The notes beneath the pieces are model-generated. The model was not told where the DNA came from, did not search any database, and saw nothing but the letters and a program-made list of their open reading frames with translations. From positions 512,001 through 576,000 of the forward strand of contig CBDCDC010000001.1 of NCBI GenBank assembly GCA_965215195.1: DNA of 64,000 nucleotides, written 5' to 3'. Every line of letters starts with the position of its first letter. Positions within the stretch are counted from its first letter, which is position 1. Source of the DNA: Candidatus Latescibacterota bacterium. GTDB taxonomy: Bacteria > Latescibacterota > UBA2968 > UBA8231. This document shows positions 1-64,000 of this stretch, in pieces. The translations under genes and the position numbers were made by a program.

Positions 1-492
1 GGTTGGCAGGCCCAACTCAGCGGCGATTTCTTCGACGTCCGGCTCGCTCTCGCGGCCTTGGCCCAGCTTGCGCACGGCCCGCGAAATGTCCTTGAGCAGG
101 CTGAGCTTGTTCAGGGGCAGGCGCACGGTGCGGGCGTGCTCGGCGATGGTCTGCAAGATAGACTGCTTGATCCACCACACCGCGTACGAGATGAACTTGT
201 ATCCCTTGGTGCCGTCGAAGCGCTCGGCAGCGGTCAGCAAGCCCACGTTGCCCGCGCTGATCAAGTCTTCTAGCGAGAGACCGCGGTTCTGGTAGTTTTT
301 GGCCACATCGATGACGAAGCGCAAGTTGGCTTGAACCAACTCGTCGCGGGCGGCCATGTCGCCGCCTTGGATCCGCGCCGACAGCTCAACTTCCCGCTGG
401 CGGCTCAGCGGCCGAGACTCGGCAATGTCGTCGAAGTAGAGGCGCAGTACGTTGTCCTCGTCGTTTAGGGCTTCTTGGATCGCGTAAGCCAT
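1..492 (-). CDS. RNA polymerase sigma-70 family factor (RpoD/RpoS-like), C-terminus beyond window edge
   Basis: Not in the ORF track. Manual translation from CAT at 490-492 gives MAYAIQEALNDEDNVLRLYFDDI...LVQANLRFVIDVAKNYQNRGLSLEDLISAGNVGLLTAAERFDGTKGYKFISYAVWWIKQSI (regions 1.2 and 2). AAGGAAGG SD upstream. Confidence 0.93.
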   Translation of the reverse strand, partial: MAYAIQEALNDEDNVLRLYFDDIAESRPLSRQREVELSARIQGGDMAARDELVQANLRFVIDVAKNYQNRGLSLEDLISAGNVGLLTAAERFDGTKGYKFISYAVWWIKQSILQTIAEHARTVRLPLNKLSLLKDISRAVRKLGQGRESEPDVEEIAAELGLPT

Positions 493-806
493 GTGCGAAA
501 CCTTCCTTGGGTAATGGGGTCAGCAGGTGCAAATTTTTGCACTCAGTTGCGACAATTTTGGGCCGACGTTCCGCAAGGCGCTTGAATTGCGCGAGTTAGA
601 AGCGTCAACTCTGGTGTGCTCAAAGTGCATAATTTGCATTCTCACCATTTCAATTGGGGGCCGCAAAGCACCCCCGCGTTGCTCAATGCTTGCTCTGACA
701 AAATTGCTTGCTCTGTATTAACAAATAGTTAAGGCCGAAACGCGCCGTGAAACTCTTATGGTCGCGCAGAGGGCGACTGGCGCTCCTTTGGACTCACGTA
801 TAGATA

Positions 807-822
807 AGCAAATCCAATGCCA
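807..822 (-). promoter_or_regulatory. Sigma-54 (-24/-12) promoter upstream of the sigma-70 gene
   Basis: Minus strand TGGCATTGGATTTGCT fits TGGCAY-N5-TTGCW with exact GG-N10-GC spacing, and an enhancer-binding protein gene is adjacent. Confidence 0.7.
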
Positions 823-914
823 CACTTGCTTGCTTACTAGTTAAGGCATTGTGAATGCGTTAGTTATGCAAAAGGCCCTGCCGGGTCGAGGAGCGGGTCG
901 AGGGGCCGCGCAGG

Positions 915-935
915 TGCAAAAGTGCAAAAAATGCA
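915..935. promoter_or_regulatory. Candidate enhancer (UAS) TGCA-Nx-TGCA boxes
   Basis: TGCAAAAGTGCAAAAAATGCA lies about 95-115 bp upstream of the -24 box. Similar boxes occur at 527-542 (GTGCAAATTTTTGCAC) and 626-638. Confidence 0.4.
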
Positions 936-990
936 GAAGCTGCCTAAAATTGGCGAGCGGCTGCCGACTGGTCGTGCGTACGCCGACAGC

Positions 991-2355
991 TTACTTGGCC
1001 GTGATATTGTAGCGCTTGAGCTTGTACTGGAGGGAGCGGACGCTAATGCCCAAAATGGCGGCCGCTTCGCGGCGGTTGCCCGTGAGGCGTTGGAGGGTCT
1101 GGCGGATGAGCTCGGCTTCGACCTCTTGCAGGGAAGAGCCGAGGGCCATTGAGAACTGCCCGGGGCCATCGGCTAGCTCGCCGAGCGGGCCGGGCAGGTG
1201 TTCGGGGAGGATGACCGCAACCGGGGTGGTGACCACGAGCCGCTGTAGCAGGTTGCGCAACTGGCGCACATTGCCCGGCCAATCATAGGCGATGAGCCCC
1301 TCCATAGCTTCTGGGCTGATTTTCTTGGGGGGCTTGTTTTGGGCGCGGCAGGTTTCATCGAGGCACATTTCGACCAAGACCGGGATGTCTTCGCGCCGCT
1401 GGCGCAAGGGGGGAATGTCGATGGGGATCACGTTGAGGCGGTAGTACAGGTCTTCGCGGAAGGCCCCTGTTGCGACAGCGGCTTCGAGGTCGCGGTTGGT
1501 GGCGGCAATGATGCGCACATCGGCGCGGTGGGGCTTAGGGTCCCCGAGCGGTTGGAACTCGTGGTTCTCTAGGACGCGCAATAGCTCGACCTGATTTTTG
1601 TGCGAGACCTCGCCGATTTCGTCGAGGAAAAGAGTCCCGCCCTCGGCGAGGGTGAAGCGGCCGGGCCGGTCGGCGTGGGCGCTGGTAAAAGCCCCGCGCT
1701 TGTGGCCGAACAGTTCGCTGGTAAAAAGCTCCTCGGTGAAGCCACCGCAGTTGACGGCCACAAAGGGACCTTCGCGGCGCTTGCTGCGCTCGTGGATGGC
1801 GCGTGCTACCAAATCCTTGCCGACGCCGGTCTCGCCGCGCAAGAGCACCGGCACATCCGCTTGGGCCACTTGTTTGATCGTGGCCGCGGCCGCCTGCATG
1901 GCCGGGCTGCGGCGCACGAGGCGGCGGAAGGGTGCTTCTTTTTCGAGGCGGTTGTGGAGCTTGCGGTTTTCCACGACGAGCTCAAAGCGATCGAGGGCGC
2001 GGGCGACTACGAGGCGCAGGTGGTCTAGATCGACGGGTTTGGTCACTACGTCGTACGCGCCTTTGCGCATGGCTTCGACCGCGGTGTGGACGTTGTCGTG
2101 GGCCGTGAGTACGATGCACAGGGTGTCGGGGTGGTGCTGGCCGACCTCCTGCAAAAGTTGCATCCCAGAGGGGCCGGGCATCTGCAAGTCGAGAATGGCC
2201 AAGTGAAAGTCGCCGGCTTTCAGCATCCGGCGCGTTTGGGCACCGTCGGCAGCGGTTTCGATGGCATAACCGGGTTTTTGCAATGCCTCTTGCAGCCCTT
2301 CGCGGATAAAGAGCGAGTGGTCGGCGATGAGGATGTTGGCTTGGAGTTGGGGCAT
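991..2355 (-). CDS. Sigma-54-dependent response regulator (NtrC/AtoC family: REC-AAA+-Fis HTH)
   Basis: Receiver AILDLQMP, Walker A GETGVGKD, ELFGHKRGAFTSA, Walker B LFLDEIGE, FREDLYYRLNV, WPGNVRQL, C-terminal HTH. Confidence 0.95.
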   Translation of the reverse strand: MPQLQANILIADHSLFIREGLQEALQKPGYAIETAADGAQTRRMLKAGDFHLAILDLQMPGPSGMQLLQEVGQHHPDTLCIVLTAHDNVHTAVEAMRKGAYDVVTKPVDLDHLRLVVARALDRFELVVENRKLHNRLEKEAPFRRLVRRSPAMQAAAATIKQVAQADVPVLLRGETGVGKDLVARAIHERSKRREGPFVAVNCGGFTEELFTSELFGHKRGAFTSAHADRPGRFTLAEGGTLFLDEIGEVSHKNQVELLRVLENHEFQPLGDPKPHRADVRIIAATNRDLEAAVATGAFREDLYYRLNVIPIDIPPLRQRREDIPVLVEMCLDETCRAQNKPPKKISPEAMEGLIAYDWPGNVRQLRNLLQRLVVTTPVAVILPEHLPGPLGELADGPGQFSMALGSSLQEVEAELIRQTLQRLTGNRREAAAILGISVRSLQYKLKRYNITAK

Positions 2356-2364
2356 GAGCTTCTG

Positions 2365-2392
2365 TTGACAGTGCTGGGAAGTGGACTAGCTT
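2365..2392 (+). promoter_or_regulatory. Sigma-70-type promoter for the menaquinone operon, possibly leaderless
   Basis: TTGACA-16 bp-TAGCTT ends 7 nt before ATG 2400, with no SD. Confidence 0.45.
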
Positions 2393-2399
2393 TTCCTGC

Positions 2400-3128
2400 A
2401 TGGAGAATAAGCAAAACATCGCCGAGCACAAGAGGCGCAACCGAGACATGTTCAACGCCATTGCCCGGCGCTACGATTTGCTCAATCACCTGCTCAGTGG
2501 CGGCGTAGATGTGTACTGGCGGCGGTGCGCCCTCGACTGCGCCTTGGGCTCCTCCCCGCAGCGCGTCTTGGACTTGGCTACCGGCACCGGCGATTTTGCC
2601 CTAGCGGCGGCGCGGTTGAGGCCGCAGCAGGTCGTCGGTATTGACATGGCCGTTGAGATGCTGCGGTTGGGTGCCGCCAAGGTCGCTGCCAAACGCCCGC
2701 CGATGCCGCTGGAACTCTTGGTCGGCGACGCCGAGCAGTTGCCGTTTCAGGAGGCCACCTTCGACTTGGTGACCGGGGCCTTTGGCGTGCGCAACTTTGG
2801 GCACATTCCCAGCGGCTTGGCCGAGGCCCACCGCGTCCTCAAACCCGGCGGCCAGATCTTGGTGCTCGACTTTTGCGAGCCGACTGCGCCGCTGTTTAGG
2901 CAATTGTACTTGTTTTACTTCCACAAAGTGCTGCCCCTGATCGGCGGCCTAATCTCCGGCCAGCGCCGGGCCTACGCCTATCTGCCGCGCTCGGTGGGGA
3001 CTTTTCCCCAAGGGCCGGCCTTTGTCGAATTGCTCGCCGCGGCTGGTTTCAGCCAAGCGCGCTACACGCCCATGACGCTGGGGATTGCCGCGGTGTACCA
3101 AGGCGTCAAAGGGCCGGTTGACGAATGA
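2400..3128 (+). CDS. ubiE: Demethylmenaquinone methyltransferase (UbiE/MenG)
   Basis: MFNAIARRYDLLNHLLSGG, VLDLATGTGD SAM motif, FGVRNF, RVLKPGG; heads the mqn genes. Confidence 0.93.
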   Translation: MENKQNIAEHKRRNRDMFNAIARRYDLLNHLLSGGVDVYWRRCALDCALGSSPQRVLDLATGTGDFALAAARLRPQQVVGIDMAVEMLRLGAAKVAAKRPPMPLELLVGDAEQLPFQEATFDLVTGAFGVRNFGHIPSGLAEAHRVLKPGGQILVLDFCEPTAPLFRQLYLFYFHKVLPLIGGLISGQRRAYAYLPRSVGTFPQGPAFVELLAAAGFSQARYTPMTLGIAAVYQGVKGPVDE

Positions 3129-3168
3129 GATACCCATAGGTATTATGTACTAAACGCGGGAGAAATAA

Positions 3169-4293
3169 GTGATTTACGACGACCTTATCGGCCGCGCCGG
3201 CCTCGCAGATATCCACGACAAAGTGATGACCGGCCAGCGCTTGAGCTTGGACGATGGCTTGCGCCTGTACGCCTGCGACGAGCTGCCCATCTTGGGCTAT
3301 CTGGCCAATATCGTCCGCGAGCGCAAAAGCGGCGATATTGCGTACTACGTACGCAACCAGCACATCAACTACACCAACATCTGCAACAAGCTCTGCAAGT
3401 TCTGCTCCTTCTACGTCAAGCCCAAAGACGAGCGCGGCTACGTGTTGGCCCCCGAGCAGGTCGCCGCGCGCGTCGCCGAGTACGACCAAGCCCCGATCAC
3501 CGAGATCCACGTGGTCGGCGGCGTCAATCCCAAGCTGCCCTACCAATACTATCTCGACGTCTTGCAGGCCATGAAGCAAGCCCGCCCGGCCGCGCATCTG
3601 AAGGCCTTCACCATGATCGAGATCGCCCAGATCCAGCGCATCGCCAAAAAGCCGCTCGCAGAGGTCTTTGCCGATATGAAGGCGGCCGGGTTGGAGTCGT
3701 TGCCCGGCGGTGGGGCCGAGGTATTTAGCGATCGGGTCCAAGGCGACCTCTTCTGGACCAAGGCGGATTCCGAGGAGTGGCTGGAAATCGCGCAGGCGGC
3801 GCATCGAGCCGGCCTGCCCTCCAACGCCACCATGCTCTACGGTCACATCGAAAACACCTCAGAGAAGGTCTATCACCTCGTGCGGCTGCGCGAAGTGCAG
3901 GACGAGACCGGCGGTTTCCTCTGCTATATCCCACTCTCCTTCCACCCCGAGCGCACCGAGCTGGCGGACTTACCCGGGCCGACGGGTTGCCTAGACCTCA
4001 AGGAAATCGCCGTGGGGCGGCTGATGCTCGACAATTTCCCCCACGTCAAGACCTTTTGGATTATGAACACCATTGAGATTTCGCAAACCGCGCTCTGGTA
4101 CGGGGCCGACGATATCGACGGCACGGTCATGGACTACGAAATCACCCGCAAGAGTTTCACCCAGACCCAGCAGCGGCTGACCCAAGCCGAACTCGTGCAG
4201 CGCATCGTCGAGGCCGGGCGCCAGCCGCTAGAGCGCGACTCCCTCTACAATATCGTCGCCGATACCCCAGCTCTGCTGGCGGCGGCCGGATAG
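3169..4293 (+). CDS. mqnE: Aminofutalosine synthase (radical SAM)
   Basis: NYTNICNKLCKFCSF CxxxCxxC, LKAFT, LPGGGAEVF, SNATMLYGHIE, LMLDNFPHVK, GADDIDGT. Confidence 0.88.
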   Translation: MIYDDLIGRAGLADIHDKVMTGQRLSLDDGLRLYACDELPILGYLANIVRERKSGDIAYYVRNQHINYTNICNKLCKFCSFYVKPKDERGYVLAPEQVAARVAEYDQAPITEIHVVGGVNPKLPYQYYLDVLQAMKQARPAAHLKAFTMIEIAQIQRIAKKPLAEVFADMKAAGLESLPGGGAEVFSDRVQGDLFWTKADSEEWLEIAQAAHRAGLPSNATMLYGHIENTSEKVYHLVRLREVQDETGGFLCYIPLSFHPERTELADLPGPTGCLDLKEIAVGRLMLDNFPHVKTFWIMNTIEISQTALWYGADDIDGTVMDYEITRKSFTQTQQRLTQAELVQRIVEAGRQPLERDSLYNIVADTPALLAAAG

Positions 4294-4298
4294 CACCC

Positions 4299-5441
4299 GT
4301 GATCGCCGATATTGCCGACAAGGTCTATGCCGGGGAGCGCCTCGCGCTCGCTGATGCCCGCCGCCTGTACGCGCACCACAACCTCGCCGAGTTGGGGATG
4401 CTGGCGCATTGGGCGCGCCAGCAGAAACACCCCGAGCCGGTGGTCACCTACAACGTCGGGCGCAACATCAACTACACCAATGTCTGCTGGGTCAAGTGCG
4501 ACTTTTGCGCCTTCTACCGGCCGCCGGGTTCCAGCGAGGGCTACGTCTTGCCCAATGAGCAGATATTTGCCAAAATCGACGAGTTGGTGGCCTTTGGCGG
4601 CTACGAGCCTAAGTCCTGCGAAATTCTGATGCAGGGCGGCCTCAACCCCAAGCTGCGCCTCGATTACTACGAACAGTTGCTCTCGACGATCAGAGACCGC
4701 TATCCCGAGGTGCAGCTACACTGTCTTTCGGCCACGGAAATCATCTACATCGCGCATTTATCGCGGCTGCCGCTAGACGCGACCATTCGCCGCCTGCGCG
4801 ACGCCGGGCTGGATTCGATACCAGGGGCCGGGGCCGAGATTCTCAACGACGAGGTGCGCGACATTATCGGCTTTCGCAAGGACCGCACCGAAGAGTGGCT
4901 GGAAGTGCATCGCGTGGCGCACGGGCTGGGGATGCCCACTACGGCGACGATGATGTACGGCCACGTGGAGACGGTCGAACACCGTCTAGAGCACCTCAAC
5001 CACCTGCGGCAGCTACAGGACGAATGCGGTGGCTTCACCGCCTTTATCGCTTGGAATTTCCAGCCCGACCACACGGACTTGGGCGCGGACGCGACCCGCT
5101 GGAACGGCGCCAAAGCAACTGGGTACGACCACTTGCGCACGGTGGCCGTAGCGCGGCTCTTTCTCGACAATATCCCCAGCCTACAGGCCTCGTGGGTGAC
5201 CCAAGGGCCTAAAATCGCCCAAGTCAGCTTGCGCTACGGCGTCAACGACTTCGGCAGCACCATGCTCGAAGAAAACGTCGTCAGCGCCGCCGGCACCAGC
5301 CACACCAACGAGATGGGCTTGGATGCCATGGAACGGCTAATCCGCGCGGCCGGCTTTGCGCCGCAACGGCGCAACACCCGCTACGAGCCGGTGGCTTCCC
5401 CCTGTCGGATCGACGCTTTGCAAGAGGCCCTCCATTCATGA
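4299..5441 (+). CDS. mqnC: Cyclic dehypoxanthinyl futalosine synthase (radical SAM)
   Basis: RNINYTNVCWVKCDFCAFYR, LMQGGLNP, TTATMMYGH, QASWVTQG, NDFGSTMLEENVV. Confidence 0.92.
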   Translation: MIADIADKVYAGERLALADARRLYAHHNLAELGMLAHWARQQKHPEPVVTYNVGRNINYTNVCWVKCDFCAFYRPPGSSEGYVLPNEQIFAKIDELVAFGGYEPKSCEILMQGGLNPKLRLDYYEQLLSTIRDRYPEVQLHCLSATEIIYIAHLSRLPLDATIRRLRDAGLDSIPGAGAEILNDEVRDIIGFRKDRTEEWLEVHRVAHGLGMPTTATMMYGHVETVEHRLEHLNHLRQLQDECGGFTAFIAWNFQPDHTDLGADATRWNGAKATGYDHLRTVAVARLFLDNIPSLQASWVTQGPKIAQVSLRYGVNDFGSTMLEENVVSAAGTSHTNEMGLDAMERLIRAAGFAPQRRNTRYEPVASPCRIDALQEALHS

Positions 5442-6232
5442 AGCCGCGCTTGGGCGCGGTCCCATACCTCAACACGCGGCCCCTCGTCGTTGCCCTCGAA
5501 TGCGACCCCGCACCTTTCGCATTGAGTTATGCGGTGCCCTCGCGCTGCGCGAGGGAACTGGCGGATGGCACCATTGACGTGGGGATCATTCCCGCGATCG
5601 AATATGCCCGCAACTCTCGCCTCTATTGGATCGTCCCCGAGATAGCCATTGGTTCGCAGGGGCCGGTGCTGACCGTGCGCCTCTTTTGCCGCCGTCCGTT
5701 GCCGCAGATCGAGCGCATAGCCCTCGACACCAGTTCCCGCACTTCAGTGGCTCTGTTGGCCATTCTCCTGCGCGAAAAATTCGCTCTCACCCCGCAATTG
5801 ATCGAAGCTCCGCCCGATCTGGAGGTCATGCTAGCTGCGGCTGACGCGGCCCTGCTCATCGGCGATCAGGTCTTCCCGCACTTGGACGGGGACTTGGAGA
5901 GCTTGGATTTGGGGCGGGAATGGACGGCCATGACCGATCTGCCTTTTGTCTTTGCCTTTTGGGCCGGTCGCCAGCAGGCACTCACACCCGCCCAAGTCCA
6001 ACAATTGCAGTGGGCCAAAGAGCAGGGGTTGTGCCAAGTGCCGTCCATCGCCGCAGCGTACAGTCGAGAATGCGGCGGCCCGCCCGAGTTCTACGAGCGC
6101 TACCTGACCCACCACATCCGCTTTGATTTGGACGAGGCCGCTCAAGCTGGTTTGCGGCTGTTCTATCAACTGGCTCACCGCCACGGCCTGATCGACGCGG
6201 TCCCCCGGCTGCGCTTTTATCCTGCGACCTGA
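5438..6232 (+). CDS. mqnA: Chorismate dehydratase (futalosine pathway)
   Basis: LGAVPYLNTRPL, LDTSSRTSVAL, AALLIGD, DLGREW, LPFVFAFW. Confidence 0.92.
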   Translation: MKPRLGAVPYLNTRPLVVALECDPAPFALSYAVPSRCARELADGTIDVGIIPAIEYARNSRLYWIVPEIAIGSQGPVLTVRLFCRRPLPQIERIALDTSSRTSVALLAILLREKFALTPQLIEAPPDLEVMLAAADAALLIGDQVFPHLDGDLESLDLGREWTAMTDLPFVFAFWAGRQQALTPAQVQQLQWAKEQGLCQVPSIAAAYSRECGGPPEFYERYLTHHIRFDLDEAAQAGLRLFYQLAHRHGLIDAVPRLRFYPAT

Positions 6233-6265
6233 CCTAGGCCGCCTTTGTCGACGAGGAAGGTCGAG

Positions 6266-7153
6266 ATGGCTCTCTTGCAGGCCATTGCGGCGTACGGCCG
6301 CATGATCAAATTCTCCCACAGCGTCTTTGCCCTGCCTTTTGCCTTTAGCGGTGCCTTGCTGGCCGCGACGCACACTGGCATCACTCCGGCTCAGATCGGC
6401 TGGATTGCGCTGGCGATGGTCGGGGCGCGCAGCGCGGCGATGGGTTTTAATCGCCTCGTCGACCGCCACTTCGACGCGGCCAATCCCCGCACCCAAAACC
6501 GCGAACTGCCGCAAGGCGTGGTCTCGCCCCGGGCCGTGGGGGTGTTCGTGGTTCTGTCGGCCTTGGTCCTGGTCCTCGCCGCTCACCAGCTCAACCCGTT
6601 GTGCTTTTACCTGTCGCCGCTGGTTTTGGCCGTGCTCTTGTTCTACTCGCTGACCAAGCGCTTCACTTGGGCCTCCCACTTGGTTCTGGGGCTGAGTTTG
6701 GGCGGGGCACCGCTGGGCGCTTGGATTGCGGTCACCGGTGGCTTTGACCTCATCCCGCTGCTGCTCTGCTCGGGGGTGCTGGTTTGGGTGGCCGGCTTTG
6801 ACATCATCTACGCCTGCGGGGATCGCGCCTTTGACGTCCGGGCCGGGCTCCATTCTATCCCGGTCCGCTTTGGCATTGCCCGCGCCCTGTACATCGCCCG
6901 CGTTTTGCACCTCTTGTTCGTGGTGCTGCTGGTCCTCGTGGGCCGTGCGGCCGGCTTGAGCCTTTTGTATTGGTTGGGCGTAGTAGTGGTCGCCGGCTTG
7001 CTGGTGTACGAGCACCGGCTGGTGCGGACTGACGATCTGTCCCGCCTGAGCACGGCCTTTATGACGGTCAACAGCGCGGTCAGCCTGATCTACTTTGCCG
7101 CGATCTGGGCCGATCTGCTCGTCTTTGGCGAGGGGGAATTGCTGCGCTTTTGA
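6266..7153 (+). CDS. mqnP: UbiA-family polyprenyltransferase (MqnP-like)
   Basis: IKFSHSVFALPF, ARSAAMGFNRLVDRHFDAANPRT, YSLTKRFT, WVAGFDIIYAC; multiple TM helices. Start placed at ATG 6266 after GAGGAAGG. Confidence 0.88.
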   Translation: MALLQAIAAYGRMIKFSHSVFALPFAFSGALLAATHTGITPAQIGWIALAMVGARSAAMGFNRLVDRHFDAANPRTQNRELPQGVVSPRAVGVFVVLSALVLVLAAHQLNPLCFYLSPLVLAVLLFYSLTKRFTWASHLVLGLSLGGAPLGAWIAVTGGFDLIPLLLCSGVLVWVAGFDIIYACGDRAFDVRAGLHSIPVRFGIARALYIARVLHLLFVVLLVLVGRAAGLSLLYWLGVVVVAGLLVYEHRLVRTDDLSRLSTAFMTVNSAVSLIYFAAIWADLLVFGEGELLRF

Positions 7154-7190
7154 TGGGAAATACGAACCAATGCTTCACTGCTCATTCTCA

Positions 7191-8315
7191 TCAAAACGCC
7201 GTCTCGTAAAGCCGCAGGAAGTCCGCTTCTTGCAAGGGAAGCGGATTGAAGGCGCCGGTCCATTGGCCGGCGGCCTCTTGGGCCATAGCGGGTAGATCGC
7301 TTGCGGCGACTTGGCACTCGGCGAGCCGACGCGGTAGCTCCGCCCTAGCGCACAATTCTTCGAGGTGTGCGGCGAGCGCAAGGGTGCCGCCCTTGAGTTG
7401 GATTTCCGCGCAAAGCTCGCCGTATAAATCATCCACCACCAGGCCATTCAAGCGAACCACGTGCGGCAGCATCAGGGCCACGGCGCAACCGTGGGAGAGC
7501 GGGTAGCGGGCAGTGAGGGGGTTGGCGGTGGCGTGGGCCGCGCCGAGCATGGAGTTTTCGATGGCAGTGCCGGCTAGGTGGGCACCTAAAAGCATGGCGG
7601 CGGCGTTTTGGGGATCGGCGACAGCGGCCTCGTAGTGGGGCACTAGCAGCCGATAGGCTTGGCGGGCGAACATCTGCGAGAGGGGCGTGCGGCGGGTGGA
7701 GACGTAGCTTTCAACCGCGTGGGCGAGGGCGTCCATACCCGCGTCGGTGCGCACGCGCTGGGGAGCACTGGCCAGCAGGGTCGGGTCGAGGATGGCGACG
7801 TGGAAGCGCGCTTGGCGGGCACCGCAGGCCATTTTGGTGCCGTTGTCAGCGCAGGTAATCAGGGCGTAGGATTGGGCCTCGCTGCCCGTCCCGGCCGTAG
7901 TGGGGACGCCGATGGAGGGAAGCATGGGCTGGGTGGCTTTGCCGTAGCCTCGGTAGTCCTGCATTTGGCCGCCGTTGGTCAGCAGGAAATTGATGCCCTT
8001 GGCGCAATCCATAGCACTGCCGCCGCCCAAGGCGACGATCAGGTCAATGGGTCCGTGGGCGCGGGCGTGGCGGACGCCGGCGGCTACGTGTTCGGTCGTG
8101 GGGTTTTCCGCTATGGAGGCGAAGGGGGTCGTCGCTAGCCCGGCGCGTTGCAGGGCGCGGCTTGCCCGGTCGGCGAGGCCGGCTTGCACGAGGCCGGGGT
8201 CGGTTACGAGCAAGGCGCGGGGGCCGGCCAATGCACTGGCGAGGTCGCCTAGCTGGTCGAGGATCCCGGCACCAAAGACCACGCGGATGGACGGATCAAA
8301 GTCGAAAGGGGTCAT
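7191..8315 (-). CDS. Iron-containing alcohol dehydrogenase
   Basis: ALGGGSAMDCAKG, PTTAGTGSE, DALAHAVESY, GAAHATANP, HGCAV. Start MTPFDF overlaps the upstream stop (ATGA). Confidence 0.92.
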   Translation of the reverse strand: MTPFDFDPSIRVVFGAGILDQLGDLASALAGPRALLVTDPGLVQAGLADRASRALQRAGLATTPFASIAENPTTEHVAAGVRHARAHGPIDLIVALGGGSAMDCAKGINFLLTNGGQMQDYRGYGKATQPMLPSIGVPTTAGTGSEAQSYALITCADNGTKMACGARQARFHVAILDPTLLASAPQRVRTDAGMDALAHAVESYVSTRRTPLSQMFARQAYRLLVPHYEAAVADPQNAAAMLLGAHLAGTAIENSMLGAAHATANPLTARYPLSHGCAVALMLPHVVRLNGLVVDDLYGELCAEIQLKGGTLALAAHLEELCARAELPRRLAECQVAASDLPAMAQEAAGQWTGAFNPLPLQEADFLRLYETAF

Positions 8316-9709
8316 CCGGCCCAGCACTGCAAGGCGCGCTGCTGGTAGAGGAAGTCGAAGAGGTTGCCCTCGTGCGGTTGCTCCCAAGCGATTTGGTGGG
8401 TGGGGATCGGGCCGAGGTTGAGGCGCTCGATGTGGGGTGCGGCGAGCAGTTGGCGCGTCAGGTGCTCGTCCTCAGTGAGGGCGGTAGCCACCAGCGTCGG
8501 GCCAATGCGTGCGACCACTTCCTCTTGCGGGACTTCGACGACTGCGGCGAAAGGAAAGAGATATTCGGTATTGGCCAGCGGATGTTGCCAGTCGGGAGCG
8601 TGGATCAAGGTCGGGTTGAGGAAGGTGCAGCCGCCGCTCTCGGCGATGCGTTCGCCTTGGCCTCTGGCCGTGTCCTCGGCTGAGTCGCCGAGCTGGACGT
8701 CGATTAGGGCCGAGAGCTGGCGCACTCCTGCGGGATTGGGGAAGGCGGCGATCTGGGCTTGGGGATCGTCGAGGGGACGGGCTTGGATTTGGCTCAGGCA
8801 CTCGCCGAGAGCGGCGGCTATTTCGCGGCCGCGGGCGGGCACCCATACGCCCGAGGCGTTGAGGCAGGAGCGGCCCCCATTGGCGGCGATTGAGGCGACC
8901 ATGAGGTCGAGGTAGTGGTCCCACTGGTCGATTTTGTCCGCGCCGATGATAATCTTGCTGCGCCCCGGTCCGTGTAGCTGGACGCGAGGATCGTCGCGAT
9001 AGGGGGCAACGGTGGGACCGCCGCCAAACAGCAGCGAGCGACCGCAGCCGAGCAGGATTTCCGTGCTGCCGCCGTGGTCGGTTGGGTAGTAGCTCAGGGC
9101 GTAGGGCGGGCAGCCGGCCGCGATCAGGGCTTGGGCGATGCGGTGGGGGGTCCACGGCTCTTCGCGGCCCGGCTTGAGCACCAGCGGGATCTTGAGCGGG
9201 ATGGCCGGCAACCACAGCGCGTGGACGCCGGGCGAATTGCTGGGCAGGACGCAGCCGAGGGCGTGGGCGTGGGGCACAAAGTGGAGCGGGCGTGGGCCAT
9301 CGTCGAGAACGGTCAGGTCCAAGCCGCGGGTCAGGCCGCTGAGCACGGCGGGCATTTCCGTGCCGACGCGGTGGATTTTGTCCATGTTGGCGCGGGCCAG
9401 TGCCTGCGGCAGGCCGGTGGTGGCCGAGACTTGCGCGACATAGTCGTCCGGGGTTTGGCCATCGTCGCCTAAAGGCAGTTCGGCGCGCAAGAAGAGGTCG
9501 GCGGCTCGTTGGCAAATGGCGACCAATTCGGCGACAGTGAGGGCTTGCAGTGCCTGGCGGTTGCGCTCTTGGGCAGCTAAGTCGCGGGCAATCAGGCCGC
9601 GGTTGGCTTGGCTGACTTGAGCTAGGGGTTGGCCGGTGGCGATGTGGGCGACGGCGAGGCGGTCGAGGCTGGCGTAGGGCTGACCGGCGCGGAGGAGGGG
9701 TAGGTGCAT
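8312..9709 (-). CDS. Aldehyde dehydrogenase-fold / acyl reductase (EhpG/GriD-like)
   Basis: VLPSNSPGVH, LKPGREEP, LHGPGRSK, NGGRSCLNAS (catalytic Cys), EYLFPF; adjacent to the EhpF-like gene. Confidence 0.8.
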   Translation of the reverse strand: MHLPLLRAGQPYASLDRLAVAHIATGQPLAQVSQANRGLIARDLAAQERNRQALQALTVAELVAICQRAADLFLRAELPLGDDGQTPDDYVAQVSATTGLPQALARANMDKIHRVGTEMPAVLSGLTRGLDLTVLDDGPRPLHFVPHAHALGCVLPSNSPGVHALWLPAIPLKIPLVLKPGREEPWTPHRIAQALIAAGCPPYALSYYPTDHGGSTEILLGCGRSLLFGGGPTVAPYRDDPRVQLHGPGRSKIIIGADKIDQWDHYLDLMVASIAANGGRSCLNASGVWVPARGREIAAALGECLSQIQARPLDDPQAQIAAFPNPAGVRQLSALIDVQLGDSAEDTARGQGERIAESGGCTFLNPTLIHAPDWQHPLANTEYLFPFAAVVEVPQEEVVARIGPTLVATALTEDEHLTRQLLAAPHIERLNLGPIPTHQIAWEQPHEGNLFDFLYQQRALQCWAG

Positions 9710-9784
9710 GGGTTTGGGTTTCAGATTGGAGTTGGAATGAGCCGTTGTGGTCTATAAGCGTTGAGCGAGCTTAGAACTCACCCC

Positions 9785-10861
9785 TCAGTACACTCCCACC
9801 ACCACCGACTCCTGCAACTCCGTCAGCAGGCGCAGGTCTTTAACCCCATCCCAAGGATACGCATCAATCGGCGCGGCGCGTTCGGCCTCGTCGCGCTCGA
9901 GGAAACGGGGCATGAAAAATTCCTTGGTCAGGGTGGTGAGCATGACTTGGCCGGTCTCGCCGTAGCCGACCTTGCGCGAGGAGTCTTTGGGATCAACCAG
10001 TTCGATGACGGCGCGTGGTTGCGGCGGGTAGTAGGTGATGGCGTATTCGTCAGCCGGATCAAAGGGCTTGGGGCAGGCCAAGCCCATCAGGGTGTTGCCG
10101 TAGGTGGGGACAAAGGCGAGGCCGGGCACCAACTCCTCGCGGGCGAAGCGGTGGAACTGGGCGTTCATTTCCGTGCCGCCGCAGAAGATGCCCTTAACGC
10201 CTAACTTGGGCAGGGAGACTTTTTCGCAGAGGGCTTCGAGGAGGCGGGGGGTGGTGAAGACGCACTGCACGTTGTCGTGGGCTTTGAGGATTTTGAGCGC
10301 CTGATCGACGACGTGGGCCTTGTAGGCTTCGAGTTCGCGCATCTTGCCAGCGCGGATGAGTTCGTTGACCCAGCGCGGATCGAGATCGACCATAAAGCAC
10401 AAGCCGCCGCGGAGTTGGGCCAAGTACTCGATGGCTAGGCGCAGGCGGCGCGGCCCCGAAGGCCCCAGCATCAGCCAGTCGGCCCCCTTGGGAAAACCCG
10501 CCTCGGATAGGCTCTCGCTGTAGAGCGCGTAATCGGTTTGAAAGTCGCGGATGTTGATGCGGTACTTGGGCAAGCCGGTCGAGCCGCCCGTCTCGAAGAC
10601 GTAGATCGGCTCGGCCGCGTAGGCTTTGGGCACCCACTGGCGCACTGGGCCGCCGCGCAGGCACTCGTCCTCAAAGTGGCCGAGCAGGGCCAAGTCGGCA
10701 TAGGAGCGGATTTTCTCGCGCGGGTCAAAGTCGAGCCGCTGTGCGTAGGAGAGCCAAAACGGGCAGCCGGTCGCGGGGCTGAAGTGCCACTCGACGATGG
10801 TGCGGACGTGGGCGTCGAGCCCGGCGCGGGCCGCGGCAATTTTATCGGGGGCGACGCTCAT
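9785..10861 (-). CDS. Atypical adenylating enzyme (EhpF/GriC family)
   Basis: WHFSPATGCPFWL, FETGGSTGLPK P-loop, DLDPRWV, GGTEMN, YGNT, ERDEA and C-terminal GVY match motifs I recall from EhpF. Confidence 0.8.
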   Translation of the reverse strand: MSVAPDKIAAARAGLDAHVRTIVEWHFSPATGCPFWLSYAQRLDFDPREKIRSYADLALLGHFEDECLRGGPVRQWVPKAYAAEPIYVFETGGSTGLPKYRINIRDFQTDYALYSESLSEAGFPKGADWLMLGPSGPRRLRLAIEYLAQLRGGLCFMVDLDPRWVNELIRAGKMRELEAYKAHVVDQALKILKAHDNVQCVFTTPRLLEALCEKVSLPKLGVKGIFCGGTEMNAQFHRFAREELVPGLAFVPTYGNTLMGLACPKPFDPADEYAITYYPPQPRAVIELVDPKDSSRKVGYGETGQVMLTTLTKEFFMPRFLERDEAERAAPIDAYPWDGVKDLRLLTELQESVVVGVY

Positions 10862-12285
10862 TGGCGCTCTTCCGCGATGGCGAAGAGGGTGTTGCGCGAG
10901 GCGATGTACAGCACACCATCGCGGGCGACCGGCGTGGTGTACACGGCACTACCCAGATTGGTTTCCCGTAGTACTTCGAGCGTTTTGCCAGCCTTGAGCA
11001 CATCGACGTCGCCGTCCTCGTCGCCGATATAGACCTTGCCGTCGGCGACAAAGGGCGAGCCCCAGATCGCGGCGAAGGTGTCGTGGGTCCAGTGGTGGGT
11101 GCCGGTCTTGGCGTCGAGGCAATAGACGAAGCCGCTTAGGTCGGCCGCGTAGAGCAGGCCGTCGGCAATGGCGACCGTGGAGATGGTGCGATTGTAGTTT
11201 TCGCCGCCGAAGTGCCAGACTGCGCCCGTCTCGGTGATGTCGCCGGTGCCGCTGGCGTCAATGGCCCACAGGTGCCCTTCGCCTTCGCCGTGCTCGGGGT
11301 CTTGGCCGACGCCGAGATAGACTACTCCGTCGTGAAAAACGGGCGTTGAGACGAGGTTGTTGCGGGTGCCGCGCCCGCCCAATTCCCAGACCGAATCCTT
11401 GGGGTTGCAGTCGAATTTCCAGATCAGCTCGCCGCTGTCGGGCGCGAGGGCATAGACCCAACCGTCGCCGCCGGGGAAGATCACCTGCTTGCGGCCACCA
11501 GCTTCGCCGTAGGCGGGGTTGGACCATTGGCCGTGCAAAATCTGGTCGCCGGGCAGGTCGCTGTCCCAGAGGAGTTGGCCGGTCTGCATGTCGAGGGCGA
11601 TGAAGCTGGGGGCAAAGGGGGCGGGAATGTGGACGTGGCCCTCATCGACTCCGTTGCTGGTCAGGGCGAAGAGGCGACCATCAACGCCCAAGGGCGAACT
11701 GGTGGCGAGGTTGTGGGGGAAGACGTCCAACTCGGCGATCATGTCGAATTTCCAGATCAGATCCGCGTTGGTGGGCGCGGTGGCGGTTTCATCGGCGATG
11801 GGGCCGTCGTTCTCGCCGTCGCGGAAGCCCTCGGTGTCGAGGCATACGACTTCGGCGCGATTGGAGACGTAGTAGAGGCGGTCCCCTTCGACATAAGGGG
11901 TGGAGCAGACGCCCTGCTGCGGCCAGTCGTTGACGCGGCCGGCCGGCAGCTTGGGATGGGCGATTTGCCAGAGGAAGGCTCCGTCCTCTAAGGAAAAGGC
12001 CATGACCACGCCGCGATCGCCCTTGTGGCTGGGATCGCGCTCGGCTTGGTTGTTGGTGCCGACGAAAATTTTGTCGCCGGCGATCAGGGGCCCGGCATAG
12101 GTCTGCGAGCCGAGGGTGGCCCGCCACTTGACGTTTTCGCCGGTCTCGATGTCCCAAGTGGTGGGTAGGTTTTTCTCGTCCGAGGCTTGGTTGCGACTCA
12201 GCGAGCCGCCCCACATCGCGGTTTGGGCACCGGCCGAGGCGGTTAGGACGAGGATGAGGATGAGGCTGCGCGTAGCTGTAGGCAT
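10858..12285 (-). CDS. Secreted PQQ-like beta-propeller repeat protein
   Basis: Signal peptide MPTATRSLILILVLTASAGA; repeated (A/C)LDxxTGxxxW tryptophan-docking motifs; TAATG overlap with the upstream gene. Confidence 0.85.
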   Translation of the reverse strand: MPTATRSLILILVLTASAGAQTAMWGGSLSRNQASDEKNLPTTWDIETGENVKWRATLGSQTYAGPLIAGDKIFVGTNNQAERDPSHKGDRGVVMAFSLEDGAFLWQIAHPKLPAGRVNDWPQQGVCSTPYVEGDRLYYVSNRAEVVCLDTEGFRDGENDGPIADETATAPTNADLIWKFDMIAELDVFPHNLATSSPLGVDGRLFALTSNGVDEGHVHIPAPFAPSFIALDMQTGQLLWDSDLPGDQILHGQWSNPAYGEAGGRKQVIFPGGDGWVYALAPDSGELIWKFDCNPKDSVWELGGRGTRNNLVSTPVFHDGVVYLGVGQDPEHGEGEGHLWAIDASGTGDITETGAVWHFGGENYNRTISTVAIADGLLYAADLSGFVYCLDAKTGTHHWTHDTFAAIWGSPFVADGKVYIGDEDGDVDVLKAGKTLEVLRETNLGSAVYTTPVARDGVLYIASRNTLFAIAEERQ

Positions 12286-14426
12286 TACCAAACTTTCAGG
12301 TTGTCGTAGTAGATTTCGGCCGGAGAATAGCCGTAGATGCCGGGGCTGCCGCTGAGGTTGGGCAGGGGATCGACCGCTTGGATGCTCCACGCGGTCGGCT
12401 CCGGCTCGCCGCGGGGCCAGACCTTGCCGCGAATACGGGCCTTATCGCCCTCGATTTCCACCTGCATCTTCATGGTGTACCAGACGCCAGTTTCCCAAGC
12501 GAAGGGCACGGTTTGGGCCATCCGCAGCTCGGCGGCCCAAGTGCGGACCTGCAACTGCTGGTGGTAGCCCATTAGGTCGAGGGTGTAGCGATGCGCGATC
12601 AGGCCCATGTCCGGGACGGCGCGGCGCTTCTTGGTGCCGAGCAGGTCGGCTTGGATGGTGTAGCCGGCCATGTCGGGTGCGCCGAGATAGGTGTTGGCGC
12701 GGTGCAGGCCGCGGGCCGCGGGCGGTTTGACCAGCACCTTGTTGCCTTGTACTTCGCGCACCTTGAATTTGCTGCCCGTGCCGACCCAAGCTGGTGAGGC
12801 GTCGGCCGCGAATCCCTCGAAGGCTTCGCTGTAGATCGGCGGCGGCAGCACGGCAACGCGCGCCTCGGCAGCCAATTCACCTGCGCTGGCGACGATTTTG
12901 CCGCCGCTGGGTGCGTCCGCGAGCACGAGCACATTGCCGTCGAGTTGGCCGATCGGACCAGCGAGTGTCCATTCGGCCGCAACCGGGCCGATCAGGCGGC
13001 CCTGCGCGTCGAAGGCCCGGGCGCGCAACGACACGCGAGCCCCGGGCTGGGTTACTACTTCAGCGGGGATGATTTGCAGGTGCGCCGGGATTGCGCTTGG
13101 GGGAGCTTGCTCGCGTGGGTAGTTGGCTGCGGTCGCTGCGACCTTGAACGGAGCCTCTGGGTCGCCGAGGCAGTAAACGCCAGCTTCGGTGGAAAGGTAG
13201 ATGCGGCCGTAGGCTACGGCCGGCGAGCCGAACAGCTCGGCTGGGCGGCCGTCGGGCATGGCGATCTCGGCGAGGTTGAGGGTCTGGGCTTGGTCGCGGC
13301 CGGGAGCGACGATGGCGAAGCGACCGTTGACCTCTGGTGCGTAGAGCCGGCCGTCGGCCCACACGGGCGATCCCTTGCCGACGGTGCCGATGTTGTGGAC
13401 CCAGTGTACTTGGCCGCTGGCGGCGTCGAGCGCGTGGATGTTGGCCGAGTTGTCGATGATGTACAAGCGACCGTCGTAAAAGACCGGGCTGCTGTAACCG
13501 GCGAAGACGCCGTCGTAGCGCCAGACTTCGCGGCCGGTGGCGTCGATGCACACGACGCGGCCGAGGGCGGTGTTGTCGAGGTTTTCTTCGCTGTGGGCCG
13601 CGTACACCTTGTCGCCAGCGACGACGACCGAGGAGTTGATGCCGCGCCGACTGAGCGCAAAGCCCCACACCGTCTCGCCCGTGCGGATTTTCAGGGCATA
13701 GATGGAGCCGTCGGCGTTGCCGGCGATGAGCAGGCGCACGCCGTTGATGGTGGCGACGACGGGTACTGAGTACGTGGTGTCGAGGGGCCGGCCCCCCGGG
13801 GTGGCGATCCAGACGACTTCGCCGCTGCGCTTGTCAAAGGCGAAGTAGCGATGGCGGCCCGGGGTGTGGCTGCCCCAATTGGAGCTGAGGTAGCTGATGA
13901 TGACGAGGTCTTCATCGACGACGGGCGTGTGGATGCGGCCGCCGTAGCCGGAGATGCGCCCGAACTCCTCGGTCAGCGAGCGCGACCAGACGACCTTGCC
14001 ATCGCGGTCGAAGCAAAAGAACAGCCCGCTGACGGTGTGGCCATAGACATAGCCGGTCTCTGGGTCGCCAGCGAGGCTGGCCCAGCCGACGCGGTTGAAG
14101 GGGATGGTGGTGTGGAAGATGTTGTAGGCGTACTCCCACAGCGGGGTGCCGTCTTGGGCGTCAAAAGCGGCGACGACGCCTTCCTCCGCGATGCCCTCGC
14201 CGCGCCGGCCAATGACAAAGACCCGGCCATTGAGGACGATGGGGGTCGAGCGGCCGGTGAATGCGGCGTGCCAGATAGGCGACCAAGATGCGACGAGGCC
14301 GGTCTCTTCGGAGACGCCGTTTTGCGCTGGGCCGCGCCAAGAGGGCCAGTCGGCTGGGTAGGCGCTGGAAGTGGCGAACAGGAGGCCAAGAAGGGCGTAG
14401 GGAAGTTGCAAGCGGAGGTTGGACAC
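12285..14426 (-). CDS. Secreted PQQ-like beta-propeller protein with C-terminal Ig-like and lectin/LamG-like domains
   Basis: Signal peptide, DWPSWRGP start typical of BamB-like propellers, repeated FDxxxGxxxW motifs, beta-rich C-terminus ending YYDNLKV. Confidence 0.85.
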   Translation of the reverse strand: MSNLRLQLPYALLGLLFATSSAYPADWPSWRGPAQNGVSEETGLVASWSPIWHAAFTGRSTPIVLNGRVFVIGRRGEGIAEEGVVAAFDAQDGTPLWEYAYNIFHTTIPFNRVGWASLAGDPETGYVYGHTVSGLFFCFDRDGKVVWSRSLTEEFGRISGYGGRIHTPVVDEDLVIISYLSSNWGSHTPGRHRYFAFDKRSGEVVWIATPGGRPLDTTYSVPVVATINGVRLLIAGNADGSIYALKIRTGETVWGFALSRRGINSSVVVAGDKVYAAHSEENLDNTALGRVVCIDATGREVWRYDGVFAGYSSPVFYDGRLYIIDNSANIHALDAASGQVHWVHNIGTVGKGSPVWADGRLYAPEVNGRFAIVAPGRDQAQTLNLAEIAMPDGRPAELFGSPAVAYGRIYLSTEAGVYCLGDPEAPFKVAATAANYPREQAPPSAIPAHLQIIPAEVVTQPGARVSLRARAFDAQGRLIGPVAAEWTLAGPIGQLDGNVLVLADAPSGGKIVASAGELAAEARVAVLPPPIYSEAFEGFAADASPAWVGTGSKFKVREVQGNKVLVKPPAARGLHRANTYLGAPDMAGYTIQADLLGTKKRRAVPDMGLIAHRYTLDLMGYHQQLQVRTWAAELRMAQTVPFAWETGVWYTMKMQVEIEGDKARIRGKVWPRGEPEPTAWSIQAVDPLPNLSGSPGIYGYSPAEIYYDNLKVW

Positions 14427-14638
14427 GGCTAGTCCTTGGTAGAGCGGGAATGGAGGTTAAACATTTAGGTACGCCCGGGTGCCTTGGATTGTAGGAAATA
14501 ACGATCGTTACCCACGAGGAGCACCAACGTCTGAACGATGCCTAACATTAGGTACATAAAAAGGCTGCCAATCCTTGTCAATTAGCGGCCCGGTGTGCAA
14601 CTTGTCCGAGTCCATTCAAATAGGAGGATTTAGAAGCT

Positions 14639-15850
14639 ATGAGCAGTCAAAAAGACTACATCGTCCGCGCCACCCACTGTAGCCACCAAGCGTCGCTGGA
14701 TGCGATCTACGACAGGCTGGTGGCGATCACCGCGCCCTTGCACCGGTCGTGGGCCAAGATCGAAAAGGCGCGGCGAATCGGCATCAAGATCAACATGCAG
14801 ATGCGCACCCATAATATCCGCCGGATCGGCGGGCGGCGGCAGGAATTGGTGGACGACGACGTGATGCGGGCGGTGCTGCGGCTTTTGCGGGAGCGCAGCA
14901 ACGCGGAGATATTCGCGCTCGATACCAGCGCTGCGCGGCCGGGCGAGCGCCCGGGCGACGATTTCAATGCCGGGCCGATCTTGGAGGAATTCGGCGTCGA
15001 ATACGTCGAGGCCGGCGACCCGCCCTTTGAGCGTTACAAAGTGCCCAACGGCGGGATCATGTTTTCCGAGTACCAGCTTTCGGCCGCCTTGGGCGAGGCC
15101 GACGCCTTTGTGTCGCTGGCCAAGATGAAAAATCACGGCTTCATGGGCATCACCCTGTGCCTGAAAAATCTCTTTGGCCTGCCGCCAATCCCGCCGCACG
15201 GCCGGCTGCGCACGTACTTCCACCACGTCATTCGCCTCTCGTATGTCCTGCCCGACTTGGGGCTGATTGCCCAGCCTTGCCTCAACATCATCGACGGCCT
15301 GACCGGGCAAGCGCGCATGGAATGGGGCGGCGAGGGCCGGATCGCCGACTGCTTGGTCGCTGGCGATCACGTCATTGCCACTGACGCCTGCGGCTCCTAC
15401 CTGATGGGCACCGACCCCCGGCTTGATTGGCCGACGCCACCGTTTCGCCGCGACCGCAGTCCGGTGGCCGTGGCGGCCGAGCACGGCTTCGGGACGGTGG
15501 ATATGGACGAAATCGACTTTGCCATGGACGGCCTGACGCCGCCGGTAGCCGAGTTCGATTCGGCTGAAGCCGAGCCGCCGGAGCAGATCGCGCTGTTGCG
15601 GCGCACCGCCAGCGAGCAGGCCCTTTTTTACCGCGACCACTGCGAGCGGATTTGGGACGCCCACGCCGGCAATTACGTCTTTTTGCAGGATGGCGAGGTG
15701 ATTTGGAGCGGGCTTAAGCCCGAGGAAGCGGGGGCCGTGCAGCACGTCGCCGCGGGCAAAAAGGATCAGGCGGTTTGGCTCAAACTGGCCGATCCAGAAG
15801 AGCGCGAGGGCGAGCGGATGGAGGTGTACGAGAAAATTTTAGCGGCCTAA
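14639..15850 (+). CDS. DUF362 family protein with a DUF5678-like C-terminal extension
   Basis: IKIN, SLAKMKNH, ITLCLKNLFG, NIIDGL, VIATDA motifs; TAGGAGG SD. Confidence 0.75.
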   Translation: MSSQKDYIVRATHCSHQASLDAIYDRLVAITAPLHRSWAKIEKARRIGIKINMQMRTHNIRRIGGRRQELVDDDVMRAVLRLLRERSNAEIFALDTSAARPGERPGDDFNAGPILEEFGVEYVEAGDPPFERYKVPNGGIMFSEYQLSAALGEADAFVSLAKMKNHGFMGITLCLKNLFGLPPIPPHGRLRTYFHHVIRLSYVLPDLGLIAQPCLNIIDGLTGQARMEWGGEGRIADCLVAGDHVIATDACGSYLMGTDPRLDWPTPPFRRDRSPVAVAAEHGFGTVDMDEIDFAMDGLTPPVAEFDSAEAEPPEQIALLRRTASEQALFYRDHCERIWDAHAGNYVFLQDGEVIWSGLKPEEAGAVQHVAAGKKDQAVWLKLADPEEREGERMEVYEKILAA

Positions 15851-15905
15851 CGGGAGGGGATTAGTCGGCTCTATGGCTTTGAGCCAACCGCCGCTAACGC
15901 TGCGC

Positions 15906-16889
15906 TCATCGCGCCTCTCGCTCCACCAGTGCGCTGATGGCTTCGAGATCGAGGTCGCTGCCGTCATGGGGATAGGCGTAGGGCAGGAGCCACCAGTCCT
16001 CGGTGAAGGATGCCTCGCGGCCGGGCGGAATATCCTCACGCGGGCCGATTGGCTCCAACTCGCACATCAGATTCTCGTAGTACCATATCGAGATCGTCAG
16101 CCCGGCCAGTTCGCCATAGGGGCGGTCCGGGTACACCGGATAGCGCTTGACCCACAGCAGGTCGTTGCGGTCGAGATAGGCAAACCATCCGGCTTGCGAG
16201 TCCATGCCGAGCTTGGGGCGCAAGGGGGTGGCGAGGACTTCGAGAAAGTTGTCGCGGATGCGGATGTTGGGGTCTTCGGGGCGGTAGTTGATGACCGGGC
16301 CGGGGCCGTACATGACGTAGGAGGCCGGGAAGCGGCTCGCAGGCGTCAGGGGAATGAGCACGATGCCGCCGCCGGTGCCAAAGGTGCGGCTCCAGTGGCC
16401 CCAGTGCTTTTCGCGGTCGGAGACATTTTTGATGGTCTGGGTGACGCGCAAGTGCGTGGAGTGCTCGGCGAGCTGGAAGTCGCGAATGAGCTGGACGCCG
16501 GTAGGCTCGTCCTTTTTGCTGATCAGGCGCGCCGAGCGCGGGCCGGTGATCTGGCTTTCCCACGGTCCGAGCCAAAGGTCGGGGTGGGCGGGGATGACCA
16601 TTTCCGGGCCGATGTCGAGGCGGCCGCCAGTGGGACCAAAAGGAGGGTCGCCGTCGGCAAAGGTCGCGCCTTCTTGCGCGGGGTCGAGGTAGATGGCGTT
16701 GGGACCTTTGCGCGAGTATTCGAGGACGCGACCGGCCGATGCGGTGAGGACGACGCGGGTGTGGGCGTTTTCGAGGCGGATGCAGTCTTCGTAGCCGAAG
16801 TAGGTGATGCGGTCGGTTCCGGGCATGTTGTGGTCGGCCTTAGCTTGGGTGGCGGCGAGGGTGAGGACTAGAAGCATTAGTCGGCGCAT
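15906..16889 (-). CDS. Secreted hypothetical protein (galactose-mutarotase-like / DUF4380-like)
   Basis: Signal peptide, GRVLEY, GGRLDIGP, VTQTIKN, CELEPIGP, FTEDW beta-sandwich pattern. Confidence 0.55.
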   Translation of the reverse strand: MRRLMLLVLTLAATQAKADHNMPGTDRITYFGYEDCIRLENAHTRVVLTASAGRVLEYSRKGPNAIYLDPAQEGATFADGDPPFGPTGGRLDIGPEMVIPAHPDLWLGPWESQITGPRSARLISKKDEPTGVQLIRDFQLAEHSTHLRVTQTIKNVSDREKHWGHWSRTFGTGGGIVLIPLTPASRFPASYVMYGPGPVINYRPEDPNIRIRDNFLEVLATPLRPKLGMDSQAGWFAYLDRNDLLWVKRYPVYPDRPYGELAGLTISIWYYENLMCELEPIGPREDIPPGREASFTEDWWLLPYAYPHDGSDLDLEAISALVEREAR

Positions 16890-16901
16890 AGCGTGTTTTC
16901 C

Positions 16902-17876
16902 TTACTCGTTGGGGTTGACAATGACGCGCCCTTGCACTTTGCCCGCTAGGATGTCCTTGCCGAGACGGGGGACGTCGGCTAAACCGACCTCAGTGCAGAT
17001 GCGATCTAATTTTTCCAAGGGCAATTCGGTGGCTAGACGCGCCCAAGCGGCTGCGCGGCGCTCGGCCGGGTAGAAGACCGAGTCAATGCCGAGGATGTTG
17101 ACGCCGCGCAGCAAGAAGGGGATGACGGTGGTTGCGAATTGGGCGCCGCCGGCCAAGCCCACGGCCGCGACGGAAGCTCCGTAGTTCATCTGGGCCAAGG
17201 CGCGGGCCAAGGTGGTGCCGCCGACCGAGTCGATGCAGGCGGCCCAGCGCGCACTTTCTAACGGTTTGTTGGATGGCTCGGCGAGGGCTTGGCGCGGGAT
17301 GATGGTCTGGGCACCGAGGTCTTTTAGATAGGGTTCGAGTTCGGGGCGGCCAGTGGACGCGGCGACTTGGTAGCCCAGCGCGGCGAGCAGTAAAACGGAT
17401 AGGGAACCAACGCCGCCGGCCGCGCCGGTGACGAGGACTTCCCCCTTGTCGGACGCGAGGCCGTGGGCTTCGAGGGCTTCTAAGGAGATGGCCGCGGTCA
17501 GGCCGGCCGCACCCAAGCCCATGGCAGTGCGCAGCGTCAGACCGGCGGGCAGGGGCACGAGCCAGTCGGCCTTGAGCCGCGCCTTTTGCGCGTACCCGCC
17601 CCAGTGGATTTCGCCGACGCGCCAGCCCGTGCATATAACTGGGTCGCCGCGTTGGAACTGGTCGCTCTGGCTGTGGACGACGGTGCCGGCGAGGTCAAGG
17701 CCGGGGACGTGGGGATAGGTTTTGACCAAGCCGCCTTGGCCGTTGAGGATCAATCCGTCCTTGTAGTTGAGCGAGGAATAGGCGACGGCGATTTCTACGT
17801 CGCCGGCGGGCAGGCGGCTTTCGTCGAGTTCTTCGATGAGGGCCGAGTGCTCGTGTAAGATGAGTGCTTTGAACAT
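16902..17876 (-). CDS. acuI: Acryloyl-CoA reductase AcuI/YhdH (MDR family)
   Basis: YSSLNYKDGL, PGLDLAG, GWRVGEIHWGGYAQ, VTGAAGGVGS, PFLLRGVNILGIDSV. Start at MFKAL. Confidence 0.88.
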   Translation of the reverse strand: MFKALILHEHSALIEELDESRLPAGDVEIAVAYSSLNYKDGLILNGQGGLVKTYPHVPGLDLAGTVVHSQSDQFQRGDPVICTGWRVGEIHWGGYAQKARLKADWLVPLPAGLTLRTAMGLGAAGLTAAISLEALEAHGLASDKGEVLVTGAAGGVGSLSVLLLAALGYQVAASTGRPELEPYLKDLGAQTIIPRQALAEPSNKPLESARWAACIDSVGGTTLARALAQMNYGASVAAVGLAGGAQFATTVIPFLLRGVNILGIDSVFYPAERRAAAWARLATELPLEKLDRICTEVGLADVPRLGKDILAGKVQGRVIVNPNE

Positions 17877-17967
17877 GGTCTTTATAGGTTTGAAAGAGGG
17901 GTAATGGGTTCGTTGGAGTGCCAATGCGTCCCGACCGGATTGTCCCGTTTGGTCGTCGAATCCACAC

Positions 17968-18213
17968 TTAGTTGTCGGCATAGGGACTGTATAGCACGGA
18001 AGCCGGCAGTGTCATCGGTGGTTCTCCGACTCGTTTGATTAGGTACGGCCCGCGCCCGAAACGCTGTACGGCGTTGTCGGCTGCCACTTCAAACGAGTCA
18101 TAGATCCCGGCCAGTTTCTCGTCATGTACAACGACCCACTCACCGAAGTGCTCTAATTCGAGGTCGGTACGCAGGCGTTCGTACGCGGCGATTTCTTGTT
18201 TTAGCCTAGGCAT
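17968..18213 (-). CDS. Small DUF5678-like protein, cut off from its SD and promoter by an IS
   Basis: MPRLKQEIAAYERLRTDLELEHFGEWVVVHDEKLAGIYDSFEVA...GPYLIKRVG. Removing the IS restores AAGGAGGCATATTATG. Confidence 0.7.
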   Translation of the reverse strand: MPRLKQEIAAYERLRTDLELEHFGEWVVVHDEKLAGIYDSFEVAADNAVQRFGRGPYLIKRVGEPPMTLPASVLYSPYADN

Positions 18214-18217
18214 AATA

Positions 18218-19102
18218 ACCAATGGTGCTAGTGAGTTGACCGTGGTCAAGGTAGTTCCTACGCTGAGGGTATCCCCCCTTTCAGCGAAGGAGCGTCCCAT
18301 GACCACGGCCGAGTTTATAATAGCCCTGTTCTGTCGAATCGACCACCAGATGGGCGATGTGCCCAAACACCCCCAAGCCGCCTTATATCCCAGCGAAACG
18401 GTGACCTTGGCGGTTCTGTATGCGCTCAAAGGGGGCGGCAAACGGGCGTTTTATCGCTGGGTAGCGCGCGATTGGCGCGCCTTTTTTCCGCGCCTGCCCG
18501 AGCGCACCCGCTTGTTCCGCCTGTTTGCCGCCCATGCGGACTGGACCGATCGCTTTCGAGCGGACCCCACCCCTTTAGGCGTGATCGATAGCTATGGCAT
18601 CGAGTTGATCCATCCAGTACGCGAAGGCCGCTCCGCTCACCCTATCGGCCGGAAAGGGCGGTCCAATCACCGCTGGATCGTCGGCGGCAAGCTGGGCTTG
18701 ATCGTCAACCAATGGGGCTTGATCGTCGATTGGGATTGTAATACCGCCAATGTCCACGATACGGTCTTTCACCCGATGATTGGCCGCTACGAAGAGCAGA
18801 TGATCCTCCTCAGCGACCAAGGCTTTCATGCCAAAGCCGGTGATCCGGCCAATCTGAAAGTGTGTCCCCGCAAAACGTGGGGCGAGCGTATGGTCATCGA
18901 GACCGTCTTTTCCATGCTGACCCGCATCGGGCACTTCAAGCGACAGACCCATCGAGCCTGGGCCTACTTTAGAGCGCATCTGAGCTTTGCCATGGCCACC
19001 TTCAACCTGCTGGTTCAGTGGCACGGGTTGCAACCCGATGAAAATGGATTCGTCCGCTTGTCCATCGCGGAATTTAGCTTGTAGCCCACTAGCACCATTG
19101 GT
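18218..19102 (+). mobile_element. IS982-like insertion sequence, copy 1 (885 bp)
   Basis: Terminal IRs ACCAATGGTGCTAGTG / CACTAGCACCATTGGT; 5-bp TSD TAATA at 18213-18217 and 19103-19107; single DDE transposase. Confidence 0.9.
18299..19084 (+). CDS. DDE transposase (IS982-like)
   Basis: IDSYGIE (D), LSDQGF (D), RMVIETVFS (E); start MTTAEF after AAGGAG. Confidence 0.88.
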   Translation: MTTAEFIIALFCRIDHQMGDVPKHPQAALYPSETVTLAVLYALKGGGKRAFYRWVARDWRAFFPRLPERTRLFRLFAAHADWTDRFRADPTPLGVIDSYGIELIHPVREGRSAHPIGRKGRSNHRWIVGGKLGLIVNQWGLIVDWDCNTANVHDTVFHPMIGRYEEQMILLSDQGFHAKAGDPANLKVCPRKTWGERMVIETVFSMLTRIGHFKRQTHRAWAYFRAHLSFAMATFNLLVQWHGLQPDENGFVRLSIAEFSL

Positions 19103-19132
19103 TAATATGCCTCCTTCTTAAGTATTACTTGC

Positions 19133-19161
19133 AGCGTACCATGCTCAAATCGTCGTGTCAA
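19133..19161 (-). promoter_or_regulatory. Sigma-70 promoter of the DUF5678 gene, now pointing antisense into the IS
   Basis: Minus strand TTGACA-17 bp-TACGCT with TG extension, upstream of the AGGAGG SD near 19110. Confidence 0.6.
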
Positions 19162-19532
19162 GATTCCCGCTTGAACAAGCTCACGAAAATACGCCGTACT
19201 CGAGGCGACCGAGGAGGTTTTCGACCTCGCGGGCACCTTATGGGTTTATTTTTTTGCTTAGACGATGAAGACATGATGGGAGCGCATCCTCCTTTTCGCG
19301 AAGGAATTGAGGCTATATTGCCATGTAAGATGGGCCGTATGGCGTTATGGCAAACTTATAGCGTTTTCGCCCCCACCTCCGGCTCGTTGTGGACTAACTT
19401 CCTCAGATTGGGAGATGGCGAACAGAAGGTAATAGATCGCGCCTGTCCATGCCGAAGCTAGTTGCAAAAGCGGACCATCTCCCACCGACCAAGGAGGGGC
19501 TAAGAGGTTCTTTCAACTAGCGCAAGCGGTGT

Positions 19533-21443
19533 TTATTGACAGAAGGCTAGCCCTAGGACAGGTAAGTCGTTGTTCGGTACATCTTGCAACGCTGAGGGGA
19601 TGCACCCGGTCAACGCGTTGCCGTCGAGATATAGGTATTGCAGGTTTTCGAGTTGTCCGAGTGTTTCGGGAATCGGCCCCGTCAACCCGTTGAAGGAGAG
19701 AGACAGCCTTTGCAGGTTGGTGAGATTGCCCAACGATTCGGGAATCTCCCCCGTCAACTCGTTGCCGTCGAGAGACAGGGCTTGCAGGTTTTCGAGTTGT
19801 CCGAGTGTTTCGGGAATCTCCCCCGTCAACTCGTTGCCGTCGAGAGACAGGCGTTGCAGGTTGCTGAGGGTGCCTAACCATTCGGGAATCTCCCCCGTCA
19901 ACCCGTTGGAGGAGAGAGACAGGCGTTGCAGGTTGGTGAGATTGCCCAACGATTCGGGAATCTCCCCCGTCAACTCGTTGGAGGAGAGAGACAGGCGTTG
20001 CAGGTTGGTGAGATTGCCCAACGATTCGGGAATCTCCCCCGTCAACTCGTTCCAGGAGAGACCCAGGGCTTGCAGGTTGCTGAGGGTGCCCAACGATTCG
20101 GGAATCTCCCCCGTCAACTCGTTGCCGTCGAGATCCAGGGCTTGCAGGTTGCTGAGGGTGCCTAACCATTCGGGAATCTCCCCCGTCAACCCGTTGGAGG
20201 AGAGAGACAGGCGTTGCAGGTTGGTGAGATTGCCCAACGATTCGGGAATCTCCCCCGTCAACTCGTTCCAGGAGAGATATAGGGCTTGCAGGTTTTCGAG
20301 TTGTCCGAGTGTTTCGGGAATCTCCCCCGTCAACTCGTTCCAGAAGAGATCCAGGGCTTGCAGGTTGGTGAGATTGCCCAACGATTCGGGAATCTCCCCC
20401 GTCAACTCGTTGAGGGAGAGATCCAGGGCTTGCAGGTTGGTGAGATTGCCCAACGATTCGGGAATCTCCCCCGTCAACCCGTTGGAGGAGAGAGACAGGC
20501 GTTGCAGGTTGGTGAGATTGCCCAACGATTCGGGAATCTCCCCCGTCAACTCGTTGAAGGAGAGATCCAGGGCTTGCAGGTTGGTGAGATTGCCCAACGA
20601 TTCGGGAATCTCCCCCGTCAACCCGTTGACGGAGAGAGACAGGCTAGTGACCCGCCCCTCGTCATCCGTTTCGACTCCGTACCATTGATTGAGCGAGTAC
20701 GCGTTGCTGATGAGCCAGTTCGTATTGTTCTTCCAGTTAACGCCGCCGGTAGCTTTATAGAGCGCGATCAACACCGCTCGATCTCGGTCTCCGGCTAAAC
20801 CGATTCCATCCGGCAACATCGAGCCAAGCCCGATACCATCCGGCAACGTCGGGTCAAGCGGATTCGCAACATAGGTCATAATAAGCAGGACATCGGCTAC
20901 GTCTATCTGACCGTCTTCGTTGACATCCCCTAGGGCGATATTGCCTTGATTGGGCGCGACGAAGGAGATGCGTTCTAAGGTATAGAGCAGCACGAGTAGC
21001 GCGTCCGCTATATCGACTTGATTATCGTTGTTGACATCGCCCAGTATGCCCGCCGCTTGTGCGGCCTTGCCCGCAGGATGGGACCGCGGAAGCTCACCGA
21101 CGGTTACGGCCTCTCCCGTAAAGACAAACGCCGTGTCCACATAGGTTGCCATATAGGGACCGGCAACGCCCAACCAGTAGCTCGGCCGCTGGGGCACAGA
21201 GACCACGAAGCCGCCTTGGGCACCCACCGGCGCACGGGCCAGCACCACCAGACGCTCCGCGTCGATGATAATCACCTCGGCTCCCGATACCAAAGCTCCC
21301 TCAACCGTCACAATCTGGCCTCGTTGGACCTGTTCCGGGCCAGACGGATAGAGGGGATTGGAAAATTGGTTTTCAGGCCGGTGGTTGCTGTCGCCACAAG
21401 CGATCATGGACAAGGCGCACATCACAACGAATAGGCTACGCAT
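19533..21443 (-). CDS. Lipoprotein with a type I dockerin and 15 plant-type leucine-rich repeats
   Basis: Lipobox SMIAC; GDVNNDNQVDIAD and GDVNEDGQIDVAD dockerin EF loops; LRR N-cap DRAVLIALYKATGG...WYGV; 24-aa LxxLxLxxNxLTGEIP repeats. Confidence 0.9.
   Translation of the reverse strand: MRSLFVVMCALSMIACGDSNHRPENQFSNPLYPSGPEQVQRGQIVTVEGALVSGAEVIIIDAERLVVLARAPVGAQGGFVVSVPQRPSYWLGVAGPYMATYVDTAFVFTGEAVTVGELPRSHPAGKAAQAAGILGDVNNDNQVDIADALLVLLYTLERISFVAPNQGNIALGDVNEDGQIDVADVLLIMTYVANPLDPTLPDGIGLGSMLPDGIGLAGDRDRAVLIALYKATGGVNWKNNTNWLISNAYSLNQWYGVETDDEGRVTSLSLSVNGLTGEIPESLGNLTNLQALDLSFNELTGEIPESLGNLTNLQRLSLSSNGLTGEIPESLGNLTNLQALDLSLNELTGEIPESLGNLTNLQALDLFWNELTGEIPETLGQLENLQALYLSWNELTGEIPESLGNLTNLQRLSLSSNGLTGEIPEWLGTLSNLQALDLDGNELTGEIPESLGTLSNLQALGLSWNELTGEIPESLGNLTNLQRLSLSSNELTGEIPESLGNLTNLQRLSLSSNGLTGEIPEWLGTLSNLQRLSLDGNELTGEIPETLGQLENLQALSLDGNELTGEIPESLGNLTNLQRLSLSFNGLTGPIPETLGQLENLQYLYLDGNALTGCIPSALQDVPNNDLPVLGLAFCQ
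19595..20651 (-). repeat. 72-bp tandem repeat, about 15 units, encoding LRRs
   Basis: Near-invariant TTCGGGAATCTCCCCCGTCAAC recurs every 72 bp. Confidence 0.95.
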
Positions 21444-21629
21444 GGCATGTTTTTGCGGTTTAGAGTGAAGAGCTGACCGGATCGAACGCACTTTAGGCGA
21501 TGCGCTATCGCCGTATCAGCGCATTAAAAGGCCCTTTACAAGGTGGATGGAACACACGGATTTTAGCCTGGGCATAGTCCCAACTCGCCTGTTGCATCGG
21601 TGCGTATTCTGTCTATTGTCGCAGTGCCC

Positions 21630-21944
21630 CTACTCGGCGGCATCTAACAGGTTCTTAAAGGCTTCGAGGCTGGGCACGTGTATAGCCGCCCGATGCAACT
21701 GCTTGAGACGCTGCACATCGTCAATGGCCCCAACACGGTCAGCCAACGGATCCGACGCGGCCAGCGCAAAGCGAACCTCTAGCACATCGAGCAGGGCTTC
21801 AATGGCGCGTTCTCGGCCTCCTCGCTTGATGCCTCGCTCGATGCCTTGCTCAATGCCTTGCTCAATGCCTTGCTCAATGCCTCGCTTAATGCCTTGCTCA
21901 AGGGCCTTTTCCGTGAAATACTGCACTACTGACGATTCGTACAT
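21630..21944 (-). CDS. Putative in-frame internal small protein (RpnS-type antitoxin)
   Basis: Internal GGAGGAGACCATG gives MYESSVVQYF... just before the GIEQ repeats. Confidence 0.6.
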   Translation of the reverse strand: MYESSVVQYFTEKALEQGIKRGIEQGIEQGIEQGIERGIKRGGRERAIEALLDVLEVRFALAASDPLADRVGAIDDVQRLKQLHRAAIHVPSLEAFKNLLDAAE

Positions 21945-22577
21945 GGTCTCCTCCGAGATGATGGTCATTATGGTCTCTGAGTTATACACCAATCCGCTCA
22001 AAATCGCAAGATCGGCTAGGTAATTGGCCTTGAGGGTCTCGTCCATGGGCACCGCTTGCGCCCGGCTTATACACTGGCGCAACCATGCTTCCGCATCCAC
22101 ATCGGCCGGTCGCTGCATCAACGGCGCGAAAGGGATCAAGCCCGGATGCTCCTCGGCGAGAATGCCTTGGCCGGCTATGTCAATCAGCCGAATCACCTTG
22201 TACTGCACCAGCACGCGGTAGCCGTGCCGCTCTTGGAGATAATACCCCGGATCGGTGCGGCCGGCGTTGGGACGCAGATAGATGACGTTGGAGTAGATGG
22301 GCAGGCCGTACTGCTCAATGCCGCGCCCGATGTAGCCGGCCATGCGGAGTGGCATGGGTGATTTGCTGTCGGTGGTTTGAAATTCGTGATGGATCAACGC
22401 CTCCTCACCGCCGACTTGTACGTGGATGAGGCTGTCAGTGCGGTGGGCTTCGACGGTGGGTTGCTCGGTGTCAACGACGCCAAGGACTTCGATGTCGTCT
22501 TGGGGGAGGGCGAAGTGGGCGAAGTCGTGGGGGTAGGTGTGGATGAGATGTTTGGAGATGGTATCAAATTCAGCCAT
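21630..22577 (-). CDS. Rpn-family (YhgA-like) PD-(D/E)XK nuclease
   Basis: MAEFDTISKHL, RTDSL, HHEFQT, MPLRMAGY, and C-terminal GIEQ 12-nt repeats. Confidence 0.85.
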   Translation of the reverse strand: MAEFDTISKHLIHTYPHDFAHFALPQDDIEVLGVVDTEQPTVEAHRTDSLIHVQVGGEEALIHHEFQTTDSKSPMPLRMAGYIGRGIEQYGLPIYSNVIYLRPNAGRTDPGYYLQERHGYRVLVQYKVIRLIDIAGQGILAEEHPGLIPFAPLMQRPADVDAEAWLRQCISRAQAVPMDETLKANYLADLAILSGLVYNSETIMTIISEETMYESSVVQYFTEKALEQGIKRGIEQGIEQGIEQGIERGIKRGGRERAIEALLDVLEVRFALAASDPLADRVGAIDDVQRLKQLHRAAIHVPSLEAFKNLLDAAE

Positions 22578-22769
22578 GCGCCATGCCTTGGGTTGCGGGT
22601 GGGATGGTACCCGCGACAGGCAAGAATCGTGCCAAGGCGGCGGTTCAGAGGGGCGGAGGGGGATAGGAGGCGCTGGAGTGTAGCGGAAAGGATACAGGGA
22701 TGAGAAGTTAGGGACAAAAGCTGCGTAACAACGGATGGCCCCACGCCGCCCTCGTAAAAGCGAATGCAC

Positions 22770-23582
22770 TCACTCCACAGGGATTTCGTCGTTGAAAACT
22801 TGGGTGCGCTTCATCAGGCGGCGCTGGTCTGGGGGGAAGGCGAGGCGGCGGTGCATGGTCGGGCGGTTGTCGAAGAGGACGAGATCGCCGACTTGCCACG
22901 CATGGGTCCAGACAAAGCGCGGCTGTTCGAGATGGGCGTACAGTTGGCCGAGCAGGGCGTCGCTGTCTCGGCGGCTGAGGCCGACGACGTATTTGGTCAA
23001 GTGCGGCCCTACGTAGAGCGAGCGGCGGCCCGTTTCGGGGTGGGTGCGGACGATGGGGTGGGCGACGTGCTCGGGGGGGTTTTGCGCTTCGACGTGGTGG
23101 CGATGCACGGCGCGCATTCCCTTGAGGCGGATTTTCCAAGCGTCGTCGAGCGCCTCGTACGCGGCCGTGCAATTGCACCACTCGGTCTGGCCGCCCTCCG
23201 AGGGGATCTCCACCGCGTAGAGCACCGACAGGGTGCCGGGGCGCGGCAGGTACGAAAGATCCGAATGGAAGGGGATCAATTCGTCGCCTAATTCGCCGAT
23301 TGGCTCGCCGTTTTCTTTGACATTGGAGATGAGGAAAATCTCCTTGACCCGCCGCGGGCGCTGCTTGCGCACGTGGGGTACGGGTTGGCCAAAGTACGCG
23401 GTGAAGTGCACTTGGTCTTCGTCGCTGAGTTGCTGCTGGCGGAAAAAGACCACGCCGTAGTCGAGCAGTGCTTGGCGCACCTCGGCGACTTGGGCGGGCG
23501 CGAGCGGTGCGGACAAATCGCAGCCTTTGATCTCAGCGCCGAGTGCGCCGCCGGTGGGTACAATTGTTAGCTCAGAGTCCAT
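22770..23582 (-). CDS. TauD/TfdA family Fe(II)/2-oxoglutarate dioxygenase
   Basis: LGAEIKG, FHSDLSY (HxD), HPIVRTHPETGR, WQVGDLVLFDNRPTMHR. Confidence 0.92.
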   Translation of the reverse strand: MDSELTIVPTGGALGAEIKGCDLSAPLAPAQVAEVRQALLDYGVVFFRQQQLSDEDQVHFTAYFGQPVPHVRKQRPRRVKEIFLISNVKENGEPIGELGDELIPFHSDLSYLPRPGTLSVLYAVEIPSEGGQTEWCNCTAAYEALDDAWKIRLKGMRAVHRHHVEAQNPPEHVAHPIVRTHPETGRRSLYVGPHLTKYVVGLSRRDSDALLGQLYAHLEQPRFVWTHAWQVGDLVLFDNRPTMHRRLAFPPDQRRLMKRTQVFNDEIPVE

Positions 23583-23616
23583 TTGAAATTCCGCGTACGC
23601 CCCAAACGGCTTCTTA

Positions 23617-23784
23617 GAAGCGGTCTGAAAATTCCGCGAACCGTCCCTTGTGTGCAGCAAACAATCTAGGAGCGAGGACATCTCGCCCTCGAAAAACGCG
23701 CCCTCCGAGCACCGCTTGACCACTACTCAACGCGATCCGCCGGGAGTTTGTCACGCCTAAAGGCGCGGTGAAGCAGACCGCTTC
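23617..23784. mobile_element. 168-bp MITE-like element (IS5-family-like ends)
   Basis: 11-bp TIRs GAAGCGGTCTG / CAGACCGCTTC with TTA on both sides (23614-16 and 23785-87). Confidence 0.6.
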
Positions 23785-24546
23785 TTAGACATTGCAGACC
23801 GAGAAGGCGTGTTCGAGCGAGTCAATGGGATCGCCCTTGGGCCGGTACTCGTGGCCGACGTAGCCCGCGTAGGAAGTGGCGGCAATGGCCTGCATGATCG
23901 GCGGGTAGTAAATCTCCTGCTGGTCGTCGAGGTCTTGGCGGCCGGGGTTGCCGGCCGTGTGGAAGTGGCCGATGCAGTCGATGTGGTCGGTGATGTTGCG
24001 GATGAGATCGCCTTCCATGATCTGCATGTGGTAAATGTCGTAGAGGAGCTTGAACCGGGGCGAGCCAACGGCCCGGCACAGGGCCGCGCCCCAAGCGGTG
24101 CGGTCGCACTGGTAGTCGGGATGGTTGACGCGCGAGTTGAGCAATTCCATGCAGAGGGTAATGCCTTTTTGCTCGGCGGCCGGGACCACGCGGCGCAGGC
24201 CAGCGACGCAGTTGGCGAGCCCCTCTTCTGAGGGCCGGCCCTCCCTGTTGCCGGAAAAGCAAATCAGCGAGGGAATGCCGCATTCAACGGCGAGGTCCAT
24301 GTTGGCGAGGAGCTCGCCTTCGATGCGGTCGTGATTTTCGGGCTTGTTGAGCCCGTCGGGCAGGGAAGCGTGCCCGGAGACGATGGCAATGGCGAGGCCG
24401 TGGTCTTGGATGAGTGGCCAGTGCTCTTGGGGGGCCATCTCTACGGATTGATAGCCGATGCGGGCGGCGGCCGCCACGAGCTCCTGCGGGCTGAGGCCGC
24501 TGCCGGTGAAGGGATTGAAGCAGACGGATTGCTTGATGGCAGGCAT
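23785..24546 (-). CDS. Hydroxypyruvate isomerase-like TIM-barrel protein
   Basis: LICFSGN, MELLNSRVNHPDY, LLYDIYHMQIMEG, HFHTAGNPGR, VGHEY. Confidence 0.88.
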   Translation of the reverse strand: MPAIKQSVCFNPFTGSGLSPQELVAAAARIGYQSVEMAPQEHWPLIQDHGLAIAIVSGHASLPDGLNKPENHDRIEGELLANMDLAVECGIPSLICFSGNREGRPSEEGLANCVAGLRRVVPAAEQKGITLCMELLNSRVNHPDYQCDRTAWGAALCRAVGSPRFKLLYDIYHMQIMEGDLIRNITDHIDCIGHFHTAGNPGRQDLDDQQEIYYPPIMQAIAATSYAGYVGHEYRPKGDPIDSLEHAFSVCNV

Positions 24547-24550
24547 AACG

Positions 24551-26038
24551 CTAGGCTCCTGTGCCGAACATTTCGGCGACCGGGGTAAAAGGGGCGTCAA
24601 GTTCGAGGGGGTACATGGGCCGCTGGCAGACGCGGTGCCCGAGGGTGGGCAGGTTCGCGCTGGTCGAGCCCGGGGCATCGACGTTGAAGTTTTTCTCGGC
24701 CCATTCGTCGAAAAAGTGCCACTGGCAGTGCGGCGACTTGACGACGATGAGGTCGTAGTTCTTGGGGTTGATGTCGTGGGCGATAAAGACCGAGCGATCG
24801 ATAAAGGGCACCGAGCGGCTGACGCAGACGATGGTGAGCGCGTCGCTTTGCAGCACGGCCGTAGGCCCGGCGTGCTGGGGCGTGTTCCAAGACTCGCAGA
24901 CGTATTCGCCGTCGCCGAGCTGGGTGACTTCGACCTCTAGATCGAGCGGAGCAAAGCGCGAGTCGAGCGAGCCGCCCAAAACCACGTGGATGCGCGCGCC
25001 TAGCCCGGCGTCGTGGGCCATGTACGCGGCGGGCGCATCCACCAGCGGCGCGAGTATGTGGCCAGAGTACCCGCTGGCGAGCAGGGCTTGGACGAGGACA
25101 TTGCTGTCGCCGGTCGCGCCCGAGGAGGGGGCGTCGGCCGCGTCGGTAAAGAGCACTGGGCCGCTGTATTGGGCGGCCTCGGCGACGGCGTCTTCGACCG
25201 ATACGAGATCGGGCTGCATGAGGGCGCGGCGTTCCCAGAACTCGGCCGCGAGGTGTAGGGCCTCGCTGCGAGCGAGGTCCGGGTCGGCATCGGCCACGAC
25301 GACGGCTTGGGAGCACAGCTCGGGCACATCGGTGAACGGGTTGCCGATCATCATGCCGGCGGCGAGAATGTCGGGCTGCTCCTCTAGGGCTTGGCAGTAG
25401 CGGATGGACTCGCCATACGCGCCCGAGGCGGTGATGAGCTCGTTGCCGCGCACGAGCGCCGGCACCCGCACGCGGGCCACTACGGGCTGAGCGCCGGCGA
25501 GGACTTGCAGGAGCAAGTACGCGGCGCGGCGGCCGGTGTCGGCCAAATCAACGTGCGGATAGGTGTGATAAATGGCGAGACCGTTTGAGTGCTCCAGCAT
25601 GCGGTGGGTGAGGATGCCGTGCAGATCTTGCGAGATTGCGATGGGAAAGTCGGGACCAGCGGCTTGGCGGATCTGTTGCAGCAAGTAGCCCTCCGGGTCC
25701 AGCTCTTGGGTGCAGCCCATGGCGCCGTGCAGGCAGAAGTACATGCCGTCGGCTTGGGCTAGGTGCGGCGCGACCGCATTGAGTAGCTCGGCGGCAATGC
25801 GCTCGAAGTCCTGCTGGTCTAAAGGCCCGGCCGAAGGGGCGCAGGCTCCGTACGTGGGGATGACATCGATGTGGCTGTCGGCGAAGACCTGCGAGGCACC
25901 GCACAGCTCGGTCTCGCGGCCTTGGTGATAGGCGAGCAGCTCGGCGCCGCGGCGGACGGAGAAGTTGTCGTACGCGCCGATGACCGGGTTGAAGGAGGAG
26001 ATTTCTTGCTTGCACTCGGCGACGAGAATGCGGGACAT
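24551..26038 (-). CDS. MlrC / M81-family metallopeptidase
   Basis: QEISSFNP, LHGAM, DPEG, DLHG, TYPHVD, DAADAPSSGATGD, VVKS. Confidence 0.9.
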   Translation of the reverse strand: MSRILVAECKQEISSFNPVIGAYDNFSVRRGAELLAYHQGRETELCGASQVFADSHIDVIPTYGACAPSAGPLDQQDFERIAAELLNAVAPHLAQADGMYFCLHGAMGCTQELDPEGYLLQQIRQAAGPDFPIAISQDLHGILTHRMLEHSNGLAIYHTYPHVDLADTGRRAAYLLLQVLAGAQPVVARVRVPALVRGNELITASGAYGESIRYCQALEEQPDILAAGMMIGNPFTDVPELCSQAVVVADADPDLARSEALHLAAEFWERRALMQPDLVSVEDAVAEAAQYSGPVLFTDAADAPSSGATGDSNVLVQALLASGYSGHILAPLVDAPAAYMAHDAGLGARIHVVLGGSLDSRFAPLDLEVEVTQLGDGEYVCESWNTPQHAGPTAVLQSDALTIVCVSRSVPFIDRSVFIAHDINPKNYDLIVVKSPHCQWHFFDEWAEKNFNVDAPGSTSANLPTLGHRVCQRPMYPLELDAPFTPVAEMFGTGA

Positions 26039-26124
26039 GGGCGTCCGTTCGGTTAGATTTTGCGCGGGCGAAGGTGGGGGCCGTTGTCTAGGGGGCGGAT
26101 CTCAGCATCCATATATAAATAGAA

Positions 26125-27507
26125 TTAGGCTTTGGAGCGCGGGCGAAGGTGGAAGCCTTGGGGGGTGTCTTCGATTTCGTAGCCGGCCGCGGCGATCTCG
26201 TCGCGCAGGGCGTCGGCCGTGGCCCAGTCCTTGGCGGCGCGGGCCTGTTGGCGCTGTTCGGCGAGCGCGTGAATCGCGTCGGGTACGTCCTCCTCTGGCG
26301 GCGTCCACTTGGCCAGCCCCAAGCCCATGACTTGGTCGAAGTGCAGGAGCGTGGCCTTTTTCGCGGCGGCGGGCAGGGCGTCGGCCACCAGCTCCCAGCA
26401 CAGGGCGAGGACGCGCGGCATGTTGAGGTCGTCCTCAACGCGCTCTTTGAATGCGGCCACGTAGCGGGCGTCGGGTTCGGACGGTGCGCCATAGGCGTGG
26501 GCGGCTGCGCGCAGCCGGTTGAGGGCCGTGGCCGCGCCGGCGAGGCTCTCCCAGCTAAAGGAGAGCTTGGCCCGGTAGCGCGCCCCGAGGCAGAAAAAGC
26601 GGTAGGCGAGCGGGTCGTAGCCCTTTTCGACGAGCGATTCGAGGCGCAGGAAGTCGCCGCTCGACTTGGACATCTTCTCCCCATCGAGCTGCAAAAACGC
26701 GCCGTGCAGCCAGAACTCGGCCAGCCGCGTGTCGTAGCAGGCTTGGGCTTGGGCGATCTCGTTGGTATGGTGAACCGGGACGTGATCCTCGCCGCCGCAG
26801 TGGATGTCGAAGTACGGCCCCAAGTACTTGGCGGCCATGGCCGTGCATTCGATGTGCCAGCCCGGGAAGCCGCGCCCCCACGGGCTGTCCCACTCCATCT
26901 GCCGCTGGGTCTGGGCCGGGCTGAACTTCCACAGCGCGAAGTCCGTGACGCGGCGCTTCTGCCCGAGATCGACGCGCTGGCCGCCTTGCAGGCCGGCGAT
27001 GTCGAGGCGGGCGAGGTGGCCGTAGTCGCTCAGGCGCGAGGTGTCGAAGTACAGGCCGTCGTCCGTGCGGTACGCATAGCCTTTTTCCTCGATGGCGGCG
27101 ATGGCCGCAATCTGTTCGCGGATGTGATCGGTGGCCCGGCACCAGACGTGGGGGGGGCGCACGTTGAGCCACTCGAGCTTTTCTTGGAAATCCGCGGTGT
27201 AGCGCTCGGCGATTTCCCAAGCCGTCAGGCCGGCGCGCCGCGCACCGGCCTCCATCTTGTCCTCGCCGGTGTCCGCGTCCGAGGTCAGGTGCCCCACGTC
27301 GGTGATGTTGACGACGTGGTGGACCGCATAGCCGCAGTATTCGAGGGTGCGCCGCAGGATGTCTTCGAAGATGTAGGTGCGCAAGTTGCCGATGTGCTGG
27401 TAGTTGTACACGGTCGGGCCGCAGGCGTACAGGCGAACTTGGGGAGGCGCGAGCGGGGCGAAGGGGCGCTCTTGGCGGGCATAGGTGTCAAAAAGATGCA
27501 GGGTCAT
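26125..27507 (-). CDS. cysS: Cysteine--tRNA ligase
   Basis: CGPTVY, HIGN, NITDV, DFALWK, GWHIEC, HCGGEDH, KMSKS. Confidence 0.97.
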   Translation of the reverse strand: MTLHLFDTYARQERPFAPLAPPQVRLYACGPTVYNYQHIGNLRTYIFEDILRRTLEYCGYAVHHVVNITDVGHLTSDADTGEDKMEAGARRAGLTAWEIAERYTADFQEKLEWLNVRPPHVWCRATDHIREQIAAIAAIEEKGYAYRTDDGLYFDTSRLSDYGHLARLDIAGLQGGQRVDLGQKRRVTDFALWKFSPAQTQRQMEWDSPWGRGFPGWHIECTAMAAKYLGPYFDIHCGGEDHVPVHHTNEIAQAQACYDTRLAEFWLHGAFLQLDGEKMSKSSGDFLRLESLVEKGYDPLAYRFFCLGARYRAKLSFSWESLAGAATALNRLRAAAHAYGAPSEPDARYVAAFKERVEDDLNMPRVLALCWELVADALPAAAKKATLLHFDQVMGLGLAKWTPPEEDVPDAIHALAEQRQQARAAKDWATADALRDEIAAAGYEIEDTPQGFHLRPRSKA

Positions 27508-27558
27508 AAGTCTAAAGAGGGGTTAGCGGCAAGATGTGGCAATGGAGAAAGAACCAGT

Positions 27559-28548
27559 CTATAACTCGGCGATGGATACTTCGCGGCCTTCCACCGCGCT
27601 TTTGACTGCGGCAAAAACCATGGCCATGGACTTGAGGTTGTCGGCCGCGTTGCACTCGGGCGCACGCTCCGCCTCAATGGCGGCGACGAACTCCCGCAGC
27701 ACCGGGTTCTGGCCTTGGCCGCCATCGTCGAGGGGGACCTGCCGCCGGATCGGAGGGTCGGCGCGGTGCGAGTGGGTGTGGTATAGATCGAAGCCCTCCC
27801 ACGTCAGGGTGCCGCACGGCCCCTCGTAGCGCCACTCGCCGTTGTGCCCGGCTGGCACGTGGCCGACCGTGCAGCCGATGCCGCGGTGAGTGGCGATTGC
27901 GCCGTTGGCAAAGCGGAAGAGGATCATCTGGGCGGCGTCGCCTTGGTGCCAGCCCCAAGGGAGGTTCCAAGTGAGGGCATGTGCGCTCACCGGGTCTTGG
28001 CCGAGGGTGTAGCGCATCATGTCGAAGTGGTGAATGCCCATGTCGGTGAGGAACATGTACGGCTCGGTGACGTAATGCGAGCCGGGCGAGTCGGCCCAAT
28101 TGACGTAGAGCGAGACATCGAGCTGGCCGACCGGGCCGATGAGGTCCTCGGCGAGCAGGCGGCGGGTGGTGCGCGGCAGGCCGTTGAAGCGGTAGTTCTG
28201 GGTAATCATGTGCGCGACGCCGGCTTGGGTCCCGGCTGCGACGATGCGCCGGGCCGCTTGGTAATCGTCGCTGAGGGGCTTTTCCCCGAGCAGGTGCAGG
28301 CCGGCGGCAAAAGTCTGCACGGCGATTTCTTCGTGGACCGCTGGCGGCGTCACGTCGAGGACGAAGTCGGCTCGCACGGCCGCGAGGGCCTCGCCGAGGT
28401 CGCGGTAGAGTGCGCATTCTGCGGCCGCGCGCTCGCGGTTTTGCGCACTCGGCTCGACGCAGGCGACCACGTCGACGCCCGGCTGCTTGCGGCATTGGCC
28501 GAGCCAATAGCGGCCCCTACCGCCCAACCCTACGAGTATGGCTTTCAT
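27559..28548 (-). CDS. Gfo/Idh/MocA family oxidoreductase
   Basis: VGLGGRG, GEKPLS, QNYRF, DMGIHHFD. Confidence 0.9.
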   Translation of the reverse strand: MKAILVGLGGRGRYWLGQCRKQPGVDVVACVEPSAQNRERAAAECALYRDLGEALAAVRADFVLDVTPPAVHEEIAVQTFAAGLHLLGEKPLSDDYQAARRIVAAGTQAGVAHMITQNYRFNGLPRTTRRLLAEDLIGPVGQLDVSLYVNWADSPGSHYVTEPYMFLTDMGIHHFDMMRYTLGQDPVSAHALTWNLPWGWHQGDAAQMILFRFANGAIATHRGIGCTVGHVPAGHNGEWRYEGPCGTLTWEGFDLYHTHSHRADPPIRRQVPLDDGGQGQNPVLREFVAAIEAERAPECNAADNLKSMAMVFAAVKSAVEGREVSIAEL

Positions 28549-28611
28549 CGGCGTCCTTTCTCTGTTTTTGTCTAAAATCTTACTACCCGACACCAGCCCG
28601 CAGCCGGCCAA

Positions 28612-28658
28612 GGATCGAGGGCATCTTGCCCTCGGCGAGGGCGGGACGCCCTCGATCC
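28612..28658. repeat. REP-like nested inverted repeat
   Basis: GGATCGAGGGCATCTTGCCCTCG-G-CGAGGGCGGGACGCCCTCGATCC: two self-palindromic units in inverted orientation. Confidence 0.65.
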
Positions 28659-28864
28659 CGCACCCATCGGTAACAGCAGAAAAGGCGTACTCAAAGTAAG
28701 GGTCGCCTACTTTAGGGGTCGGGTACTAAGGTCTAAAATAAAAGGCTTGGCCCGCAGCTAGGCCAGTGGCCGGAAAAAATTGACACGGTTACAGGGCAGG
28801 GCTACCTTTGGTCGCTTTCAACGAGGGTCCCCACTCGTTCCCTTGCTTCTGAGGTACACTTCTT

Positions 28865-30031
28865 TTGGCTAGATCGCACAGCGCTTGTACGCGCCTCGTC
28901 CTCTTGCTTCTCGCGTGGAGTTTGAGTTGGAGCTGTAACCGAGAAAACACCGAGGAGCTAGCCCCCGGGGTAGTGTACCGCGAGATCCACTTGCCCGAAG
29001 GGCCGTGGCGGATCCACTTGGTGGAAGTGGATTTACCCCGCTCTTGGGCGGCAGGCATCCGCGTACGCACGGCCAAGCAGGGGGAGGCGCAAAAAACCAG
29101 TAGCTTGGCCGCCGGCGCCTTAGCGGCCATAAACGGGGACTTTTTGTTTCCCGGCGAGGCCGGCCGGCCGGCCGGGTTGTACATTGAGTCCGGCGACCTC
29201 ATCCGCATCCCGCAGCGGCGCTCGGCCTTTGCCATTACCGAGGCGGGCCAGCCCTTGATCGCAGTGTACAAGATGGAATGGGGCCTGTTGACGGCCGAGG
29301 GCGACCACCTGCGCGTCGCCGGCTTTAACCGCGAGCCCGCACTCGGGGAGCTGTCCGTGTTCAACGATCGCGCGCAGGTGCAGGGGGATTCGCTGCAAGC
29401 AGCCACGGGCTTCCTGTTGCAGGGGTTGGGCAGCACCTCCATTGCCAACGACACGATCGCCGCTCGGGTGCAGCAAGTCCGGCGGCGGGCGTGGCCCCTC
29501 TCCCTCCAGCGCGACCAGTGGCTGTTGGCCGCCGGCGCCGAATACGAGGCGACCGAGCAGATCGCCTTGGGCGACACGGTGCAGCTATATTGTCGGCTGT
29601 CGCCGGCCCGCGCCAAGCTGATGGAGGCCATCAGCGGGGGGCCGCGCATCCTGCGCGATGGCGAAGTATCCATTGAAGTGGAAAAGGAGCGGCTCAGCCG
29701 CAGCTTTGCCGACAAGCGGCACCCGCGCACGGCCATTGGGTATTCCCGAGACGAACAGGTGCTCTTTCTAATTGCGGTCGATGGGCGGCAGCCAGGGTAC
29801 AGCGTTGGCATGAGCTTGCAGGAGCTAGCCGAATTTATGCGCACGCGCTTGGCCGAGTTTTCCCGCGCCGAGGTCAATGCCCATCAGGGGCTGAACCTCG
29901 ACGGCGGCGGCTCAACCACGATGGTCGTAAGCGAGCAGGTGGTCAACAAGCCGTCCGATCCCACGGGCGAGCGGCCGGTGGCCAACGCCCTGTTGGTCGT
30001 GGCGGACGCTTGGGACGAGGAGCTGCCCTAG
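28865..30031 (+). CDS. Phosphodiester glycosidase (NAGPA/DUF2233) family exported protein
   Basis: AAINGDF, SGGPRIL, HPRTAIG, VDGRQ, NLDGGGST, ERPVAN; signal or lipoprotein N-terminus. Confidence 0.9.
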   Translation: MARSHSACTRLVLLLLAWSLSWSCNRENTEELAPGVVYREIHLPEGPWRIHLVEVDLPRSWAAGIRVRTAKQGEAQKTSSLAAGALAAINGDFLFPGEAGRPAGLYIESGDLIRIPQRRSAFAITEAGQPLIAVYKMEWGLLTAEGDHLRVAGFNREPALGELSVFNDRAQVQGDSLQAATGFLLQGLGSTSIANDTIAARVQQVRRRAWPLSLQRDQWLLAAGAEYEATEQIALGDTVQLYCRLSPARAKLMEAISGGPRILRDGEVSIEVEKERLSRSFADKRHPRTAIGYSRDEQVLFLIAVDGRQPGYSVGMSLQELAEFMRTRLAEFSRAEVNAHQGLNLDGGGSTTMVVSEQVVNKPSDPTGERPVANALLVVADAWDEELP

Positions 30032-31095
30032 TGCCCACTTTGTGCGCCGAAGACCTCGATGCACTGGCGCGAGCTTGCTTGCGACGCGTCGGCGTCCCCT
30101 TGTCCGCCGCCGCGTTGGTGGCCGAGCACTTGGTCGAAGCCGGGCTAATGGGGCACGACACCCACAGCGTGTTGCGGCTGCCCCAATACGTGAACATGGT
30201 GCGCGACGGCCAAGTTGAGCCTAAAGCTGAGTTGGTGGTGTTGGACGAAAGCGAGTGCGGGGGCCGGCTGAGCGGCCAGTGGAACTACGGCCCGGTGACG
30301 GCGACCCAAGCCGTGCGCTGGGTGCTGGACAAGGTAGGCAACGGGGCGGTGGCGGTCGCCGGAGTGCGCGACTGCAACCACGTGGCGCGGCTGGGGCGCT
30401 TTGCCGAGATCGCCACCCGCGCCGACTGCATCGCCCTCATCGCGGCCAATGGCCACGGCGGCGATGGGGCGGTGGCCCCGTTTGGCGGCCGCAGCCGCCG
30501 CCTGCCCACGAATCCGCTCTGCTGCGGCATTCCCACCAGCGGCGCGTGGCCAGTTATCCTAGACATGACGACGAGCATGATTTCCGGCGGCGATATGCGG
30601 CTCTTGCGCAACCGAGGCGAGGACGCTCCGCCCGGGATGCTGATCGACGCGGAGGGCCGCCCGACGACGAGTGTGGATGCGTACTACGGCCCGCCGGCCG
30701 GTGCCATGTTGCCGCTCGGTTTCCCCCAGAGCGGGCACAAGGGCTACGGGCTTTCCGTGCTAGTCGATATTTTGGCCGGGTCGCTTTCCGGGGCTGGGAT
30801 GACGCAAGAAGCACCCGAGCGCGCCGGCAACGCCCTGTTCATCGCCGTGCTCAAGGTCGCGGCCTTCCTGCCGTTGGACGAGTTCTACGCCGAGGTCGCG
30901 GGCTTTGTCGAGTGGGTCAAGTCGTGTCCGCCGGCTCCCGGAGTGGCCGAGGTGTTGCTGCCCGGAGAGCGGGCGCACCAGCGGTTGCAGGCGCGGCGGC
31001 GCAATGGCCTGTACGTGGATGAGACAGCTTGGGCCGAGATAGGGGCTTTGGCGGCTGAGTTGGGGGTGGAACTGCCCACGCCCGTGGCCGCTTAG
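30031..31095 (+). CDS. Ldh_2 family (malate/L-lactate/L-sulfolactate-type) oxidoreductase
   Basis: GHDTHS, NHVARLG, TNPL, LDMTTS, HKGYGL, LLPGE; GTG start overlapping the upstream stop. Confidence 0.88.
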   Translation: MPTLCAEDLDALARACLRRVGVPLSAAALVAEHLVEAGLMGHDTHSVLRLPQYVNMVRDGQVEPKAELVVLDESECGGRLSGQWNYGPVTATQAVRWVLDKVGNGAVAVAGVRDCNHVARLGRFAEIATRADCIALIAANGHGGDGAVAPFGGRSRRLPTNPLCCGIPTSGAWPVILDMTTSMISGGDMRLLRNRGEDAPPGMLIDAEGRPTTSVDAYYGPPAGAMLPLGFPQSGHKGYGLSVLVDILAGSLSGAGMTQEAPERAGNALFIAVLKVAAFLPLDEFYAEVAGFVEWVKSCPPAPGVAEVLLPGERAHQRLQARRRNGLYVDETAWAEIGALAAELGVELPTPVAA

Positions 31096-31210
31096 GCGCG
31101 ATCCTTTGCGCCGGTAACGCATCAACGATCAGCCCAAGGGATTTAGCTGCTGGATCAGGAGCAGTAGATCAATTTTTTTATAAAAACCGCAAACCAAAAA
31201 GGAGTTTGCC

Positions 31211-32206
31211 ATGCTTCACATCGGGATCGTCGGCATGGGTGGAATTGGCAACAACCACGCCCGTTGCTACACTGCAAACGAGAACACAGAGGTCGTGGCC
31301 GTGTGCGATATGGTCGCCCAACAGGCCGACGCAGCGGCCGAGCGCTACGGGGCGCGGGCCTTTTACTCGGTCGAGGCGATGATCGCCAGCGGCCTGCGGC
31401 TCGACGCCTGCTCGGTGACCACGGCCGGGGTGGAGAACGGAGGCGATCACTACGAGCCGACCATGGCCCTTTTGCGCGCCGGCATTCCCGTGCTGGGCGA
31501 GAAGCCGATTTCCAATGAAATTCCCAAGGCGCGGGAAATGGTGGCCTTGGCCGCAGAAAAGCAGTTGCCCTATGGGATCAACCTGAACCACCGCTTCACG
31601 CCCGCGGCCGTCAGGGCCAAGGAATGGCTGACCAACGGGCGGCTCGGCGAGCTACAAATAGTCAACATGACGATGTGGATCAACAATCCCAATGAGTCGA
31701 GCCCGTGGTTCCACATCCGCGCCCTGCATCCGCACTCGCTGGACGTGATGAGCTATTTCGCCGGTGGGGTGGATCGGGTACACGCCTTTTTCAAAAAGGG
31801 TAAAGGCCGGCAGATCTGGTCCAATGTGCAGGCAAACCTGCTGTACGAGAATGGCGTCATCGGGCATTTGACCGGATCGTACGACGCCGGAGGGAGCTAC
31901 GGCTTGGAGACCTTGGAGCTGGTCGGCTCGGAGGGACGGGTTATCATCAATGAAGCCTGCGAAAAGCTCGCGTTTTACCCGCGTTTTTCGCGCGAGGTGG
32001 AAAGCTACGATCACCTCGGGGGCATGGGCGGCTTTGCAGATACCTTTCCGGCGCGCATCAACGCTTGGATCGACGACTTGCGCCGCCAAGTCCCGCCTTC
32101 GCAGGTGGATGCCAAAGGCGCGGACGCTTTGCGGGTCCAGCTCGTAATTGAGGCACTCATCGAAAGCTGGGAAACCGGGCAGGTGGTGAAGGTGCCCAAG
32201 GGATAG
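31211..32206 (+). CDS. Gfo/Idh/MocA family oxidoreductase
   Basis: VGMGGIG, GEKPIS, LNHRF; AAGGAG SD. Confidence 0.9.
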   Translation: MLHIGIVGMGGIGNNHARCYTANENTEVVAVCDMVAQQADAAAERYGARAFYSVEAMIASGLRLDACSVTTAGVENGGDHYEPTMALLRAGIPVLGEKPISNEIPKAREMVALAAEKQLPYGINLNHRFTPAAVRAKEWLTNGRLGELQIVNMTMWINNPNESSPWFHIRALHPHSLDVMSYFAGGVDRVHAFFKKGKGRQIWSNVQANLLYENGVIGHLTGSYDAGGSYGLETLELVGSEGRVIINEACEKLAFYPRFSREVESYDHLGGMGGFADTFPARINAWIDDLRRQVPPSQVDAKGADALRVQLVIEALIESWETGQVVKVPKG

Positions 32207-32249
32207 GCGATTTACATTCACGCAGTAACGCCAAAAGGAGGACGTAAAC

Positions 32250-33983
32250 ATGCTTAAAATTCAGCGCAAATTTCTCGATTATCTCGACGAGATAAAAGCG
32301 GAATTGGGCAAGACCGATTCGGCCGAGGAGCTGCAAAAAAACATCAAGGCCATAGAGTCGTTGAGACAAGAACTGGCCGAGGCCGAATTGATCGTGCCGG
32401 TAGTCGGGGCTTTCAGCGCGGGCAAAACCACGTTGATCAACTCCTTTTTGGGCACCGGACCTCTGCCCGTAGGCATTACCCCGGAAACGGCGTTGGCTAC
32501 TGAACTGCGTCATGCCGCTAGCGATTATGGCGAGGCGGTCGCCGAGAATGGCGCGGTGGATCGCTTCGCCATTGGGGAGATCGAGGAGATCAAGGAAAAG
32601 GCGTCGCAATATCAATACGCCAAGGTCTTTCTCAACAGCGAGCCGCTCAGGGAGATTCTCCCTCTCGTGCTGGTGGATATGCCGGGGTTTGACTCGCCGC
32701 TGGATTTGCATCAGAAGGCCATTTTGACCTATCTCGCCAAGGGGAGTCACTATGCGGTTTTGATCAGCGTGGAGGAGGGCACTGTCACCCGCTCGATCCA
32801 GCGGCAGTTGGCTGAATTTCACGAATTTGGCAAGGGGTTTTCCATCTTTTTGAGCAAGGTGGATCTGCGCTCGCCTGCCGATGTAGATGACATTGCCAGC
32901 GATATTGCGGAGCGGCTCGAGGACGATTTTGATTTTGGCGATTCCATTGAGCGGGTGGACATGCATGGCGGGCACGGCTTGGCCAAGATGCTTCGTGCCA
33001 TCAATTGCGAAGAGCTGTTCGGCAAGCTGTGGCGTCCCGGCTTGGAGGCGCATTTCTTTGAACTCGATGGCAGCCTGAACACTCGGATTAGCTCCCTGCA
33101 AAAGGACGGGCGGAAAAACCAAGAGGCCATAGACGAACTCGGCGCGGGTTTACAGGAACTACAGCGCAAAAAGGAAGAGATGATTCAAGATATTCACGCG
33201 CGGTATTCCACTAACCGCATCGACACCATCGTAGAGGGGGTCGGCGAGGATATGAGTGCTGCCGTAGAGGAGCTAACGCAGCTTTCTCTGTCTGGTGGAG
33301 AAGACGCCTTGCAGCGCGAATTGTCCGAGCTCGTCCGCACTTCGCTCGTGAGCCGTACGGAATCCGAAATGGAGCGGTTGAACCAACAGATCGCCGGGGA
33401 TTTAGCTAGCAGCCTCACAGGCATCAGCGCTACCCTGTCCTCTTACGCCAACGCGAGCACGGAGCAGCATTTAGAGAAAATCTCAAAGTTGGCTAGAGTG
33501 GGAGAAGTTTTTAGGAACGTAGGCATGGGCGCAAAGGCTGCGAAGGCTGCAAAAGGCGGGCTGACTTTATACCGAGGTGTTACCGCTGCGCTAGCCATTA
33601 CCACCAGTATTGTGATGCCGCTCTTGGAGTTGGTCATCGTATTCCTGCCCGACATCATCAACTTCTTTAGGAAGCGGCAACAAGCAGAGCAGGTTCGCGA
33701 TCAGTTGATTGGCACGGTTATCCCGTCCGTCAAACGCAAAATTCGCAGCGAACTGCCCAAGCACTTCAAAGAGCAGGTGAACGCTCTGATTGAGGAAAAG
33801 GCCGCGGCTCTCGATGAGCACATCAAGGCTAGGCAAGACGAAATCGCCAAAGCCGAAAAGGCCAAGAAGGACGCAGGTCGGAATATCGAGCAGGAGATAG
33901 GCGAACTTACTTCCATTCGGGACAACATTCGCTCGTCGGCAAACCAAGTACTCTTCGCACAAGGAGAAACGAAAAATGGATAA
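32250..33983 (+). CDS. Dynamin-like GTPase 1 (LeoA-like)
   Basis: G1 VGAFSAGKTT, G2 PETA, G3 DMPG, G4 SKVD; hydrophobic paddle ALAITTSIVMPLLELVIVFLP; coiled coils. Confidence 0.85.
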   Translation: MLKIQRKFLDYLDEIKAELGKTDSAEELQKNIKAIESLRQELAEAELIVPVVGAFSAGKTTLINSFLGTGPLPVGITPETALATELRHAASDYGEAVAENGAVDRFAIGEIEEIKEKASQYQYAKVFLNSEPLREILPLVLVDMPGFDSPLDLHQKAILTYLAKGSHYAVLISVEEGTVTRSIQRQLAEFHEFGKGFSIFLSKVDLRSPADVDDIASDIAERLEDDFDFGDSIERVDMHGGHGLAKMLRAINCEELFGKLWRPGLEAHFFELDGSLNTRISSLQKDGRKNQEAIDELGAGLQELQRKKEEMIQDIHARYSTNRIDTIVEGVGEDMSAAVEELTQLSLSGGEDALQRELSELVRTSLVSRTESEMERLNQQIAGDLASSLTGISATLSSYANASTEQHLEKISKLARVGEVFRNVGMGAKAAKAAKGGLTLYRGVTAALAITTSIVMPLLELVIVFLPDIINFFRKRQQAEQVRDQLIGTVIPSVKRKIRSELPKHFKEQVNALIEEKAAALDEHIKARQDEIAKAEKAKKDAGRNIEQEIGELTSIRDNIRSSANQVLFAQGETKNG

Positions 33984-36171
33984 TCGTGCAATAGCTTCCT
34001 ACCAAGAAAAGCTGGAGCAGGTTGTTGACAAGCATCGCGACTTTCTCGGGGAGGAGGCAGAACGCCTCTGCGTTGAGCACAGCGTTCCCGCGGCCAAGAG
34101 GCTACAAGAAGAATTGGCGGCCATTGCCGACGAGGAACGGCTGCTGAAGATCGGCATCGTGGGGCGGGTCAAGTCCGGGAAATCCTCGCTGCTGAACGCC
34201 CTCATCTTCAAAGGACAGAACGTGTTGCCCAAGGCCGCAACCCCAATGACGGCGGCTTTGACGACCCTTTCCTACGGGGATGTGGTGCAGGCGGAAGTGG
34301 AATTTTTTACGCGCGAGGATATTGGGGATATCGAGGCCAAGGCCGCAGAGTACGAAAGGCAGTTGCAGAAGCACACCGACGCGCTTTTAAAAAAAGAAAA
34401 GAGCAAGCTCAGCCTAAGCGTGTCTCCAGAAAAAAGGGAACGTGTGCAGCGGCGGGCAGCAAGGAAGATGCGCGATGAGCATCCCGTCCTCGCATCCTCC
34501 TATGAGCAACGCGCAAAAATGAAAGACAGCGGAATATCCGCTAGCAGTTTGGGGGAAAGTAAGCTCCTGAATTTGACGGACGATCTTTCAGCGTTGCAAG
34601 GCCAACTAGAGGAATACGTTGGCGCGGACGGCCCATACATGCCTTTTACCAAAAGCGTCAACATCCGGCTGCCGCAAGAGAATCTGAAGGACATAGAGAT
34701 CGTAGATACGCCGGGCATCAATGATCCGGTTCAGTCCAGAGAGGTACGCACCCGAGAGCACTTGGATCGGTGCGATGTGGTGCTCGTGGTTAGCCCGGCG
34801 GGTCAATTCATGAATAAGGTGGATGAGGACTTGATGGATCGCATTACCAGCAAGGAGGGGATTCGGGAACTATTTGTCGTGGCGGCCCAGGCAGATATGC
34901 AACTGTATGGCAGCGCGAAAGAGGAAAACGACGGGCAGTTGGATCGCGTGCTAGGCAGTATCACCGAGGATCTTGGGGGGTACTTGAAAGAGGTCATCGT
35001 CGATCTAAAAAAGAACAATCCCGAGGTGGCAGATACCTATGATCAGTTGCTCGATGGCCAAAACAGAATCATCCATTCTTCGGGCATTTGCGAAAGCCTG
35101 AAGCAACTCTTTGGGGAAAGGGATGGATGGGACGAGGGGATGGAGCATGCGTGGAACCGTTTGCAGGGGAATTATCCCGATTATTTTTCCACTGCGGACG
35201 CGAGCCTATCGAGTATCAATTTGGATAAGCTGTCCAACATATCGGCTATTCGGGACATTGTCGAGAAGGTTCGTGAGAGAAAGGATGACATTCGCGAAAA
35301 GAAAATCGCCGCCTATGTCGATGACAAACGCCGGGCTTTACAGGACCTGAGAACGGGGTTGCTCAAGTTTGCCGAGGATAGGCAGGGCGAAATTGAGAGT
35401 ACGGATATTACAAGGTTTAAGGAAAAGCATAGAAAGATGGATTCGTCTCTCAAAGAGGCTGCTTTGGATATTGAGGATGCGAAGGATGAATCGGTTGATC
35501 GCATCGAAAAATCTATGAAAGATGAATTGGTACGAAGAGTGACGGAAGAGGAGTTAAAAGGAAAGGTACGGGACGAACAGGGAGAGCGAACTGAAGACTA
35601 TACGGAAGGAGTTATTTTTAAGAAAAAACGCACTAGGCGGCATAAAACCATCCGCACACGTGCGGTCGTCAATCACTTATCTGATTTTTCTGAAAATTTA
35701 GTGAAGGAAGTTGCGGAGAAAGCAGAGGAAAAAAAGAAAGATTGGCGGAAGGAACTCAACCGTAGGATGACCAAAATTTTGCGGGATCATTTTGACAACG
35801 ATCTTTTAGAGTCCTCAATGATCCGCCGAGTAATCAGGAGCACCGTTGGGGCCATATCTATGCCAGATTTTAAGTACGACAAACCGCTGCCGCCCGAGCT
35901 GAAAGCCCAAGGCGTATTAGAAGACAAGAAGGCAGAGGCATTTTTTAATGCCGCGTGTGACCATGCCAGTACGCTCTGTAGAGAGCTTAGAAGAGAGACA
36001 ATAGCATACATAAAACGTTTTACTTCAGAGATGAAAAAAATTCCATTGGAAAGGCTACTGCTAGAACAGTTCCAAAAAGAGCTTGACTCGCTTGAGGAGT
36101 CCATTAGAAACAAGGAGATGGAGTTAAATAGAATCAGCTTAATCAAGGGTGAGTTGGAAAGGATCGAGTGA
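33976..36171 (+). CDS. Dynamin-like GTPase 2
   Basis: VGRVKSGKSSLLN, PMTA, DTPGIND, AQAD; long helical C-terminus; overlaps gene 1. Confidence 0.85.
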   Translation: MDNRAIASYQEKLEQVVDKHRDFLGEEAERLCVEHSVPAAKRLQEELAAIADEERLLKIGIVGRVKSGKSSLLNALIFKGQNVLPKAATPMTAALTTLSYGDVVQAEVEFFTREDIGDIEAKAAEYERQLQKHTDALLKKEKSKLSLSVSPEKRERVQRRAARKMRDEHPVLASSYEQRAKMKDSGISASSLGESKLLNLTDDLSALQGQLEEYVGADGPYMPFTKSVNIRLPQENLKDIEIVDTPGINDPVQSREVRTREHLDRCDVVLVVSPAGQFMNKVDEDLMDRITSKEGIRELFVVAAQADMQLYGSAKEENDGQLDRVLGSITEDLGGYLKEVIVDLKKNNPEVADTYDQLLDGQNRIIHSSGICESLKQLFGERDGWDEGMEHAWNRLQGNYPDYFSTADASLSSINLDKLSNISAIRDIVEKVRERKDDIREKKIAAYVDDKRRALQDLRTGLLKFAEDRQGEIESTDITRFKEKHRKMDSSLKEAALDIEDAKDESVDRIEKSMKDELVRRVTEEELKGKVRDEQGERTEDYTEGVIFKKKRTRRHKTIRTRAVVNHLSDFSENLVKEVAEKAEEKKKDWRKELNRRMTKILRDHFDNDLLESSMIRRVIRSTVGAISMPDFKYDKPLPPELKAQGVLEDKKAEAFFNAACDHASTLCRELRRETIAYIKRFTSEMKKIPLERLLLEQFQKELDSLEESIRNKEMELNRISLIKGELERIE

Positions 36172-36272
36172 GCCAATGAATCGCCTATTTGACTGGATTC
36201 CGCTTCCGTGGGAAGGACAAAAGAATACCGAAGAGGAAGGGTAGATCTATGTCCGGCAAGCTGTCTAGGACG

Positions 36273-36405
36273 CAAAAGTGGGATCGGATACAGGCCGACT
36301 TAGCGGCTGTTCAGCAAAAGTGGGATCGGATACAGGCCGACTTAGCGGCTGTTCAGCAAAAGTGGGATCAGACACAGGCCGACTTAGCGGCTGTTCAGCA
36401 AAAGT
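36273..36405 (+). repeat. 42-bp tandem repeat x3 (QKWDRIQADLAAVQ coiled coil)
   Basis: CAAAAGTGGGATCGGATACAGGCCGACTTAGCGGCTGTTCAG repeated. Confidence 0.9.
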
Positions 36406-37706
36406 ACGATTTGGTCTCCACTCTGCTAGCGGCCAAATCCAGTGAAAACGAAGCGTTTGAGCAGTTCAAGAAGGTCTTCAACGAGGACTTCATGGCCTTT
36501 GCCAATAAGGAGTCTTCGCTGGCCGACGAAGCAGCGGCCGTGCAGCGGTTGCAGGCACTCGAAAAGCGCTTGGAACAGATCGTGGCTTCCCCCCACATGT
36601 TTGCGAAGCGGTCTGTTGCCATCGGCGGCGGGTTCAGCAGCGGCAAGTCGGCGTTTGTCAATAGCTTTATTGCCCAGCCCGGCATCCGACTGCCCGTGGG
36701 CATTCAGCCGGTGACGGCCATTCCTTCGTATGTAATGGCCAGTAAAGACGTTTCAATCAAGGGCTATACTCGCACAGGGGCTACAGTGGATATTGCGCAA
36801 GACCTCTACGAGCAACTGTCGCACGGCGCGTTTTCCTTTAACCTCAAGGATCTGATGCCTTCCATCGCCGTGGAAGTGCCGTTGCAGGCGGGCTTTGAGC
36901 ACATCTGTTTGCTCGACACGCCGGGCTATGATCCGGCCGGGGGGCAGACTAGCGAGGACGAGGCCACGGCGGCCGAATTTCTCAAGGATCAAGACGCCTT
37001 AATTTGGATGGTTGATGTGGCAAAAGGCACGGTGGAGCAGGAGGATTTGAATTTCATTGAGGGGCTAGGGCTGAATGGTCGTCCGTTTTACGTGGTCGTG
37101 AACAAGGCCGACAACAGGCCCCCCAATGAATTGGCGGGGGTTCTGGCCGAGGTGAAAGAGACGCTGGAGGACGCTGAGTTGAAACCGCTAGGAATCGGCG
37201 CGTACTGCAGTCTTCGGAACGAGCGCGGTCGGGAATATCCGTCGGAGGGTCTGTCTCTGCCCGATTTTTTCCGTTGCCAAAATCAGCCGGTTGAGAATTT
37301 GGAACCTGAATTGAAAGCGGAGTTAGAAAGCGTCTTTTCCATGTATGAAAAGGCCATAGACAAAGACGAGCAGAGTGCCAAGTTGCTGACGAAAAAACTC
37401 AACAAGCTCGATCTTGATCTAAATGAGAAGGTAGATGAGGATGTAGCGGAGGAGTTTGGCAAAACAATTGACAAAATCAAGCGAGATCAAAACCGCGATT
37501 TTGCTCCGATCAAGCAGGAGTTGGCTCGGGTGAAGAAGGCCATGTTCGCGGCGGTGGAGCAGGTTCTTCGGTCCTTGGTAGATGAGGAGAGTGCCGCCGA
37601 GCTAAGTAAAATCCGGCGGCAACAAGCGCGACCGAGTGAGCGTTCTCAACCTACCCGCCCACGACAACCTGTAGAGGAGCCGGCGCGACGAAGGGCCACA
37701 GGCCGT

Positions 37707-38305
37707 GCCAAAGACGCCAAAGGTCGCTACGCGCTGCACGAAGCGGCGGCGCACAATAATCACGAGAAAGCTAGCGCATTGCTGCGTGGGGGAGCCGATC
37801 CGAATGCCAAAGACAAGCAAGGCCTCACGCCGCTGCACCATGCAGCCAAGCAGAATGCTCGCGAAACAGTCGAGGTGTTGCTCGATGCGAGAGCCTCTCG
37901 CAATCCTAAAGACAAGCAAGGCCTCACGCCGTTGCACCATGCAGCCAAGCAGGGTGCTCGCGAAACAGTCGAGGTGTTGCTCGATGCGGGAGTCTCTCGC
38001 AATCCTAAAGACAAGCAGGGCCTCACGCCGTTGCACCATGCGGCCGAGCAGGATGCTCACAAAACAGTCAAGGTGTTGCTCGACCGCAGGCGAACTTCAA
38101 CAGCAAAGGTCCACTCTATGGACAAGGAGGGCCGGACGCCGTTGCACTATGCGGCTGCACACGATGCTCACCAAGCGGCCAAGGTGTTGCTGACTAAGGG
38201 AGCCGCTCCGAATGTCAAGGATAAAGATGGTTATACGCCGCTGGACTATGCGGCCGAGCAGGATGCACACCAAACGGTCAAGGTGTTGCTGGATGCGGGA
38301 GCCGA
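37707..38305 (+). repeat. Ankyrin repeats (6 units, 99-bp near-tandem)
   Basis: KDKQGLTPLHHAA-type repeats, three nearly identical at DNA level. Confidence 0.9.
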
Positions 38306-38982
38306 ACATCGAGATCAGGCGGCGTTGGAGAAGCAGCATCGGGCGCAAGCGGCGTTACGTCGAGATCAGGCGGCGTTGGAGAAGCAGCGTCGGGCGCAAG
38401 CGGCGTTGGCCGAAGAGCGCAAGAGGGGCAAGGAGGTTTCGCTTCCGGGGGGGGTGTCGATGACGTTTGTTTGGATTGAGCCGGGGGTGTTTCAGATGGG
38501 GTCGCCGGCTTCGGAGACGAGTCTTTATGGTGATGAAAGGCCGGTGCATGAGGTGTCGATTAGCGAGGGGTTTTGGTTGGGTCAATACGCGGTTACGCAG
38601 GGTCAGTGGGAATCAGTGCTGAGGGATCGGCCTTGGTCTGGTAAGCGGTATGTTGTAGAGAATTCGTCTCATCCGGCGGTGTATATCTCATGGGATGCTG
38701 TGCAAGGGTTTATTGCTAAGCTGAACGCGTTGGCCGGTGCTTCGTTGTATCGGTTGCCTTCGGAGGCGGAGTGGGAGTATGCGTGTCGAGCGGGTACATC
38801 GACTCGTTGGTCGTTTGGGGATGACGAGCGCCACCTGACGGATTATGCGTGGTATAGGGATAATGCTGAGTATGATGCTCGTGCGGTGGGTCTAAAGCGT
38901 CCGAATCCTTGGGGGTTGTATGACATGCATGGGAATGTGCGGGAGTGGGTTCAGGACTGGTATAAGCATAACTATTATAATA

Positions 38983-39867
38983 ACCAATGGTGCTAGTGGG
39001 CTACAAGCTAAATTCCGCGATGGACAAGCGGACGAATCCATTTTCATCGGGTTGCAACCCGTGCCACTGAACCAGCAGGTTGAAGGTGGCCATGGCAAAG
39101 CTCAGATGCGCTCTAAAGTAGGCCCAGGCTCGATGGGTCTGTCGCTTGAAGTGCCCGATGCGGGTCAGCATGGAAAAGACGGTCTCGATGACCATACGCT
39201 CGCCCCACGTTTTGCGGGGACACACTTTCAGATTGGCCGGATCACCGGCTTTGGCATGAAAGCCTTGGTCGCTGAGGAGGATCATCTGCTCTTCGTAGCG
39301 GCCAATCATCGGGTGAAAGACCGTATCGTGGACATTGGCGGTATTACAATCCCAATCGACGATCAAGCCCCATTGGTTGACGATCAAGCCCAGCTTGCCG
39401 CCGACGATCCAGCGGTGATTGGACCGCCCTTTCCGGCCGATAGGGTGAGCGGAGCGGCCTTCGCGTACTGGATGGATCAACTCGATGCCATAGCTATCGA
39501 TCACGCCTAAAGGGGTGGGGTCCGCTCGAAAGCGATCGGTCCAGTCCGCATGGGCGGCAAACAGGCGGAACAAGCGGGTGCGCTCGGGCAGGCGCGGAAA
39601 AAAGGCGCGCCAATCGCGCGCTACCCAGCGATAAAACGCCCGTTTGCCGCCCCCTTTGAGCGCATACAGAACCGCCAAGGTCACCGTTTCGCTGGGATAT
39701 AAGGCGGCTTGGGGGTGTTTGGGCACATCGCCCATCTGGTGGTCGATTCGACAGAACAGGGCTATTATAAACTCGGCCGTGGTCATGGGACGCTCCTTCG
39801 CTGAAAGGGGGGATACCCTCAGCGTAGGAACTACCTTGACCACGGTCAACTCACTAGCACCATTGGT
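38983..39867 (-). mobile_element. IS982-like insertion sequence, copy 2 (885 bp, inverted)
   Basis: Same TIRs and identical transposase translation as copy 1; TSD TAATA at 38978-82 and 39868-72. Confidence 0.92.
39001..39786 (-). CDS. DDE transposase (IS982-like)
   Basis: Protein identical to 18299..19084 in the ORF track. Confidence 0.88.
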   Translation of the reverse strand: MTTAEFIIALFCRIDHQMGDVPKHPQAALYPSETVTLAVLYALKGGGKRAFYRWVARDWRAFFPRLPERTRLFRLFAAHADWTDRFRADPTPLGVIDSYGIELIHPVREGRSAHPIGRKGRSNHRWIVGGKLGLIVNQWGLIVDWDCNTANVHDTVFHPMIGRYEEQMILLSDQGFHAKAGDPANLKVCPRKTWGERMVIETVFSMLTRIGHFKRQTHRAWAYFRAHLSFAMATFNLLVQWHGLQPDENGFVRLSIAEFSL

Positions 39868-40088
39868 TAATAGCTCGCCTCGGGTTGACCCCCGGGGGCC
39901 TTCATCCGGCTCCTATCGTGTCATTCGGGGCGGCGACGTCGACGCTCCCGCCCGGAAGGTGCGGTCGGCGTTTCGCGGCTCCGAAGGGGACGGCTACCGC
40001 CACGCCCGCATTGGTGTGCGCCTTCTCAGGATTCGTTAACCCTTGATTCCTTTTACCCTTGGCGGGGGTTGAGGGGTATGGGGCCTGC

Positions 40089-40182
40089 TTTTGGGGGGAT
40101 CCTAACAATAGGGGCTGGACGCCGCTGTGCTGTGCAGTGAAAAACAAAGCCCAAGAGACGGTCCGATTATTGCGCCAGTATC
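40089..40182 (+). pseudogene. Ankyrin-repeat gene fragment
   Basis: GDPNNRGWTPLCCAVKNKAQETVRLLRQY resembles the ANK units upstream; no credible start. Confidence 0.45.
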
Positions 40183-40252
40183 TTCCCTTACTTTGGAGAG
40201 GGGAGCGGATTGAAACCAATCAGTCGGTAGAATGGCGGCTAAGAAGGTAGTT

Positions 40253-40261
40253 TGTTATACT
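40253..40261 (+). promoter_or_regulatory. Extended -10 promoter for lepB and possibly the proteasome operon
   Basis: TGTTATACT 13 nt upstream of ATG 40275, followed by a GAGGAG SD. Confidence 0.4.
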
Positions 40262-40274
40262 CAGGTCTGAGGAG

Positions 40275-40988
40275 ATGCCGCAGATGAAGCACGCCAAGCA
40301 AAAGTCCGAACTCGGCCAATACCTGTATTCTATATTGACCGTCGTGGGTTTGTTTCTGGTCATTCGCACCAGTGTGGTGCAGGCCTTTTACATCCCTTCC
40401 AGCTCAATGGAAGACACGCTCTTGGTGGGCGATTATCTGCTGGCCAACAAGTTTATCTACGGCGTCCCGGTCGATGTGCCCCTGACGAGCATTTCCCTCT
40501 TCCGCCTGCCCGCGCTCAGGGAACCGCAGCCGGGCGACATCGTCATTTTCCGCTCTCCGCAGGACGAAGGGCGCGACTTGATCAAGCGCTGCGTCGCCGT
40601 TGGGGGGCAGAAAGTGGAAATTATCAACAAGGTGCTCTACGTCGATGGTCAGCGCCAGCAGGACCCGCCACAGACCAAGTACACGGAACGCAGATTGCTC
40701 TCGGCGGCGCGCAGCGCCCGCGACAATTTCGGACCCTATATCGTGCCCGATGGGCATTTCTTTATGATGGGCGACAACCGCGACAACAGTCTCGACAGCC
40801 GCTACTTTCGCGCCGTGCCCAAGCGGTTGATCAAGGGCAAGGCCATGAGCATCTATTGGTCGTGGGCACCCGACACCCGCGGGCCGTACTACAGTGGCTT
40901 GACGTCGCTGCCCGCGGTGGTGGCCAGCTTTGTCTGGCGTTTGCCCAGCCGAGTGCGCTACGAGCGGCTCGGCGACGTGATCTACTAA
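40275..40988 (+). CDS. lepB: Signal peptidase I
   Basis: IPSSSMEDTL (catalytic Ser), DLIKRCV (Lys), MGDNRDNSLDSR. Confidence 0.95.
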   Translation: MPQMKHAKQKSELGQYLYSILTVVGLFLVIRTSVVQAFYIPSSSMEDTLLVGDYLLANKFIYGVPVDVPLTSISLFRLPALREPQPGDIVIFRSPQDEGRDLIKRCVAVGGQKVEIINKVLYVDGQRQQDPPQTKYTERRLLSAARSARDNFGPYIVPDGHFFMMGDNRDNSLDSRYFRAVPKRLIKGKAMSIYWSWAPDTRGPYYSGLTSLPAVVASFVWRLPSRVRYERLGDVIY

Positions 40989-40998
40989 GGGGAGCGGA

Positions 40999-42678
40999 TT
41001 GAAACACTACGAACAACGCGACGAGCCAGAGAAGCAGGTCGCCGAGCCCTTGCGCTTGGTCGATCAGCTGCTTGCGCTAGCTCCAGACCGCGACCCGACC
41101 CGGCCCCTGCTGTACCGCCTCCGGCGCCAGCTCATGGAGCGGGAGATTTCCTTTCAGGAGGCGCACCGGGCCCTCGTGGAGATGGAAGCCGCCCTAGAAA
41201 AGGTGACGGCCCCGGCCAACCGCGTCGGCATCTTCCTCGGCATGCCGAGCGAGGGAATTGCCACGGTCTTCGTCGGCAGTGCCGAATACTACGCCAACAT
41301 CGACCCGCGCGTCGATGTGTCCCAGCTCAAGGTCGGCTGCCGGGTGCTGGTAAACGAAGCCTACGCGGTCGTCGGTAACTTGGGGCACAGCCCCTCCGGG
41401 CCGGTGGCCAAGGTCGGCGATCTGCTCGGGGGGGGCCGGTTGCGGATCGCCCAAGCGCACGGTACCCAAGAGGTGGTCGTGGAGCGCGCCGCGGAATTGG
41501 CCGACGCGGATTTGCAAATCGGCGACGAGGTGCGCATGGACCCAGCCTACAAGGTCGCCCTAGAAGTGTTGCAGTCGGCCGAGAGCAAGGAATACTTCAT
41601 TGAGGACGTTCCCCCCACCCCTTGGGAGAGCATCGGCGGCCAAGCCGAAGCGATAGAAGCCATCCGCGACACCATTGAACTGCCCGCATTGCACCCCCAG
41701 CTCTTCGAGCGCTTCGAGTACTCAACGCCCAAGGGCTTCCTGCTCTACGGCCCCCCGGGCTGCGGCAAGACCCTCATCGGTAAGGCCACGGCATACAACT
41801 TGGTGCAGCACATGCGCGAGGTTGAGGGCTTGGAGTTAGAGGAGTATTTCATGCACATCAAGGGGCCGGAGATCCTCAACATGTGGCTCGGCGAGACCGA
41901 GCGCATGGTGCGCGAGGTCTTTGCCCAAGCGCGGCAAAAGCGCAAGGAAGGCTACTTGCCCTTTGTCTTTATCGACGAAGCTGAGTCGATCTTGGGCACT
42001 CGGCGCTCCATGCGCAGCCACAACATCTCCAACACGGTTGTGCCGATGTTTTGCACTGAGATGGACGGCATTGAGTCCCTGCACGACGTGGTGCTGATTT
42101 TGGCCTCTAACCGCCACGATCTAATCGACCCGGCCGTGCTCCGGCCCGGCCGCATCGACCGCAAGATCAAGGTCGCGCGCCCCAACTACGAAGCAGCCGG
42201 CGACATTTTGCGGATTTACCTCAAGCCCGAGCTGCCGCTCGACCGCGCCGAGGTGGAGCAGCACGGCGGCGAGGCGGCGGCGCGCGAGGTCCTGATACAG
42301 GAGGGCCTCAACGAGTTGTTTTCCAAAGGCGAAGAGGCCCGCTTCTTGGAGGTGTCGCTGCGCAGCGGCCGCCAAGAAGTGCTCTATCGCGGCAACCTGA
42401 TTTCCGGGGCCATCATCGCCTCGGTCGTTTCGCGGGCCAAGGAAATGGCAATCAAGCGCGCCATTGCCGAGGGCGACCCGGAAGGCGGGATCCGCGGCGC
42501 GGATCTGCGGCAGGCCACGCGGGCCGAATACCGCGAAAACGAAGTGTTCCCACCCTCGGACAGCGTCGAAGACTGGCTCAAGCTGCTCGACTACGAGCCC
42601 GAGAACGTGGTGCGGGTGACGCCGGTTAGACCCCAGCCGGAAAAGACACCGGAAAAGCGCGTCGGCCAAGTAATCTGA
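40999..42678 (+). CDS. arc: Proteasome-associated AAA+ ATPase (ARC/Mpa-like)
   Basis: N-terminal coiled coil and OB domains, YGPPGCGKT, IKGPEILN, FIDEAES, NRHDLIDPAVLRPGRIDRKI; TTG start after AAGGGGAG. Confidence 0.92.
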   Translation: MKHYEQRDEPEKQVAEPLRLVDQLLALAPDRDPTRPLLYRLRRQLMEREISFQEAHRALVEMEAALEKVTAPANRVGIFLGMPSEGIATVFVGSAEYYANIDPRVDVSQLKVGCRVLVNEAYAVVGNLGHSPSGPVAKVGDLLGGGRLRIAQAHGTQEVVVERAAELADADLQIGDEVRMDPAYKVALEVLQSAESKEYFIEDVPPTPWESIGGQAEAIEAIRDTIELPALHPQLFERFEYSTPKGFLLYGPPGCGKTLIGKATAYNLVQHMREVEGLELEEYFMHIKGPEILNMWLGETERMVREVFAQARQKRKEGYLPFVFIDEAESILGTRRSMRSHNISNTVVPMFCTEMDGIESLHDVVLILASNRHDLIDPAVLRPGRIDRKIKVARPNYEAAGDILRIYLKPELPLDRAEVEQHGGEAAAREVLIQEGLNELFSKGEEARFLEVSLRSGRQEVLYRGNLISGAIIASVVSRAKEMAIKRAIAEGDPEGGIRGADLRQATRAEYRENEVFPPSDSVEDWLKLLDYEPENVVRVTPVRPQPEKTPEKRVGQVI

Positions 42679-42686
42679 CTCAGCTC

Positions 42687-44231
42687 ATGCAGCGGCTCTG
42701 CGGGGTAGAAACCGAGTACGGCATCCAAGTTGATGAAAGCGAGTCCATGGACGTGGTAGTAGAGTCCATGGAGCTGATCCGCTGCTATGTGCGCCAAGAT
42801 TTTGTCGCTCTCTGGGATTACGCGCTCGAAAACCCCCGGCTCGACATGCGCGGCTTTGAGGTGGCCGCGCTCCGCAACGACAAGGACGAGACCGTCCACT
42901 TGCAAAAGGATCGCCAGCGCCCGATCCAGCTAGCAGACCTCAAGAGCGACCTGATCGTCCACAACGGGGCCCGCCTGTACAACGACCACACCCACCCGGA
43001 ATTTTCCACCCCAGAATGCTATGGCCTCCGCGACTTGGTAGCCGCCGATCGCGCCGGGGAGCGGATCCTCCTCCAGTGTGCGCGTCGGCGCACCGAGGCT
43101 CGCGGCTGCGGCGTGGTGCGTTTGTACAAAAACAACACCGACTTCGAGGGGCACAGCTACGGCTGCCACGAGAATTTTCTGCTCAGCCGCGACATCCCCT
43201 TCGAGCAGGTGATCGACGGGCTGCTGCCCTTTGTGGTGACGCGGCAAATTTTTGCCGGGGCCGGCAAGGTCGGCGTCGAACAGGACGCCCGGGCGCGGGC
43301 CGCCACCTACCAGCTAACCCAGCGTGCGGACTTTTTCGAGGTCATCGCCAGCGTCGATACCATGCACCGCCGTCCGCTGGTCAACACCCGCGACGAACCG
43401 CACGCCGATCCAGCGCACTACCGCCGCCTGCACCTGATCATCGGCGACGCCAACATGTGCGAATACGCGACCGCGCTCAAGGTCGGCACGGCTTCCTTGG
43501 TATTGGACCTGCTAGAGGCCGGCGCATTGCCGGCGTTTGCATTGGCCGATCCCATTGGCGCACTCAAGGCCATTTCCCGCGACGAGTCCCAGCAGTGGCC
43601 GGTGGCCTTGTCTGGAGGAGGGACAAGTTCGGCGCTGGAGATCCAAGCGGCCCTTATGGCGGCGGCGACGCGGGTTTTTCAGGGCCGCGACGAGGAGACA
43701 GATTGGATCCTCGCGGCTTGGCGCGACGTGTTGGACGCACTCGTGCGCGACCCGCAAGAGCTGATTGGACGCCTCGATTGGGTGACCAAGAAGTGGCTTT
43801 TGGATGCGTTTGCCGAGTCCGAGGGTCTCGATTGGGAACGGCCAGACGACCGCGCTTGGCTGCAAAGCCAAGACCTCGAATACCACAACATCGACCCGGC
43901 TGAGGGCCTATACGCGACGCTCGAAGCGGCCGGCCAAGTAGAGCGCGTCGTCTCCGCGGAGGCGGTGTGTCGGGCGGTGGTCGATCCGCCCGGGGACACG
44001 CGGGCCTATTTCCGCGGCAAGATGTTGCAGAAATTTGCCTCCGCCGTGCGCTCGCTCAACTGGGACAGCATTGAGCTGGAACTCAATGGCCGCTCCGAGG
44101 TCATCGACCTCAAGGCTTGTGTTGGCAGGGAGACAGCGGCTTATTATAACCAAGCCTTAGACGCGGCTTTGAGCGTCGAGGATTTGCTCGCCAGATTGGG
44201 TCAAAACCCGAAACCGGAGGTGTCACCATGA
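42687..44231 (+). CDS. dop: Dop-like deamidase/deconjugase
   Basis: GVETEYGI, GARLYNDHTHPEFSTPEC, SYGCHENFL, QRADFFE, NTRDEPHAD, RRLHLIIGDANM. Confidence 0.88.
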   Translation: MQRLCGVETEYGIQVDESESMDVVVESMELIRCYVRQDFVALWDYALENPRLDMRGFEVAALRNDKDETVHLQKDRQRPIQLADLKSDLIVHNGARLYNDHTHPEFSTPECYGLRDLVAADRAGERILLQCARRRTEARGCGVVRLYKNNTDFEGHSYGCHENFLLSRDIPFEQVIDGLLPFVVTRQIFAGAGKVGVEQDARARAATYQLTQRADFFEVIASVDTMHRRPLVNTRDEPHADPAHYRRLHLIIGDANMCEYATALKVGTASLVLDLLEAGALPAFALADPIGALKAISRDESQQWPVALSGGGTSSALEIQAALMAAATRVFQGRDEETDWILAAWRDVLDALVRDPQELIGRLDWVTKKWLLDAFAESEGLDWERPDDRAWLQSQDLEYHNIDPAEGLYATLEAAGQVERVVSAEAVCRAVVDPPGDTRAYFRGKMLQKFASAVRSLNWDSIELELNGRSEVIDLKACVGRETAAYYNQALDAALSVEDLLARLGQNPKPEVSP

Positions 44232-44416
44232 GCGATTTTATCTACTACCGGGAGCGTGCGCCCCGGCCGACCAAGCCGCTTGACGACGACGATGGGCCAG
44301 ATACCGGCCCGCGCCGGCCAAAGGTCGAGCGCCCTAGCACGGACGACATCCTCAAGCGGATGCGCCGCGTAGATCCGAATCAGGCGCGTCGCTACCGCCA
44401 GCGCACCGGACAGTAG
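44228..44416 (+). CDS. ubact: Ubiquitin-like tag protein UBact (Pup analogue)
   Basis: 62 aa, low-complexity, C-terminus ILKRMRRVDPNQARRYRQRTGQ; lies between dop and prcB. Confidence 0.9.
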   Translation: MSDFIYYRERAPRPTKPLDDDDGPDTGPRRPKVERPSTDDILKRMRRVDPNQARRYRQRTGQ

Positions 44417-44421
44417 CCGCT

Positions 44422-45180
44422 GTGGAAAGCTGCGACTTCCTCAACTTGCTCAAGGAGCAGGGGCTTTTGCCCGCCGCCCCGACCGTTGCTCCAGAAGCGT
44501 CTTTGCAGCCGGTTGAGGGCACCACGATTGTAGCAGTGCGCTGCGCCGACGGGGTGGTGGTAGCCGGCGACCGCCGCGCCACCATGGGCAACTTGGTGGT
44601 GTACGACCGCGCCGACAAAGTGCTGATCATTGACGACGAAGCGGTCATGGCCATTGCCGGCTCGCCGGCCGTGGCGTGGGACATTGCGCGCATGCTGGAA
44701 ATGTCGGTGCAGTACTATCGCCGCAGCCAGCTCCAAGGGCTGAGTCTCGATGGCAAGGTGCGGACTTTGTCGCGGCTGTTGCGCCAGAACTTGCCGCTGG
44801 CCATGCAGGGGATTGGCGCGGTGGTGCCGATCTTTGCGGCCTTTGACCACGAAGCCGCGGAGGGCAAAATTTTCTTTTACGACCTCTTGGGGGCCGAGTT
44901 CGAGTGCGTGGATTTCTGCGCCACCGGGTCGGGCGCACACATTGTGCGCGGTGCCCTGTACTACCAAAACCGCTGGGGGCCGCAGCCGCTGCGGGAAATG
45001 GCCGGGGACCAAGCTGTCGAGCTGGTGCTCAAGATGCTGGAGACAGCCGCTGAATACGACACGGCTACTGGCGGCTTCCGCGAGGCCGCGCACGTCTTCC
45101 CCCAGGTCGTGCAGGTGACGGCCGCGGGCTTGAGCACCGTGCCCGAAGCGGACTTGGCCGCGCTCTACCAAAGGGCTTGA
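44422..45180 (+). CDS. prcB: 20S proteasome beta subunit
   Basis: Propeptide then G|TTIVA (Ntn Thr1), AGDRRAT, ATGSG, AEYDTATGG. Confidence 0.92.
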   Translation: MESCDFLNLLKEQGLLPAAPTVAPEASLQPVEGTTIVAVRCADGVVVAGDRRATMGNLVVYDRADKVLIIDDEAVMAIAGSPAVAWDIARMLEMSVQYYRRSQLQGLSLDGKVRTLSRLLRQNLPLAMQGIGAVVPIFAAFDHEAAEGKIFFYDLLGAEFECVDFCATGSGAHIVRGALYYQNRWGPQPLREMAGDQAVELVLKMLETAAEYDTATGGFREAAHVFPQVVQVTAAGLSTVPEADLAALYQRA

Positions 45181-45185
45181 GGCGC

Positions 45186-45944
45186 ATGTTAGAGGAACCT
45201 TATCGCTGGGTCGAAGCCATCAACAACCGCCGCGAGTACGTGGAAGACCAGCTCGCGAGCGGCAGTCCGGTGGTGGGTACGACGTACGCCGACGGGGTGC
45301 TGCTGCTGACGGCTACCCCAGGCCCGCGCAAGCTCTTCGAGGTGTACGACGAGATCGCCTTTGCGGCCGTGGGGCACCCGGCCGACATCGAGAAGCTGCG
45401 CAAAGCCGTCATCGACATTGCCCATGTCGATGGATTCAACCTGTCGGCCAACGACGTGACCTTACAGCGGTTGGTCAGCTTTGGCATTGGCCCGCTGATG
45501 AAGGCGGCTTTCGACGAGATCTTTCGCTCGCCCTTTATCGCCCGCGTGATGATGGCCGAGCTAGACCCGGATGGCGGCGACGCCTTTTTCACCATTGACG
45601 CCGATGGGTCCTTTGCCCAGAGCGGCGGAGCGGCGGCCATCAGCGGTAGCGCAGAGAGCGCACAAGCCATGGCGGCACAACTGCAAGCGGCCAACCCGGA
45701 CCTGCCCCTCGATCAAGCCTTGGGCGCGGCCTTGGAGGTGTGGGGATTGGGCCGGTTGACCCTCGACGCCCGCGATGGAGAGGTGCCCAGCACCGAGGCC
45801 GTGCGCGATTTTCTAAAGGGCGGTTTGCAAGGGCTGACCATTGAGGCTGCAGTACTCGACCGCGACCGCGTCGCCAAGTCGAAGTTCCGCCTGCTCACCG
45901 CGGAACAGCTAGCCGAACCACTCGCTTCCTACTTCGAGGTCTAG
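45186..45944 (+). CDS. prcA: 20S proteasome alpha subunit
   Basis: RREYVEDQLASGSPVV, RKLFEVYD, AAVGHPADIE, IEAAVLDR...KFR. Confidence 0.88.
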   Translation: MLEEPYRWVEAINNRREYVEDQLASGSPVVGTTYADGVLLLTATPGPRKLFEVYDEIAFAAVGHPADIEKLRKAVIDIAHVDGFNLSANDVTLQRLVSFGIGPLMKAAFDEIFRSPFIARVMMAELDPDGGDAFFTIDADGSFAQSGGAAAISGSAESAQAMAAQLQAANPDLPLDQALGAALEVWGLGRLTLDARDGEVPSTEAVRDFLKGGLQGLTIEAAVLDRDRVAKSKFRLLTAEQLAEPLASYFEV

Positions 45945-45945
45945 G

Positions 45946-47373
45946 ATGGAAGGTCGCATATTCGGGATAGAAACCGAGTACGGCTGTCTGCCGCCGGCTT
46001 CAGATCCCTTTTTGAGTCCCGATTTCGTGTCGATAAAGGCCAAGGACTGCGTGTTCTATCGCGATGGCTTGGGCATTGTCGATATGCACTATCGGGGCCG
46101 CGACGAGCCGCCCGGCAACGGGGGCTTTCTCTTCAACGGCGGGCGCGTGTACATCGACATGGGCCACGTCGAGTACGCCACCCCGGAATGCACCAAGATT
46201 TTTGATTTGGTCGCGGCCGACCGGGCCGGCGAGCGGTTGGTGCAGCGCGCACTAGACCAGCTTGGCTTGGCCGATAGCGCGGCCTTCTTTAAAAACAATA
46301 TCGACCACTACACCGGGGCTACTTTTGGCTGCCACGAAAATTACCTCGTGCGGCGGGAGGTGCCGTTTTCGCAAGTGCTGCTGCCGACCATGCTGCCCTT
46401 TTTCGTCACTCGCCAGATATTCGCCGGTGCCGGCCGCGTTGGTTGCCACACGGATATTTTCGATTACAACAGTGCCGAGGACGAAAGCGTTGAATTCCAA
46501 CTCTCGCAGCGGGCCGATCACATCGTCACCGAGATTTACCAGTGGATCCAGTTCAGTCGTGCGATCATCAACACCCGCGACGAGCCGCTGGCCGATTGGG
46601 GGCTGTACCGCCGCTTGCACCTGCTGGTGGGCGACTCGAATATGATGGAATACGCCACGGCCCTGAAGGTGGGTACCACGGCCTTGGTGTTGCAACTTTT
46701 GGAAGAGCAGGAGCGCGTGCTCTGCGACGATATCAGGCTCCTCGATCCGGTGCAGGCCATCCGCGACATTTCGCGCGATATGACCTATCGCTGGGAAGTG
46801 CAGCTAGAGGAAGGCCGCTACACCACTGCGACGGAGATCCAGCGCACATATCTCAACTTGGCCGAGCGCTATCTGCGCGGCCGGGACGAAGAGGGCGACT
46901 GGGTGTTGGACGAGTGGCGCTTTGTTATCGACGCCTTAGAACACGACCCCGGATGCTTGGTCGATCGCGTCGATTGGGTAGCCAAGAAGTGGCTGTTGGA
47001 GTACTTCATGCGGGAAGAGGGGTTGGACTGGCAGGATACTTGGATCCAAAGTTTGGATTTGGAATACCACAATCTCAACGCGGCGCGGAGCCTCTATTTC
47101 GATCTGTACGAGCGCGGGATGGTCAAGCGCGTCGTCAGCGACGAACGAATCAACCAAGCCATCACGCATCCCCCGACCAATACCCGCGCTTGTGCCCGCT
47201 CCCGAGTGATGAGGGCACTGACCGACCAGAAGACGCGCTACCAAATTGATTGGGACTCCATTTGCGTGGGCGACAATAAGTTCCTCAGCCTCGACGACCC
47301 CTTTCTCACCTATGGCCGTGAAGCCGAAGTCTTCATTCGCGAATGCCGGCAGACGCCGGTCGATAAGTTTTGA
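45946..47373 (+). CDS. pafA: PafA-like tag--protein ligase
   Basis: RIFGIETEYG, FLFNGGRVYIDMGHVEYATPEC, FGCHENYL, SQRADH, NTRDEPLAD, RRLHLLVGDSN. Confidence 0.9.
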   Translation: MEGRIFGIETEYGCLPPASDPFLSPDFVSIKAKDCVFYRDGLGIVDMHYRGRDEPPGNGGFLFNGGRVYIDMGHVEYATPECTKIFDLVAADRAGERLVQRALDQLGLADSAAFFKNNIDHYTGATFGCHENYLVRREVPFSQVLLPTMLPFFVTRQIFAGAGRVGCHTDIFDYNSAEDESVEFQLSQRADHIVTEIYQWIQFSRAIINTRDEPLADWGLYRRLHLLVGDSNMMEYATALKVGTTALVLQLLEEQERVLCDDIRLLDPVQAIRDISRDMTYRWEVQLEEGRYTTATEIQRTYLNLAERYLRGRDEEGDWVLDEWRFVIDALEHDPGCLVDRVDWVAKKWLLEYFMREEGLDWQDTWIQSLDLEYHNLNAARSLYFDLYERGMVKRVVSDERINQAITHPPTNTRACARSRVMRALTDQKTRYQIDWDSICVGDNKFLSLDDPFLTYGREAEVFIRECRQTPVDKF

Positions 47374-47379
47374 TGTATG

Positions 47380-47476
47380 CTGCCATACTTGAAAAGCTAG
47401 CGGCGCGATTGCTGACCCTGTCAAGTGGCAACGCGCCCTCCGCCGAGATCGCACCTTGCCGGAGCGCGAAGAGTAG
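47380..47476 (+). pseudogene. Antitoxin (VapB-like) remnant
   Basis: Fragments AAILEKLAA and IADPVKWQRALRRDRTLPEREE* in different frames, directly before the PIN gene. Confidence 0.5.
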
Positions 47477-47852
47477 TGCTCATTGACAGCAACATTCTCA
47501 TCTATGCGTCCCACCTACACATGCTCACCTGAGACAGTTGATTGTTGAGTGAGTGCCGGCCGTTTCGGCCATCAGTTACGTAGAAGTCCTCGGGTATCAC
47601 CAACTTGATGACGCGGAGCGGCAATACTTGGAGGCATTTTTTTGCTTAGCGCAGGTTCTGCCTCTTTCACAAGACGTCCTCGATCGAGCAGTAGCCCTCC
47701 GACAGCAGCTCGGTGATGCCCTCGTAGCCGGGACTGCGCTAATGCGCGAACTGACGTTGGTAACTCGCAATGTGGAGGATTTTCAGTGGATTCAGGAACT
47801 GTCATTATTGAACCCTTTTGCATCCGAGGCTCTAAAAAAATACACAAATTAA
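47476..47852 (+). pseudogene. vapC: Frameshifted PIN-domain toxin (VapC)
   Basis: VLIDSNILIY from GTG 47476, then out of frame with SAISYVEVLGY...LGDALVAGTA...LVTRNVEDF. Confidence 0.75.
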
Positions 47853-47898
47853 TAACTGAAGAATATAAAAACTATAACATTATGAGTGCTCTTTACCT

Positions 47899-64000: not shown

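Follow-up and report, generated by a model that had tools for sequence, protein, structure and literature searches.

Dynamin-family GTPases such as Mx and the GBPs defend animal cells, and Eleos, a two-gene bacterial version of the dynamins, blocks jumbo phages. In the Eleos system that was put to the test, protection against phages depends on the P-loops of the GTPases, according to the accessible sections of the reports (preprint 10.1101/2022.05.11.491447; PMC4159319). The DLP1/DLP2 pair of Campylobacter jejuni is presented, in the available portion of PMC6104087, as a model for heterotypic assemblies of dynamin-like proteins (DLPs) that tether membranes. In NTPase-FGS systems, a C-terminal lectin domain of the FGE type (FGS) is predicted to be an intracellular sensor of invaders, and these systems, of which a genome has several copies, are often associated with diversity-generating retroelements (DGRs) (excerpts of Kaur, Iyer, Burroughs, Aravind, eLife 2021, PMC8195603). 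Their NTPases are STAND, KAP and AP-GTPases, and the word 'dynamin' occurs 0 times in the paper. Finally, cyanobacteria have families of paralogous Ser/Thr kinase-CLec proteins, and the word 'GTPase' occurs 0 times in PMC7517822, which describes them. Literature searches did not turn up dynamins connected with hypervariable receptors of the DGR type.

Here we describe a locus in a 64,000-nucleotide stretch of a Candidatus Latescibacterota genome (the window), in which ORF calls and Pfam place three consecutive dynamin-like GTPase genes, termed A, B and C, on the plus strand of positions 32250-40039. An earlier sequence-only reading had noticed the three genes and a GC content below that of their surroundings, and both observations hold: the ORFs lie at these positions, and GC is 0.46-0.55 over 33000-37500 compared to 0.62-0.69 in the flanks. 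The locus comprises the following features.

31211..32206, plus strand: left flank, GFO/IDH/MocA oxidoreductase (Pfam), one border of the island
32250..33983, plus strand: gene A, 577-aa dynamin-like GTPase (Dynamin_N 59.5 bits)
33976..36171, plus strand: gene B, 731-aa large dynamin-like GTPase (Dynamin_N 78.2 bits)
36249..38982, plus strand: gene C (Dynamin_N 41.0 bits), portion 5' of the inserted IS (ORF, Pfam, P0001 alignment)
36272..36405, plus strand: N-terminal coiled-coil repeat (QKWDRIQADLAAVQ), tandem repeat of 42 nt x 3.2
37710..38320, plus strand: six ankyrin repeats (Pfam Ank, 6 stretches, E 1.6e-37)
38309..38407, plus strand: coiled-coil linker (QAALEKQ...), tandem repeat of 51 nt x 1.9
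38463..38982, plus strand: FGE-sulfatase (C-lectin fold) domain, part upstream of the IS (Pfam PF03781, E 2e-35)
38983..39867, minus strand: IS982-like insertion sequence of 885 bp (inverted repeat, transposase ORF, target duplication)
39872..40039, plus strand: gene C tail, last 55 codons and stop, end of the lectin domain that resembles a variable region (frame continuity, paralogues)
40040..40075, plus strand: 3' untranslated stretch (CCCTT..TTTTACCCTT) conserved across five aligned FGE cassettes
40275..40988, plus strand: right flank, signal peptidase I (lepB; Pfam)
40999-42678: right flank, proteasomal AAA ATPase (ARC), after signal peptidase I
42687-44231: right flank, Pup-ligase family gene, after the proteasomal AAA ATPase

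All three Dynamin_N scores exceed the cut-off of 27, and a regex scan detects the G1 (GxxxxGKS/T), G3 (DxPG) and G4 motifs in each protein (GAFSAGKT, DMPG and SKVD in A; GRVKSGKS, DTPG and NKVD in B; GGFSSGKS, DTPG and NKAD in C). An AAGGAGG ribosome-binding site lies upstream of A, and the reading frames of A and B share 8 nt at their junction. A hydrophobic paddle segment is present in A only (residues 443-475, with a maximal Kyte-Doolittle hydropathy of 2.33 at residue 448); the hydropathy scan of B found no hydrophobic segment. Because A alone has the paddle, it may be the membrane-binding subunit. Among solved structures A matches 5owv_C (E 1.2e-7) and B matches Cj-DLP1 (5owv_A, E 2.3e-12), and judged by sequence similarity B is the large, DLP1-like subunit. 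Over 30500-41000 Rfam gave 0 matches that reach the gathering score, so the idea of a riboswitch or another Rfam element ahead of the operon was discarded, and a promoter and terminator scan of the locus yielded nothing better than shuffled sequences.

The ORF of gene C starts at 36189/36249, and the ATG at 36249, which has the ribosome-binding site GAGGAAGGG, is also the start of its 96% identical relative P0001 (968 aa). The encoded protein consists of an N-terminal helix, the GTPase, one helical bundle, a disordered linker, six ankyrin repeats, a coiled-coil repeat and an FGE-type lectin domain. Pfam and a tandem-repeat scan thus agree with the architecture that the sequence-only reading had given for the third protein: an N-terminal coiled-coil repeat, a linker, six ankyrin repeats, a second repeat and an FGE-type domain. 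Both coiled-coil repeats are true tandem arrays, and the ankyrin units form a third one (99 nt x 2.8); in the AF2 model of P0001 six ankyrin helix pairs are seen at a pLDDT of ~96. Since the model of whole P0001 retrieved only ankyrin proteins in Foldseek, the C core was modelled on its own. This model (pLDDT 86) has a single helical bundle, lacks paddle and trunk, and matches mitofusin-1, IniA, BDLP and both chains of the Cj-DLP pair; in sequence the core matches Cj DLP2 (E 5.2e-9). As modelled, C is a minimal GTPase of the mitofusin/BDLP type, made of a GTPase domain and one helical bundle. The locus resembles C. jejuni DLP1/DLP2 (PDB 5OWV/5OXF) in that B matches DLP1 whereas A and the C core match DLP2. 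It differs from that pair by low similarity, by a third GTPase, and by a C core without trunk and paddle that carries ankyrin and lectin modules instead.

In the present sequence, the frame of C runs to a TAG within the IS (38994-38996), and its FGE-sulfatase match ends at profile position 197 of 255. The DDE transposase ORF of the IS (39001-39849, minus strand) scores 31.1 bits with Pfam DDE_Tnp_1_3, above the cut-off of 27, and 63.5 bits with NCBIfam IS982, below the cut-off of 130. The termini form an inverted repeat of 21 nt, and the 5-bp target duplication TAATA is found at 38978-38982 and 39868-39872. The genome holds 20 full or near-full copies of this element, most of them flanked by 5-bp TAnTA duplications; nine, including the copy in the window, are 100% identical over the matched length. 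The insertion in gene C is recent. When the IS and one TAATA are removed, the last 55 FGE codons are in frame with the 5' part of C, and P0001 runs uninterrupted across this junction (...KHNYYNSSPRVDP...), with 48 of the 55 tail residues matching. The fusion of DLP, ankyrin and FGE domains is also found in P0002 and P0003 (P0001-P0003 come from two other contigs), and Fibrobacter third genes likewise have an FGE domain, directly after the GTPase core. The earlier worry that the fusion might be unique and a product of mis-assembly can thus be laid to rest, since a 96% identical relative has it uninterrupted; a chimera is ruled out by the intact fusions together with a junction that matches precise excision of the IS. 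That reading had also implied an operon in need of repair, and it is indeed the 885-bp IS that interrupts C. As the insertion severed the end of C that would bind a ligand, the recognition arm is probably non-functional in this genome.

The operon is widespread. The B family comprises 673 clusters at 50% identity (E<=1e-30), and of 80 related loci, which by their record titles come from about ten phyla, 70 have the order A-B-C. The operon is also found on plasmids. Within the genus, a C-core homologue (E<=1e-40) occurs in three of 19 genomes, the present one (G000) counted. The distance from the oxidoreductase gene to ARC is 7.9-9.4 kb in these three and 0.80-0.85 kb in 10 others; in these 10, out of 18 relatives sampled from the genus, the operon is missing and its site is empty. 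In G000, G018, G004 and L015 the operon sits at the same site. In Latescibacterota it is bordered by housekeeping genes (oxidoreductase, lepB, Pup-proteasome genes), among which a WYL gene and defence neighbours are absent. Elsewhere in this genome, a paralogous B-C pair without A lies between aroB and a MiaB-like gene. A PADLOC scan of flanks (E<=1e-8) was confined to 13 loci outside the Latescibacterota and gave matches in 11 of them. In five flanks these are strong system matches (BREX and HEC-05; mads and TIR; type III RM; Ssp and HEC-06; E1-E2 and JAB), three loci have a WYL match alone, and in two (H. pylori L074, Pelistega L051) the scan gave no defence match. A WYL gene directly precedes the operon in four of the 13. 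A P. aeruginosa megaplasmid carries the operon behind a WYL gene and next to EH-signature, helicase and transposase genes as well as integrases.

The third genes differ in what is added to the GTPase core. Surveying their C-terminal domains, as the sequence-only reading had suggested, revealed ankyrin repeats, HhH, SWIB, FGE or no module, depending on the locus. In the Latescibacterota lineage C has six ankyrin repeats, to which the FGE cassette is added only in the closest relatives of the window. With the operon so widespread, it is therefore only the combined ankyrin and FGE arm that is lineage-specific. Of the earlier proposal of a DLP system with a modular ligand-recognition arm, the modular arm is borne out by this census, and recognition of a ligand stays a presumption.

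The FGE cassette belongs to a family within this genome, whose other members are fused to Ser/Thr kinases and secreted proteins. The copy in the window shares 85% DNA identity over 586 nt with a kinase cassette (C2:4022801-4023383), the coiled-coil linker also precedes the FGE domain in Ser/Thr kinase paralogues, and the tail of C has four full-length DNA paralogues of 76-79% identity. In this the family is like the cyanobacterial paralogues, which in the excerpts of PMC7517822 are likewise dispersed in the genome and grafted onto Ser/Thr kinases. In DGR variable regions the differences lie at template adenines (AAY codons). Variable sites among the cassette paralogues number 18/19/12 at codon positions 1/2/3 in the variable region versus 48/46/86 upstream, and codons of the NNC/NNT type, with a fixed C or T in third position, make up 11 of 23 variable codons in the variable region versus six of 62 upstream. 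Several codons in the tail of the window's copy do not follow the NNC pattern. The 3' ends of the cassettes would thus fit the codon pattern typical of DGR variable regions, and C is like the DGR variable protein TvpA (PDB 2Y3C) in its FGE-type C-lectin fold and in a C-terminal variable stretch with NNC/NNT codons. Unlike DGR variable proteins, it is found in an assembly (95% complete) in which neither a template repeat nor a DGR reverse transcriptase was detected. The two RVT_1 genes of the genome belong to a group II intron and to a type I-C retron (RT-Toprim), and nhmmer --max with a profile of the variable region retrieved only coding FGE tails. Two candidate templates (C2:2911771 and C2:1272781) were rejected as degenerate FGE tails that are not A-rich. 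Repeat pairs were absent near the reverse transcriptases of G000, G018 and G006, no pair of variable region and template was found beside the Fibrobacter DLP-FGE genes, and in the sampled relatives the neighbourhoods of the matches contained neither a template repeat nor a reverse transcriptase of the DGR type. With the NTPase-FGS systems, as far as the excerpts of PMC8195603 describe them, C shares the fusion of an NTPase to a C-terminal FGE-type lectin domain; it differs in the interposed ankyrin repeats and in a genome in which no DGR was found.

We favour the view, which we hold to be fairly probable, that the locus is the accessory-island copy of a widespread, unnamed three-gene operon of dynamin-like GTPases, whose products would form an Eleos-like membrane machine with C as an adaptor. 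A, B and C would assemble at the cytoplasmic membrane. The N- and C-terminal add-ons of C, which vary by lineage, would let it bind a particular ligand, most likely part of a phage or mobile element that invades the cell, and its FGE-type C-lectin cassette, copied from the family within this genome, would be non-catalytic. GTP-driven assembly would then remodel or seal the membrane, an action that has been proposed for Eleos, DynA and Mx. Could the operon simply belong to the known Eleos/LeoABC system, supplemented by a further gene? The tandem organisation speaks for it: as in ETEC leoC-leoB-leoA and the two-gene system of Bacillus vietnamensis, consecutive dynamin-like GTPases form one operon in an island, and among defence models those of PADLOC for LeoA and LeoBC alone give matches to A and its relatives. 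We consider this improbable, however, since the matches are weak and partial. In the window the Eleos models reach 40.7 bits (LeoA) and 30.8 bits (LeoBC) over partial ranges of gene A and do not match B or C, and homologues in four other loci score <=48 bits, again in part. NCBIfam LeoA/HP0731 (NF041922), whose cut-off is 325, scores 21 bits and does not match the H. pylori and Pseudomonas homologues. Moreover, there are three complete GTPases here, in the conserved order A-B-C, and two in Eleos, and the third subunit carries exchangeable binding modules, which the accessible sections of preprint 10.1101/2022.05.11.491447 and PMC4159319 do not mention for Eleos. PADLOC v2 has no model for a three-gene dynamin operon. 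The suggested PADLOC check thus leaves standing the earlier impression that the architecture does not match any characterised system.

A housekeeping machine for membrane remodelling or repair, comparable to DynA under envelope stress or to IniA/IniC and without a role in conflicts, would use the ankyrin and lectin modules as a tether to a host structure or envelope precursor. It would account for the housekeeping flanks and shared site in Latescibacterota, for the second B-C pair between aroB and the MiaB-like gene, and for a C core that is like the fusogenic mitofusin, BDLP and IniA folds. In addition, Pseudomonas with a transposon insertion in the gene of a LeoA-like DLP shows attenuated growth on fungal exudate (available portion of PMC6344628). 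Yet empty sites in most of the sampled genus relatives, the low GC content, carriage on plasmids, defence genes as neighbours in other phyla and the fast turnover of third-gene modules are atypical of a housekeeping function, and we regard this explanation as somewhat unlikely. Still another possibility is that the FGE domain is an enzyme, either formylglycine-generating or an EgtB/PvdO-like oxidase, that modifies a substrate and whose catalysis the GTPase fusion couples to the membrane. Its Pfam match (E 2e-35) and 91 bits with NCBIfam PvdO, below the cut-off of 500, would agree with this. The nearest solved structures, however, are PvdO (2e-20) and TvpA (2y3c, 1.9e-19), true FGEs following at 1e-8 to 1e-9. 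The 55-residue tail, the C-terminal part in which FGEs carry their catalytic cysteine pair, is free of cysteine in the window as well as in P0001 and P0002, and it is hypervariable among the paralogues. An enzymatic role is accordingly a very remote prospect. The Eleos-like machine, putative as it is, is most likely driven by GTP and aimed by subunit C, and the operon probably serves as an anti-phage or membrane-repair machine.

The operon family is large and mobile and occurs in islands, and none of the tested libraries of defence-system models covers it. Because its third subunit resembles an exchangeable specificity unit (ankyrin, DNA-binding HhH, SWIB, lectin), target recognition by bacterial dynamins becomes directly testable through module swaps. 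The lectin cassette may in addition link dynamins to DGR-type hypervariable receptors. It is conceivable, if doubtful, that the lectin-fold tip of C is a programmable receptor which is, or until recently was, rewritten in trans by a DGR across cassettes that share the conserved 3' stretch as a homing signal, and that A-B-C would be a new, phylum-spanning anti-phage system with the third subunit as its specificity determinant. If so, bacteria would possess a GTPase complex similar to Mx or GBPs that could be re-aimed at new invader molecules through hypermutation.

Finally, Logan contigs from four runs were mapped to the locus; most placements came from paralogous cassettes and IS copies. A joint 38977->39868, which skips 890 positions with 5 shared letters, is present in X3 and X4 and, with only 24 letters on its shorter side, hints at an uninterrupted allele of gene C.

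The three consecutive dynamin-like GTPases that the sequence-only reading had claimed for this window are borne out. Genes A, B and C are head-to-tail ORFs on one strand, the Pfam family Dynamin_N matches all three above its cut-off of 27 bits (A 59.5, B 78.2, C 41.0 bits), and a motif scan finds the G1, G3 and G4 motifs kept in each of them.

Operon genes and insertion sequences (window coordinates)
32250-33983, +: gene A, ORF of 577 aa
33976-36171, +: gene B, ORF of 731 aa, its start overlapping the end of A by 8 nt
36189, or more likely the ATG at 36249, +: start of gene C, ORF
38983-39867: insertion sequence (IS) of 885 bp, DDE transposase ORF on -, 21-nt terminal inverted repeats, 5-bp duplication TAATA
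18218-19102, -: second, IS982-like copy of 885 bp, 100% identical, TATTA on its flanks

The ATG at 36249, which has a GAGGAAGGG ribosome-binding site and agrees with the start of P0001, the closest relative, is more likely the start of C than 36189. The layout of C is also as that reading had it: Pfam and a repeat scan find a tandem repeat (42 nt x 3.2) at the 5' end, six ankyrin repeats, a second repeat (51 nt x 1.9) and an FGE-sulfatase (C-lectin fold) domain. The lower GC claimed for the genes was recovered as well (0.46-0.55 within the operon vs 0.62-0.69 outside). An Rfam scan of 30500-41000 gave no family at gathering score.

The three subunits differ in their anatomy. A hydrophobic segment is present in A alone (residues 443-475, mean hydropathy 2.33); the hydropathy maximum is 0.83 in B and 1.13 in C. 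The GTPase part of C (C core, 460 aa), modelled with AlphaFold from a 30-row alignment (pLDDT 86, pTM 0.76), combines the GTPase with a long N-terminal helix and a single helical bundle. The top Foldseek matches of this model are minimal mitofusin-1 (5yew, 2e-13), IniA, BDLP and the Cj-DLP pair, with EHD and MxA after them. The model of the intact P0001 (pLDDT 75) also has a disordered linker at 459-490, together with six ankyrin repeats at pLDDT about 96, a long helix (690-728) and a poorly resolved FGE domain. From this fold and these arm elements, C looks like a minimal dynamin that has a flexible arm attached and no membrane-binding part of its own.

That the arm is modular had been claimed from the window, together with the proposal to survey the C-terminal domains of homologues. 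A search with the C core returned 186 matches at E<=1e-20. Among the best 120 of these 186, counted by hand from precomputed Pfam families, 62 carry ankyrin, 20 helix-hairpin-helix, one SWIB and three FGE-sulfatase (P0001-P0003, database proteins on other contigs with an uninterrupted dynamin-ankyrin-FGE fusion). Our own domain scan covered 47 proteins, namely 36 of 81 third-gene ORFs and 11 database matches.

Modules of the third subunit (number of the 47 scanned proteins)
Ankyrin: 7, one of them also with SWIB
HHH_3, two to four copies: 6
FGE immediately after the core: 3, Fibrobacter in all 3
EF-Tu domain 2: 1
Second GTPase-like stretch: 1
PP-binding: 1
Zinc ribbon: 1
TPR: 1
No add-on except coiled coil: 26, many with an N-terminal extension of 100-300 aa

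The modules differ even among syntenic C orthologues, which have ankyrin only in the related genome G018 (866 aa) and at locus L015 (692 aa), and ankyrin plus FGE in the window's lineage. Judged by domain content, the third-subunit arm is modular.

To define the spread of the operon, a genome collection was searched with an alignment of C homologues, which yielded 80 loci. A-B-C order, called where ORFs best-match A, B and C at 130 bits or more each, is found in 70 of them. Seven of the ten others are contigs of <=6 kb that are cut near the match; two loci have B-C only (L021, L091) and one A-C only (L052). The record titles name Latescibacterota, Desulfobacteraceae, Muiribacteriota, Campylobacterota (including Helicobacter pylori), Spirochaetes, many Pseudomonadota, Bacteriovorax, Fibrobacter and Planctomycetota, and the closest related loci in the scan are all Candidatus Latescibacterota MAGs. 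The operon is plasmid-borne in one Calditerrivibrio plasmid and two Pseudomonas aeruginosa megaplasmids, where it is annotated as three 'dynamin family protein' genes. Homologues of B among 50%-identity cluster representatives number 3604 at E<=0.001 and 673 at E<=1e-30, and these representatives are mostly full-length (about 740-780 aa).

Within the genus, a C-core homologue (E<=1e-40) is present in 3 of 19 genomes, the window's own genome G000 included (G000, G004, G018); one genome of another family has one as well. Of 31 genomes, 29 have the flanking GFO/IDH/MocA oxidoreductase and all 31 have the proteasomal ATPase. The gap between these two genes is 8.8 kb in G000, 9.4 kb in G018 and 7.9 kb in G004, as against 0.80-0.85 kb, which fits lepB (signal peptidase I) alone, in G001, G002, G003, G005 and G008-G013; it is 1.8 kb in G007 and about 4-5 kb in G014-G016. 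Loci L014 and L015 have the same flanks as the window (Pfam). Occupied and short gaps between conserved flanks thus indicate that the operon is an insertion/deletion island at a fixed chromosomal site. At window 40999-44231, the proteasomal ATPase gene (AAA with OB domains) is followed by one of the Pup-ligase family. Both adjoin lepB in each of the 31 genomes searched (G000 plus 30 relatives), so these Latescibacterota carry pupylation-type genes.

G000 has 13 Dynamin_N matches, grouped in four clusters. Between aroB and a MiaB-like radical-SAM gene sits a paralogous pair, B-like plus C-like, that has no A gene (G000:C2:1392797-1397420; L012:4797-9420). It is 51% (B) and 45% (C) identical to the window genes, and its C-like gene has 7 ankyrin repeats and no FGE. 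In other Latescibacterota (L019, L020) the equivalent site does hold an A gene. Two more triplets of consecutive Dynamin_N genes, at G000:C1:610700-616500 (L011) and G000:C2:2432600-2439800 (L013), encode proteins of 599/651/662 aa and 782/814/788 aa with <30% identity to A, B and C.

PADLOC was also run on 90 flanking ORFs from 13 non-Latescibacterota loci, three listed Latescibacterota loci with housekeeping flanks being left out. Matches at E<=1e-8 were obtained in 11 of the 13 loci, and none at this threshold in L051 and L074.

PADLOC matches in the flanks of the operon
Marinobacter: BREX (BrxL, PglZ), HEC-05
Thiothrix: mad2, mad3, mad8, TIR protein
A Pseudomonas: type III restriction-modification
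Luteibacter: SspG, SspH, HEC-06
Fibrobacter: E1-E2, JAB
L039, L047, L081: WYL match alone
L027, L028, L029: weaker helicase, PbeA or RT-protease matches

In 4 of the 13 loci (L035, L039, L081, L082) a WYL-domain gene immediately precedes A, as it does on the P. aeruginosa plasmid, whose operon is surrounded by EH-signature and DEAD-box helicase genes, transposase genes and integrases. For H. pylori, a pan-genome study places three DLP genes within a strain-variable island (PMC8935386). The three-GTPase operon is conserved, accessory, mobile and often in defence islands. In two Fibrobacter loci (L045:6436-10949, L060:10020-13023), three paralogous genes with a terminal Fib_succ_major domain (PF09603) follow immediately downstream of A-B-C(FGE); in L045 the 3' parts of the three genes are repeats of one another, with 66-78% DNA identity, and L060 has ThiF-type E1 and JAB genes upstream of the operon.

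The PADLOC check that had been proposed for the window operon itself gave only weak, partial Eleos matches, on A alone (LeoA 40.7 bits, LeoBC 30.8 bits), and homologues from H. pylori, Pseudomonas, Marinobacter and Fibrobacter reach <=48 bits with the same models. The NCBIfam LeoA/HP0731 model scores 21 bits on A, against a cut-off of 325, and does not match the H. pylori and Pseudomonas proteins. Of the C. jejuni DLP pair, DLP1 (5owv_A) is matched by B at E 2.3e-12, and DLP2 (5owv_C) by A at E 1.2e-7 and by the C core at E 5.2e-9. Eleos as published consists of two genes (preprint 10.1101/2022.05.11.491447), whereas the operon described here has three GTPase genes; in LeoABC, ordered leoC-leoB-leoA, the first DLP is split over two genes (PMC4159319). 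By the profile tests run, the A-B-C family is related to Eleos, yet not a member of it.

Its subunits are A, which is putatively membrane-binding, the large B, and a minimal C bearing exchangeable binding modules. We propose that the three proteins come together on the inner side of the membrane, that the module of C would recognise a ligand and that, by analogy with Eleos, DynA and Mx, GTP-dependent assembly would remodel or seal the membrane. For FGS domains in fusion with NTPases (STAND, KAP or AP-GTPase), Kaur et al. predicted a role as intracellular sensors of invader molecules (PMC8195603). That paper mentions no dynamin partner, whereas in C the FGE-type domain sits on a dynamin. A literature search, mostly at the level of listings and abstracts, found no three-gene bacterial dynamin defence operon, no dynamin-FGE fusion and no link between dynamins and diversity-generating retroelements (DGRs). 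Tandem bacterial dynamins and Eleos are known already; what is new is the variation on them, namely a form with three subunits, of which the third is a plug-in, and the lectin cassette that this third subunit carries.

In the window, the Pfam FGE-sulfatase match in C ends at profile position 197 of 255. G000 has 20 full or near-full copies of the IS in this gene; nine are 100% identical over the matched length, including the copy in C and that at 18218-19102, and 5-bp TAnTA target duplications border most of the 20. The identical copies and these duplications argue that the insertion in C is recent and that an AT-rich pentamer was struck by chance. When the IS and one TAATA are excised in silico, the frame is restored into the last 55 codons (39872-40039; the tail). 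P0001 (968 aa, 96% identical, other contig) runs across exactly this junction uninterrupted, and mis-assembly of the fusion is thereby ruled out. Logan contigs from two runs of one sample contain the joint 38977->39868, its shorter side being only 24 letters, which hints at an uninterrupted allele. In G000 the IS cuts off the variable tip of the lectin domain, so that the arm is probably dead; A, B and the GTPase-ankyrin part of C stay intact despite it. Elsewhere in G000, an intergenic orphan of ~30 nt identical to the conserved 3' end of FGE cassettes (G000:C1:905299-905340; L104:6299-6340) is directly preceded by ~11 nt resembling an IS end, and may be the scar of an IS-mediated rearrangement.

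In sequence, the closest matches of the FGE part of C are PvdO (2e-20) and the DGR variable protein TvpA (1.9e-19); true formylglycine-generating enzymes follow at 1e-8 to 1e-9. Since cysteine is absent from the 55-residue tail, this part more likely binds than catalyses. G000 has 19 FGE-sulfatase matches. Four full-length paralogues share the tail DNA, plus about 20-40 nt 3' of the stop codon, at 76-79% identity. Two end Ser/Thr kinases that have a transmembrane helix and the same QAALEKQ... coiled-coil linker, the third a 1569-aa secreted PD40/PPC-repeat protein and the fourth a 276-aa secreted FGE protein. Kinase-CLec paralogue families of comparable kind occur in cyanobacteria (PMC7517822). 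Upstream of the IS, the cassette of C is 85% identical over 586 nt to one kinase cassette. In G018, a 970-aa secreted protein (L134:4630-7542) carries the FGE-sulfatase domain of this cassette family twice in tandem, and each copy is closed by a variable-region-like stretch.

Cassette alignments show nearly identical flanks and 3' untranslated stretch, the differences being concentrated in about 20 NNC/NNT codons. Adenine-directed DGR mutagenesis of AAY codons leaves a footprint of this NNC/NNT type.

Variable sites at codon positions 1/2/3 in the four paralogues
Variable region, 48 codons: 18/19/12
Upstream region, 184 codons: 48/46/86

Of the codons in which position 1 or 2 varies, 11/23 in the variable region and 6/62 upstream keep the third position fixed as C or T. 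When C of the window is compared with P0001, identical residues number 447/460 (core), 191/200 (ankyrin part), 167/176 (FGE part upstream of the IS) and 48/55 (tail). The differences in the tail fall at variable positions, and at several codons the tail of the window's own C does not follow the NNC pattern. Run over G000, an nhmmer profile built from the variable region finds coding tails only and no template repeat, and no reverse transcriptase lies beside the cassette DNA in any of the 17 of 31 genomes (G000 and 30 relatives) in which it recurs. The DGR-like footprint may be a relic, or the retroelement may be hidden in the unassembled 5% of G000. The RVT_1 genes of G000 are two only, one of a group II intron and the other of a type I-C retron. 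The retron gene, at G000:C2:297867-299573 (L103:550-2253, -), encodes a reverse transcriptase with Toprim fused to it (PADLOC RT-Toprim_I-C, 742 bits), and the ORF upstream of it has a weak PDC-M69B match.
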